A stretch of DNA of 64,000 nt from Laetmonice hystrix. Lineage: Eukaryota. The stretch covers positions 20,708,001-20,772,000 of the forward strand of contig OZ249442.1 of assembly GCA_965235115.1 (NCBI GenBank). The letters are read 5' to 3'. A model generated the notes under the pieces. That model was not told where the DNA came from, did not search any database, and worked only from the letters and a program-made list of their open reading frames with translations. Shown here one piece after another: positions 1 through 64,000 of this stretch; position 1 is the stretch's first letter; each line of letters starts with the position of its first letter. Position numbers and translations under genes: made by a program.

Positions 1-1894
1 CAAAGCGTCGGGCTACCGTTCAGCTAGCACACCCAGGCATATCTTCACGAAGGATCAGCACCAAGTCAGTGGTGTGGTTAGACCTGCTGATCGGTCTCCT
101 AGTACTATGACACGGATAATCTTACTCGCAGCTCTCAGTCTAGACTCTCTGACTACCTTGTATCCTCACCCGATCTGACAGCTGGCCGAAACTCGCGGCT
201 CTGGCGACGTCACACTTCCGGGTGACCTGACTGTTTTTGATTGGCTGAATCAATCTCCCATGTGATAATGTGATGTAAAATGGCGCCGAGTTCATTTCTC
301 GGCTAGAGGTACGGTACTCGTAGTTTAAGGTTGGCATTCTCGTTTATGTAAAACCTATTGACCTGCATTTATTGCTGATGTTATTCTTTATTGTATAAGG
401 CATATGGGAAGGTATAAGGTAGCTGGATTGTTGCATTTGGCTTTAAGTGACAGTGACATTTCACGTCAGAGGTAATTTGATTTTCTTTGTGAACCAAGAC
501 TTAAACCAATCATATCAGGAATTTTATACGTATACGTGGCCTTTGACCAAAAATATATATGTCTGTATGGCGATTCTGTCTGTTTAAAAAAAGAGGCTAA
601 TCCCTCTATAGTTCCACCCGAATTGGTGACTATACCGTACCTAGTGATATAGCTATGACTTGTATCAGGTGTGGTATCGTTACGTGGTCAAGAATATTAG
701 GCCCAGATACACCTGTAGACAGATTTGTTTGACGCCCCTCTTCGATAGGCCTAGGCCTACTTTATGTCACTGGTGTAAGCCCCTATAACGAGTGAGGTGG
801 CGCGCATGTTCCTATTTGGGCCGAAGATTGCCGAAAGGACTCGAGTGTGAGAATGTGGTGGTTAATTCGAGGGGACGTGAACGTTCCGATTTATGACAGT
901 CAACACGTTTCGATGGTCTCACGCACCCGTCGCGTGCTGTCGCGCGACAAAAGCGACGGAGATGTTCGCGACAGGTTTTCTCCCACGTAAACCTTCCCTG
1001 AGTGTGTCCAATCTTCAGATCTTAACCGAATACCCTTTCCTATATCTAACAAGAATAGCGGTACGTCCGTGATAATAGGTACTCAAAGAACTAAGACGCT
1101 AGGGCGCAGTCTTGGACAGAATCAAATATGTGGCCTATACGATCCGCTGAAAAAAAATGTCGAAGATGTCTAGAGAGCTATAATGGTAGATCTATATAAA
1201 CATTTGGCAAATCCAGATCTAGGAAACACGCATATTGTTCTATTTAATCAGGCATTTTGTGGTTAGATAGTAATGATTTTAAGTGAAGTCTATCGTTCAA
1301 CAAAATTATTCGCATAAGCTGGGGTTTCCCCATGCAGAGTACGTTTGGGCCGTGCAAAGTTTCCTTTGGAAGATCTGGAAATCCGATCAAGACAATGAAG
1401 TTGGCCCGGAAGCAGCATCATTCAGACAGATACCGTGGAAATGTGGCGAGAAGATCTTCCCCCGGAAATTAGTTGCTGGTGTCGCGTCCTCCTTACGCCA
1501 CCGTAGTAAAGCTTCACCTGCCGTGTGGTGCATACATAACATTTGTCGGGGAACTAACAGTATGAACTTTATCAAACCTGTGCTGCGTAATATTGCCCAA
1601 AATTCCCATCGAAATGGTCAGATCGGATGTATTATAGCTAAAAACAGAGAGTTAAATAGAGAATTACTAAGGGGTGCAGGCCGATATCTTTTGGTATCAA
1701 AACAAGCTCCTATAACATTGAATTCTATTTTCAAGGTTTTTGGCCTATGTTTCATTACTTCAAGGATATTTGCATGCTTTATGAATGCAGAAATAGTTGA
1801 TTACCTCCCATCAACCCCAAGCTCCAGCAAGGATATAGGGTTTTACAGTAACACTGCATAGAGTCTATATAGGCCTACTTTGTTTTATATCCTG

Positions 1895-2024
1895 GGCCCA
1901 TTTCGTAAAATCTTAAGATGTTGCTTAGCTTAAGCTTAACGCTTCTGATTGTATGCCTAGACCAGCCAATCAGAAACCTTAAGCATAAGCTTAAGCAACA
2001 TCTTAAGTTTTTACGAAATGGGCC
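1895..2024. mobile_element. Palindromic MITE, PIF/Harbinger-type, CTG target duplication
   Basis: TIR GGCCCATTTCGTAAAA at 1895 and its reverse complement ending at 2024; CTG on both sides (1892-1894, 2025-2027); IR extends ~40 bp inward. Confidence 0.85.
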
Positions 2025-2073
2025 CTGTTGTGCTCCAATTCCATGGGGGATTAACCTGTTTCATCCGGTTTAG

Positions 2074-4881
2074 TTACTGAAAGGCCATGAGCGTGACGTG
2101 CACGTCCGCTACCTGCTGGCCCAGTACACGTGGTACATACTGCCGGTCGCTAACCCTGACGGATATATCTACACCTGGTCAACGGTAAGACAGACTTATT
2201 ATTGTCACAACACCATTATGACAGCAATTATTCCATGCGGATTTGTCGCTGCTGGAATTAACGTGATTTTGTTCCAAGCCGATCAATAATATTCGTAAGG
2301 ATACTTTTTTATTGGTCCGGTTTCCGGTCTGGTTTTGAAACCGGACCTAGCGCGAAGACCAATGGAAAAGCGGCCTATATGCTGGTAGCCCGAGGATGTT
2401 GCATCATCATTCATTCTACATGTAGACCTGCATGCGGACTGAATCATCAGCTCATATAATTTAAGTTTAAAGTTATTAGGCCTAAACACCTCCCAAATTC
2501 AATGACTGTGGTATAGTGCATGCATGATATTGCATGTTGGAAGGAAGGCTCGCATGCTTCATGACTTTTACCTCGTAAAATAGGCTCGAGGCGGAACAGA
2601 GCTTTTTAAGAGAATGAAGACGAATGCAGTATCCACGTTAGCACACTTCTAGAAAGAAAGGTTACATTATTAACATTAGCCAGGGAAGTTTGCAAATATG
2701 TTATAATGGTTAGTATAGTTGGTATAAGCTGTAGACCATTATAGTTTAAAATCGATGTTATTTTCCTTTTCAAGGACCGGCTGTGGCGCAAAACCCGATC
2801 TTTCAATCCTGGAAGCGAATGTCGAGGCACGGATCCAAACAGGAACTGGGATTTCCACTGGGCTGGTGGGTGTGCATGCCACTTAGGAATAAATCTAGAT
2901 TGGGCAGTGCATTGGACTAGGTTAGAAATACACAGTGTAAAAGAAAGGCACAGAATTTTGGGCGACAGAGCCGTCGATTTCGGCGTATGGTGTTGCAGTC
3001 CGGAACCAGTTTGATGTGCCTACGCATGGACATATACCCCGATATATGCCCTTTTTTACTCCCCACTGTTAGCGTAAGTCGGCGCTCCTTATAATCATAA
3101 TGTTACATTATGCTCTGATAAAGTTCCCTTGTTAAAGCATAATGCACTGGTCCCAATCTTGCTACATTGTTTCAAGTTACAGCAGCGTTCTAATGTCGAT
3201 ATGGCATGACGGGCAAGGTCTCTCAATGTAATGTCTGAGTATTTACACCTAGGCCAAGGTACGTCAGGCGAACCGTGCTCGGAGAACTACCGGGGACCTC
3301 GGCCGTTTTCGGAACCGGAAACACAGGCCATCTCCCAGTTCATCTGGAAATTGCGCCATCGCCTTACGGTATATTTGACCTTACACTCCTACGGACAGTT
3401 CTGGTTGACACCATGGGGGTACACCCTGGATGTGCCCAGCGACTACGGCATTCTAGTGAGTTTAATAATGGCATCATTTCCCGACAGGCGGCACCACAAG
3501 TGTATACACTAAAGCATAAGCGATTTTTTTAACAATTGGAGCTATCACATCAAATTTATCGTAAATTGCTTGCATCAGGAAATGCATATATGTTTAAAGG
3601 TTAGTCTTAGTCCCATATGGCTTAAAGCGATCTATCGCCATCTCCTTCTCTGAAAACCCCTGTCCTTCATTCTACCCTGACTGACATAGGCCGAAATTAA
3701 TGATAAAAACTCCTTCCAGATCACTTTGGGAGAACGCGCCATCGCCGCCATGCTACTGACGGACGGCCCTGCTTACAGAATCGGGGCCTCATCGCGCATG
3801 CTCTGTAAGTCACTCTGAGGGTTTAAGACGGCAGTCAAACATAACAACCCCTTGTTTAGGGTTTAAGACGGCAATCAAACATAACAACCCCTTGTTTAGG
3901 GTTTAAGACGGCAATCAAACATAACAACCCCTTGTTTAGGGGGAATGGGCGGATCTAGGAAGAGATTCAGATGATCCTGGCCTCCATTTTCTAACCTTTT
4001 TATCGCATTCACTCAATTGACCCTTTTGTACTCCCTCTCCTTTTTTTCCAAAATCCGAAATCGGCACCAGGGAGTGCACTAAGCATGTCGCACACCTGTA
4101 CAATATGAAGATAAGGTCATAAAGACATGGACCTAGTTCGTACAAACTTAAGAATCAGAAGCGTTAAGATTAAGCTTAAGCAAGAGCTTACGTTTTCAGA
4201 AAGATTAAGATCTTAAGTTAAGCTCTGCCTTGAGCCTCTGATTGGCTGGTTGAAGCAGAGGACCAGCCAATCAGAGGTCCTAAGCAGAGCTTAAGTTAAG
4301 ATGCTAACCTTTCTTAAAACATGCCCTGGTGCCTCGAACACGGGTATTGCTTTAGCTTATAAATACGTATCCTGCTCTGTCTTTCTAACATCCCGGCTGT
4401 CTGCTCTTACTGTGACGAAATGTCGCAATGACGGGAAGACCGAGCCAAGCCCAAGCAGAGGACTTCCGCTTCCGTGCAGATTATGTCCGAGAATTCCGGG
4501 CCCGATTAACAAATTGACTTTTTTTCTGTAGACTTGGCGGCCGGGGGTTCGGACGACTGGGTCAAGGGTGCAGCCGGTGTACGGTTCTCGTATACCATCG
4601 AGTTGGCTGACGCCGGGAGGCATGGGTTCCTACTCCCGGCCGAGTACATCGACCCGACCGGGGAGCAGATGTTCCAGGCCGCCCGAACACTAGCCCTCGA
4701 TATCATTAAACAGGAGCAGAATGAAGAGAGGGCCGGAGCTACTCGACGGGGGCGGCGACTCCCACACTCCTCCAGGGCAACGCCCCCACCCACGCCCCCG
4801 CCTCGCCGGGAAGATGAGCATGAGGAGGACGGTGAGAACGTGGAGGAGGACTTTGAAGGACACAGTGCCTCGTCAGGTTGA
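2074..4881 (+). CDS. Zinc carboxypeptidase M14A, carboxypeptidase-B-like; 5'-partial, last five coding exons
   Basis: Exons 2074-2184, 2775-2865, 3253-3455, 3720-3804, 4532-4881, all GT-AG and phase-compatible. Translation carries M14A motifs [16 protein letters not shown] (Arg127), [10 protein letters not shown] (Asn144/Arg145), LTLHSYGQ (His196), [12 protein letters not shown] (Tyr248; Asp at 255 implies basic-residue specificity) and YTIEL (Glu270). The HAREW exon was not found in 1-2073, so it is presumed upstream of the window. AATAAA at 4901-4906. Confidence 0.95.
3818..3941. repeat. 40-bp tandem repeat x3 in carboxypeptidase intron
   Basis: AGGGTTTAAGACGGCARTCAAACATAACAACCCCTTGTTT at 3818, 3858 and 3898. 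Confidence 0.97.
4130..4330. mobile_element. Degenerate MITE related to the 1895-2024 family
   Basis: Shares AATCAGAAGCGTTAAG..TTAAGCAA and CCAGCCAATCAGA with the 1895 element; internal IR CTCTGATTGGCTGGT / ACCAGCCAATCAGAG; ends are decayed. Confidence 0.6.
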
Positions 4882-5281
4882 AAAACGCAGGCTTTACAAT
4901 AATAAAATCAACCCGTTACAATGATTAACCTATAACTCCGATTTCAATAGGTGATTGACTTGAGTTCCTCAATACAACTACAACCCTTGATGAGTAGAGC
5001 TTGTCCTAAAACCACTACCGCTGCCCTCTTGGAATGCACACATGGGGAAATGACGATATTAAAGAAAATGTCATTCCAACATGATTTGGCGAGTAAGGGC
5101 CTACAGGTTGGTTGTTGTATGAACAGAATTAACAAGGGGATAAGATGATGGGTTTTAGTTTTCAATATCCAAGTCAGAATCAGATTTACTTTGGAATCAA
5201 ATCTAAGGTAAATTTATATTATTTGCCTTTCATATAGTGCGATGTTGACAGGTAGACATGTAATACAATCATCATAAATAA

Positions 5282-5410
5282 AGGCCCATATACACAGACC
5301 GATTTACGGCCAATTTTTAGATACAACCGGCTTTTCTCCATAGGAACACTCTGGAGAAAAATCGGCCGTATCTAAAAATCAGCCGTAAATCGGTCTGTGT
5401 ATATGGGACT
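5282..5410. mobile_element. Palindromic MITE, Harbinger-like
   Basis: AGGCCCATATACACAGACCGATTTACGGC at 5282 and GCCGTAAATCGGTCTGTGTATATGGGACT ending at 5410; TAA/TTA flanks. Confidence 0.8.
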
Positions 5411-5772
5411 TTAGACAAGTCAGTTATAGATTTATTATTTCCATTTTTCATCCACAAAACGGTCATACACATATACATAAACGATTTCAAACGTATACAC
5501 ATACATACACATGAACCATACTATACCATTTCACTTTAGACCCCAGATAGCGTATTGAGGCAGGTCGATAGATTATATTCGTACCATTCAGACCAGAGGC
5601 ACCAGGTGCAATAAAAGCGACCCAGTGCTGACAATATGAAAGGGTTTTATATTCAGAGCACGGATTCTCCCTGGATCGGCCAGCAGAGACGTCGGCTGAC
5701 CTACTGGACGGCTGAGATTTTCTCTGGAATTGACAGAAAAATGAATGTTGAAGATGCGAATAAAAAATAAAA

Positions 5773-6131
5773 AGATGAACCAATGTTTTGTCCCGTGCAG
5801 AAGAACCAATGAGTTAGGTTTTGACCCAGATGAACCAATGAGATAGGTTTTGTCCCAGATGAACCAATGAGATAGGTTTTGTCCCATGCAGATGAACCAA
5901 TGAGTTAGGTTTTGTCCCAGATGAACCAATGAGATAGGTTTTGTCCCAGAGGAACCCATGAGTTAGGTTTTGTCACAGATAAACCAATGAGTTAGGTGTT
6001 GTCCCAGATGAACCAATGAGATAGGTTTTGTCACAGATGAACCCATGAGTTAGGTTTTGTCACAGATAAACCAATGAGTTAGGTTTTGTCACAGATGAAC
6101 CAATGAGTTAGGTTTTGTCCCAAAGGAACCA
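5773..6131. repeat. ~32-bp minisatellite, about 10-11 copies
   Basis: Unit CAGATGAACCAATGAGWTAGGTTTTGTCM repeated with small variants; it explains ORF 5588-5959. Confidence 0.93.
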
Positions 6132-6794
6132 AGGCCCTATGTGTGTCCGGGACTTTTCGATCCGGAAACTTGAGTAAATATTATGTTTGGTAAGTGAATA
6201 CTCTTTATGTGGTCAGGTCAGACAGCGTCCGTCACATAACAAGTGGGGAAACCCGTATTCTCGATCACCAGACCCTTCCCCCCTGTAGGTTATGATGATC
6301 TTGTTGACCGCTCTAGATCTAATTTAGCCTCACCTCAATGAGTAGGCTACATTATAATAATATATGAAATATTCCTCAGAATCAGAATGAAATTGTGAGG
6401 AATTTGGGGGGTTTCCTCTGATAACCATTTAATTCGTTCTATCTTTTCACATATTACAATTAAAGACGTGGCTAGAGTGCATAGTCTCTTGATACTACCT
6501 TAAGAATGAGCCGTTTGTTCAAATTTGAACTGCTTATATAGTAAGATGTTACGTCATTCGTTCTGGGAACGTGTGGCGTCGTAAGTGGCTGCTTGGTGAT
6601 GTACAGCAATCATTCTGGGATTGTATTGTACAAAAAGTTAGGCCCTACATTTAATATATATTATCTCCCTGTTCTGTCGAAATGAGGCAGATCCGAGTTA
6701 GTCACATATTGACTTCCTCTATCGTCCCCTTACCCAGACGTCCCCACCCCTACCCCCAACAAGGACGTCACCGAGGTTATGGGCCTGACAGGGG

Positions 6795-6995
6795 CGGAAT
6801 CAAACAGTAGTTGGTCCGCCATGTTTTTTGGTCCGACCGCCGTGTAGGACAACTGCCGAGTAGTCCTAGAAAGTCGGACAGTCCGACCGGGTCGGACAGT
6901 TTAGTGAAACAATTTTTTAAAACACAGACGGTCCGACTGGGTCGGACATGGTCCGTCGGCCGGTCGGACTGTCCGTCGCTGTTAGTGAAACACCC
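6795..6995. repeat. Interspersed repeat fragment with GTCCGAC/GTCGGAC inverted motifs
   Basis: Several GTCGGAC/GTCCGAC pairs and two TTAGTGAAACA copies; probably MITE-derived, termini not resolved. Confidence 0.5.
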
Positions 6996-7137
6996 CCCAG
7001 GATTTTTTTGCAGGGGGGGGGGTCAGAAGGTGCCCGAGCCGAGGGGGGGGGGGCTCCGACTGAAAATATTTAGGAATATAAAAGCCCATATACGTGCTAT
7101 TTCCCGGCTTCTCAGCATCAATCTGAAGAGCTTTAGT

Positions 7138-7250
7138 CAGTGGAGGATCCAGGGCGGCTCAGTCACAATGAAATCTTGCCGAGTGTAGCGAGACTAAAAT
7201 TGTGTTTAGATGGACCCCACCCTCTTATCAAAATCCTTGATCCCCCACTG
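7138..7250. mobile_element. Short MITE of the CAGTGG...CCACTG family
   Basis: CAGTGGAGGATCCAGG at 7138 versus CCTTGATCCCCCACTG ending at 7250. Confidence 0.65.
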
Positions 7251-7515
7251 ATTAGTGTTATTGGAAAGGGAGGGGGGGAATACCATAGAGCAGGGGAGGG
7301 GGTAGTCATGATCTCCATACCCCTGCTAGGTCTGGATCCGTGCCTGGCCTGAGGATTAGGGATAGAACTTCAGTCCCTTATACAACAAATTAGATGGAGA
7401 TGTTATCATTGGGACTCGACCGTGTATTGTGGTTTGTGGTTTGTGGTTTGTCGAAGACCGGATAGAGTAGTCCTGTGCCGATACTGCAATCTGGTAGAAA
7501 TTTCCCAATTGATAG

Positions 7516-10267
7516 ATGGAAGAGCTTTTGGACAAATTTCATGAATCATATCCTGACCAGTGGTCTCTACAAAACTGGGGTAAGTGTATATATATACTCT
7601 AGTCAAACGGATACGTAACTATATAACGGGTCAGAACGGAGAGCGTTGGTGTCAATGTCGAGAATAAGCTCCCGCTCAGTGCTGGAGAGAACGATGTCTG
7701 TCATCATGAAGTCCGAGTTACCATCGAGTAAGTCGTACACGGCGAACAGATCACAACCTCAGGTAAGTTCTTATACTCACTGAGTAATCTCACACCCACA
7801 CTCAATCATTATAATACCATAAACATTATAGAATGTCAGATACAACTTAGCGCAACTTAAAACCCTACTTCATTTTTCAATTTCCTTATAATTTATAATT
7901 GCGACATGAAAACCCAAAGTAGGGTCTAAAAAGAAGAATGTTGATAATCTTCGATGAACTGGGCATAAATGTGATTGTCTCTTTAGACTATAGACAACAA
8001 TAATTATAACCTGTTTGACATTGCGATTGTATTTATGATATCTGTTAATCAGTGTGTTCTTTCTCACAGAGGAGCCTGATTAAGAAAGTTGGTCTTGTAC
8101 TCGTTAGACGTTATTCGGATGGCCACATGAGACATTTTGTGGAAGATATAAACACAGCAGAAGTGGAAGTGGAATTAGAAATTGAGTACGTATACTCTGA
8201 AAGATAAAGTACACTACCAAGTCAAGGTTTTACAAAGATCTCTACTACCTGTTCGGATTCCAGTTTTTGCCTAAGCTATAACCTAAGATAATCCCTACTC
8301 CCTACTTTGAGAGACTTCTCCCAAAAACTCTAACCCTGTCTCCAGAAGATTAAACCTGAATCACATTTTATTTTGTTTTCTCAGACGTGGTGATCAGTTG
8401 ATCTTTGCCAAGGACGCCCTGTTGGTGGGGATGTCACACCAAGAGGTCGTCACGCATCTACGGAACCTACCGACGACATGTATTGTGGTACGTCAAATTA
8501 TCTACAATTACATGATTGCATATCAGCCTTATAATATTGATAGAAAAGGGTGAGCCCCACCCGAGTACTCAGAAAAAGGTGACCGCTATAAGCGCCGCAT
8601 GAATTCTGCGCAACCCATCCCACTTCGCATGAAGTCAGAACATATTATTAGGCCTAGAAAGAGATCTACCACTTAGGAAACCCCAGATCCTCAAAAATAT
8701 TCCCCTCGTGATCTCTTTCTGGTACTTTGCATCAATGCCTTATGTGAGGTAATTAAAAACAAATATTTAAAAAGAAAAATGACATCTGAGGAAGAGCGAT
8801 TTGGCCTGCATGCAGACCGATTTTTATGTTCGTTTTTTTAATTTTTACCAGCGTCCAGACGAACATTCCGAGGACATAACCACCGTGGTCTCACTCACGT
8901 CCAATACAGACTGGATAGGTAGGTCTATAGACTATCATAGCACACTACCACACGGTGCCGATATTATAACCACCGTGGTCTCACTCAAGTCCAATACAGA
9001 CTGGATAGGTAGGTCTATAGACTATCATAGCACACTACCACACGGTGCCGATATTATAACCACCGAGGACATAACCACCGTGGTCTCACTCAAGTCCAAT
9101 ACAGACTGGATAGGTAGGTCTATAGACTATCATAGCACACTACCACACGGTGCCGATATTATAACCACCGAGGACATAACCACCGTGGTCTCACTCAAGT
9201 CCAATACAGACTGGATAGGTAGGTCTATAGACTATCATAGCACACTACCACACGGTGCCGATATTATAACCACCGAGGACATAACCACCGTGGTCTCACT
9301 CACGTCCAATACAGACTGGATAGGTAGGTCTATAGACTATCATAGCACACTACCACACGGTGCCGATATTATAACCACCGTGGTCTCACTCACGTCCAAT
9401 ACAGACTGGATAGGTAGGTCTATAGACTATCATAGCACACTACCACACGGTGCCGATATTATAACCACCGTGGTCTCACTCACGTCCAATACAGACTGGA
9501 TAGGTAGGTCTATAGACTATCATAGCACACGGTGCCGATATTATAACCACCGAGGACATAACCACCGTGGTCTCACTCAAGTCCAATACAGACTGGATAG
9601 GTAGGTCTATAGACTATCATAGCACACTACCACACGGTGCCGATATTATAACCACCGTGGTCTCACTCAAGTCCAATACAGACTGGATAGGTAGGTCTAT
9701 AGACTATCATAGCACACTACCACACGGTGCCGATATTATAACCACCGAGGACATAACCACCGTGGTCTCACTCAAGTCCAATACAGACTGGATAGGTAGG
9801 TCTATAGACTATCATAGCACACTACCACACGGTGCCGATATTATAACCACCGTGGTCTCACTCAAGTCCAATACAGACTGGATAGGTAGGTCTATAGACT
9901 ATCATAGCACACTACCACACGGTGCCGATATTATAACCACCGAGGACATAACCACCGTGGTCTCACTCACGTCCAATACAGACTGGATAGGTAGGTCTAT
10001 ATATAGACTATCATAGCACACTACCACACGGTGCGGTCGCTAGACCTATATCCGGGCCTAGGCCGATATTACAAAATCGTCTAGTCATATCATGGTAGCC
10101 TATCTAGGTAGCCTACATGTATATGAATGAACAGACTTCACAATTCACTTTTTCTTTAACCTTTTAACCCCTAGTCCCGGTCCTTAGATCCCAAACACTC
10201 ATCTGTCCCCTGCCTTGTCTTTACTCCGGGCTAAGCCTCATTCATGAAGATGTATGCCCTGTTTACA

Positions 10268-10312
<45 letters not shown>

Positions 10313-12096
10313 ACAGACGGCCCTGAATGTCAAGCTGGAACTATCATCCCGATTGGACTAAAAGAGGATGTTATTATCAAGTCAGTCAGTGATCCCTTCA
10401 GGTGTATCAGGGGAAGAAAAGATGGAATATACGTGGGACATATGGGAGAGTCAAATGGTGAGTTCATAACAATGTGGATAGATCGACTTTCTATAATTAT
10501 ACTCTATAGTCAGGATGGGGTGGGGGTCAGTGTTGATCCCTTTTAAACCTTCTTTTTCACTTATTTTGTCAATTAATAGGGGGCATAGTCCGCCCTCCCA
10601 AGTCCCCTGGCTCCGAGCGCTAATTACAAAACTGTACCTAATGGGGCGTCTATATTGACTACAGATGCCCTCAAGTGATTTACTTTTTAAACTTGGGCCT
10701 ATAGATCCACTTTTACTTTTGGAACAAAAGCTATATGCAAGACCATATTTCTAATGGCGTAAATGAAATTGTATTCCTACAGGTCACAACGTCACTCTAC
10801 ACTACTATACACGTGTGTCACAGACTTGCCTACTTGTTGTCATGTCCTACAAATCTAGTGTATATCTCGGTATTGACGACGAGGGTAACGTATCTACTCA
10901 AGTAAGTAACATCATACAAGTGGTGCGTTTTGGGAGATAGGTCCCGTCCTGGCAACTGCTGTTATGATGAAATAATGAAACCCGAACACCGGGACAATGC
11001 CTCACTCTTATCCATAAGTGTCCAGGGTCCAGTGCAACACTCCATAGACAGTGTCACATATATACGGCCTTTGATAACCTAGCCGGGGATAAACCAAACG
11101 TGAGAGCAATAGTGTCAAAAAAAAGTAATTATTACATAATTTTAGCTGTATTCTCTCTTCGTGGTCCTATATCGTTCCAATTCCTAATTACAGGTAAATA
11201 ACGTCGCCCTGGATCGTCCCGATCAAACTGCGCTCTTTCGGTTTCATACGAAGACGGGCAGCCACAGGGTTTCGTTTGAAGCGCTGAACCTCCCTGGTAA
11301 GTGAACAGACTAGATCTGATTTCAACTTTTTGACATTTCGTCCTTAGTTGGTTGGTTAGGGTTTATCTTGTAGCCTACTGCTACTCGTCTACTAACTTAA
11401 TAACGATATGCCATTGCCTACTCGTCATCCATTGTTAATAACGATATAGACTCGTTAAAACTTACAGATAAAGCTCTTCGTTAACGAAAACGTTAACGAA
11501 TCTATCAGTGAGGGGATCCTACTTGTTATTGAAGTAGCAGTAAACTGTTATTCACTTCTACAGAAGATATCATTACCAACGAGCTTATTTAGACCTGGGC
11601 CCGGTTTTTTGGTTGAGCTTGAGACGAAAACCTCGTCTCAAGCTCACGGCCCTATACTATAGGAGTCGACTCATAGGGCCGTGAGCTTGAGACGAGGTTT
11701 TCGTCTCAAACTTGACTCAAGCTCAACCAAAAAACCGGGCCCTGGTCCCCGTCCTGTTCGTATCAATCTCATCTAGTTCTATGGGAACCTCCTAGCAGAT
11801 TTTTTAAAAATTAATTTTAAATCGAAAACACGTTCAACTTTTTCATTTCTTGCCCTCTAATTTGTCAGTTAATTATTATTTATAGCTTAAATTGGGACCA
11901 GCAAATCATGACTTGACATAGGCCAGAAATGCAACATAATTTATTTGGGGGAAAAGGGAGGTGTTCCAGCTTCATTCATCTTCAAAGGAGTTTGTCTGGT
12001 TTTTACGCAGGTCACTTCCTGGCCGTGACGAATGGCAACCTTCAGCTAACAACGGACCAGTTAAATCTGGCGACACAGTTTGATTTCTTCACCTAG
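7516..12096 (+). CDS. PDZ domain + acidic linker + IL-1-like beta-trefoil protein (~324 aa, leaderless)
   Basis: Exons 7516-7579, 7635-7762, 8070-8185, 8385-8487, 8852-8918, 10269-10457, 10783-10901, 11194-11296, 12011-12096 (975 nt, no internal stop, phases 1,0,2,0,1,1,0,1). PDZ: IKKVGLVLVRRYSDGHMRHFVEDI...ERGDQLIFAKDALLVGMSHQEVVTHLRNLP. Linker: (ED)7DTDG. C-terminal domain ends [50 protein letters not shown]. The first two exons are the least certain (55-nt intron, weak acceptor). Confidence 0.85.
8876..10034 (+). repeat. 90/105-bp minisatellite (12 units) spanning the exon 5 3' end and splice donor of the PDZ-trefoil gene
   Basis: Unit ATAACCACCGTGGTCTCACTCAMGTCCAATACAGACTGGATAG|GTAGGTCTATAGACTATCATAGCACACTACCACACGGTGCCGATATT, with optional ATAACCACCGAGGAC. 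Donor GT at 8919, 9009, 9114, 9219, 9324, 9414, 9504, 9601, 9691, 9796, 9886, 9991. Confidence 0.97.
11598..11741. mobile_element. Palindromic MITE, PIF/Harbinger-type, CTG target duplication
   Basis: GGCCCGGTTTTTTGGTTGAGCTTGAG at 11598 and its reverse complement ending at 11741; CTG at 11595-11597 and 11742-11744; nearly fully self-complementary. Confidence 0.9.
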
Positions 12097-12749
12097 CAGC
12101 TATTTTTAGACGACACTGACGCGCCATCTGGCGATAAGCATATAGTCGCAGCAGTTCCCTATTTAAGCTAACATATTAGTTTGAACGTTTCTGAGGTTTG
12201 AAACCTTACGCTGAATGCATGAAATCTATATCTAGATGTATAATTTATTGATATAAATGCGCAACTTATTTATTGATGCATTATCCATAGTACATAGTAC
12301 ATAGTGCATCCGACAATGTAGCTCACCTAGTTTTCGTTGTAAATAAACTTCAGCAACATTTCTATTTAAAAAAAAACGTATTTTCTTGTGACTAAATAGA
12401 ACACACATTACTAAGGAGGCCTGTGTGGTATAGGAGTTACACATTGGCGGACCTGCGCCTTTAGAAACCTCCACCGAACCCCGTCCAAACATGCCCTGAA
12501 CATGGCAAACATGTAAACAAACAAAAAACAACAGTCACATTGCAGATAGTATACGCATACACATGCCAGAACATTTCTTTCTCGTATAAACTATGAAAAT
12601 ATTCGGACGCGGAATTAGATATCCTCTCCCACGACCAACCTGGTACAACTTCGTACAGTCTCACATATATAATACATTCTTTCTTTTTTTATATTTTCTA
12701 TCTATTTCCCTTATTTTTGAGATCCAATTTAAGATGTAAATCCGCTGTT

Positions 12750-15700
12750 TTACTTCATGCCAATCAGAGTCCGTTTAGTCATTGCTAAGAGCACATTAAA
12801 CTCCACATCAAGGTGGCACCGCCAGAAGCGACGTACACGACCCCAGACGTCGGCCGGGAAGTTGGGGCTTGCGATACCGTGAAAGATACGTGCGATAGCA
12901 CGTGCTGTCAGAGTATGCTCATCCGAGTACAAGTTTATAAACTGGCGAACGTCACCACATACCATGTCTTCATTATAACTCGGTCCCTAGGAGAAACAGA
13001 TAGAAATCATTCAGAAATATCGCAAAGTCTTCACTCTTACTTGATGAGTACAATGAGTGAGAAAGTGAGAGTACAGTGCCGTCATTAGGTTTCTCAATGT
13101 GCTGAAATGATATGTAAATAGGAGATCGGAAATCTGATGCTAAGAACTCCTAATCTACTACTACCTCTAGCTCCAAACCTAGTCCTAATACTAGCCCTAA
13201 GACATGATATCCCTATCCCTGCCTCTAACTCCTAACGTTACCATCCCTAGCCCAAAACATGTCTGTAAACGATCTAGTAATCGAGTAAAAAAAAAAGACA
13301 AGTGAAAAAAACGAGAGTTGTACCTGCGATAACGGACAGACTGGGCTGGTGGTTGCCATGTCACCCGGCAACTCGGGCGGTGCGTCACCACTGCCCTCTG
13401 GCGGCTGGTGGTTGAAGTAACGTCTGATCTGTGCCTTCAGACGTTCACAACGGTCCATGTCAACGACGTCCGCACACATGTAGAAATTCTTGTGGGATAC
13501 ACTGCAAAAAATAAATAAATAAAAACATACAGAAAAAAAAACCTTAAAAATACAAACATTATTCTTGCTTTATTTTTCATGACGCTTTACAGACATAACA
13601 GGGAAGCTAAACTAACATGGTGCGCCATCATTCCGACAGGGGCGCCCCAGTACGACAGGGGCGCCACCAGTACGACTGTGGCACTTGTAATGCTAAAGCT
13701 TAGCATAAAAAAATATCATTTTTCACATTGGAAATGCGCTGTTTCAAGCCTGAGGTTTAAAGACACCATTTTAATCCTTTTTTGTTTAGCTTATCTTCCC
13801 TCATATGCTTAGTCAACCCTACTATTTTAAGAACGAGTCAGCTACCACGAGGGTAGGATTCCTTACGCATGGAGAACACTGTGGAAATAGTGAAGATGGT
13901 TCAACTGGGTGCTTTCCTGTGACGTCATCCTGTCTGTGAGCATGGTAACAATGGTGTCAGTCTCCTCATCAGTTAGGTTACCACGGCAACGAATGTGGAA
14001 GGCCAGCTCAGAAAACTCTATCATGACGTTACTCCTCTGGTAACCTGAATGTAAAACGATTTTGATGTGAAACTTATATATCAAAATGTGACACAATGCC
14101 ATGCTGGGCTACATTATAACACATGCTTCATATACTTGACGCTCTTACGATCAAAACTTGTTATGTCATAAAACCACCGGAGAAAACACAAGACAATCAG
14201 TATTTCACTCATGACTGAATTATTTTTGTCTCGTATTTTGTGCTGCCAATGGCTGAGGTGGTAGCATGTTTTCCTCGCCACATTCACTCCGTGTTTTTAT
14301 CAAAATGAACCTGTATGAAGTATTCACTGCACATTTAGTACTGTTTCCATACCTGTTGGGGTAGTATACCACTTGAGTCTGGCTAGTTCTCTCTTCACTG
14401 TAACAGGATCTGTTCCTAGACTGTCTGCTACCTCAAACACTGGCAGGGAGAAGTCAATTTGATCTGTTGTCCGTCCCTGCAGCTTCGCCTGAGCAACTGC
14501 TACAGCAACGGCTGGACACTAAAAATATTATAAAAATAAGAAAGCGAAGTACTCAGTTTTAGAAAAAACATTACCGGCATTTTTAGTTTCACTTTGACCT
14601 GTTGAAAACTTTACATAATCCGGTAGTTTTACTTTAGATCGACAATGATAATTTATCAGAGGTGTCCTTGTTTGCATGGTGCATTACCTTCCTTGCCAGT
14701 ACGTTGAGTTGGTTGTGTCCGCCGTAACATTTGAGAGTACATGTACTGTAGACGGGCGGGTAGACTTCTAGCCACCGCTGCTCGTGTAACTCCAGGTAAC
14801 ACAACAGTGTACTGATACCTAGACGACAACCAAATACAAATACATGTACATTGACTGCAGTTGACACTGGGAATTTGGAAGCAAATGATGAATTTTATCA
14901 TATTGAACGGCTGTATGCCTAACAGTCTGTTAAACTTAAAACTAACGTAAAAATACAGCACATAAACACCACACATGTTTGAATTACCCAAAAAAATGTT
15001 AACATAACAAGTTTCAAGTGTACCTACCCTCTTCCCGCATGTCTAGTTCTGTTACAAGACTTTCGATTGGTACTGCCCTCTGGTGGCCCCTACAGACAAC
15101 TTCCTGACTGTTAGGCTTTTCACTTTCCTCCTAAAATGGCGACACAAATTTTGTTATGATATGATATATGATCATAATCGTGCAGGTCTACAATAATACA
15201 CATCCAAAAATCACTTAGCTGACATACTGACGTGCATTTTGACTTACTAAAAAAGCAAAAGGTCTCACTTTGCATGCCTACCTTATCACAATCCCGAAGT
15301 TTGGCATAGAAGCGTTCACAGCGACACCTGGTGAACACTCTGCTGACTAGTTTTTTAATACTGACCCTGTCGACCGTGTTGGAGTAAATGTGACGCTTCA
15401 GTTCCATCATATCACCGGCCTGAACACAAAAAACTTAATCAACCTAGATATAAAAACATATTAAAATAATTTAAGCCCCCACTGTCTATAAAAACAACCC
15501 CACATATATTCAACATGGAGATAAACATGAACATACCATTTCACTGAGAAACACATGACAGTGTGAGGTTTCCCCGTCACGTCCAGCCCTTCCAATCTCC
15601 TGAACGTAGCTTTCAAAGTTACGTGGTAGATTGTAGTGGATAACCCCTCGCACATCCTGCTTGTCAAGCCCCATCCCAAACGCAACTGTAGCCACAACAA

Positions 15701-18700
15701 TCTGTAGGGCACCATTCATGAAGTTTGTCTGCACGCGTTTCCTTGCCGCTGGCGTTAAGCCAGCATGGTAAGCCTCTGCCAGCGGAATAACTGCACAAAA
15801 CACAACAAACATAGGGTATTACTTTTATAAAACTTTGTACAAGGTTTTTAGCAGGTTTTTAGTGAATGATTTACCATGCATATTATGTTAGGTTCTCGCC
15901 ATAATTAAATTACTTTTTGACTTCACATTATAATTTTCCTCTATAAAAATTCAAATTTACAAACAAGTTCAAAAGTACAACATCACCATAAATCAAGCCA
16001 TACAAACCTTTTTTGCTTTTGGACTTGCTTGGCTTTAGTATTATACATTTTCGTTCCGCGTCTTTGAGGTTGGTGCGAATCAAGGTTGCAAGACGCTCTG
16101 TGGTATCACGCCGGGTGCAGTAGACAATGATCGAGTGACACATTGCAAAGCGATCACCTCTCAGTAGTTCAATCAATGCCTGCATTAAGATCCCAAAATA
16201 CAGACTTCAAACCAAACCACATAATAACCTGCCGACAAATAACTTGCTAATCTCTGCCATACTTTTTCAATCTTCGAAAATCATCGAACAAATAATTACC
16301 ACATCTTCTTTTTCCCTTCTTTCCTTAAATTGCTTCTTGACAAAAAGCTTAGAGTAATGGAATGAATAATTACACAGTCTCTGTCCTCATCTCTGGACAC
16401 GGAGAGAATGAGGTTGTCAGGAATGGCTGTACCACGTATGAAGGCCTCATCAGGTTTCGTTATACCAAGATGGTGGGCTACACTGCACGCTGTTGATTTG
16501 GTTGCTGTCGCCGTGAGACCAAGTAAACAACGTACACCCATTTTCTCGCGCAGTACCTAAACACAACATCTTGTTACCATTGGTACATAGAGCATTGTGG
16601 AACAGCATGAGTAAACCATGTAGAATCATTCAAAGAATGTGCCAGTTTATAATAAATTCTGACCTTGCAAACCCTCAGATAGGAAGGTCTGAAGTGATGA
16701 GACCATGAAGACACACAGTGAGCCTCATCTATACAGGCGAACGCAATCGGAGGCAGCCTGGAGAAATTAAGAAGGCCTCGCCCAGCACCAACCAGGGCCT
16801 CCGGTGAGAGAAGAAGGAAGTGAGCTTCGCCTGCCTCCAACGCTGCTACAACCTTCTCCCGCTGTGGCTTCGTCATGTTGGTGTGAAGACAAACACCGTT
16901 TAATCCTTTTGGCAGGCCAGTTACCTAAGGAAACCAAACATATACACCTCAACACATTGCCACTTTTAACTGAAGTACACAGCCTGAGAGTTGACCAAGA
17001 GACATCCAGTAACTTCCAGGTAACTTTCAACATTCTTTTCATCGATAAAATAAGCCAACTGTCCTTAGTCGTACTCCAAACTATGAAATAAATTTAATAT
17101 TTGTGAGTTTACCTGATCTTCCATGAGTGAGACTAGAGGTGATATAACTAGGGTGAGTGAAGGTTTGTGCTGAGCGTACAGGAGAGCAGGCAGCTGGTAG
17201 CACAGAGATTTTCCTGACCCTGTTGCCAGCTGCACCAACGTCGACTGACCTAAACACACACGCACAAACAACTGACTACACAACTGACCTCAGGTGTACG
17301 CAATAAAAAACAACACAATTTCATAATACTTTATGCTATGAATAATTGTAGAAAAAAAACCCTGAACTCCATACCACAGAGGATTCGCATGACTGCCTGT
17401 TCTTGTCCTGGTCGGAATGACTCGAAGCCAAAGGTGCGCAGACCTTTCATCACTGCTGCAGGTGTGGCTGAAATCCGATCCGAAGATCTTAGTCCCAACA
17501 TCAACCACCCAAACACTTACCATGAAACCTTTAATACAGCATACCACTTTATTGTGACCATACTTTATTATGTACTAAATCTATTTTTGTAATACTGCCA
17601 GCCAAGAATATTGGTTTTACCAAAACATTAATTTGTTAATTGATCACACATCTAACCTGGGATTCCTCCATCTGGGTTAAGCTGATAGAGTGGTTCAGCT
17701 ACTGGAGGGGGCAGTACGTTAGACTCCGGAGTGTTCCCTTCCTGCATGGCTAACTCTGCCTCGACCATATCCATATCTTCAACGTAGTTACCACACCCTG
17801 CCTCCACTGGATCGTCATCCTTGCCAGATTCTGTCATCTTGGATTTGGGCGTTTTTGTCTTCGTCTGCTCCTTGGCTGCCGGAGGGGCCTCACCTCGGGC
17901 CATGCGCAATGCTTCACCAAGCGTGGGAAAGTCTTCTGGTGGCAGGTCAGGATCCTCCTCCACGGCCGATTGTTTTTTACCTAAAGAGCCAAGTATTTTT
18001 TACACTCACTGCAAGAATCGCCATGTACACTAAATATGTGAGAATATTCTCTCGTAAACATCCTAGTTTATACCATCCCGGTCAAGTCTTTGAAAACATG
18101 CCTACCTTTGCAGTTCTTAGCCCAGTGACCCTCACCGCCACATTTAAAACAATTGCTGCCCCGACTCTTTGCCCTCGCCTCCATTTTCTGCTTCCATTGC
18201 ATGCGCTTGAGCTGGGGCCCTGTCCTGCCTCCTCCCCTCCGTCTGTATGTCTTCACCTTCATGTTCAGCCTCACAAAGTTTTGTGATGAAGAAGCCCTGT
18301 AAAAGTTAGCAAGATTTCATACTATAAATCAGTATAATACTTTCCAATTATTCATCATCCATAAGACATACCTGCTGAAATCAATGGAAGGATTTACCTC
18401 TAACTAGCAAACTTGTTTTTTTGTACCCAATCTATCTAGCTTATCAACATAAAACATTTTTATGCCTTCATTTTTAATGGTCTTTTCTCATCATACACAG
18501 ACATCTCTAGGTGCTTATATTTATAACCTCTCTAGGTGCTTATGTTTATAACATCTCTAGGTGCTTATGTTTATAACATCTCTAGGTGCTTATGTTTATA
18601 ACCTCTCTAGGTGCTTATGTTTATAACCTCTCTAGGTGCTTATGTTTATAACCTCTCTAGGTGCTTATGTTTATAACCTCTCTAGGTGCTTATGTTTATA

Positions 18701-21511
18701 ACATCTCTAGGTGCTTATGTTTATAACATCTCTAGGTGCTTATGTTTATAACCTCTCTAGGTGCTTATGTTTATAACCTCTCTAGGTGCTTATGTTTATG
18801 ACATCTCTAGGTGCTTATGTTTATAACATCTCAAGGTGCTTATGTTTATAACATCTCAAGGTGCTTATGTTTATAACATAGGTGCTAATGTTTATAACTT
18901 ACCCTGAAGGTTTTGATACTGTAGTTGAAGGACCAAACTTCTTTGCTTTCACCTTTTTCTTTGAAGTTCTTTCTTCCTGCATTTCTTCTTCAGAACTATC
19001 GACCTTTCATCAAAATAAAACAATTTTATGACCAAAGATGATCTGACAAAGCTACCTACTCTTATACTTGACTCATAAACCTCATTTCCTTATTGTGAGG
19101 AAAATATGCTCTCAATTGAAATCTACAATAAAACTGAACTTTATAATAAACAACTCAATTGAGTTACGGAATAAGCTGCACAACAATTTGTTTTTCAGGT
19201 AAAACTTACTTTCCTTTTCTTGTCTGAGTCTATCATAACATCCTTATCTTGCTCGTCAGGAAAGCCTTTCTTTCGCTTCTGTCCTCTTCCTTCTTGACCG
19301 GTTTGGTCATTCCTACCCCGTGCTTCATTTCCATAATCCAGTTGTGACAGAGGTGCCCTCTGGTGATTGAAATCAGTAGTAGCAGGGCCTTGTGGTTTGT
19401 CATCATGTGAATGTCCAGCAGGTGCTTGATGTCGGTTGTCATTCGACTGTGCAGCAGGTGCTTGATGTCGGTTGTCATTCGACTGTGCAGCAGGTGCTTG
19501 ATGTCGGTTGTCATTCGACTGTGCAGCAGGTGCTTGATGTCGGTTGTCATTCGACTGTGCAGCAGGTGCTTGATGTTGGTTGTCATTCGACTGTGCAGCA
19601 GGTGCTTGATGTCGGTTGTCATTCGACTGTGCAGCGGGTACTTGATGTCGGTTGTCATTCGACTGTGTAGCAAGTTTATCTCCTACAGGAGAAGTTACTG
19701 ACAATGATTTAGGTGAATCACCCATAAACACACTGTCTGTGGTAAAGGAACAACCGTTCTCCTCAAAGGAACTTGATTGCTCCAAGGTATTCTGTTTTTC
19801 AACAGCACTACTACTCTGCACAGTTGATCTCTTGTGGTTGTCATTGGCTGTTTTTGTCTTATGTGACCGAGTAGAGAGTTCCACCTGGTGTTGACTTAGG
19901 AAGTGATCATCTTCGCTGTCTAGCTGAGACAACAGCCCCTGGTCCATAGTTCTACGTGAAAAGCTGGATAAAGATTTCTTAACAGGAAGTACAAAGTCAG
20001 CTTGCTCTTGTCCCATGGTGCCCGTACTGAAGGATCTTGTTTTCAAGTTTTGCGTGACCTTCAATGCCCTTGCAAAGATGCTACCTTCCTTTGGGGAGAT
20101 GGCCAGGCTGCCCTCCTCCGCCGCGTTGATGGCGTGTTCCTCCTTGGCAGCCTCCTCCAAGGCAGGCCCAAGGCTCGGTATCGACAGGAAGTCCCACTTG
20201 TTCCTCCGTACTGGCCACTGGGGACGAGGAGTGTCTTTCTTCTTGAAGCAGGAGATAGATTTGTCTTCATTCGCTGGCAGCAGGACACTTCGACCCATTT
20301 GACCTTTCTTTGACACCGCTACTTTCCCCTAAAGAAAGAGCACATTTTATCAAGAATGAGCACTCAGCAAGTCGACGCAGAGAGGTAAATTCTGTTCAGT
20401 GTGCCCTGTCCCATGTAACAAGGAACAATTGGAGGCAATACCTCTTTTATACTTACAGGGAATGCTCTGTTAGGACAGGACAGTGTCAGGCAAAAACAAT
20501 TACCACCTATTTGTCCTCAGCCTGTGAAAGTACTAGATACACGTACTACACCTGATAATTCTTTAAAGATGCCAATATTACCATGCTAGTTGTAGTGCAG
20601 GCTTGCTGCCACAAGTTCTGTGCTATCTTGGTTGAGCATGATGACTGAGCGACTTGTTCCTTCGTGCTGTCTTTATCTGTTCGCACACCTTCCTTTGAGT
20701 GGCTCTTGTTGAGTTCTGGGCCCCAAACATCAACACCCTGATCCACAGATTATAATAAAAGTATGAGTAGGACGGACTGCTGTGAACTTAAACATAGAAT
20801 TATTATGCTTTAAGTTTTGTAGTACAGAAATAATCAGGGCTTGATTAACCAGTGCTTGAATACTCTAGAAATATTTTGATAACATTATTAGATTTACATG
20901 TATAATCATGAAAATTATGTACATCCCTCTGCTGGCAGCACACGGAACAAGACAATCAATTTTCTTACCTGTGTTGCATTGGAGGCACCTTTCTTTAGAA
21001 CGTTATAGGTCTTGTATGTCTCTGAAGTGAAATCATATAATAAATAGTCAGTTTAATTGTGTTTTTTTTAGTAATCTCCAAGTAGCTATTATGTGATCTC
21101 TTTGCATCAAATGCAGTCTATGCACATATCCTCAAAACTTATGGTTTATTTATTATTTTCATCTTTATTTTAACATTTTTAATGTTATCAAATTTTAAAA
21201 TATTGATATCTGTAGGATTTAAAATTATGGCCACAATTACCTTTGATTTCTGCATTGGCCTCTATATCCTCCTGAAAAATTAGGAAATTGGTTGTCCAAA
21301 AGCCGTCAACTGACATGTCAATTTGAACTAACACAAGTTGATCCCAACACAACAGAACACCCATCCATTTATTTCTCCAGAATTACAAATGTAAAAATAA
21401 TATTAGTTTGGAAAAGACCATCATCACCTTTCCTGGTTTTCTGTCATGTTCTCTGATGAACTGTGTCTCCCACTTCTTCAGCTTTAGCTTGATGTCTTTA
21501 AGTTCAGCCAT
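12750..21511 (-). CDS. RECQL4: ATP-dependent DNA helicase Q4 (RecQ4), complete, 21 coding exons
   Basis: Exons (minus strand): 21511-21428, 21271-21241, 21021-20969, 20737-20552 (or 20582), 20328-19210, 19003-18903, 18296-18106, 17980-17657, 17467-17375, 17249-17113, 16924-16664, 16556-16374, 16179-16008, 15790-15537, 15419-15282, 15130-15028, 14818-14688, 14518-14353, 14044-13867, 13501-13324, 12986-12750. Sld2-like start [18 protein letters not shown]; NFVRLNMK; CCHC knuckle [14 protein letters not shown]; motif [14 protein letters not shown]; [14 protein letters not shown]; TATAT; ATVAFGMG; [10 protein letters not shown]; RecQ4 Zn-binding cysteines (CRC, CRGH, CP); C-terminal [15 protein letters not shown]. 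Confidence 0.98.
18501..18898. repeat. 25-bp minisatellite (~16 copies) in RECQL4 intron 6
   Basis: ACMTCTCTAGGTGCTTATGTTTATA in tandem, ending next to the exon 6 donor. Confidence 0.97.
19417..19668 (-). repeat. Coding 36-bp tandem repeat x7 in RECQL4 exon 5
   Basis: Encodes ([12 protein letters not shown])7 in the RECQL4 frame; the other ORFs over 19233-19701 are alternative-frame artefacts. Confidence 0.96.
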
Positions 21512-21878
21512 CTCTTCAACTTCTTAATTCAACTCACAGATTGAGTGTGAATGGTTTGTGTAGGCCTACTGTACGTACCTGTGGTGTAATGTGAGTTTAG
21601 ATTTTTAGAAATGGCAAGTCAGTCTTCACCATTCCATTGATCTTCCACACAAATAAAACTTCAGAATGCAACTTGGCTGTTTTCCCTAGGCTGTCAATCA
21701 ATATCACTCACTCTATTAAAGTGTATGCTGTCCTAGAGACTAACGTTAGAGACAGAGTAGAGTGTAACATGGGTGTCAGGTGAAAACGTTTTCACTGGCA
21801 TTCGTAACATGTACACTGACTGAGTCTGACTAATGCAGTAAATGCCACTATAAAAAAAAGAAACCCGACTGCACAGTA

Positions 21879-22096
21879 TTCGCCGCCGCCGTATTCGCCG
21901 CAGTAGGACACAGCCCTCTATATGAATGGCTGCGTTCAGTGTGACACTGACAGTGAAAGCGCAACATTTTCGTAGTCTTTCTCATCTGTCCGGCAAAGCT
22001 GTCTGCAACTTTCGAATTCGTCCGTGGGCGCCGCCATTTTGGGAAGTCATGTGATTTAAAGATGCGATCTGATTGGGCGAATACGGCGGCGGCAAA
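21879..22096. repeat. Inverted-repeat element about 370 bp upstream of the RECQL4 ATG
   Basis: TTCGCCGCCGCCGTATTCGCC (21879-21899) versus GGCGAATACGGCGGCGGCAAA (22076-22096); encloses YY1-like CGCCATTTT and a GATTGG (CCAAT) box. TE versus promoter is unresolved. Confidence 0.55.
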
Positions 22097-22323
22097 TGTC
22101 AAACCAGTTTTAGACTCTCCGGCTGGGCACAAACCCTTAGCCGGAGTGAACCCAAACCCCCGTCCACCTCCTAACCTAATATATTTTGTACATGCCTTCC
22201 TCCCGCACGACCTCTCATGGATTCTGGCGGCAGCAATCACACAGGTTGTCACACGGCCGTCCCTCCCGCACGACTCCGTCCCGGCTCCGTCCCGGCTCCG
22301 TCCACGCTCACGATCTCGCCCTG

Positions 22324-22591
22324 GGCCCCGTCTTACTAAACATCGTTATTAACGATCTAGTTAACTGCTGGTAAAGTAGGCCGTCGCCAAGGCGACAACC
22401 AGACAACGTTACAACGTTAGCGGTACCCCCTCCCCAGTCGTTAAGTTAACTAGACCACTCCCTATACGTTACGCTACTAACTAGACCTTAGTAAGACGGG
22501 TTTTAACCAGCTCTAGTTAATAACGATTTCTGGTTATTAACTAGCTATAAGTTAACTAGATCGGGCTTAACGATGTTTAGTAAGACGGGCC
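22324..22591. mobile_element. MITE, Harbinger-type, CWG flanks
   Basis: GGCCCCGTCTTACTAAACATCGTTA at 22324 versus TAACGATGTTTAGTAAGACGGGCC ending at 22591; flanks CTG and CAG (one mismatch). Confidence 0.8.
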
Positions 22592-25439
22592 CAGGCTGGG
22601 TAGCCTAGCCCTCTTCTGGTGGGAAGGGAAACTACCAACGGCGGGCAGCAGCAGTGAATGCATGCATCCTTACACTGGTTCCCAAAGCTACCACTACGCT
22701 ACAGTGGCGCTGCGCTGCGCTCGCTCCGTGGACTATAATGTGGGGACCAGTCTAATGCATCCTGTGGTTCCCCTGCCCGCCGCTACGCTCCTTGGCGCCG
22801 ATGGTTAACTTTTTGTGACGGTAGGCCTACTGACTGAGAAATCGTGACGGATAGATATTTAGTCTTCTTTTTTCCCCCTAGTGTTTGCAAAACTAGATAA
22901 TTAAAGTAGATTATATTTTAGAAAATTATCCGTTAACATAGGACAGAAAAGAGTGTTAGGCACTTGGTTGTAAATCATGATAGAAAACGGCCTATGACAT
23001 TTTCAGGTCTAAAATTCAATATTTATTGAAAAGAAAATTATATCAGTCTGTCATAAATAGCACTGAAAGGCGATATACCAAATTAGTGTGACACTGAAGT
23101 GGACGTTTCACGGAGAATGACCTAGGGACTGCTGCTGTAGCGCAGGAACTGGCGTCTAAATAGGACGATCATTAGGATGCCCCCCCCCCCCCATGCATCG
23201 CACAATGCTGAAGGAAGAGACTGACGCTTTAACCCCCCCCTCCCCAATCCTCAATATAGGCATAGGCCTACGTAGATAGGCCACTCACTCGTTTAGAGTG
23301 GGCCCTATACAGTCCCCCTAGTGGAGGGTATCAAAGCTGCCGCCTTTTAATTTTGTGTTTTAGCCAGGTGGTACCACCATCAATAATGCGCCACTAAATT
23401 TGGTTTCTTTAGCGCAATGAAAAAGAATGAGCGCCAATAAAGTTATGTTCCAAAGAAAACATGATTAGGCCTATATTTGTATACCGTCGGCTTACATGTC
23501 TATTCTATTATCTTTTCGACATTCATGTGTAACAGATTTTGGTGACAGTAAAACGCGACATATAGATCTATACGTTGGCCTAGATCTACACCAGAATAAT
23601 AAAAATAGATAATTTTATAACATTTCATTACATTACATTGGCCGTGACCTTTCCTTATCATATTAGAATTTATATGGATTCCTAATGGTTGTTTGAATGT
23701 CCGACCTCTTGTTTTTAGTTCGTAACACGAGACTGAGACATTTTTGATTAATGTGATATCTTCTACATTTTTAACTCATGCGTCGCCACAACAAGTGAGG
23801 TAACCTGATACGCTGGAGTTGAACTGCTTACATTTCATCGAACCAGTTGTTGGGGGTGATGTTAGAACACTTTACGTACAGCAAGTAAAAAAGTTCTGCC
23901 CAAGGACTTGCGGGTTGGTGCTATAATGGTTATTCTCGGCTTGGATGGAGGGATAAAATGAAGCAGCGCAAACGCATACGATATATACGTCAAGGTTGAA
24001 GTATATAGGTAGCCCATGCAGGGATCCTATATGGATCTTTAACGATCACACATCCTGGATCGCAGAAACGTGGTTTTGTTGGAATCAGATTGTCACGCAG
24101 GAAGTTTGATCCAGTATATGTGAGAGAAGTCAAGCTGGCACAGTTTGTGCCATCAGTCTGACCAATGTGACCGGAATCCAAGAGTCCGACGATTGACTGC
24201 ATGTACTGAAGTTCAAGGATGTTATAGGGAGGTAATGTTTCCCGCTGGGCTGATTCCCATCCACGGGTACAATACAAGGTAAGTGCGTGCATACAATACT
24301 CATCAATGGGTAGGCCTATAGAGTGCAGAACCCGATGGTCAATGCGTTTTCAAAGTGAAAAGATAGGCCTATAGTAGGGGGCCTATATATATTCGGCGTT
24401 ACTTGACGCCGCACACATTTTTCATTGCAGCATTATTATTATTTTGGGCTGAAGGGAGCAATCCCCTTTTGGAAGTCGTCCATTTTTCGCTTAAAGTTCC
24501 CCTTTCTCCCTAAAACGACCAACCCTTTTCAGGTGCGTGTCCATGGATTTTCAGCGGGGGGGGGGGGGGGGGTCTCAGGAAATTTTTAAAAAATTAGAAA
24601 CTCTGAGACGTGATTCCCCGCCATTTAGGGGCCATTTTAGGGGATATTCCGTGGATTCATCGCTCAACGAGTTCAAAACGGCGGGAATGCTTATAAAAAA
24701 ATCTATGCTCTGTGGGAGCAGGGGGGTCCGGACCCCCTGGACCCGCGCCTGCTTTTCAAAGTTTCGGCTTGTGGGGTGCCTCCGCCTATATAGGCGCTAT
24801 AGGCCTACTTGCTTGGTAGCGCCCCCCCCCCCCCCCCATACGTGAGCGTTTGGGGGTTAGGATGTGTGCTCCTTTGTCTACCATGCATTTTGATGGCGAA
24901 TATAATATACATAGTCAGTGACTCAAAAGAAAATATTTGTTGGTTTATGTCACCATGGTCAGCAATAAACAACAGCTGAGCAAGCCTTGACCTATAGACA
25001 TATAGGCCTACGTCAAACGGAAAGGACAAGCCGGATATAGGCCAACGGGATCTTTCTTATTCTATCAGAATTCCAAAGTTTAATGACTATCAGATGTATT
25101 GTTTTGAAGGCCCCATGCACTATAACAAGTCGCTGAAGTTTAGTCCTAATCGCTGACTGACAGTCGGCCAGCCGGCCCGAGTTCCCAACTCTACAAACGT
25201 ATGTGGCGGCACAACGGATGCATTTTTCACGGTTGGGAAATCCGTTGAGTAATTCGGGACCCGGATGTCCATATATGCTACCACGCCTGGCTTTTTAAAC
25301 CTTACAACCTTCCGTTCGCTGTAATATTATACTTTCGACGAAAGTATTTGGCAGCTTGCTTTGATCTCTGAGCTGCTTTTCTCCTTGCAAGCTGTAGAAC
25401 GCGCGCTAATTTCCTACCATGCCAGACAAAGTAGATGAC

Positions 25440-25660
25440 TGGCAACGCTCAGGTGCGCACAGGTAAGTCGGGAGGATGTGGGAGTTCCCATTCCATGTGA
25501 CGTCACTCACCAAGTGCGCCGGGTAGAGAGACAGAGAGAGAGAGACAGAGTGGGTCGCACAGACCATACAGGCGGATAGTTACCTGGATAGACTCACGGC
25601 GACCGACCGAAATTCTGGCTGGAGTTCGCAAAAATGGACTTTAAGAACGGGAAAACGCAG
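25440..25660 (+). promoter_or_regulatory. Candidate promoter / first exon with short ATG-initiated reading frame (possibly the distal cadherin 5' exon)
   Basis: TGACGTCA (CRE) at ~25498, GA-repeat tract, AAAATGG at 25631-25637 giving MDFKNGKTQ, then CAG|GTAAGA donor at 25661. No transcript evidence is available. Confidence 0.4.
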
Positions 25661-28600
25661 GTAAGAATCGCGGTCGTCCAAGGATATACGTTACGCGGAC
25701 CACCTATATTATTTCGCTTTGGCCGTTTCTATTCCAGGAATAACCATTCACCTGCATTTTATGAGAACCGAAAGAGTAGTTCCTAACCGTGTTGATTTCA
25801 AGCGACGTGAGGGTCACGCTACAGTGGCTACAACTGGCTCCCTACCTGAGTTGGGGACGGACACCCGTGGATTTACCTGAGTTCGGGACTGATATACACC
25901 ATATACCATAGTCATATATAATCACTTGTTTGTCCTTGAAACGACAGTGATGTTACGTGGTTGAATATATGTGTTTTCACTGAAGATATTGCGACCTGAA
26001 CGCATGGCCGCGGCCGGTGAGGATCGACATTCCCAATGTCAGTTGGTGATGTGTATTTGGCTTCACCTGTGAATACCGCCCATACACAGGCAGGTAACCA
26101 TGCATGTATATAGTTGGACTGCATATAGGCCTATATATACACCGGGGGAAGTTTGGACACCGTAAATAGGTAAGGTCGCATTCCAGGTCAACCGACATTT
26201 TAGGGAGGCATTGTGAGAACTTCCATGATCATACCTGGTGGTGTTTTATCCACACATGGCACATTTTGATTGTCACATCGGCGTGGTGTAAACTGATGGA
26301 GATGCAAGTATATGATAGCGGTAGCTTGACCCATATATTTCAGCGGGCCGCTGTGGCCAGTTTATAAGGTCGGCTCCCCCATGCACCCGGCTACCTGTAG
26401 AATAAGCAGGCCTATAGGCCTACATATACGACGACCTTCAAAGTGAGAACTCCAAAACATTTTTTTTATCTTTTGATGATTAATCGAAACATTCAGATGA
26501 CCGGTGGGATATATGGTTAAAATGTATACGTCTACCAGTCATTGTGTATATATGGTCTTGTTCATTTGGTAAACTTCTGCACGTTTGTTGGGACCGGCCC
26601 CACATGATTCATGGCCCAAAACGTTCCGTCGGTGTATTTTCTCCACACCGGACAGCGGACACCACAGCCTGTGTCTGTTTACTTTTTCTCAGTGACAAAC
26701 ACATTCAGTGACGTCTTTTCACCATATTTTCACCATGGACTTTTGTTGTGGCAGCTTTGGTAGACCTACCTGTGTTTTTTAACATTGGTCGTCAGTTTAG
26801 TAGTAAGTAAAAGTGAAGGGAGTTCCGCCAGTTGTGACCCCTCACCCCACAACGTCATACCTTCCAGTAACTGGACCTGAACCACTTGATTTACATTTTA
26901 TAACACTGGGACTGGAAGGCGGTGTAGGCCTATACTATAGACGTCAGCCTGTTAGTAGCTAACCTATCGAAAGGGTCACTCACTAAAATCATTTTTCTGG
27001 TATTGGAGAAGCTGCTATAATCTCTGTTGAAGACATGGCAGTCATTCCCCGGCTTTAAGATAATATTTTGTGAAAGTCTATTATAAGAACTGTATATCTT
27101 TCCCTTGATATTACTTGGATGTTTTACACGGAAATCGTGATTATTATGTTTCGGCCCCCAAATATTGAAGTGGTAGGGTACGTAAGCCTAAAATCTGATT
27201 TGTCCAGATTCTATAAATTTACTTTACCTTATTACCTCTTACATAGGTAGGCCTACTAGATCCCAAAACAACACTAAGGACTGCCTAGGTTTACTGCCCA
27301 GCTGGGTTTAGAGCTAGGTCCCGTCGGCCCTGGGGGCAGCTCCAGACCGGAACCCAACCAGAGCCATTATTGTAACTTTGGATATTTTAATGGTATCAAT
27401 ATAAAATATGAGGTGTCAACCAAAAACAAACATTGACCATCCGGTCTCTGAGGGCAGGTTCGTGTTGTCATTCTAAGTCATAACTCGCCCTTCTCAATGT
27501 TTGAGCCGGTTGGGTTGAAAGGTCGAAAGTTCTGTAAGTGAGTTATCAGCTAGATTGTATTGAATGCTGTTATAATTATTTTGTTCAACCCATATCCCCC
27601 CCCTCAACCCCCACTCCGCCTACCCCACTGACCACTGACTCGCAAACATATGTCCTATTTCATCCATCTGTAAAGCTGCCATTGTGTTAAACTATTTATA
27701 TTGCATAATCGACTAAGTGTTATGTCTAAATTTCCAAGCAGGGGCCCGAGGGTATGTGCACCATGAGGACTGACCTGACATTGGGAGAAAGATTCTAAAT
27801 CTATCATTGAAACAATTTAAATATACTTGAGACTTACAAACGAGAAGTGTACACTGACCGTACAACAATGGACCTGTACATTGTATTATCAATGAGTGTC
27901 GATTGTTAATGATTTTTTTCTTGTTTCCTTCCCCGATCATGTCAACAGTAAATGAGGAAATTAATTTCTGAATAAATTGAGTCACTGACATCCACCGACA
28001 TCGCCATCTCTTTCTATAGACTGGGTATATTTCTGTCGGATTCATTCAGAAAGATTTGTGTTCGTTCTCACACATGAATTATTACATGAGTACATGAAAC
28101 TAGAATGCCACAGAAATAGATATTTCATTAATTTTCATCACGAAACGTCGATTTTAAGTTCGTTTGAGTCGTATCACTATTCATTTAGGATGTACCAAAA
28201 AAGGGACGTCTCGCATGCTGTGTTAAGGTAAATTTGTCATGGCATCATGATTGAGTAATTAAGACCTTATAAATACTTGTATATTATGTCCCGGTTCTGT
28301 TTCAAGGGTCGACCCTTCCTTTCAAAAGACATGATTATGTTATATAACATTATTATATTATCATTTGGTTACAGTGACAGATTGGTGGTATTATCTGGTC
28401 GCTGATATATATCTACATTCTTGGTCCGATTTGAGAGGAGTAGACTAGGGGTCCCTGAAGTTATTACAAGTATAGCTGTGGCTTTTCTATAGGGTAGATC
28501 CATACAGTATACCTAATCCATTTTAAATATTACATTATTATTCATTTACTAAACTTATTCAGCTTAACTTAAGTTTAAATGGTATGGGGAAAGAGACAGA

Positions 28601-30564
28601 ACTCTGGAATGTCGAGTAAGAACACAGTCACGGAATCCCCAAACCGGTTGGGGGGAAAGCTCCTGAATTAGGCTAGCAAATATAGATCTAACATCAGTTG
28701 AAGTTATGTCCGGAAACCTATTATCCTAATGCGTAATTGTATATTACATAAGAAACTGCTGTATAGAGCTCTTATTACTTACCTACCTCTATCATGTTAA
28801 AAGTTCTACTGGTATTTTGAAATTCGAAATTGTAATCACTCAAGGATCTGATAGGGTCAGAGGTGAATTTATACATTGTAATTATTAGAAAAGGGTCCGG
28901 GAAAGGTAATGACCATCCAAACATGATTGCTGGTTGTTCAGACAAAGTTTAACGAGATTGGAATGAAATGATCGGTTGTTCCGTGTTGAGTTGACCACTG
29001 ATGACTTCAGTGAGAGGACAGACCTCAATAAAATGATGTTTCGGTGAGGTCGGCTGTGAGTACGATTCGTGTCGCGTTGTTCCACGAACCAAACTCATGT
29101 CACAATGGTGTCTGTCCTGACCACAGTCGGCCTCCATTCCAGGACACGCATACACCTTCAGGCTCTGACGAAATGACGTTCGCAGTCGGGAATTTGAACA
29201 GAGCGACTTTAACACAGAGTGTCGGATACCATTTCTTGAGGACGCGGTGATGTAAGCTGTGCCCTCTGTCAGCACCGCCGTCGGGGTTGAAGCTAAGGGG
29301 TGACAGGCATGGCAGACAGGGTGGGGAGATATAAAGGGGGTACGAACAGCTCTGGTAGTGTGAGTCTCGGGTATGTGCGGAATGTAGCAGCTATTGACAA
29401 CACCAGGAAATGCCTTCTTGTGGCAGCGTACTATAGCATTGGGACGTAAAAAGGGACCCAAATAGACGATTTTATGCTAGGTGACATGACTGGCACCTGC
29501 CGAGTACCTGGGGGGGGGGGGGGTCCTCCTTCGGAGGTGATTACCAGGAATTGGCACCACGGAAGTGGAAGACAAAGGGAGGTTATAAGGTGCTTCTCTC
29601 TCGCTCTCTCGCTCTTTCTCTCTCTCTGTGGGCATTTTGGCACGAACCTGAATATAATTATGTGTGTATCTGTGTGGTTACTGTTAGGACAAACAAGTTT
29701 CAGAATTTTATTCTGTCTCTGAGCTATGGCTGAAATACTGTATACGGGGGTAAACGCTCCATTTACTCGGCCAGCACTATTAGGAGAATCTAGATTTCTT
29801 GGAGATATTTGTCTGAAAATATAACCAAGAGAATGAAATACTAGTCGTAGTGTTGGTATGATAATACTAGCTCTGGCGAAGGTAGTAGACATTTTTATTG
29901 TTGGTATTCGCTCGCCATCGTTATAGGCCGTGTTATTGTTGTTAAGGATGCCCCCGACTCGGTTTCCGCGAATGACGCATAGTCTAATCTTTCTGCTGTC
30001 GGCGCAATGAATGTTAAGTTTGGGATATAGTAAAAAGGCCAATGGCAATGGTTTCACATCATCATTTTTTTTAAGTATTTACATAAGTAACTCATACATA
30101 TGTAGACACTATAGAGCCTTCTCCCAAATTAAGGCTTCAAAAAATCGGCAGATCCTTCGTTCAGGTCCCAGACAATAATGGAATTGTCTGTCTGCTGTAG
30201 TACATCTAATTGACTGCTGATTGCTGGGTGCTTGTTTTCTTGCAGTTGAATACTTTAGTGTTAGGCCTTGCCCAAGCACTCATTAACCGCATTGTCTGTT
30301 GGTTTAATTAGCCCTTAGTGTACGTACCATTTGTTAGCCGAAGGTGTGTAATTATTTTGGCCCTATTATGGTGGAAATTATCGGCAGACGAATTTTCCTT
30401 CAATGCTGCCTGTCTAGGTGGCCTTTCTCCCTAATTGTAGCGGATTTAGCTGAGATAATTACTTAGAATAAAATGTATTAGAACCTGTGCCTTTATAGTG
30501 ATAATTACCCCGGTAAGCATAAACAAAGTAGGGTGTTTTGAGACATTTGGCTGTACCCTGGACA

Positions 30565-31974
30565 ATAGGGCGCCTAAGTATGTCACGAGAATTCAAGAGA
30601 TTTCGCGTTGTCGGGACAAGGAGCAGATAGCCTCGCTGGTTTAACATTGCGATGGCCATAGGGAACAGTGACAGTCAACTTTAAAATATTTTCATTCTGC
30701 AGTGAAGTCGCTGTTAATATTTAAACGTTACAATACATGATGGCTGGCATGTTTACTCTGGGATAAGGTTTGTTTTATAGTTTAGAAAGTTAGATTGTGA
30801 ATATACGGGCTGGTTTTTGTAAGTCTGTCGGCCCTGTCAATGCTAATCCTATGGGAATTTTTTTGACGTCACAATCGCATGGCACACGTTTGGTGCTATA
30901 GGGCATTCGGGAATCCTCGGCCATATCTTCGAAAGTAGCCTCGGGTGAAACAGGTGCCATTTTGAGCATTGCATCTCGGGTACATTTAGCCGGGACTCTC
31001 GACAGCATGGCAGTGCTTGCAGTATTTTGTCTGCATCAGGCATGGAAGCAACTAAAATAGGCCTACAATGCTTTCCCCGAAGTCAGTGGGCAATATTACA
31101 ATAGTATCATGTCATGATACAACTTAAATTACAACATGATTACAAGTAGTCCTACCATGTGTCGGGCCAGTGTCGTACGCGTGTCGTACATGGGCGCGGC
31201 CATATTGCTTCCCAGAATTTAATAAATTACCGTATTGACGCCCATTTAGGTAAATTGGGTGATTCATTTTGCTTCTTCAAACGTTCCCCTTCATACCAGA
31301 AATTTATATTTGCACATACAACGCCGAAGGAGCGGGTGTCAATAATGCACTACTTCCTGGCTCGATGGAATATGACGGTTCACTCAGTGCCTCGCTACAC
31401 ACCTCCATTTGGCGGTGTATCTGGTTGCCAAACATGGCCGCTATTCCACCCGAGGGTATATTCGAATAGCAGGAAGTGACGTCATATGCCCGAGGGAGTC
31501 CCGAATGGCTATAGGGCTGGCCAGTTCTCGTGTCCTAGATAGGCAAACATGCGAGAAAGAGCGAGAATGGGGACAAACAGAGGATAGTCTCGTCAGTTTA
31601 GCATTGCTACGCCCATAGGGACCAGCGACTGTCAACTTCAAAATATTTTTGCTCCCCAATGAGAGCACTTTGAGTCTTGAGCTTTACAATTATGATTAAC
31701 TAACAAGTTTACTGAATGAAAAGGTACATTTTACCTGTAAGAAGTTAAATTTTTTACACACAGCCTGATTTTAGAAATTGTTGTTACTGAGCCTATGTTA
31801 AACCTATGGGCAATTTGTGACGTCACATTGTTTGTCCCCAAAGCGCAAGTGGTTTGAGGCTATTTTACGTCATTTGCATATCCAGGTCACGAGACTGTCC
31901 AGCCCTATCGCGAGCTGGTTTGAGGCTATTTAACGTCATTTGCATAACCAGGTCACGAGACTTAGGCGCCCTAT
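30565..31974. mobile_element. Cluster of nested non-autonomous TIR elements
   Basis: Outer IR ATAGGGCGCCTAAGT (30565) / ACTTAGGCGCCCTAT (ends 31974); inner IR ATAGGGCTGGCCAGTTCTCGTG (~31511) / CACGAGACTGTCCAGCCCTAT (~31888-31908); third IR CTATAGGGCATTCGGGAATCCTCGGCCATA (~30890) / TATGCCCGAGGGAGTCCCGAATGGCTATAG (ends ~31515). 30565-30700 and 31511-31660 are diverged direct copies. Confidence 0.6.
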
Positions 31975-33463
31975 ACCTGTAGTCTTTTCTTCGTCAAATT
32001 TGGGGCCAGTTGGACAACGACCTTGTGTAGGCTGAATGACCTTGATTCAGCCAGTAGGAATTGTATCAATTTATGTCCTTTGTTTTTTAAGAGAGAGAGA
32101 GCATTGTTTGTTTTGTCCAGAAACATATTACTATAATAGATAACAATCGGGGTGTCTTCAGGATCTTAAAAAAGGAGAAAAAATGTAGACTTTCTATGGC
32201 GCAATCATTGATGTTAATCTCGAGGCAAATCCCCCTCTTCATTTAGCATGTTAAAATTATGCTTTGTGATTGCAGACTTTTGTTTCAGTGATAGAAATGA
32301 GCCGACGAAAGCATGTGTTGATGATTTATTTACTCTAAACTCTGCATGACTTTCTCAGATTTAATCCTCTGCCAGCGGTCTAAATAATCTGACAATTTGT
32401 CGGCCGCTTGTCCTGAACTGTTCACACGCAGTTTTGGCGAGGTCTTTGACAAACACAAGCGGGCCGTTCAACTTCAGTGTGTAGGGCCTTGGGCCGTCAC
32501 TCAGCCATTCCACCAAAATATCTGATCTGGTCCAAGTGGTTTCAAACAGATTGCTCCTCGACCCTTGACCAGAGGAGAGGTCTCCACTACCAGAGAACCA
32601 TATAACCGCGATGAAAACTACCAGCCCGTTCCCCCATTTAAATCTGCCACTAGGCAGGCATCGACCTACATTTCAACTCTTACCTTCCTCAGATTATTGC
32701 AGTCCACAAGTCTTGTCAGTTGGTTTACAAGTGAAAAATAACAGAATAACTGAAGGTCCTATTTTTAGTCAATATTGATGAATTGAAATTCAGGATAATT
32801 AAAATCGCTTCATTCCAAGCAATTTACACATTAGGTTTGTTCATGCGGTGTTTGTGATTGGAATTTCAGAGCTGGACCTGTCAGTCAATATACTTGATGA
32901 AGTGGAAACTTGACTTTGGCATGTCGCCTCTATTGGGAAGATTGGACATTAGCTACGCATGAACGGAACCATGTTAGCTTTTACCAATCCTGCCAACTAT
33001 TGTTTCCGGAGGTCTGATCATGCCCAGACAATGCCTTAAATTGAATAATGGGCATGGTGGAAAATCTGCCAAACCTATAGGGTTTATGCTAAAATAGCCT
33101 ACTCGTTCATTCCGATATATCGTTCTCCAGATTGGACCATAGGAGGTGGTTGAAATTATAGCAGATCCTACCACTGCCGGGAGGTGTCTGTAGTAGATTA
33201 TAAGCGGATATATCCTAGACCTCGTATAGGTTAAGGACTTTTTGTATCCGTATGAACGATAATTGCTAATGTAGATACATGACATTGCACCACTGCCACC
33301 CTTGATCCTGTCCTTATGTGGTGGTGCCGTCACGGGCGTGACTGCCGTTCTGTTCGTAATGTATTATCCGCGAAATTTGGTGGTGAAATGGAAAAATCTC
33401 ACTCCCTGGCCCGAAAGCCTAACCTGCTGTTCCCAGACTGGGAACCGGTAGGCCTATAGATCT

Positions 33464-33659
33464 CAAGGGGGCGGATCTAGGGTCTATATTCCGGGGTACG
33501 GTGGGTGGGTCCATCGTAAAAAGGGGAAAACGGGATCCGTTGTAAAAAAGGATCTTTTGGTTTTAACGAATAAGGCATTTTGGTTGTAAAAGGGAACTTG
33601 GGAAAATTTGAGGGGGGGGGGGGGTCCGGACGTCCCCTGACCCCCAGGATCCGCCACTG
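33464..33659. mobile_element. MITE of the CAGTGGCGGATC family
   Basis: AGGGGGCGGATCTAGG at the left end, CCAGGATCCGCCACTG at the right end, with an internal poly-G tract. Confidence 0.65.
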
Positions 33660-35947
33660 CTCCCGCCCCACTGTGAGGAAAAATATTATCCCTATTCCTG
33701 CCTCTAACCCAAACCGAGGCCTAGTCCCAATTTCGTGATAAAGTCACCATGGGAGAATAACCACTATAGGCGGTGGAGGTAAATTGGGGTGAGGGGGGGG
33801 GGGGCGCAGCTCGCCTCAGAGGTAGTCACATAATTAGGCCTGTACGCCTGAACGCGCCAAGCTACAAAACGTGACAGAGCCGAGACCGCGAGAGAACGTC
33901 CGGAATTCACACTGTCCGTGGATAAACGCATACAACGCGTTGTCCTCCTGCAAGTATAAATACGGTGACTTTGATGTTTGCGACGAAAACCTGTGACAGC
34001 CGCTCGCAGGGCTCCGCTTTCAGCGATGACTCACTTTGTCACAATCCTCCGTGCTTGTACGAGCTCGATCGCTTGTTTTGTATTTTTGTTTGGAACGACG
34101 GTTTATATTGCCCTGCCTCCTTAATGTCTGGACTCCTTAACCTCGTGTTGCTTTGCTTAAATACCGTGTACTCCCCGGGAATTGAAATATGATATCATAT
34201 AGGATTAAACAAACTTTAGGAGGCCATGTTGGTTTCTTTAGTTTGTTATGGAACTATTCGGTAGAGTTTAACTGCTTTTAGACCTACCCCAACATAACGT
34301 ATAACTTAACGATGGGGCAAACACTCAACCAGTACAGGATTACAATTCCAGGAGATAAGTATAGTGGGATACCTTTGTCCGCGTAACGCTGCTGAAAGGT
34401 ACAAACACATAAATAACAATAAATGTAGGAGATATAAAAAAAAGGACTTAAGTCCCCTATTCAGCAGGCAGGTGTGTATATCTTTTTTCGTTCTCGGATA
34501 ACGCCAGCAATTTGAAGGATCAGTGAAGCAGAGGAACGAAATTTAAAAAATGCAGTCGGTCATGGGGTGCAGACCTGGACAGACGAAATCCTTTGTTATC
34601 CGAAAGTAAATCTGTGTGGATCAGTTGAAAGGATAGATTTCAGGTTGGGGTCTCAGTGAGGGAACAGTCAAAAGATGAGCTTTCTTATAGGATTTACTTT
34701 TTTCTTCTGTGTTTTGGTGTCGGGACGACTGGTATGTTACTACAACCGTTTTATCAGGTGTTAAGGTGCTCTCACACTAGCGCTACGGAGCGATACGGTA
34801 TGGTACGGTTTAGAGTTCGTAGTATACCGTACTTTACCGTAGTAGTCGTAGTAATGTCGTAGTAGGACCGTAGTAATCGTAGTAGGAACGTAGTAGGAAT
34901 GTAGTAAGACCGTACCATCTTACCGTAGTAAGGGGAAACCGTGGCGGAACCCAAAAAGTTTTTGTGCATGCACAAAATTTTTTTCAAATCCGTAGCAATC
35001 CGTAGCAAAAATGCGCACCGTAGTAAAACCGTACCAAAGTCGTAGTAAACCGTACCAAAACGTAGTAAAGTCGTAGTAAACCGTGACAATACCGTAGTGT
35101 GTTACGTTCTACTACGTTGTTTTACGTTTACTACGGTGTACTACGGTGTACTATGGTGTACTACGTCATGTGACGATTTTCTGCTAGGGTCTACTACGAT
35201 CACACCCCATTTCCACCTGGTTACGCTACGGTTTGGTACGGACGTGCTACGAAGTTACTACGGTATTGTTACGAACGCATTGCGACATTTGCACGGTTCT
35301 ACTACAAAACTATTACGCTCCACTACAGACTGCTACGGAATTCCAATGTTGTTACGGTATTACAACGTTTTATTACGGAGTTACAACGTCTTAGTACGGT
35401 TTGTTACGACGAATCTGAGCTGAGGTACAAAGACATTCGTGACGCTGCAACGGCCCAAGCGAATTTAGTTCTTTAAAAAAACAATTTTTAGAGTCACCAG
35501 AGGCGACATAGGCTAACATGTCTAGCAAGTGGAACGGAAAATAGCATTGTGATCCTTTGAGTGTAAATGTAGGCCTATAGATGTAGGCAAAAGAAAAGAA
35601 AATGAGACTTCTAAAAATTAAATAGGGCCTAAATTTCGTTCACTGAATTGAATTATGGAAATTCCGTACTGAAAGGGTTAACAAATTTCGGAAATATCAT
35701 AGCCATAGATCTATATAAAAAGTAGGCCAACTATAATAAGTGGCGAAATATGAACAAATATATATGGGAGGTTATGTAGGCCGTATAATGAAGTTTTAAT
35801 TAGGCCTACGATGATATTTAGTCTAGCCAAAGTTGCTTTTAGTAATTAGGGGCCTAGGCCCTACTATAGGCCGTTCGGTTAGGTCTATCATGCCGGTGCT
35901 ATTTGCCCATCTTCTGCACCCATTTTAAAATGATAAAATCGGCAAAA

Positions 35948-36199
35948 CAGAGGCGTGGGAAGCTATTCGCAATTGGGGGGGGGGGGGGGGGCAAGTTTGT
36001 CAGTATTAGTGTGTGCATATATATGATTTTCTTTCCACAATTTTAAATTTTATTACTTTGGAAAAAAGGTATGAAACTGTACATAATATTAATTGGCCCA
36101 CAACCTTAATATTGGGGGGGGGGGGCAAAACATACTCTGGCAGCTTTTTCATTGGGGGGGGGGCCATGCCCCCCCCGCCCCCCTTTTCCTACGCCACTG
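35948..36199. mobile_element. CAGTGGCGTAG-family MITE nested in the Harbinger derivative
   Basis: CAGAGGCGTGGGAAG at 35948, CCTACGCCACTG ending at 36199, with poly-G/C tracts. Confidence 0.65.
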
Positions 36200-36232
36200 C
36201 AAAAGCTAGGGGGCACCCACCCACGCCGCCCA

Positions 36233-36448
36233 CTACTCAGGCTCTACTCGCAAAAAGTTTCGGAAACCTGCCCTGTCTTGATGAGCCAGCTCGGGAATAA
36301 GGTGCTCATAAAGACCAAAACCTGGCCTTCTGAGCAGCCAATACCGGACCCAGAAGCGCTCTATCCGGCGTTTCCGTGCCCTCTGCAAACGACGCTGCAG
36401 TAGGATAGCGGTGGATGTGGAAATAAAGAGTGTTGGCAAGTCAGCCAT
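36233..36448 (-). pseudogene. Truncated N-terminus of a Harbinger (HARBI1/ALP1-type) DDE transposase
   Basis: RRIERFWVRYWLLRRPGFGLYEHLIPELAHQDRAGFRNFLRV fits the family N-terminal pattern R.WVR.WL.RR...G.Y..L..EL...D...F.NFLRM (from recall); the frame stops next to a nested MITE. Confidence 0.8.
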
Positions 36449-36775
36449 GACTGAAACAAGTGAAAGTTGGCGCCAATAAAAGGTGACAGTTCGCACGCGC
36501 CACTTCCGATCAACCGTAGTAGATACGTAGTAGATACGTAGTAGTGCGTATTAGAACGTATTGAAACGCAGCTAATCGTACCCTACCGTAGTAATTCGTA
36601 CTAAACCGTAGTAGTTGGTCCGTACTAGGACCTTAGAAGGACCGTACTACATCGTAGTAGCACCGTAGTATAAACGTAGTATATCGTACCATGGCACATC
36701 GTAGTAAAAACCGTAGTGGACCATTACCGTAGTAGTCGTAGTAGCGCCGTAGCTCTAGTGTGAGAGCACCTTAAG

Positions 36776-37059
36776 CATGGCGTACGGAGTAGAGGTGAAG
36801 GATGTTGTCACTTGACTGAGATTGGAAGGGGGGGGCAAGTAGGAAGTTAGGGGGGGGGGGGAAGGAATTTTGTGGAGGCAACAGAAACGACAAGCAAAAG
36901 GAAAAAAGACAAACTTTGTAGAAGTTATTGACATGTAGAACACGTTTGAAAATGCAACTAATCTGAATTGGGGGGGGGGGGGGGGGCAAAACATACTATT
37001 CCCCCAATCCTTTTATTGGGGTCACGGCCTCGGGGCCCCCCTTTTTTCCTACGCCACTG
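36776..37059. mobile_element. CAGTGGCGTAG-family MITE abutting the Harbinger derivative
   Basis: CATGGCGTACG at 36776, TTTTCCTACGCCACTG ending at 37059; same right end as the 35948 copy. Confidence 0.6.
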
Positions 37060-40000
37060 TGTATAGGCATGGGGCTTGCATGGGGTCCAGAGATTTGAGT
37101 TGTGGCCACGACCAGAGAGTGTTCTGGCAGCTCGTGAACCCACAAGGCTTTCACTCAGTGCCAGGTATAGGACAGTGGGGTTGTCGTGTAGGCGTGTATG
37201 TTGTCACCCATCGCCCAGAAATAAAGGCCGCGGCCCCTCTTTACGCAGCACGTTTACCTGAAAAGTGTTTCCTGCCCCAGGGTCCATTTAAAGGCCTGCA
37301 GCTCCCGAAAGGTCAAGTTTCAATGGAAACCCTGGGCTAAGGCTGTGTGACGCATTGAAAGCTGTGTGGTAATGTTTTAGTGGTATCTTTTGTGAAGGTC
37401 GCTCGAAACGACCCTCTTTTCCCGTGTGACATTTCGCAGATAAACGGGCAGGGCCAGGGCAGTATTATGTCAGATACAGGCCTGCGATATGGAGGAGTCA
37501 CTGCAGTTCTCAACGAAAGATATATGCAAAGGTTGCACTATATAACTGGAGGCAGACCTTTTGATATAGAGGGGACGGGTGGGCTATGGATTTTCTCCGT
37601 AAACCATTTTGTTTCATTTTCAAATGCAGACAACGTTTTTTTCCCACTTGTGGATATTTATTTTTTGACATGCGTGCCGAGAACAGACTTTTTTTCCACC
37701 GAATGCTGAACGAACTAAAAAAAACCCGGGTATCCAATGAACCGTCCCTATAACTTGAATCACTTCGTGCAAGGTTTGCATATATGGTTCCTTGCTTATG
37801 CCATGGCAATGGATCATGCCTCGGTGAAACAGCGCCCTGACCTTTACAACGTTATTGAAAGGATACTATACATTATTATAGGTCGGGAATTTACTATTTC
37901 TGACGACTGTGTGACAGCGATGAAGGCTTAATCTAAAATGTCGTTCATCAACAACAAAAGTACAGAAACTACACTTCAAATCGTGCTGACTGCCAGGAAA
38001 GTGGGCCAAATTTATTGTTGTTATTAATTTGATCATAATTAGGTTGACATTGGGGTTACAACTGGAAAACAAGTCCTTATACATTTGCATAATTTAATAT
38101 TTAATGCCTCAAATGCTAAACACGCACATGTCTTGTCCTTGTGAAGTAATAATATATGTAGAGAATCTGCACGCTCACTCGATCCTTGATGTTTTAAAAA
38201 GGACGTTGCCCATCTTTTCGAGAAAGAGAGCTCATCATTTTCTGCTAGCTTTATATTTGAGAACCCCGGGGGAGATTTCATGTCGCATCGCATATGATAA
38301 GGGGGACGTTGGTAACGGTTGGCCATACGAAATGACAGAGACATACTTTTTCGGTTATATTTGAATAAGGAAAAAGATATGTGTCTTTCCGATTAAAGAA
38401 TTACATTCTCTCAAAGTTAACGTGTCTTTAGTGTCTTGGTCGTCAATGTCTGGGCATTCAGGTACAGTTCATTTGCGATAAAATATGGAAATAAGAAAAT
38501 AGGACAGTGATATAGTTAGCTAATTTGTCCCAGAAAAAAGTAAAGTGGATCAAAGGAAAATAATATTTTTAGTCAAGTACGGTACATAACATATGGAATC
38601 ACGTTCCAGTTAAGTGCCACTTTATTGAGCTCAAGATTTGACAGTTAAATTGCTACTTTATTGAGCTCAAGCGGAACCTTGAGCTCTGATAAACAAATAC
38701 TTGTAGTACTTGAAAAGTCGTTACTGTGTTTGATCAGTGATAAATAACACAGGCGTCGTTTTTGTTGATCGTTCTGGGTGAGCCTAGCCAGTCTGTGGCT
38801 GTTCTCGTGATCAAGGGCTATCGAAGTATACAGACACAGCAGTGAACACATTAATAAAGCAGTTCTGATAATACTTTATATATGCAGGCTGTAATGCTGT
38901 CACATATACCGGGACATACATAGACGCGGACTTTTTAACGCTGTGTAAGGCATACTGCTGTGTAGGGAGAGAGACGTTCCATACGAGTGCCAGGCTCGTA
39001 TAGAACTACAGAAAACACAAAGTTCCCATGAACGAAGTCACAGCCGGGGACACCATATGCCTAACTTCCCCGACCGCCTGCAATTATAGATAATCTGGGG
39101 ATTTACGGCAGACAATAGGATTAGTCGACGCCATGTGATCCTGTGTTTATATGGATCACAAACTTAGTCGCCACTTAATCCATGTCTGACCCGGACACGG
39201 ATCGACACTGCTCCTGGCGGTGGATTTGGATTTCTGAAATCCTCGTAAAGTGAGAACTTTCGTTATTATGGGTCATTGGTTGGTGCGAACGGTAAGACAA
39301 GTAGTATGAGCTCGACTCGCTCGATTCCTGATGCACAGGAATTATTCCGTCAAATATAGGCGATAGTCAGGGGAAACCGGAATGCTCGAAGAGAACTACC
39401 AGTCACAAGTAATCCAGTTCCACATGACAAACTATAGTGGCAATTTCTCCCAAAATTTTCAACGAAATTCCATTATTTTAGGCCTATGCATGATAGGCAA
39501 AAGTTTGGAAAATAGGTTGCCCAGCCCCCCCCCCCCCGCCACTGCGTCATGAAGGAAGCGCCTGAGACCACAGGACGTTTTTTTTGTGCGTCCTTTGATT
39601 ACCAAAATTAAGAAGTCGTACATGAATTGGGAAGTATTGAGATAGGTTTACATCGTAGTGAGTGTGATTAACACAAACACACACATTCGTACAGTGTGCA
39701 CAGATTTCTTATACTCTGATCATTGACCTTGAAATATTTCCTTGATTCATCATGCAGTACATCATACTGATATGGTGGGAACTGCTATAGCGTTGAGGTC
39801 TATGAACCCGTCAGGATGGTATGCCTGGAGGTAGTCTTCGCCTGAGGCGTCACGATGGCTTCGTTCTCGTGGACCAGTGCCGCCACCAAGCGACAGATTT
39901 CAGAGTCTTGTTGTCTCGGGCCGTCATCGGTTTCTCCTCTTCTAGGTCATGTCAAGCTACGTCCTTTTGCGCTTGCGTCGGCGCGAATGAATTTCCATGA

Positions 40001-43000
40001 ATCATTTCAAGAACAGGAGTTGAAATAGCACTCTCTATATATATCTCTCTCCCCTCTCTCACTCCCTCTCCGCATATTTACGATGACAGCAAAAAGAGCA
40101 TGTCGTCTAGGCCTAGATTCGAATAGTTATGTTCAACGCTTCACATATCTGCCTTATAAATAATCAGATCCGGGATCTTATTTTAATCGTGTAGAACTTA
40201 TCATTTCCTCACTATGGCTGGTAAAACATCATTCAGAAACTATGCAAAGCATTCAAAACATTCGTGATAAAATGTTGATAGATGAAAACAGTGAAAGGAT
40301 CTAGAGATACGGAGGCGACGGTTGGGTCTGTTTAAAATGGATTGTTAGCTCAGCCGACATGAGTCGCCTGGACGTAGTATGGGGACGGTATCATAGTTAT
40401 GTATTTTGTGTCTCTTTGTTTTAACGGCCATGACCTCGAGGGCAAAACACTCGTGGCAGTATTTTGGTTGTGCCTCCAACATGAACTGCTGGTGACTCGT
40501 TAAGTTTGATCAGGAGAAGAGATCTGTCTTAGAAGGCGTGCCGGGTTTAAGCATAATATTATCAAATTCTGCAAATACATAGGCCTACTGTAACAAATCC
40601 ATGTTCTATATGTTGGTCTGCACGGGTGCGACTTGATTATTGCAAGCCTACACGTGCAGGGTAAGTCTTCCATGCGCGTGCAGGCCGCTATAATAATTTA
40701 TGCAAGGCGTATTACGTGCTATCACGTATTAAATGATTAAATACTATTTGGAAATGCTCCCAAGTGAACATGTGTTGCATTGGCGTACATAATAATCATA
40801 CGACACGTTACAGTGAATATATGCACACCTAATTGTCATGCGTGCATGATGACATAGATCAGCGTTTCACGTGAGTAGGGCAAGTGGATGCAATTATTTG
40901 GTTCTATTCCGAGAATCTATAACGTGCATGAGGTGTTGATGAAACAATGCAATGCCGCTCAAATCTCATCAATTTTCCCAATCTCTAGTATAGCCTAAGC
41001 CCAGTAAACTTTGATATTCTGGTTGAAATCGAATGGCATGCGATGTGGAGACCGATTTTTTTAACACAAGCGTACACACAGAACCCCTAGGACCCTGATC
41101 ATGACCCGGTTGACCTGGTTAACGTGTCCATGCACCTATTGTATTGATCTGGTAGCAGGCAGGTGCAGGATCCATGCAGGCGACCTGCGCAATGACAAAG
41201 AACTGGCCTCAAAGGCCCGGGAATACATTGTGTATACCTTGGCTACTTCCTGGCTGGGCTGACCGAGTCACAGCCAGGCGGTCTACTCCCTCGCCCACAA
41301 ACAAAGTCTATGCATATATCTATTTTGTACGCAATTCAAGGTTGATTTTGTATGCAGGAAATGCCATAATATAGGGACATGTAGGTTCTGTTTGAACGAA
41401 TTTTGTTCATGATTATTGTGGTGTTATAGCCCAGTTCTGTTATAACCCGTGCGATCTGTACTAAAGGAAAAACTGTTATGTGATTATTACATATGTATGA
41501 CTATTATATGATAATTCACCTCCACTGTTGAACCAAGGTACTTTATTACATAATATACCCAGGACCCAGGTGGTTATATCATCGGCCCAGGTTATATTCT
41601 GAGATGATCCGGCGAGACCCAGGCAGTCTGTCTGGACTTCAGTTCATATTCAATCATATATTGGCGCAATGGCTCTGGGATATTCTCTATTTAACCCGCC
41701 CTAATTCGTAATTACCACCATCCCAGCAACCCATCGCCATGGTGCTGTTGTATAACCACTATTTAATTAACACTTACAGGTAATAGTGACAATTAGCCAT
41801 CTGGGATGGGATTTCCTGACGGGGCAGTTTGTGTGGTAGGATTGTGTAATCGTTTCGTTTAACAAAGGTCTGTTTTTATAACACAGCTTCACTCAATATG
41901 GTCATGCTATGCCTATAGAAGATAAAGAGTTGATTGGGACACGAGGGTTTTAATCTATGCTATAAATTTCCAGGATGGTGGATCGTGAGTTATGTCCGTA
42001 TAATTCAGCTGTTTGATAATCACTGTAAAATAATTAAGATATCATGCTGACATTATTCTGCTTTTAGGTTTACTGCTACGGTACAAGCCTAATGCATTTA
42101 ATCATGGGTTCTTTGTTATGTAACAATATAATATTATATTATGGTGGCACGTTTTGTTCCAAGTCGTCTCCATCAAGGTACAAAATCTAGGTCTGTTTTC
42201 AAAAGGTATAACCTTAGGCAGACATCCTGTCTGCCTCGCACAATTACCTGAACAACATCAACCCTCTTTGGAATTTAATTTGTCTGCGAGCCACTTGGAC
42301 TTCAAGCGCTAATCTGGCATTTCCAGCAATTGAGTGACTTCATACAGCAAGCCGTTGACAAGTCGTAGCGACTCCCTGCCAGGCACCTCAGACCTAGAAC
42401 GTGTGAACGCCAGCCATGACAGCCCACCCAGACTTCTCATGCTACCTGTATAAATGTAGGGAGACGTGCATACCCTAATGAGTTAGAGCTACAGCCAGAG
42501 TCTGCAGCAATATTGTAGAGTCACTGCTAATGGAATGTAGATCCATTCTGGACGTACTGGATTGACAGTTTATCCGGATCAAGTTGACGTCAACAGCAAC
42601 ATTAGGGACGATTTAGAAACCCGCTCTCGATGAAATATCCTTGCATACTTAACAAGTCTTTACATGGGTAGGTGAACGGAAGTAGCAGACGTAAGAGTTG
42701 AGGAATTGAATCGTTTCCAGATTACTTAGCAGACGTTTGGTTCCTCTGAATTCGGGATCTGAATCTGGAAGGTACTTTCTGGGGATATTTTAATAGTCTG
42801 TAACGAATACGAGTGGGTGTGTGTACTAATTGGGTGTTTTTATCTGGTTTGATAAATGAAAATGATCGTGATTATAGTTTAGTAATATAAAGAGAAGAAA
42901 TGCTCCACGATGCGTGCAACCCTTCCTGGCTACAGAAGTTAGGATCCCATTGAATTGTCATGAAAGAATGTTTTGATCTGGTAACGAACAACAGTTCGCG

Positions 43001-43384
43001 TTACCATACCCACCCTGTGTTGTAGACCAGGAGGAAGGATTGGCAGTATTGATTCTGATAATTCTCCAAATCCCCGTTAGGGGAGCCTATAGTATACCAC
43101 CCCCAAATCTGCAACAACTCGGTTTAAAACACCAGTATGTTAAAATCTGTGCTGCCAAAAGTCGCTGTATTATGGGATGTCTTCGTGTACAAACCGTACC
43201 AAACCATTGAACACCACTTGCTGATATTAGGGGGAACGATTCGCATGGCTTCGTCAAGGATAGTTCCATGCAGTGCGAACGTTGCATTTGGTATTCAATT
43301 TCCCCTTGGTGGATGTGTGCACTGAAGCGTGAATAATATTCCGGCAGGCTTGGTGTTATTTGGTGTAAGGATTTCCTGGGGAGG

Positions 43385-44970
43385 TTTTTTAGCCCCCACA
43401 ACGGGGGGCTTATAATTCGACCTCCGTCCGTCCGTCCGTACGGCCGTCCGTCCGTCCGTCCGTATGTCCGTAGACAGGGATTTCTCAGAAGTGTATGGGT
43501 CGATTTCTTTGAAACTTCACACAAGGATCAGGGATGAACTGAGGATGATGCACGTCAAACAGATTTTTGATATCATTCAAAATGGCCGCTTGGCGGCCAT
43601 TTTGGATGAAAACACATTTTGAGCAATAACTCAGCCAAAACAATCACGATTTCTTTCAAACATGGTGCAGAGATGAGGCATAATGAGGGCCAATATTCAT
43701 CACAATAAAATTTAAATTCAGATCCAAAATGGCGAGATGGCGGCCATATTTGTTTCTTGACCCCGACAATGACACTGTTTTGGCTTATATCTCGAAAACG
43801 GTGCAAGATGACGCAATAGTTACTATTATTGATAGATAGGAAGTCATATAGGACGTTTCATTTGGCGCCATTTTCGATGACCTTGAGCGACCTTGAAAGG
43901 TCAATCAAGGTCATGCATATTTTCAATAGCCTGGATCTTCAAAACAGTTAAAGATAACGACATAATCTTGCAAGAAACATTACATAATGATCCGTGACAG
44001 TCCACGGATGAGGCAGGTCAAAGATATTTTTGACATCAGTCAAAATGGCCGCGTTGTGGCCATCTTGGATGTAAACACATTTGGAGTAATAACTCACACA
44101 AAACGATCCCGATTTCTTTCAAATTTGGTGGAAAGAAGGTGTATATGAGGGGCAATGTATATGCCAATGTATTGCCAGATCAGAGCAAATATGGCGACAT
44201 GGCGGCCATATTAATATTTTACTCCCCCCCCCCCATAACACTGTTTTGGCTCATATCTCGAAAACGGTGCAAGATAAGGCAACAGTTATTATTATTGATA
44301 GATAGGAAGTCATATATGAAGTTTCATTTGGCGTCATTTTCCATGACCTTGAGCGACCTTGAAAGGTCAATCAAGGTCATGCATATTTTAATGGCCTGTA
44401 CCTCCAAACCAGTTGAAAATAACAACATCTAATCTTGCATGAAACATTACATAATAACCAGGGACAGTCTAAGGAGGACACAGGCCAAATATATGGCTTG
44501 GTGGCCATCTTGGATTTAAAGAAGTTCGAAGCAATAACTCTGCCATTTTCTGGATTTCGTTCGTGCTGACAGAATGCATGAGGGGCAACAAGCGTGCGAA
44601 AAGTACGTATAGTCCCCGGACCCACAGATAATTTGTCCCTACTCAGTTGGTTCACGCCAGACAACGCTATCAAACTGTACATAACTGACCTCTAAAGCAA
44701 GGTCAATCGAGGTCAAGCATATCTACAAAACACTTCATGTCGGATAACACTATCAAACTGTACATAACTGTATAGTTATTGCAGAGACATGCATCTTTAC
44801 GCCGGATAACGCCATCAAGCTGTACAACTGCATAGAACTTTACTAAGTTTACAAAGTTTCATTTGACAATATTTCCTTTGCCCTTCAAAGATCAATTGAA
44901 GTCGTGCATCGTTTTTTTTTCAAGAATCCATAGTTCGTGGTGGGGGCTATAAGCTTCACAAGCTTGTTTT
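43385..44970 (+). mobile_element. Non-autonomous Helentron-like element (HINE / DINE-1 / pearl architecture)
   Basis: T-run, then subTIR TAGCCCCCAC with a nearby complement (GGGGGGCTTA), a (GTCC)n microsatellite at ~43427-43470, two ~470-bp core repeats (AAAATGGCCGC..GACCTTGAGCGACCTTGAAAGGTCAATCAAGGTC), 3' subTIR GTGGGGGCTAT, hairpin AAGCTT-CAC-AAGCTT and a T-run. Confidence 0.85.
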
Positions 44971-46778
44971 ATGGTGGTTGCAGGGGGTTTTTCCAGGCAG
45001 GGACGACGGGCTGTCTTGTGTGTCTCACCTGACTACAGGTACGAGCCGTGGATTGTGGCTCTATGACTCATTGTGACACAGACCCACGTTGGTGGGGGCC
45101 AGTCTGTCTTTGTCCTCCTCTCCCCCTCCCCCGGAACGGATTTTACACGGCACAGGCGGTGGTGTCGCCAACATCATTCGTGCCCCTTGGTAAACCTTCC
45201 TGCCTACCGCCCCCTTTGTCCCCCCCCCCTTCCATACTTTCTCCCCTTCTGCACACCTCTGTGACCCAAAACATCCACTTTGACGAAACCACAAATCACT
45301 AATATTATAAAGAATCCTGCAAGGTTCTTCCAAAAATAAGTGTATGCGACAAATAAAATGACCGACAAATTAGACAGTAAGAAAAAGGTTGTTGTCACGT
45401 CTCAAGCGTCACAGTATCAGGAAAGACGACTGTGGAGAATTCTGCCGTTCTATTGTTTTTATACCAGTACACTGTACAGATGGACGGAGTTGTTTGCCGT
45501 CACGTTGAGTTGGACTCACAGGTCAAACACCTGAACAGCTGGCCCACTTCCCTGAGCAATATTTGTTAAAGGGGTGACTGCAGAATTAGGATGAGGTCAG
45601 CCAGGAACGTCCTCTACCTGTCAATCACTCCTCACAGGGGGCAGGGCAGGGTAGGGTAGCCGGCCGGGGTAAGGACAGCTACCCCCTCGGGCACATCCAG
45701 GGGCGTTTGGTGGGGACTCGACATCAGGTCAACTCACGTTGTATCCCACCTTGAATCTACCTGGCCGCCAGCCGAGTAGGGGGCGTGAGTAGGGAGGGGG
45801 TGAATGGGGTGTTAGTGGCTGGTCACTTGGTTAATGTATCTATCTTACCCTTCACAGCTCTCCCAACCGGTTCTCATCAAAGTCACCCCCTGTAATTGCC
45901 CAGCCAACTGGACCGTGTATAGCGTCACCCCCAACGTCTGATAAAACGATTGGAATGACATCAGCTATTTCCAGTTGACTTATTCCAACTTATTTGACCA
46001 GACTCTGCCCTTCACCTGTGCAGTGTTAGCCACTGTTTGCAGCATGTCCAGGCCTACCCCTATTGTAGTACAAACCACCGCCATCTCATTTACGTGTTAC
46101 TTCAGGCCAGCAATAGACCTTCACACAACTTTTCGTCTATCTTTGGCATGTTGGATAGTGGTGTCGTACATTGTGCACGCATGCATGACATCATCATAGA
46201 GCTGCGTGAGACATGTGTGCAGAGACTTGAGCACGTGCCACCGCTTATATATCACATTTATTACCCAAACATGCGTTGTCGGGAGAAAATAGTCGCATAG
46301 CGTGTAACGTCTGGCTCGTGCTAATATCGTGTTGTTAACAGAAAACCTTGTCAGTGAGATTTGACGCTACTTTTACCTGCGTGATCTGTCCCAAACACAA
46401 CCATTTAAATTTATAGACTTCTCCAGGTGGACCGTCATTCGGCAATTATGAAACTGTCATAATTAATGAGCTAAAATAGTACTCTAACCATTGTAATTGG
46501 TGGCTAATAACAGGTAGATTAAATCTAGTCGGCCGTATCATACTCGTAGTAGTGTAGGCCGATAATACTGGGAAGGGGAAAACAAAAAAATACATGTTCT
46601 GGATCGTGTAGGCATAAATGTTGTTGTTGTAGAATGAAGAGTATGACTTCGACTATTATTTCCTGAAAACTAACGTTCTACTATTTATGTTTTTAGGAAC
46701 TGAGATAGAAGAAATCGGGACACCTTCCTAAGACGAAGGGATTTATATACTCGCTAGCCGTCCTCCTCACAGCCAAAC

Positions 46779-49700
46779 ATGAAGTGGAAATCGTTGACAT
46801 TAGTGGCTGGCTTTTTTCTGTGCCATATTTGTGTGACTTTTTCAAAGTCTTTACTCCGGTTAGCCGTGCCCCATAATGTGAGGCCAGGCCACGTTATCAC
46901 AGTGTTGCCCGACCAGTTCGGGCAGGAGTATAAACTCAGCGCCAGCGGGGACAAGAAACTGGCGCAACTGTTTACCGTGATGAACCAAGTGGAGTTGATC
47001 ACGACGCAAGACATTTCGGAATTCGAGGGCAATTCCGTGTCCCTACTCCTAGAGAGCGGCGGCCCGTCCAAAACATGGTCCCAAGTATTACATGTAAATA
47101 TCCAGAAAGACCCCCCAGGTGTCCATTTCTATGGCCAACCTTACGTTGGCCACATAAAAGAAAACATGCCGTCCAACACGGCCGTGTCCTCACTAAGTGC
47201 CTTGTACGACAGCATCAGCAAATTCCCAGAAACGGCATCGTTGTCTTTGGTTTCCGGGGACTTGCAATACTTCGACCTCTCCCAGAGCTCCCAGAGCGAT
47301 CAACCGTCCAAGTATTCCATCCTAAGCCGTTCGGTCTTTGACCGTGAACTCAAACCGTATTATCGGTTGCTGATACGAGCCAAAGATGCACTTTCAAAAC
47401 ACGAGGCTTATGCCGTTGTAAAGATCCACGTAGACGATGAAAACGACAATGCTCCAATCTTTGAGAAGTCGCTTTACCTGGCTCAGGTTTCGAGCAGCGT
47501 GCAGCCGCTCAAAGCTTTGCTCACAGTTCGTGCCGTTGACGCTGATAACGAGCCTGTGGAGTATAGCATGGACGACCATCATCCTATCTTTACAGTTAAT
47601 CCCAACTCCGGCGAAATTCTAGCGAAGAGGCCCTCAAAAATCCAAGCACAGCATTATGAGTTTATGGTTTATGCACGTGATTTCCGGGGTAAACACACAA
47701 CGAAGACGACTGTGCGCATCGAAGGAAGGTCAGCGACAAATGACGTCATGACGTCATCCCGCAGACGACATCGTCGTGCGATCCGTCCAAAAAAGGTGTT
47801 TGTTGTTAGCAGACGACAACGCGGAGATCTGTTCAGCGTTGCTAGTATCCCTCCAGTGCCTTTGGAAAGATATGCATTTCAGGCAGAGCCTGTCAAAAAT
47901 CTACAGATCGACCCGGAAACCGGTATGGTGTCTCTTCTAGATTCTTGGAACGATTCTGGCGACGTCGAGTTCATGATCAACATTACAAGAACAGACAACC
48001 CAAACTGTAAGTACCAATATTGTGTTAGGACATCTGTAGTAGAGAAGAACTTAAGAAATAATTGTCTACTTTTAGAAGATGACTTAAATCATCGAGGAAA
48101 TGCTGACAATCTCAGGAATCGCCAGAAGTAAGATTGCAAGACACCGATTCAATTGACGCAATATTTTGCTGAACTTCATAATAATATCCATGCAGAATAA
48201 CTAGTTCTAGTACTGCACTTGGTCACTTTTGGATGTAGGGCTACATGTACCGGTAATTACTGTCACTCAGTGCAGTGTCCAATTAATTAATCAGCAATGA
48301 AATAATTAATTGCAATTAGTATCATAACATTGTTTCATGTCTGCATAGTAAGGGTCAGCTGCACTAGAAACATCAAGCTGGGGAAAAAATCAGTAAAAGA
48401 AAATCTGTAAAATGTACTGGACCGTGAATGATTGCTATACACCATGGGATCAGGAGACAGTCATTAGATTCCCTCCACTAGGCATGTCTTATGCTGAAAA
48501 TATAAACAGAAGGGCGTATCTCGATTTGTGGAAGTGAAATAAACATGAGCCGCATGTAGATTTACGATGTATCATCTTTGAATGTATGTCATAACAGATC
48601 ATGAATAGTTAAAGCCTAGCTGCGAATCTCCCATTTAATATATTTTTGAAATGTTAAAAAGCATGCAGTATATACAGGTTCCAGTTATACACGACTGTGG
48701 CGTTATGTTGTTGAGAATATATTTCACTCATGTGGTGTTATACTCGACAATAACTTTGTTCGAACTAGAATAAGTGAGTAACTCCCTGCGAACACTTTTT
48801 TTACCACCAAATGACTGATCTCACCAGTATAAGGGCATCCTAATCCATATTCTTTAAAAGTATAAAGAACATTTATAAATGTCCTTGAAAGAGGGACTAT
48901 TTTAGTTATCGTGAAGAGAAATGTGTGAGTCAGACCTTCTTTTCACAAATAGAATCCAGACTTGGACGAACAATTAAGGCCACGGAAATTCGAGTTCAAA
49001 GGGCTTTCCGCAGGGACTTAAAGGCTTCAGTGGTTTTCTAAGGGCCATTTAATCCCGGAGCCCGCCCCTACACCCCTCCCAACGAGTTCTTGGGGTGACA
49101 CATAGGGTATAATTGTACGTGTGAATACCCAGGGCAAATAGGTAATATAAGGGAAAGATCGCCCAATGAGCGTCCGAGGGTAAACAAACTAATTCCACGA
49201 GGTTTCTCTTTGAGGGGGACTCTGCCAAGTAGATATTATCTGATTTTGATTCAAGCAGCAACTTGTGCAGTTTTGTTGTTAGAATCCAGGCCTCCAGGAA
49301 GCATGCACGGCATGCAAGCTCTGAATTTACAAATTTGGGGGCTCCCTTTTCAGTGACGTTTTCAGGCAATAAACCTTTCTGAAAATGATATATACTTATT
49401 TCTTCCTAAAACCCTGGGTCGACTAAAGTAGTCTGATCTATAGGAGCCTACGTTACGTTATATATTTCGACTGGGATAGGGAGGCGAATATATTATATTT
49501 CTGTTAGGGCAGGGAGGGGGGGGGGCACTTCGAACTTCTGACAGTCGATATGAGGCTTTGTTACATGTGTATTGCCGTTGCAGAAATTCCCTTCTTGACA
49601 ACCATGCACCCCCGGGTCCATATTTTAGTCGGTCCGTCCTCAATATGACACCGGGACACCTATTTGATAAAAACGACTCTTGAAACAACTTCCCTAGCCG

Positions 49701-52700
49701 ACATTGAACTTAATCTTTAACTGTCTGATTGTACCTGTTTCAGATCTCGATGAGATGATCGTCAAGGTGGTGGTAGAGAGCCGGGACGCCTTTTTTCCGA
49801 TCTTTACCGACGAACCCCGACCTCTGAAGGCGGTCGTCCCACTGTGGGTCCGGCCCCACACTACCATCTACAAGGTACATTCCGTCGACGCCATGAAATA
49901 CAAGATGCCTGTCAAGTACCAGCTTCAGTCGGGTGAGTGTGTGCCTGTCTGAGTAATTCACAAACAGAAAGGCTCCGTCAGGGAAAAAAGACAGGAATGT
50001 CAACTTGGAAGGGAATGTGATGATGCCCGACTTTATAGCTATTTATAGTCCCTTTTTACGGATCTTTTATGCGGATCAAATTCGTATACTTTATTCCTTT
50101 TCTCCAAGTCGTCTCCTAGCAACCATGCATTAAGCAGGTTCATTATAGATGTCTAATGGTCTTATTTTCGCGAACGTATGTCATGATTGTTATCTGCATG
50201 CAGGTTTTTCTGACTGAGACTGGCTTAATATAGCCTATAGTAAGCTGACACCATTGTATTATCCTTAACCCATCGTGTATACAGGACTACTTTGTTCGTT
50301 ACTTGCGCTTCTTCTTACCGCAGTTTTGAGGAAAAAAAATCTGGGAAAGCACAAGTGAAAAATCAGTACTCAAAGCAAAAATGCAACTGCAAAATGAACT
50401 CAAGGAGCAGTCTGCAGTGCGATCGCAGCGCCGTGCGGTGGTGCGTGCGGAATTCAACCGTATGAAATAAAATAAAATCAATATGGCGAAATGCGCCCAC
50501 AACCAGGCGGCGCTGCGATCGTACTGTGGGCAACATAGGATCATAATGTACAAAATGAAATCCTCTAATACTCGCCCCGTCTGTCTGTATCAGGAGGCAA
50601 TGGGCGGTTCACAGTGGACCCTGACAGCGGGGAGATTAAGACGTTACTGCGGCAACCGTTCGAGCGTTGTGACAAGTATGACCTGGCCATCTCGGCTCAG
50701 ATTGTTGGAGCAGCTCCTAGCCGGACCACACCGTCCCAGTTAGTTCAGGTCCACTGTGGTCACCTCCCGCCACAGTTCTACAGTGAGAATTACAACCTGA
50801 GTATGAACGAGTACGACATCAAACCAACCGAGCCGTGAGTATACGACTACAAACTGGAGAGAAAAAATTCTTAATCTTTAACTTGAATAACTTGGTCCAG
50901 AATTGTGAATGTTTACATGTAGAGCCAGGGCTTTGGCCTTAACTGTGTGCGCTTCGAATTAAAGGGGCAATTTTTAAAATTGTTTTTCCTTTTTTTTAAA
51001 AATAATTTAATTGAGGCAGTTGTTAAACAATTTAGGCCTAACGTGGTCTGATCCGCCTCCGTTTTAGCGTTGCCATCATCAAGGCCAAATCATTCTACGA
51101 GATCCCCATCGAATACACGCTGACGTCAGAAAACACAAGCGTTCCGCTCGCTTTCTCTATCGAGCGACGCACGGGGGCGCTGCGAACAATGCCTGCCAGG
51201 ATGTCGTACCTGACCGACAAACGACTGTACCGTATGGTTGTGAAAGCGTACGAGCCGGACAGCGGGTTCAGCTCGACCGCCAAGGTGAGCAGGGGAGGGG
51301 AGTCTAGACACCATGGGATAAATTAGCTGAAATAATGGGAAGCCATCTTTATGATGTTGTGATGTGGCACTAGGGGGCAGCACCAGAAAGTGGTGACGAC
51401 TTGCCCGACAGGTGGAGCCAGTAGTGTTATGGGGAAATTTCTCACCGAGTTGAGCATGCCACTCGGAAAACCAAACGTTTAAGTAAGAATAAATAATTGA
51501 CCTACTGATAGACATTTTATGGTCTTCCAACACCAGGTGGTTGTCAACTTGCGGGATATCAACGATCAGGTGCCTTACTTCGGTCCCAAAATCTACGTTC
51601 GGCGGGGTTTGCCTGAGAACACGCCAGTGGGAACTAGTGTTATTACAGGTAAGTGGTCGTGACGACAATAATTATTATTCTTGACTGGGCACTTATTGAT
51701 GGACCGTCTGGTGGATCGACTTTCATTCTGTGGCACTCCTAAGACCAATAGCCTTTTCCTGGATGTAGTTTGGGACTAGTTTTATATAAAAAAAAATGAG
51801 TGCATGCGTATGCGTAACCGTTAAGCAGAAAGTTCAGTTTTGAGAAACAAACTGGCACTGATGCTTTTATCTCTGCAGTGTCCGTAAAAATAACCACGGA
51901 TTAGCATGTGTATTTTGTACAGTCAGTTTAGGAGTGTACCCTTTAACATTATGGAATGTTGGTACATTTTAGTGTAATCATATAGTTTGTCATACCAGAA
52001 AACCTGGCTGTGTGAAGGTTGGATTCATTGTTTTCAGTGAAAGCGATTGACCGTGACGTTGGAGAGAATGCGCGGCTCACTTTTAACGTGAGCGACAGCC
52101 ATTTCCGAGTGGAGCAGCTCACTCCAGACTCTCAGACAGGAACAATCGTAGTGAACGAGTAAGTATAAAACACGCCCGCTGTGTTACTACATCAACAGTA
52201 ATCAGTGGATCCAGGCTTTAAATTACGGGGGTCCAACGTGGAAACTCCGGCAGAACGGGACTCCAAATGGGGGTCAATTAAGAACGTTTTATAAAAAAGG
52301 GAAACCTTTACGGCAAGGGTGTCGATCCCCCCCCCATGATACAGGCTGCTACTTAACAGTATAGCCTACCACCGCAAACTTCATTGAATATTTCCCCAAT
52401 CTTTTCTCCCCACCCAGTGAAAGCAGCGAGGATTGAAGCCGGATATCTCAATAGGTGTCTTTTCTTGGTTTTATTCGGAAAGAGAGTGTTTTACTATAAA
52501 AACCTGCGATTTGTCTTTCTGCCTCCCCCCACCAGGCCGCTGGATTACGACATGTTGGAGAACCGTTTCTACGAGTTCACAGTTATGGCCACTGACCACG
52601 GCTCCCCACAGAAGTCGGGCACGGCCACCGTACGGGTGTGGGTTACCAACGAGAACGACCACTCGCCCGTCTTCTACCCACTCGAACAGAAAGTCTTCAT

Positions 52701-55700
52701 CAAGGAACGATTGCCCAGTGGGACACTCATCCACGTGGTACAGGCCTATGACCCGGACGGGGCGGACGAGGGCCCGATAACCTTCAGCTTCGAGAGTGAG
52801 TTAATTTTCTTTTATTTCAGAGATGTTCATCAACCTAGAAATTTTATTATAGCTTTAGGCTTTATAGCTGCAAAGAGTTTGTAGAAGGAGGTCGTGTATT
52901 TTGACCTTATTACATTTTGAAGTTTCCCCCGAAATTTCTTTTGTACTTTAATTCCCTCTAATTTCTTTTCCACTCTCCTACCGTAATTTCCTCTTGATAG
53001 TGCCTTTGTAATTTCCTTGCCATTGTTCCTCCCAGAATCCTATGCATGTCATTGCCCTGCCCTAATGTTCTTTCCATTACCCCTCCCTAATTGCCTTTCC
53101 ATTGCCCCTCCCCAAGTGCCTTTCCATTGCCCCTCCCCAAGTGCCTTTCCATTGCCCCTCCCTAATCGCCTTTCCATTGCTCCTCCCTAATTTCCATGTC
53201 GTTGTCCCTGTTATACAGGAGGTCAGACGTTGTATGAAGATGTCCTCCGAATCGACCCGACCTCAGGCCGGATCACGCTAGCTCAAACCATGGAGACACG
53301 AAATAGATCAATGAACATTACGGTGGAGGCGAGCGATGGCGTGAACCGGGCCAGTAAAGGCTATGTTATCATCGGCTTCATCGGTGTCAACAGGCCACCC
53401 CAGTTCTTGGGTTGTACCCAGATAAGGGCCTCCCTACTCGAGGGTGAACCAGCTGACACTGGGGTCATTAACGTAAGGCCCTGTCTGGCTGGACGTTTCT
53501 CTCTCATTGCTATTGTACATGTATTTGGCCAGGTTTACTGGAAAGGCTCATTTCAGGAAGGATTTATTTTCTCCTTAGTGAAGACTAGGGGCCTATATTT
53601 ATAAAGAAAATCCCGACTTAGGGGTGTGTGTTTCATTAAGCAAAGATATTTTTGGCGAAGACATTTTGGAAGACGTCTTCGTAGTTACACTGTTAAAAGA
53701 TGGTAGTGAAACCTACTGAACCGTGTTTTTACATCTATATCGTGAGAATTATGCATAACGATTTGATACAATGTTCTCTGATCTTGACTACAGATAACAG
53801 CCTTTGACCCCGACTCGAGCGTCAATGGACAGCTACGGTTCTCTATGGTCACAGATCACCACAGGGAACAGCTCTTTGACGTGCGCATGAAGACCCCAAA
53901 CATGGCAGAAATCTTTGCTCTGAAATCTCTCGACCGAGAACGCATTGAAAGTGAGGCGGACTCTTACGTTGTTGGCAACCAGATCAAGTACCCCGTGGTC
54001 GTCAAAGTCAGCGACGAAGGCCGGCCTCCCTTATCGACTACGTGTTTCTTCTTGGTGACAATCAAGGATCGAAACGACAAGAAACCTGAGTTTGACGACA
54101 ACCCGTACCAAGCGAACATCACTCTGTCACCGCAGATTGGCTCCAAGATGATACGAGTCTATGCAACGGACGTGGATGAAGGACCCAATGGGAATGTGAC
54201 TTACTCACTGACAGAGCAGCCCAGTTCATGCTCGGATTGCTTCAGGATTGATCCCAAGACGGGCTGGATTATCCTCACAAAGTCGCTGGGACCGGTAGGT
54301 TGTTAATTCTGGCAACAGTCTGAATGTTTAATTCAAGCTATGAGACAGGATATACCTATGATGTTCGTGGAAGCATTTAGAAAATGTTTAGGCCTTGAGC
54401 CAATCAGCAATTTCATGTAGTGTTCACAATAAAAGCAAGAACCACAAGTGGAGGATCATATCTAGAAATATTAATTGGTCTATTCTGGGGTTGGGGGTCC
54501 GTAGCATTGTGCGGCCAGTACCTTTCATGTCCCTGATATATGCACCCTGTTCCCCCCAGCTGACCACCAGCCGACTGACAATGAAAGCCACTGCTCGGGA
54601 CCAGGGCACTCCGCCCAAGGAGAACTCGGTCAACGTGGTCCTGATCCGGACAGACAAGCCAAACTCTGTGCCGCCTAAGTGGATGCCCACTGGAAACAAC
54701 CAGGCCATCGAGGAACTGCTCATCACCCTGCCGGAAAACTACAAGCCGGAAACCATCCAGAACTACACGTTTCGGGTGCGCTCAACCCGGCCGTCTGAGG
54801 GCTTCAATTTCTTCATCGTCCGAGGGCGTTACGTGGAGCTCAACAAGGATGCCGACTTTGTGGCCGTCCAGGTGGAGGACCAGGAAAACACTATGAAAGT
54901 TAAAGTCGCCAGGTCACTTGACTATGAGAAGACGCCGCAATACGTTCTACAAATGAGGGCATCGGTATGTAACACGCTTTCTTCCTATTTTTGCAATTTC
55001 TTCAAGAGGGACCCTGACGACGTAGACCTATTTAGGGGCCTTTGGAAATGCTAATAATTTGTGACAGCTTTGCCATCCAAGGGGGTTGACTAAAACCAGT
55101 GGTATTTTTTAAAATATTGAATTGCGGAGCGTGACAGATCATCGCATGTTACCAGACATACCAAGGAGTTTTGAACTCGTGAAGCCAGGCCAGACAAGTG
55201 AGACCATAGAGAATTGATTTACTTACACATTCTGTAGTCTCGATAAACTGTATCTTATACTGATGACGTGTTTGTAGTACCTGGACCTGGACACCAGGGA
55301 GCGCTCCGACACCCACCTGAGGATTCAGTTGACGGACGTGAACGACAACAGTCCCAATTTTATCGGCCAGGACGAGAACGGTATCTTCCCGGCAGCCGTG
55401 TCGGAGGAGTCGCCAGCTGACACGGTGGTGGCCTCCGTGTTCGCCATCGACAGGGATGGCACCTCCCGCTACAACACAGTCAGTCACTGCTTACTGTCTC
55501 CGTCTCTCTCTCTCCATCTTTTTATCTGGCCCCCCCTTTGACTCCTGCTCAGTTCAACTGGCACCCCGCCATGTTTCGTGGGAGGCCAGTTCATAATAAG
55601 AAACAAGATAGGATTTGGTTACGAACAGAGATACGCATTTTGTAAGAGAATGGTAGGTTGGTCCCACTTCAGCTTCTGGGACCTCAGCCCCTCTCGTCCT

Positions 55701-58700
55701 CTTTCTCTTTAGATAGAAATAAATCCTCATTGTGTTCCTGCACCCTGTCTCTCTCTCTAGGTGCGGTATTACTTTGACCCGGAGTGTGAGGACTGCGATG
55801 AGTTCCGTATCGATAAAAACACGGGAGAGATCAGGTCGGCACGCTCATTCCGACGGACAGACATTTCCCGCGACTACCCCCGCCAATATAACTTGATCGT
55901 GTTCGCCAAGGACGGCAGGGAAGGCGACCCAGACTGCCAGCCCCCAACCGTCACCAACTGCCGCAATCCAAGCCGTCAGTATACAGCCAGCGTTTTTACA
56001 GTGTTTTTTTATTATTGTAATTTTTAAATCTTTGATAATGTTAAACCGTCTGACATTCCATAGGTTTGCAATTTTCCCTCCAAACCTAAGAAATTTTGAA
56101 AATAACCGGGACCAGAATCTTTACCATTGTTGCAGGAAACATGCCATTACCGGCTGCCTGTAATGCTAACCGAAGGCCTTAATTTCTATTTTGATATTTA
56201 CCTACAGCGACCAAGGCATCCGTGCAGGTGGCCGTGCTGCGTTCGAGCGTCTCACCACCCTACTTTAAGGAGCGGGTTTACACGGCGTCTGTGCCTGAGG
56301 GTTTCTGGTTTGAGAGACCCGTCAGGGCGGTCACTGCATACGACCCCGAGCCAGGTAAGGAGACCAACAAATAAATGGTGTGTAGAAAAAAAGACAAAAG
56401 GGAGAAAAAAGAGATAATCAGTTGAGTTGAAGAGATGTTATTATCTGGTTTTATGTGAGTTCAGTTTCAGAGAGTCGAGGACTTGTTTATACACTGTAGT
56501 AACAAAAAATACATGTTGTAGTCCACCTGCTTATTATTGTATACCTTGGTCAAGTGTTACGTAACGTAGGCCTCAACATATCATCACCTAGGCCTGTATC
56601 CCACGTCCGTACAATTTTATCAGAATATACGAAAAAATAATGTGACTTTCAACATGGACAGTTTATCTGACGTGACACAACGGTTTTTTTCAGCCATCGT
56701 GGGGCCTTATAAAAGTAGGTAGACTGTAGACCCCCCCCCCACCCCCCGAGGTGGTAGTTGGCGATCTAGACGCCCCCTCCCCCCTCACCCCGAGGTCGCC
56801 AGATGGGTCGTATTATTTGACCCTCCGTCAATAGCCTGATTTTGTTGCATACAAATGTGCACGACTGATCTGATTGGTTTCCCCGTATATTCTGCATGTA
56901 TGATTTTAACACATGTTTATTCTTTGCCTTCTAATAACAGGATTCAGGGTTGCGTGGTCATTTTCAGCGAGGAAATTAGTGGTGAAAAAAACATGGCGGG
57001 TTTTTGTTTAATGTTCAAGTGTCTGTGAGGAATTAGGGAGTACCACGGTGATTGGAAACTTTGTTTTCCGCCCCCAACCGACCATCATCATTTCTCCCCT
57101 AGCCTTCATCTGCAATTCGACCAAATCCCCCCAGTGCCATGTGGAGGATGAAAGTTTATTTTGCATGTTTTTAAAAAGTTTTTTTTAAATTTTCAAAGGT
57201 ACTACTAAAGGGCTTGGCCGATGAGAAAGTAGAAATGTGAATGATTTCTTAGTTGCATGCTTAAAAATGCGGAGGAATGGAGGCAGTGATCCTATAAATA
57301 AACATAAATATGACATTCACTCCCTGCACTATAGCCTTGCACAGTGTCCTAATAGAGACAGGGTTTATCTGTGAGTAACGGTGAGGGTATACGTTATAAA
57401 TGGACAAACTAGTTTTACAGGAGTCTGACGACGAAAGGATAGAATACTACAGATTTAAGGCATGCTTGCAATAATAAATCATAAAATTTATTAATGAGAT
57501 TTAAGTGAAATAGATGAAACAATGACGGAATCACAATGCAGTAAATTCATGTTGTCAATTCTGGACGGAGAAAAAAAATCCCCGGAAGGATGGGGAAAAA
57601 TTGGAACAATAAATTGGTCTTAGGGATGCACTATGCTATAATAACTTCAGGAATTATAGACCAGGTAATATACATGTCGAGCACATGCATATATCATGAT
57701 CTTTGAAGTAAAATGTTTGAATTAAAACAGTAGAAAATCAAACAACCCTAACGACACGCACTTCACCCATAACAAAATAAAATTAATCAAATTATAAAGA
57801 AAATATCTGAGATAAAGAAGTACCTGTAGAATGATTAAATCTAAAACTTACCGTCGTTGATCGTCTCGTCGTCTTATCAAAAGGCTCTCTTTTTGATGTG
57901 GATATAAAAATCCAACAGATTGGGTCCGATTAGATTCGTGAATTCTAAATCATGTTTCTGTCTTCATGAGCGTTTGATTCACCGAGTCTTGCTCATCACG
58001 TAGCAAGTCTTTGCCTGCCTCGAGTGTATTAGAACAATCTATTACACACAACGGCTGACATAATACAATCTAGGCAGGCACCTCTCTAAGTTTGTCCTTG
58101 GCAATGACATATTGAAGTACTATACAGTATTGCGTTATAGGGATAACGTAATGACCACGTATAATAAGATGATGTCGTATCTTCATATCCCTAGATCTAA
58201 ACAACGTTCAGTATGGTATCATTGGCGGTAACACAGACCACGCATTTGCTGTCAACTTCCAAACTGGGAATATTGTCCAAGTTGGCCAACTCGACATAAC
58301 CAAGAGCCCAGTGAGTATAATATGTCATCATAATATGGAAAAGAAACTGTTTTTTACAAGTACTGATTTACAAATCAGAAGCGTTAAGCCAGGAATCCTT
58401 GGGTCCATAGCACATATTGCGTAGTGCATAATCAAAACAATGAAAACACACATTACACACTATGCACACATGAAATCACCCAAACATGTTTTCATTGATA
58501 GTGATGAATACGCATTACACACTACGCAGTATGCATTGCGCGTCGCGTCACCACTACGTACACGTGGATTCCTGGCTTTAAGCTTAATCTTAAGCAAGAA
58601 TTTCCGTAGCTGGAATAGGCGTATGTGAGTCCTGTATTGATGGTGACGATGGTGAGATGTTGAAAGTGCTGACAGTTTCTAATGTCCGCTATATTTGTTT

Positions 58701-61700
58701 CAGTACAACTTGACGTACAGGGTGTTTGACGGACAGGTCCAGAATCGGACCGTAGTTACTATCACCATCACGCAGTCCAACTTTCAACCACCTGGGTTTA
58801 CCATCACTGGAGACGAACCAGTCTACACAGTCGATGCCATCACTGAAAACGATGACAATATTCCTTACCTAACTGAGGTACGTATCAAACTGCCTGTAAA
58901 ATAAGCACTGCTTTAATACATATCTTTTATTTTTAGTCAGCGTAATAGAAAATTGCTTCTCAGAACTGAGAAGGGACCAACATATTACAGAACACTCATT
59001 GGAAATCGATGTCCTTCAGTAAGACCAGTGTAGTACTGTGAAGACACCAAAATGTTAGCTGCAATATCGGACACCAATGTATAAGTATTATCCCAATTTG
59101 TTGTCCCAACCCAGGTGGCTGCCATACACCCAAGCCGGGACCAGCCCGTCCGATACAAGCTCGTAGGTCACTTCACGGAGGATGACCCAACACGTTTCTC
59201 AATCCGTGAAGACAACAACAAGGCTAAGATTTACCTTGATAAAACTCTGGATCGCGACTACCCACTCGGTCACGACACATGGCAGTTCAATGTGGAAGCG
59301 AGCTACGAGAACAGCCGCAGTTTTAACAGGGATACGTGGGATGCAGACAAAAATAGTTATGCGCTCGTCAATGTGAACTTGAAGGATGTCAATGATAATA
59401 AACCTTTATTCGATAGCTGCTGTCTCAACGGTGAAGTCGCTGAAGATGTCTCTATAGGTCCGTTTGGGTTATTTCTTTTACCCATTGACCCTTTTGTTAA
59501 ACACAGTGACCGTAATAGGCCTGGTACTAATGAGCCCAGAGGGCTCGGCCCATACTTCAGTCATATCTGTTTTTAAACACTATTGTACGAAAAAAAGTAG
59601 AGTGCATTTACTTATGATATTTTACCGGTTAGTATCTTAGAGGTTGTTATGACCACATGTTTATAGACCAATGCACCAGGAGAAATTCTGACATTTTTCT
59701 TGTTTTATTTTTGGTTGCTAGGGTCGCCAGTGATGAACGTGGTTGCTAGGGACTACGACGAGGGGACGAACGGCGCTGTTAACTATTACCTGATTGGCGG
59801 AGACGCGGATCTATTCTCTATCGAGACCGGCACTGGTACATTGAGGACGGCCGTCGGACTGGACAGAGAGACGAAGGACATGTACTCGGTAGTGGTCAAG
59901 GCTGAAGATCTGGGAACACCGGCTAGACAAAGCAGTAAGTATTGGATTGCTTGGAGGTAGAATAAGAACACTTAGTAAGTAGGCCTATATTGCAATTTGA
60001 ACATTAATTTCACTTAGGAAATCGAGTTGAGTTAGTGTCCCTCTGACCGTATACAACTATGGGGTGCCAAGTGTTACCTTTATAATTTCGTACACGAAAT
60101 TCTTTTTCGTAAATGAAGTAAATAAAATTATAATTTCGTGCATGAAATTCTTTTTCGTAAACGAAATTATAATTTCGTAGACGTAATATCCATTTCGTAT
60201 ACGGAATGACATTTGGTCTAGACAATCGATTTCGTCAACGAAATTCACTTTCGTCTGAACAATCATCCATTTTGTCTATGAAATGGAATTTCGTCTCCAT
60301 AGTATTCATGTCGTGTCCGAAATTCTATTTCGTCTTCACAGTAAATCCATTCTGTCTCCGAGAATGATTTTCATCTCCACATTATTCATTACGTGTCACG
60401 AACACGAAATTCTTTTTCGTAAACGAGATGACATTTCGTCTACAGAAAAATTAATTCCATCAACAAAAATTCACTTTCATCTCAACAATCTACGAAATGG
60501 AATTCCGTCTCCATAGGTATTCATTTCGTGTACAAAATTCTATTTCATCTCCACAGTACATCCATTCCGTCTACGAAAATGATGTCACATTTTGCTCCTT
60601 ATATTAAGTATGATTTCGTCTCAACAATTCTATTCCGTATACAGAATGGAGTTTCATCTCATTAAAGTTCCTTTTGTGTACGAAATTCAATTTTGTCTAC
60701 ATAATAATCAGTTCTGTCCACGGAATAGACTTTCGTGCCCATAAAATAGAATTTCATACACGAAATGTTATTTCGTCTCCACAATAATCCATTCTGTATA
60801 CAGAATGGAATTTCGTCTCCATCATGTCCATTTCATGTGCCAAAAATGCCATTGAAACGATAGTGAATTTCGTTGACGGAATTGATTATTGCATAGTCGA
60901 AATGTCATTCTGTATACGAAATGGATATTACGTCTGTATTACGTCTATTATGATATTTCGTGTATGAAATTATAATTTCGTTTACGAAAAAGAATTTCGT
61001 GTACGAAATTATAATTTCGTTTACAAGAACGAAATTATAAAGGCACCCCATATACAACACCTGTTATGTTTGTTGCAGCCGTTGAGACCGTATGGATCAG
61101 TGTTGCGGACGTGAACGACAACCCACCAAGGTTTATCGACAGTTCGTACTCTGTGTCAGTGAAGGAGGACACGTCGGTCGGTGGCTCGGTCACCACCGTG
61201 TCGGCCGAGGATGTCGATACCGGACCTAACGCTCTCAGGACGTACACTGTGGTCAACTCCAATCATTTCTACATGGATTCCATCTATGCAGCGGGTACAG
61301 GTGTACTCAAGATCAAGCAGGTAGGGAGAGGCAAATTTAAAATTTCCCGTTTACAGTTTAACCGAGCAATCCAGAATAACCTAGAGGTATATATTACAAA
61401 TGGATGACATATTGTGTAACTTTATTTGCAGCCACTCGATTACGATGGGATGGGGCCCAGCAAGGTGTTCATCTTTAACATCCAGGTTCAGGGCCCGGCA
61501 AACAACGACGTGGACCAGGCTCAGATGACAGTTACCGTACTGGACGTCAACGACAACGCGCCCGTCATCAGTCCGGGCGTCATAACCATCAGGGTGCCAG
61601 AGGATGAGCAGGTCGGGAAAAGAATCGCCACCTTCAACGCTACGGACGCCGACTCCGGACCCAACAAACAGTTCAAGTAAGAGGACTACCCACACCGTTG

Positions 61701-63521
61701 TATAGGATCAATAGGCTCCATGGAAGCTCTCGGAATCCTTAATTTGTACAAATAATATTGGATAGCAAGTCAGCTTCCCACCACATCCCCGATCTTCATT
61801 GATTAATTCAAATTTTTAGATTCTTCATTGACTACCGACACTCCGACCAGAAGAAGCGGTTTGCAATCAACCCTGAGACAGGAGTGGTGAGCATTCGGAA
61901 CAGACTGGACAGGGAGGATGTGGTCCACCAGAACGTCACCATTCTCTGTGTCGACAATGGTAAGAGAAACAATGTGTCACTATTCTGTGTCTCGGCAACT
62001 GTAAGAGAAACAATATGTCACCATTCTGTGTCTTGACAACTGTAAGAGAAACAATATGTCACCATTCTGTGTGTCGACAACGGTAAGAGAAACAATATGT
62101 CACCATTCTGTGTGTCGACAATGATAAGGGAAACAATATGTCACCATTCTGTGTGTCGACAACGGTAAGAGAAACAATATGTCACCATTCTGTGTGTCGA
62201 CAACGGTAAGAGAAACAATATGTCATCATTCTGTGTCTCGACAACAGTAAGAGAAACAATATGTCACCATTCTGTTGCTCGACAATGGTAAGAGAAACAA
62301 TTATGAATATGTCACCATTAACTGTATAAGAGCAATCAATAATATTGTCCATTGTCATGAAATCTCCATAATTTAATGGCTGGTCATAACGTGTGGATTG
62401 GTTTTGTGCAGGCGAGCCCCAACTGACAGGCACAGCCGTTCTGCAGGTGGAGGTCCTGGACGTCAATGACAACGCGCCCCAGTTCGGTGACCTTGACCTG
62501 ATTCCCACAGTGCCTGCCGAAGTGTCCAGCGGGTCCGAGGTGGCCCGCCTACCAGTCGTCGACATGGACGCCCCAGAGAGTGGCCGCTCCTTCCAGGTGG
62601 AGATTGAGTGTGACCGGCCAGAGAATGAACGATTCTGTGACGACTTTGATTACAAGAACGAACCAAGTATGTAGAGATCAGAGTGGTTATTATGATGATC
62701 AAATGTTGCAATAATTCTTGAATGTAAACGTTTCGCGCACAGAAGTTACAAATTTAGTTCATGAGTGTCAGCAGTCTGATCATGGGCAGGGGTCTTCCAG
62801 TCCTCAGCAATACCAGGTACCGCTCCCCATACATATTGAATGAGAGGCAGTGCAGGCTGCAATACTTCAGAGCTCAGCCTCAGTAACATTGCACCTCCCG
62901 AAGTGGGGACATCCTCGATCAGGGGATATCACGTATGGCGACATTCTATTCAAGCCTCACTAACCAGTCTACTGAGCATTCCCAAGAAATATTTCCGATT
63001 TGGTGATGTCGCATGGGAGAGATTTTTTGGTGGGACACTTCAAACAGGCGATGGCTCCAATCTGGAGATTTTGGTGGGGATTGGGGTTAATGCGACAAGG
63101 CACAGTCTTCAGCTATTGCCCCCCTCTCATGCCATTTAACACGGCTCCTAACATTTAAATGAGGATCTCCGAGTTTAACGGATCTGGGTTCTCTTTCAGA
63201 CAGCCGAGGTGGCCATGACTTCGTCATATACAGCAAGAAGGACCGCTACCGTAGGAGTCCCGACTCCAAGTACTACACGGCTCTGGTGGACATGACAGAC
63301 AGCGGTACGCCCCCCGTCCGAGCGGTCAGACCTATCAAACTGGCAGTCCAGAGCCCCCCAGGGGAGCGCCCCCCTAGCGGGTCTGTGAAGAGAATCCAGG
63401 TATACAATTACCAGGGTCGGTTTGATAACGTGGAGCTTGGCCACGTGTTCAAGGTGGATGGCGACCGAGCAGCGTCCAGGACCTTCAGATTGGCTAATGC
63501 TGAGGACGATTCGGGGTTCAG
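46779..63521 (+). CDS. CadN: Type III classical cadherin (neural/N-cadherin-like), 3'-partial
   Basis: Exons 46779-48006, 49744-49932, 50594-50834, 51068-51284, 51537-51648, 52038-52158, 52536-52795, 53219-53472, 53794-54294, 54560-54964, 55278-55478, 55761-55974, 56208-56354, 58195-58310, 58704-58877, 59115-59457, 59722-59934, 61079-61320, 61432-61676, 61820-61959, 62412-62666, 63200-63521; all phase-compatible. Signal peptide MKWKSLTLVAGFFLCHICVTFS, furin-type RRRHRR, about 17-18 EC repeats (DxNDNxP, LDRE/LDYE, AxDxD), then KRIQVYNYQGRFDNVELGHV resembling the start of the non-chordate cadherin domain. EGF/LamG/TM/cytoplasmic exons are outside the window, so orthology is provisional. Confidence 0.93.
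53075..53195. repeat. ~24-bp pyrimidine-rich tandem repeat in a cadherin intron
   Basis: GCCTTTCCATTGCCCCTCCCCAAGT-like unit, about 5 copies, just upstream of the 53219 acceptor. Confidence 0.85.
58387..58577. mobile_element. MITE with TTA target duplication inserted in an older MITE
   Basis: AGCCAGGAATCC at 58387 and GGATTCCTGGCT ending at 58577; TTA on both sides; the joined flanks restore AATCAGAAGCGTTAAGCTTAATCTTAAGCAAG of the 1895/4130 family. Confidence 0.8.
60058..61052. mobile_element. ~1-kb foldback-like element with long TIRs and ACGAAAT/ATTTCGT repeats
   Basis: TATGGGGTGCC...TTTATAATTTCGT at 60058 versus ACGAAATTATAAAGGCACCCCATA ending at 61052; IRs extend ~200 bp; TACAAC directly flanks both ends (60052-60057, 61053-61058). 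Confidence 0.85.
61936..62301 (+). repeat. 41-bp minisatellite x9 spanning a cadherin exon 3' end and splice donor
   Basis: TCACCATTCTGTGTGTCGACAAYG|GTAAGAGAAACAATATG; the first copy contains the true donor at 61960. Confidence 0.96.
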
Positions 63522-63548
63522 GTAGGCTTGGCGGAAAGAATCAAATAG

Positions 63549-63835
63549 AGCCTGGGTTGTGGTGTGGATGGGTGAGGGGGAATGTCGAAATGATTGTGTT
63601 GTCACAGCCTGGGGTGTGGTGTGGATGGGTAAGGGGGAATGTCGAAATGATTGTGTTGTCACAGCCTGGGGTGTGGTGTGGATGGGTAAGGGGGAATGTC
63701 GAAATGATTGTGTTGTCACAGCCTGGGGTGTGGTGTGGATGGGTAAGGGGGAATGTCGAAATGATTGTGTTGTCACAGCCTGGGGTGTGGTGTGGATGGG
63801 TAAGGGGGAATGTCGAAATGATTGTGTTGTCACAG
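63549..63835. repeat. 57-bp minisatellite x5 in a cadherin intron
   Basis: AGCCTGGGGTGTGGTGTGGATGGGTAAGGGGGAATGTCGAAATGATTGTGTTGTCAC starting at 63549, 63606, 63663, 63720 and 63777. Confidence 0.97.
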
Positions 63836-64000
63836 AATTCGTTTATACGAACACATCGGTGCCGATCGGTGAAACATACGGATTACTGAATTAAAGAAGC
63901 ACGGATTAATAATTTTCCACATAGGTTATGGCATAATGAGGCAGTTACAAGGTCTTGCTATATTTCGGATGAGATGTCACTTGATGTTGTAATTGTTATC

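What the first reader, a model, noticed from the sequence alone, without database searches (positions are those of the whole stretch)
7516..12096. Hidden leaderless PDZ + interleukin-1-like beta-trefoil gene in an invertebrate-type genome
Seen: nine short exons splice in phase into a ~324 aa ORF that the six-frame track misses. It has no signal peptide, a PDZ domain, an acidic linker and a ~148 aa C-terminal domain. By-eye alignment to mature IL-1beta (recalled sequence): LLVVMSYKSSVYLGIDDEGNV ~ [51 protein letters not shown] ~ [44 protein letters not shown] ~ VFLGGTKGGQDITDFTM. About 6 of 9 fixed positions of the IL-1 signature (as I recall it) match. Established: IL-1 cytokines are leaderless precursors whose C-terminal ~150 aa trefoil is released by proteolysis, and they were long regarded as vertebrate-specific. 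Inference: this is an ancestral-type IL-1-like cytokine whose prodomain is a PDZ that could tether it to membrane scaffolds until cleavage. I have an unverified recollection that divergent invertebrate IL-1-like proteins have been reported, so novelty needs checking.
Basis: partly seen in the sequence, partly recalled or inferred. Interest (0 to 1): 0.92.

Follow-up and report, generated by a model that had tools for sequence, protein, structure and literature searches.

The report
PDZ-plus-trefoil IL-1anc-type cytokine gene
The nine-exon gene is real and encodes a leaderless protein with a PDZ domain, an acidic linker and a trefoil-like C-terminal domain, which is the architecture of the 'ancestral IL-1' (IL-1anc) family published in 2025-2026, so it is a correct rediscovery and not a new kind of gene.

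Summary
Nine GT-AG exons (7516-12096, + strand) join in phase into a 324-aa ORF with no hydrophobic leader. A profile of exon 4 hits solved PDZ domains (E about 1e-5). An (ED)n linker ends in DDTD just before a 148-aa C-terminal domain.

Four further loci in the same genome carry this gene family. Three keep the PDZ-then-trefoil exon order, exon lengths (116, 103, 103 nt) and intron phases. The fifth was fetched only from the linker onward and has the linker and first trefoil exons fused. So the PDZ and trefoil parts belong to one gene.

The architecture matches IL-1anc (Fontenla-Iglesias et al., Nat Ecol Evol 2026; preprint 2025): short, leaderless, N-terminal PDZ, C-terminal IL-1 trefoil, (F/L)ES-type motif. 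Introns 5-7 have phases 1,1,0, as reported for the last three IL-1beta introns.

Limits: no sequence search links the C-terminal domain to IL-1 or to any other trefoil family. The fold could not be predicted, because the spliced protein has no reference. No RNA data exist. Exons 1-2 and the choice among seven equivalent exon-5 donors are unresolved.

Verdict: probable new member (one of at least five paralogs) of a known family. The scan also flagged another IL-1-like candidate elsewhere in this genome (s1-327602).

The parts
7516..7579 (+). Exon 1 (ATG at 7516; tentative)
   Evidence: ATG preceded by an in-frame TAG; donor GTAAGT. Not conserved in paralogs. Polymorphisms here are partly non-synonymous.
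7635..7762 (+). Exon 2 (Ser-rich, probably disordered N-terminal region; tentative)
   Evidence: AG/GT bounded and in phase. Carries 3 non-synonymous and 1 synonymous variants, plus an in-frame CAG insertion allele.
8070..8185 (+). Exon 3, N-terminal half of the PDZ domain
   Evidence: 116 nt, phases 0 to 2. Length and phases are identical in paralogs B, C and D. tblastn matches to paralogs.
8385..8487 (+). Exon 4, C-terminal half of the PDZ domain (GDxL...SHxEVV helix region)
   Evidence: 103 nt in all four loci examined. The profile of this exon plus paralog B hits Scribble, Par-3, MAGI, MPDZ and afadin PDZ domains in PDB, best E 1.3e-5; nearly all of the 60 listed hits are PDZ chains.
8852..8918 (+). 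Exon 5, post-PDZ linker (RPxE...TVV)
   Evidence: Conserved with paralog B exon 5' and fused to exon 6 in paralog E. Its 3' half and donor are repeated in the following minisatellite.
8876..10034 (+). Minisatellite (90/105-nt units, 12 copies) duplicating the exon-5 3' end plus the GTAGGT donor
   Evidence: TRF. The first seven donor copies are open and in phase with exon 6.
10269..10318 (+). Start of exon 6: acidic (ED)n linker ending in DDTD176, directly before G177
   Evidence: GAGGAC x7.3 repeat. The DDTD position is read from the translation printed. Caspase-type DxxD|G is an inference by analogy with DEPD184 of SpurIL-1.3.
10319..10457 (+). Exon 6 remainder: first part of the C-terminal trefoil-like domain (conserved D-V-I-x-K-S-V-x-x-P block)
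   Evidence: 39-42% identity to paralog B. K-S-V and P are invariant in five paralogs. Exon ends in phase 1.
10783..10901 (+). Exon 7: middle part of the trefoil-like domain
   Evidence: 119 nt, phases 1 to 0. Counterparts of 125-140 nt in paralogs B-E.
11194..11296 (+). Exon 8: F-R-F ... S-F-E-A-L-N-L-P-G motif block
   Evidence: 103 nt in all five paralogs. LF is invariant. F279 to F290 is 11 residues, and FEA begins 27 residues after the phase-0 intron.
12011..12096 (+). Exon 9: H-F-L-A-V ... F-D-F-F-T and stop codon
   Evidence: Acceptor in phase 1. [HY]-[YF]-L-x-V and F-D are conserved in four paralogs. TAG at 12094-12096.
12342..12347 (+). AATAAA polyadenylation-type signal
   Evidence: Only AATAAA/ATTAAA in the 600 nt after the stop, 246 nt downstream.
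11593..11745 (.). Palindromic MITE-like insertion in intron 8 (not part of the gene product)
   Evidence: Inverted-repeat sequence. Depth in DNA runs is 14,000-52,000 against about 50 in the flanks.

Best explanation
This is a protein-coding gene of the IL-1anc type. The product is a short cytosolic (leaderless) pro-cytokine. It has a poorly conserved N-terminal stretch, a PDZ domain (exons 3-4), a linker and a C-terminal domain of about 148 aa. That domain is most probably an IL-1-type beta-trefoil.

Shown here: the exon structure, the PDZ, the absence of a leader, the acidic linker, the conservation of the whole architecture in at least four further paralogous loci, and IL-1-like intron phases.

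Inferred by analogy with the published sea-urchin and lamprey proteins: the gene is induced in phagocytes on immune challenge. The precursor stays in the cytoplasm. A caspase-type protease cuts in the acidic linker (candidate DDTD176|G177) and frees the trefoil. The trefoil leaves the cell by an unconventional route and acts on an Ig-TIR (IL-1R-like) receptor.
For: - Gene model: nine canonical exons in phase.
- PDZ: an exon-4 profile hits solved PDZ domains almost exclusively, best E 1.3e-5. Weak Pfam PDZ hits on paralog exons sit at the right profile positions.
- One gene, not two: paralogs B (C7:8.34 Mb), C (C7:8.32 Mb) and D (C21:10.29 Mb) keep PDZ exons followed by trefoil exons, with identical phases and exon lengths of 116, 103 and 103 nt. 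In paralog E (C7:31.57 Mb) the linker exon and the first trefoil exon are fused. A versus B: blastp E 2.5e-26 over 272 aa at 28% identity.
- Constraint: both listed variants in the PDZ exons are synonymous, and none of the 40 variants printed lies in the trefoil exons. The N-terminus and linker carry six non-synonymous changes.
- Family definition met: PMC13736523 defines IL-1anc as proteins under 500 aa with no signal peptide, an N-terminal PDZ, a C-terminal IL-1 trefoil with an (F/L)ES-type motif in beta9, 3-5 trefoil exons and conserved phases of two central introns. It reports lineage-specific expansions and failure of BLAST/HMMER across phyla.
- Intron phases: here the trefoil has 4 exons and introns 5, 6, 7 have phases 1, 1, 0. 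The last three IL-1beta introns are reported as (1,1,0).
- Motifs: F-x-F, then 10 residues, then F-E-A, then x3, then P-G-x-F corresponds to the 'F-F' and 'FES-PG-WF' motifs reported as the conserved core of IL-1.
- Internal repeat: units 2 and 3 of the domain align in register at about 5 sd above column shuffles, as expected of a trefoil.
- Other trefoils: Pfam FGF and AbfB models find genuine FGF and AbfB exons elsewhere in this genome but nothing here.
Against: - No sequence method ties the C-terminal domain to IL-1. Pfam IL1 gives nothing, and IL33_bt gives only E 0.22 on exon 8, the same level as noise hits on other exons. PDB searches with single exons and with 2-5-sequence exon profiles give no IL-1 chain.
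- The motif is FEA, not FES. It degrades in the paralogs (LEV, TLR, TFA, SFT).
- The signature match (6 of 9) has a chance rate of 5-10%.
- The fold was not modelled.
- No RNA evidence.
- No close relative in 1.8 billion cluster representatives or in the word-indexed database.
- The published synteny partners (eIF2A, GRIP/GCC2-type, ESD) lie on another contig, and no TIR gene lies within 5 Mb.
- Phases 1 then 0 are, from my memory, also those of FGF genes, so phases alone do not exclude an FGF-like trefoil.
Confidence: 0.75

Rival explanations
1. A real PDZ-plus-C-terminal-domain gene family, but the C-terminal domain is not of IL-1 descent. It is either another beta-trefoil lineage (AbfB/otogelin-type, FGF-like, fascin- or ricin-type) or a different beta-rich fold. 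The resemblance to IL-1anc would then be convergent or superficial.
For: - No significant sequence link to IL-1 by any search.
- The FES-like motif is not kept in the paralogs.
- The locus lacks the published IL-1anc synteny.
Against: - Pfam AbfB and FGF models detect true members exon by exon in this genome but not these exons.
- hmmscan of every exon against all of Pfam lists no trefoil family except IL33_bt, and that is at noise level.
- As far as my literature search found, IL-1anc is the only described family that combines a single N-terminal PDZ, no leader, under 500 aa and a C-terminal trefoil.
- Intron phases 1,1,0 and the spacing of the motifs fit IL-1.
Confidence: 0.15
2. The model is partly wrong, or the locus is not expressed as drawn. 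Exons 1-2 may be spurious, the product may be longer because a later copy of the exon-5 donor is used, or this copy may be a decaying paralog.
For: - No RNA run exists for the organism.
- Exons 1-2 have no counterpart in paralogs and carry mostly non-synonymous variants.
- Seven identical in-phase donors follow exon 5.
- Nothing similar is annotated in public protein sets.
Against: - Exons 3-9 are intact and bounded by good splice sites.
- They are conserved in length and phase with the paralogs (three to four loci per exon), and no frame defect is seen.
- Variants in the PDZ exons are synonymous only.
- A polyadenylation signal lies 246 nt after the stop.
Confidence: 0.1

Closest known systems
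IL-1anc family (SpurIL-1.1-1.5 of the purple sea urchin, PmarIL-1.2/1.3 of the sea lamprey, fish nIL-1F); Fontenla-Iglesias et al. 2026 (PMC13736523), Eggestol et al. 2020 (PMC7144542)
   Same: - N-terminal PDZ, linker and C-terminal trefoil-sized domain.
- No signal peptide and under 500 aa.
- FE(S)-type motif late in the domain.
- Trefoil split over 3-5 exons with conserved central phases.
- Several paralogs per genome.
- Not detectable across phyla by BLAST or HMMER.
- Acidic DxxD-type candidate cleavage site before the trefoil.
   Different: - The motif is FEA (LEV and others in the paralogs).
- An extra phase-1 intron splits the FE(A)..PG / HF motif.
- The locus is not next to eIF2A, GCC2, ESD, TRAF3 or an Ig-TIR gene.
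- The linker is an (ED)7 repeat.
- No direct sequence or structure comparison with published members could be made here.
Classical vertebrate IL-1beta / IL-1 family (Pfam PF00340; PROSITE IL-1 signature, accession recalled as PS00253)
   Same: - Leaderless precursor with the active trefoil at the C-terminus.
- The last three IL-1beta intron phases (1,1,0) equal introns 5-7 here.
- 'F-F' and 'FES-PG-WF' motif positions are mirrored by FRF and FEA..PG.HF.
   Different: - No Pfam IL1 match, and the signature matches at only 6 of 9 positions.
- The pro-part is a PDZ domain, not an IL1_propep or an unstructured segment.
- One additional intron.
Other beta-trefoil families (AbfB PF05270, FGF PF00167)
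   Same: - Domain size of about 150 aa.
- A repeated x-P-G-x-[YF]-L-type strand motif.
- FGF genes also have phase 1 then phase 0 introns (my recollection).
   Different: - The Pfam models find genuine members elsewhere in this genome but not these exons.
- To my knowledge none of these families is joined to an N-terminal PDZ in a short leaderless protein.

Membership tests
IL-1anc (PMC13736523) | N-terminal PDZ domain | tested here: met
   The exon-4 profile hits PDZ domains of Scribble, Par-3, MAGI, MPDZ and afadin in PDB, best E 1.3e-5. Weak Pfam PDZ_6/PDZ/PDZ_4 hits on paralog exons. Single exons of the window gene alone give no Pfam hit, and PF13180 run over the genome does not list them.
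IL-1anc (PMC13736523) | C-terminal IL-1-type beta-trefoil fold (defined by structure prediction) | not testable with these tools
   The domain is split over four exons, so no reference exists for the spliced protein. No database homologue with an id was found. The only indirect sign is an in-register internal repeat between units 2 and 3, about 5 sd above shuffles.
IL-1anc (PMC13736523) | (F/L)ES-type motif in beta-strand 9 | tested here: inconclusive
   S-F-E-A at residues 289-292, at the expected place (position 114 of 148). Paralog B has S-L-E-V; the others have T-L-R, T-F-A and S-F-T. The paper calls the motif 'largely' or 'often' conserved.
IL-1anc (PMC13736523) | No signal peptide; length under 500 aa | tested here: met
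   324 aa. No hydrophobic stretch (maximum KD9 of 1.0 in the first 68 aa). Caveat: the 5' end is not confirmed by RNA.
IL-1anc (PMC13736523) | Trefoil encoded by 3-5 exons with conserved phases of the two central introns | tested here: met
   Four exons. Introns 6 and 7 have phases 1 and 0, and intron 5 has phase 1. IL-1beta's last three introns are (1,1,0) (PMC4880838). The paper's numeric phases are only in a figure and could not be read.
IL-1anc (PMC13736523) | Microsynteny with GCC2, ESD, EIF2A, TRAF3 or an IL-1R-like gene (supporting, not obligatory; extra copies lie outside these loci) | tested here: not met
   eIF2A, GRIP-domain and ESD-type hits are on contig C10. The nearest TIR hits on C7 are at 0.30 and 26.29 Mb. 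The window's neighbour is a cadherin gene. TRAF3 was not searched.
IL-1anc (PMC13736523) | Immune induction, cytoplasmic or nuclear pro-form, caspase processing | not testable with these tools
   No RNA runs for the organism. The DDTD176|G177 site is only a sequence observation.
Classical IL-1 (Pfam PF00340 / IL33_bt PF15095 / PROSITE IL-1 signature) | Significant match to the family profile or full signature | tested here: not met
   No PF00340 hit on any exon or in the window. IL33_bt reaches only E 0.22 and 11.9 bits, and nothing genome-wide. The signature matches 6 of 9 positions, reached by 5% of shuffles. Only exon pieces could be scanned.
AbfB-type and FGF trefoils | Match to PF05270 or PF00167 | tested here: not met
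   Both models find other loci in this genome above their cut-offs (52 and 32 bits) but none in the window. hmmscan of the exons lists neither.

The most novel reading that the evidence does not exclude
The five paralogs may form a lineage-specific, fast-evolving PDZ-trefoil clade. In it, minisatellites seeded on exon 3' ends plus their donors create arrays of equivalent in-phase splice donors (exon 5 here, exon 8 in paralog C). This would give length-variable, possibly polymorphic linkers between pro-domain and cytokine, a diversification mechanism not described for IL-1 genes.
Probability: 0.1. Interest if true: 0.55.

Novelty: new member of a known kind. Interest (0 to 1): 0.35.

Why it matters
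Laboratories published that architecture as the ancestral IL-1 family only in 2025-2026. This shows the scan can find such hidden, multi-exon, fast-evolving cytokine genes.

For biology, the gain is modest. It adds a set of at least five IL-1anc-type genes in a species with no close annotated relative in the protein databases. These are candidates for studies of inflammation in invertebrates. The window gene keeps the most IL-1-like motif block and a clean DxxD site at the linker/trefoil border, which makes it a convenient substrate for caspase-processing tests.

Tried and rejected
- RNA evidence: two run searches found only four DNA runs of one sample. Laying them showed contigs running through the introns and no spliced joints.
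- Full-length homologue in the databases: the exon-6 piece against 1.8 billion representatives gave only spurious repetitive bacterial proteins (CARDB, MshEN). The exon-6 ORF against the word-indexed database gave nothing. The ESM Atlas feature search on the piece was uninformative.
- Pfam on every exon of the window gene and of four paralogs gave nothing beyond noise.
- PDB sequence searches with single exons and exon profiles gave nothing for the trefoil exons.
- Pfam IL1 over the genome gave two sub-threshold hits elsewhere. Both hit loci (C18 and C3) show no relation to this family by tblastn.
- Synteny: the 200 kb around eIF2A holds no family member by tblastn or exon HMMs.
- Supplementary sequence tables of the IL-1anc papers are not held.
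- Whole-domain Pfam, AlphaFold and fold search were left out.
Full report
**Observation.** Reading 7300-12400 and assembling the proposed exons gives nine + strand exons: 7516-7579, 7635-7762, 8070-8185, 8385-8487, 8852-8918, 10269-10457, 10783-10901, 11194-11296 and 12011-12096. Every intron starts with GT and ends with AG. The exons join to 975 nt, which is 324 codons plus TAG. The intron phases are 1, 0, 2, 0, 1, 1, 0, 1. An AATAAA lies 246 nt after the stop. The N-terminal 68 residues have no hydrophobic core (maximum 9-residue Kyte-Doolittle mean 1.0), and the protein has no TM-like stretch. Exon 6 opens with a GAGGAC repeat that encodes (ED)n and ends in DDTD176. The C-terminal domain G177-T324 (148 aa) follows directly.

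**Limits of the gene model.** The only public runs that hold this DNA are four runs of one sample. Their contigs run straight through the introns and show no spliced joints, so they are DNA. There is no transcript evidence. Exons 1 and 2 rest on splice signals and the open frame only. They have no counterpart in the paralogs, and most variants there change the protein (Q15H, E22G, S34C, E39D, plus an in-frame CAG insertion allele). Intron 5 holds a minisatellite (8876-10034, units of 90 or 105 nt, 99% alike) that repeats the 3' half of exon 5 together with its GTAGGT donor. Of the 12 donor copies, the first seven are all open and in phase with exon 6. The product could therefore carry 0 to 195 extra linker residues, and 324 aa is the shortest form.

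**The PDZ is real.** Single exons give no Pfam hit, because the domain is split by an intron. A two-sequence profile of exon 4 (window gene plus paralog B, A1) finds PDZ chains almost exclusively in the PDB. Examples are Scribble (E 1.3e-5), Par-3 (3.1e-5), MPDZ, MAGI, afadin, PTPN13 and Dlg1, aligned over the GDxL...SHxEVV part of the domain. Paralog exons give weak Pfam PDZ hits at matching profile positions.

**PDZ and trefoil parts belong to one gene.**
- Searching the window's own genome (627 Mb, 35 contigs; the window is C7:20,708,001-20,772,000) with exon pieces and exon profiles found four further loci.
- These are B at C7:8.339-8.343 Mb, C about 20 kb upstream of B, D on C21:10.29 Mb (minus strand) and E at C7:31.57 Mb (minus strand). 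They were modelled.
- B, C and D have PDZ exons followed by trefoil exons on one strand. Exon 3 is 116 nt and exon 4 is 103 nt in all of A-D. Exon 8 is 103 nt in all five paralogs.
- All phases are the same where modelled.
- A and B align over 272 residues at 28% identity (blastp E 2.5e-26).
- In E, the linker exon and the first trefoil exon are one exon, which ties the two halves together directly.
- Among the 40 variants printed (of 70), the two in the PDZ exons are synonymous and none falls in the trefoil exons. Intron 7 alone has six. This pattern is consistent with purifying selection on the two domains.

**What the C-terminal domain is.** Sequence methods do not answer this.
- Against all of Pfam, the exons of the window gene and of four paralogs give only noise. 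IL33_bt reaches E 0.22 on exon 8, and equally weak unrelated hits appear on other exons.
- Pfam IL1 and IL33_bt run over the genome do not touch the window.
- PDB searches with exons and with 2-5-sequence exon profiles return no IL-1, FGF or other trefoil chain.
However, 5% of shuffled domains do as well.
- Pfam FGF and AbfB do pick up genuine exons of those families elsewhere in this genome (32 and 52 bits) and nothing here. This argues against the AbfB and FGF rivals.
- Within the five-paralog alignment, units 2 and 3 of the domain align in register (L-x-[YF]-[YF] ... [YF]-L-x ... hairpin). The hhalign score is 12.9 against 7.5 +/- 1.1 for column shuffles. Units 1 and 2 are marginal. This is a weak sign of trefoil pseudo-symmetry.

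- The paper defines IL-1anc as proteins under 500 aa with no signal peptide, an N-terminal PDZ and a C-terminal IL-1 trefoil bearing an often conserved (F/L)ES motif in strand 9.
- Members were found from cnidarians to fish, with lineage-specific expansions. [quoted passage not shown]
- The trefoil is encoded by 3-5 exons, with conserved phases of two central introns.
- Fish nIL-1F is an earlier-recognised member (PMC7144542).
- The last three IL-1beta introns are reported as phases (1,1,0) (PMC4880838). Introns 5, 6 and 7 here are 1, 1, 0.
- A survey of IL-1 proteins names 'F-F' and 'FES-PG-WF' as the conserved core motifs (PMC12108812). The window gene has F277-R-F279, then F290-E-A, then x3, then P-G-H-F.
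- From my memory of human IL-1beta (not checked with a tool), the F-to-F spacing (11 residues) is the same, and the distance from the phase-0 intron to the motif is close (27 residues here against 26). An extra phase-1 intron after P-G is peculiar to this family in this genome; all five paralogs have it.

**Synteny does not add support.** eIF2A, two GRIP-domain hits and the ESD-type esterase all lie on contig C10. The nearest TIR hits on C7 are 5 Mb or more away. The 200 kb around eIF2A contain no family member. The paper notes that additional IL-1 genes lie outside the conserved loci, so this does not count against membership.

**Mechanism.** Shown here: the architecture. Inferred from the published experiments on sea-urchin and lamprey proteins:
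- The gene is induced in phagocytes, and the pro-form is cytoplasmic.
- A caspase cuts at an aspartate in the linker (DEPD184 in SpurIL-1.3; here DDTD176|G177 sits exactly at the linker/trefoil border).
- The trefoil is released by an unconventional route and signals through IL-1R-like receptors.

**Verdict.** The finding is real and well read, but it belongs to a family already in the literature. I put membership in IL-1anc at about 0.75. The missing piece is the fold, which could not be computed here because the spliced protein has no reference, and no database relative with an id exists. The paralogs found here may or may not include it.

Noticed in passing
window 8876-10034: Minisatellite of 12 units (90/105 nt, one of 97). 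Each carries the 3' half of exon 5 and a GTAGGT donor. The first seven donors are open and in phase with exon 6, so alternative or polymorphic linker lengths are possible. DNA-run contigs break inside the array.
   Followed up: partly
L015:5954-9331 (G000:C7:8321954-8325331): Paralog C has the same kind of feature. A 54-nt minisatellite of more than 3 kb repeats the 3' end of its exon 8 with a GTAAGT donor. It stays open in frame for hundreds of codons.
   Followed up: partly
window 11593-11745: Palindromic MITE-like element of about 155 bp in intron 8. Its k-mer depth in the DNA runs is 14,000-52,000 against about 50 for the flanks, so it is a very abundant repeat family.
   Followed up: no
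window 46779-55054 (+): Large exons of a cadherin/protocadherin-like gene (Pfam Cadherin, E down to 1.5e-16). The best database relative is 68% identical on an ENA contig. The next are 33% or less, so the organism has no close annotated relative.
   Followed up: partly
window 7759: In-frame CAG insertion allele in exon 2, present in two of three DNA runs. There is also dense SNP variation (about 1-2%) across the locus, consistent with high heterozygosity.
   Followed up: no
G000:C10:9.77, 20.55 and 21.72-21.74 Mb: The ESD-type esterase, eIF2A and two GRIP-domain hits all lie on contig C10. These are the partners of the inferred ancestral IL-1anc locus, so a sixth, syntenic IL-1anc gene may lie there. 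Only 200 kb around eIF2A were searched.
   Followed up: partly
G000:C12:21.12-21.49 Mb, C20, C5: Clusters of intronless TIR-domain genes with TLR-sized open frames (open frames of 770-1200 aa).
   Followed up: no
L016:9619-9906 (G000:C7:31.57 Mb, minus strand): Paralog E has exons 5 and 6 fused. It carries a basic R-R-K-Q-K-R-G-K-R-T-R-R stretch where the window gene has the acidic (ED)n linker. This stretch looks like a possible NLS; the paper reports predicted NLSs in the N-terminal regions of many invertebrate IL-1anc proteins.
   Followed up: no
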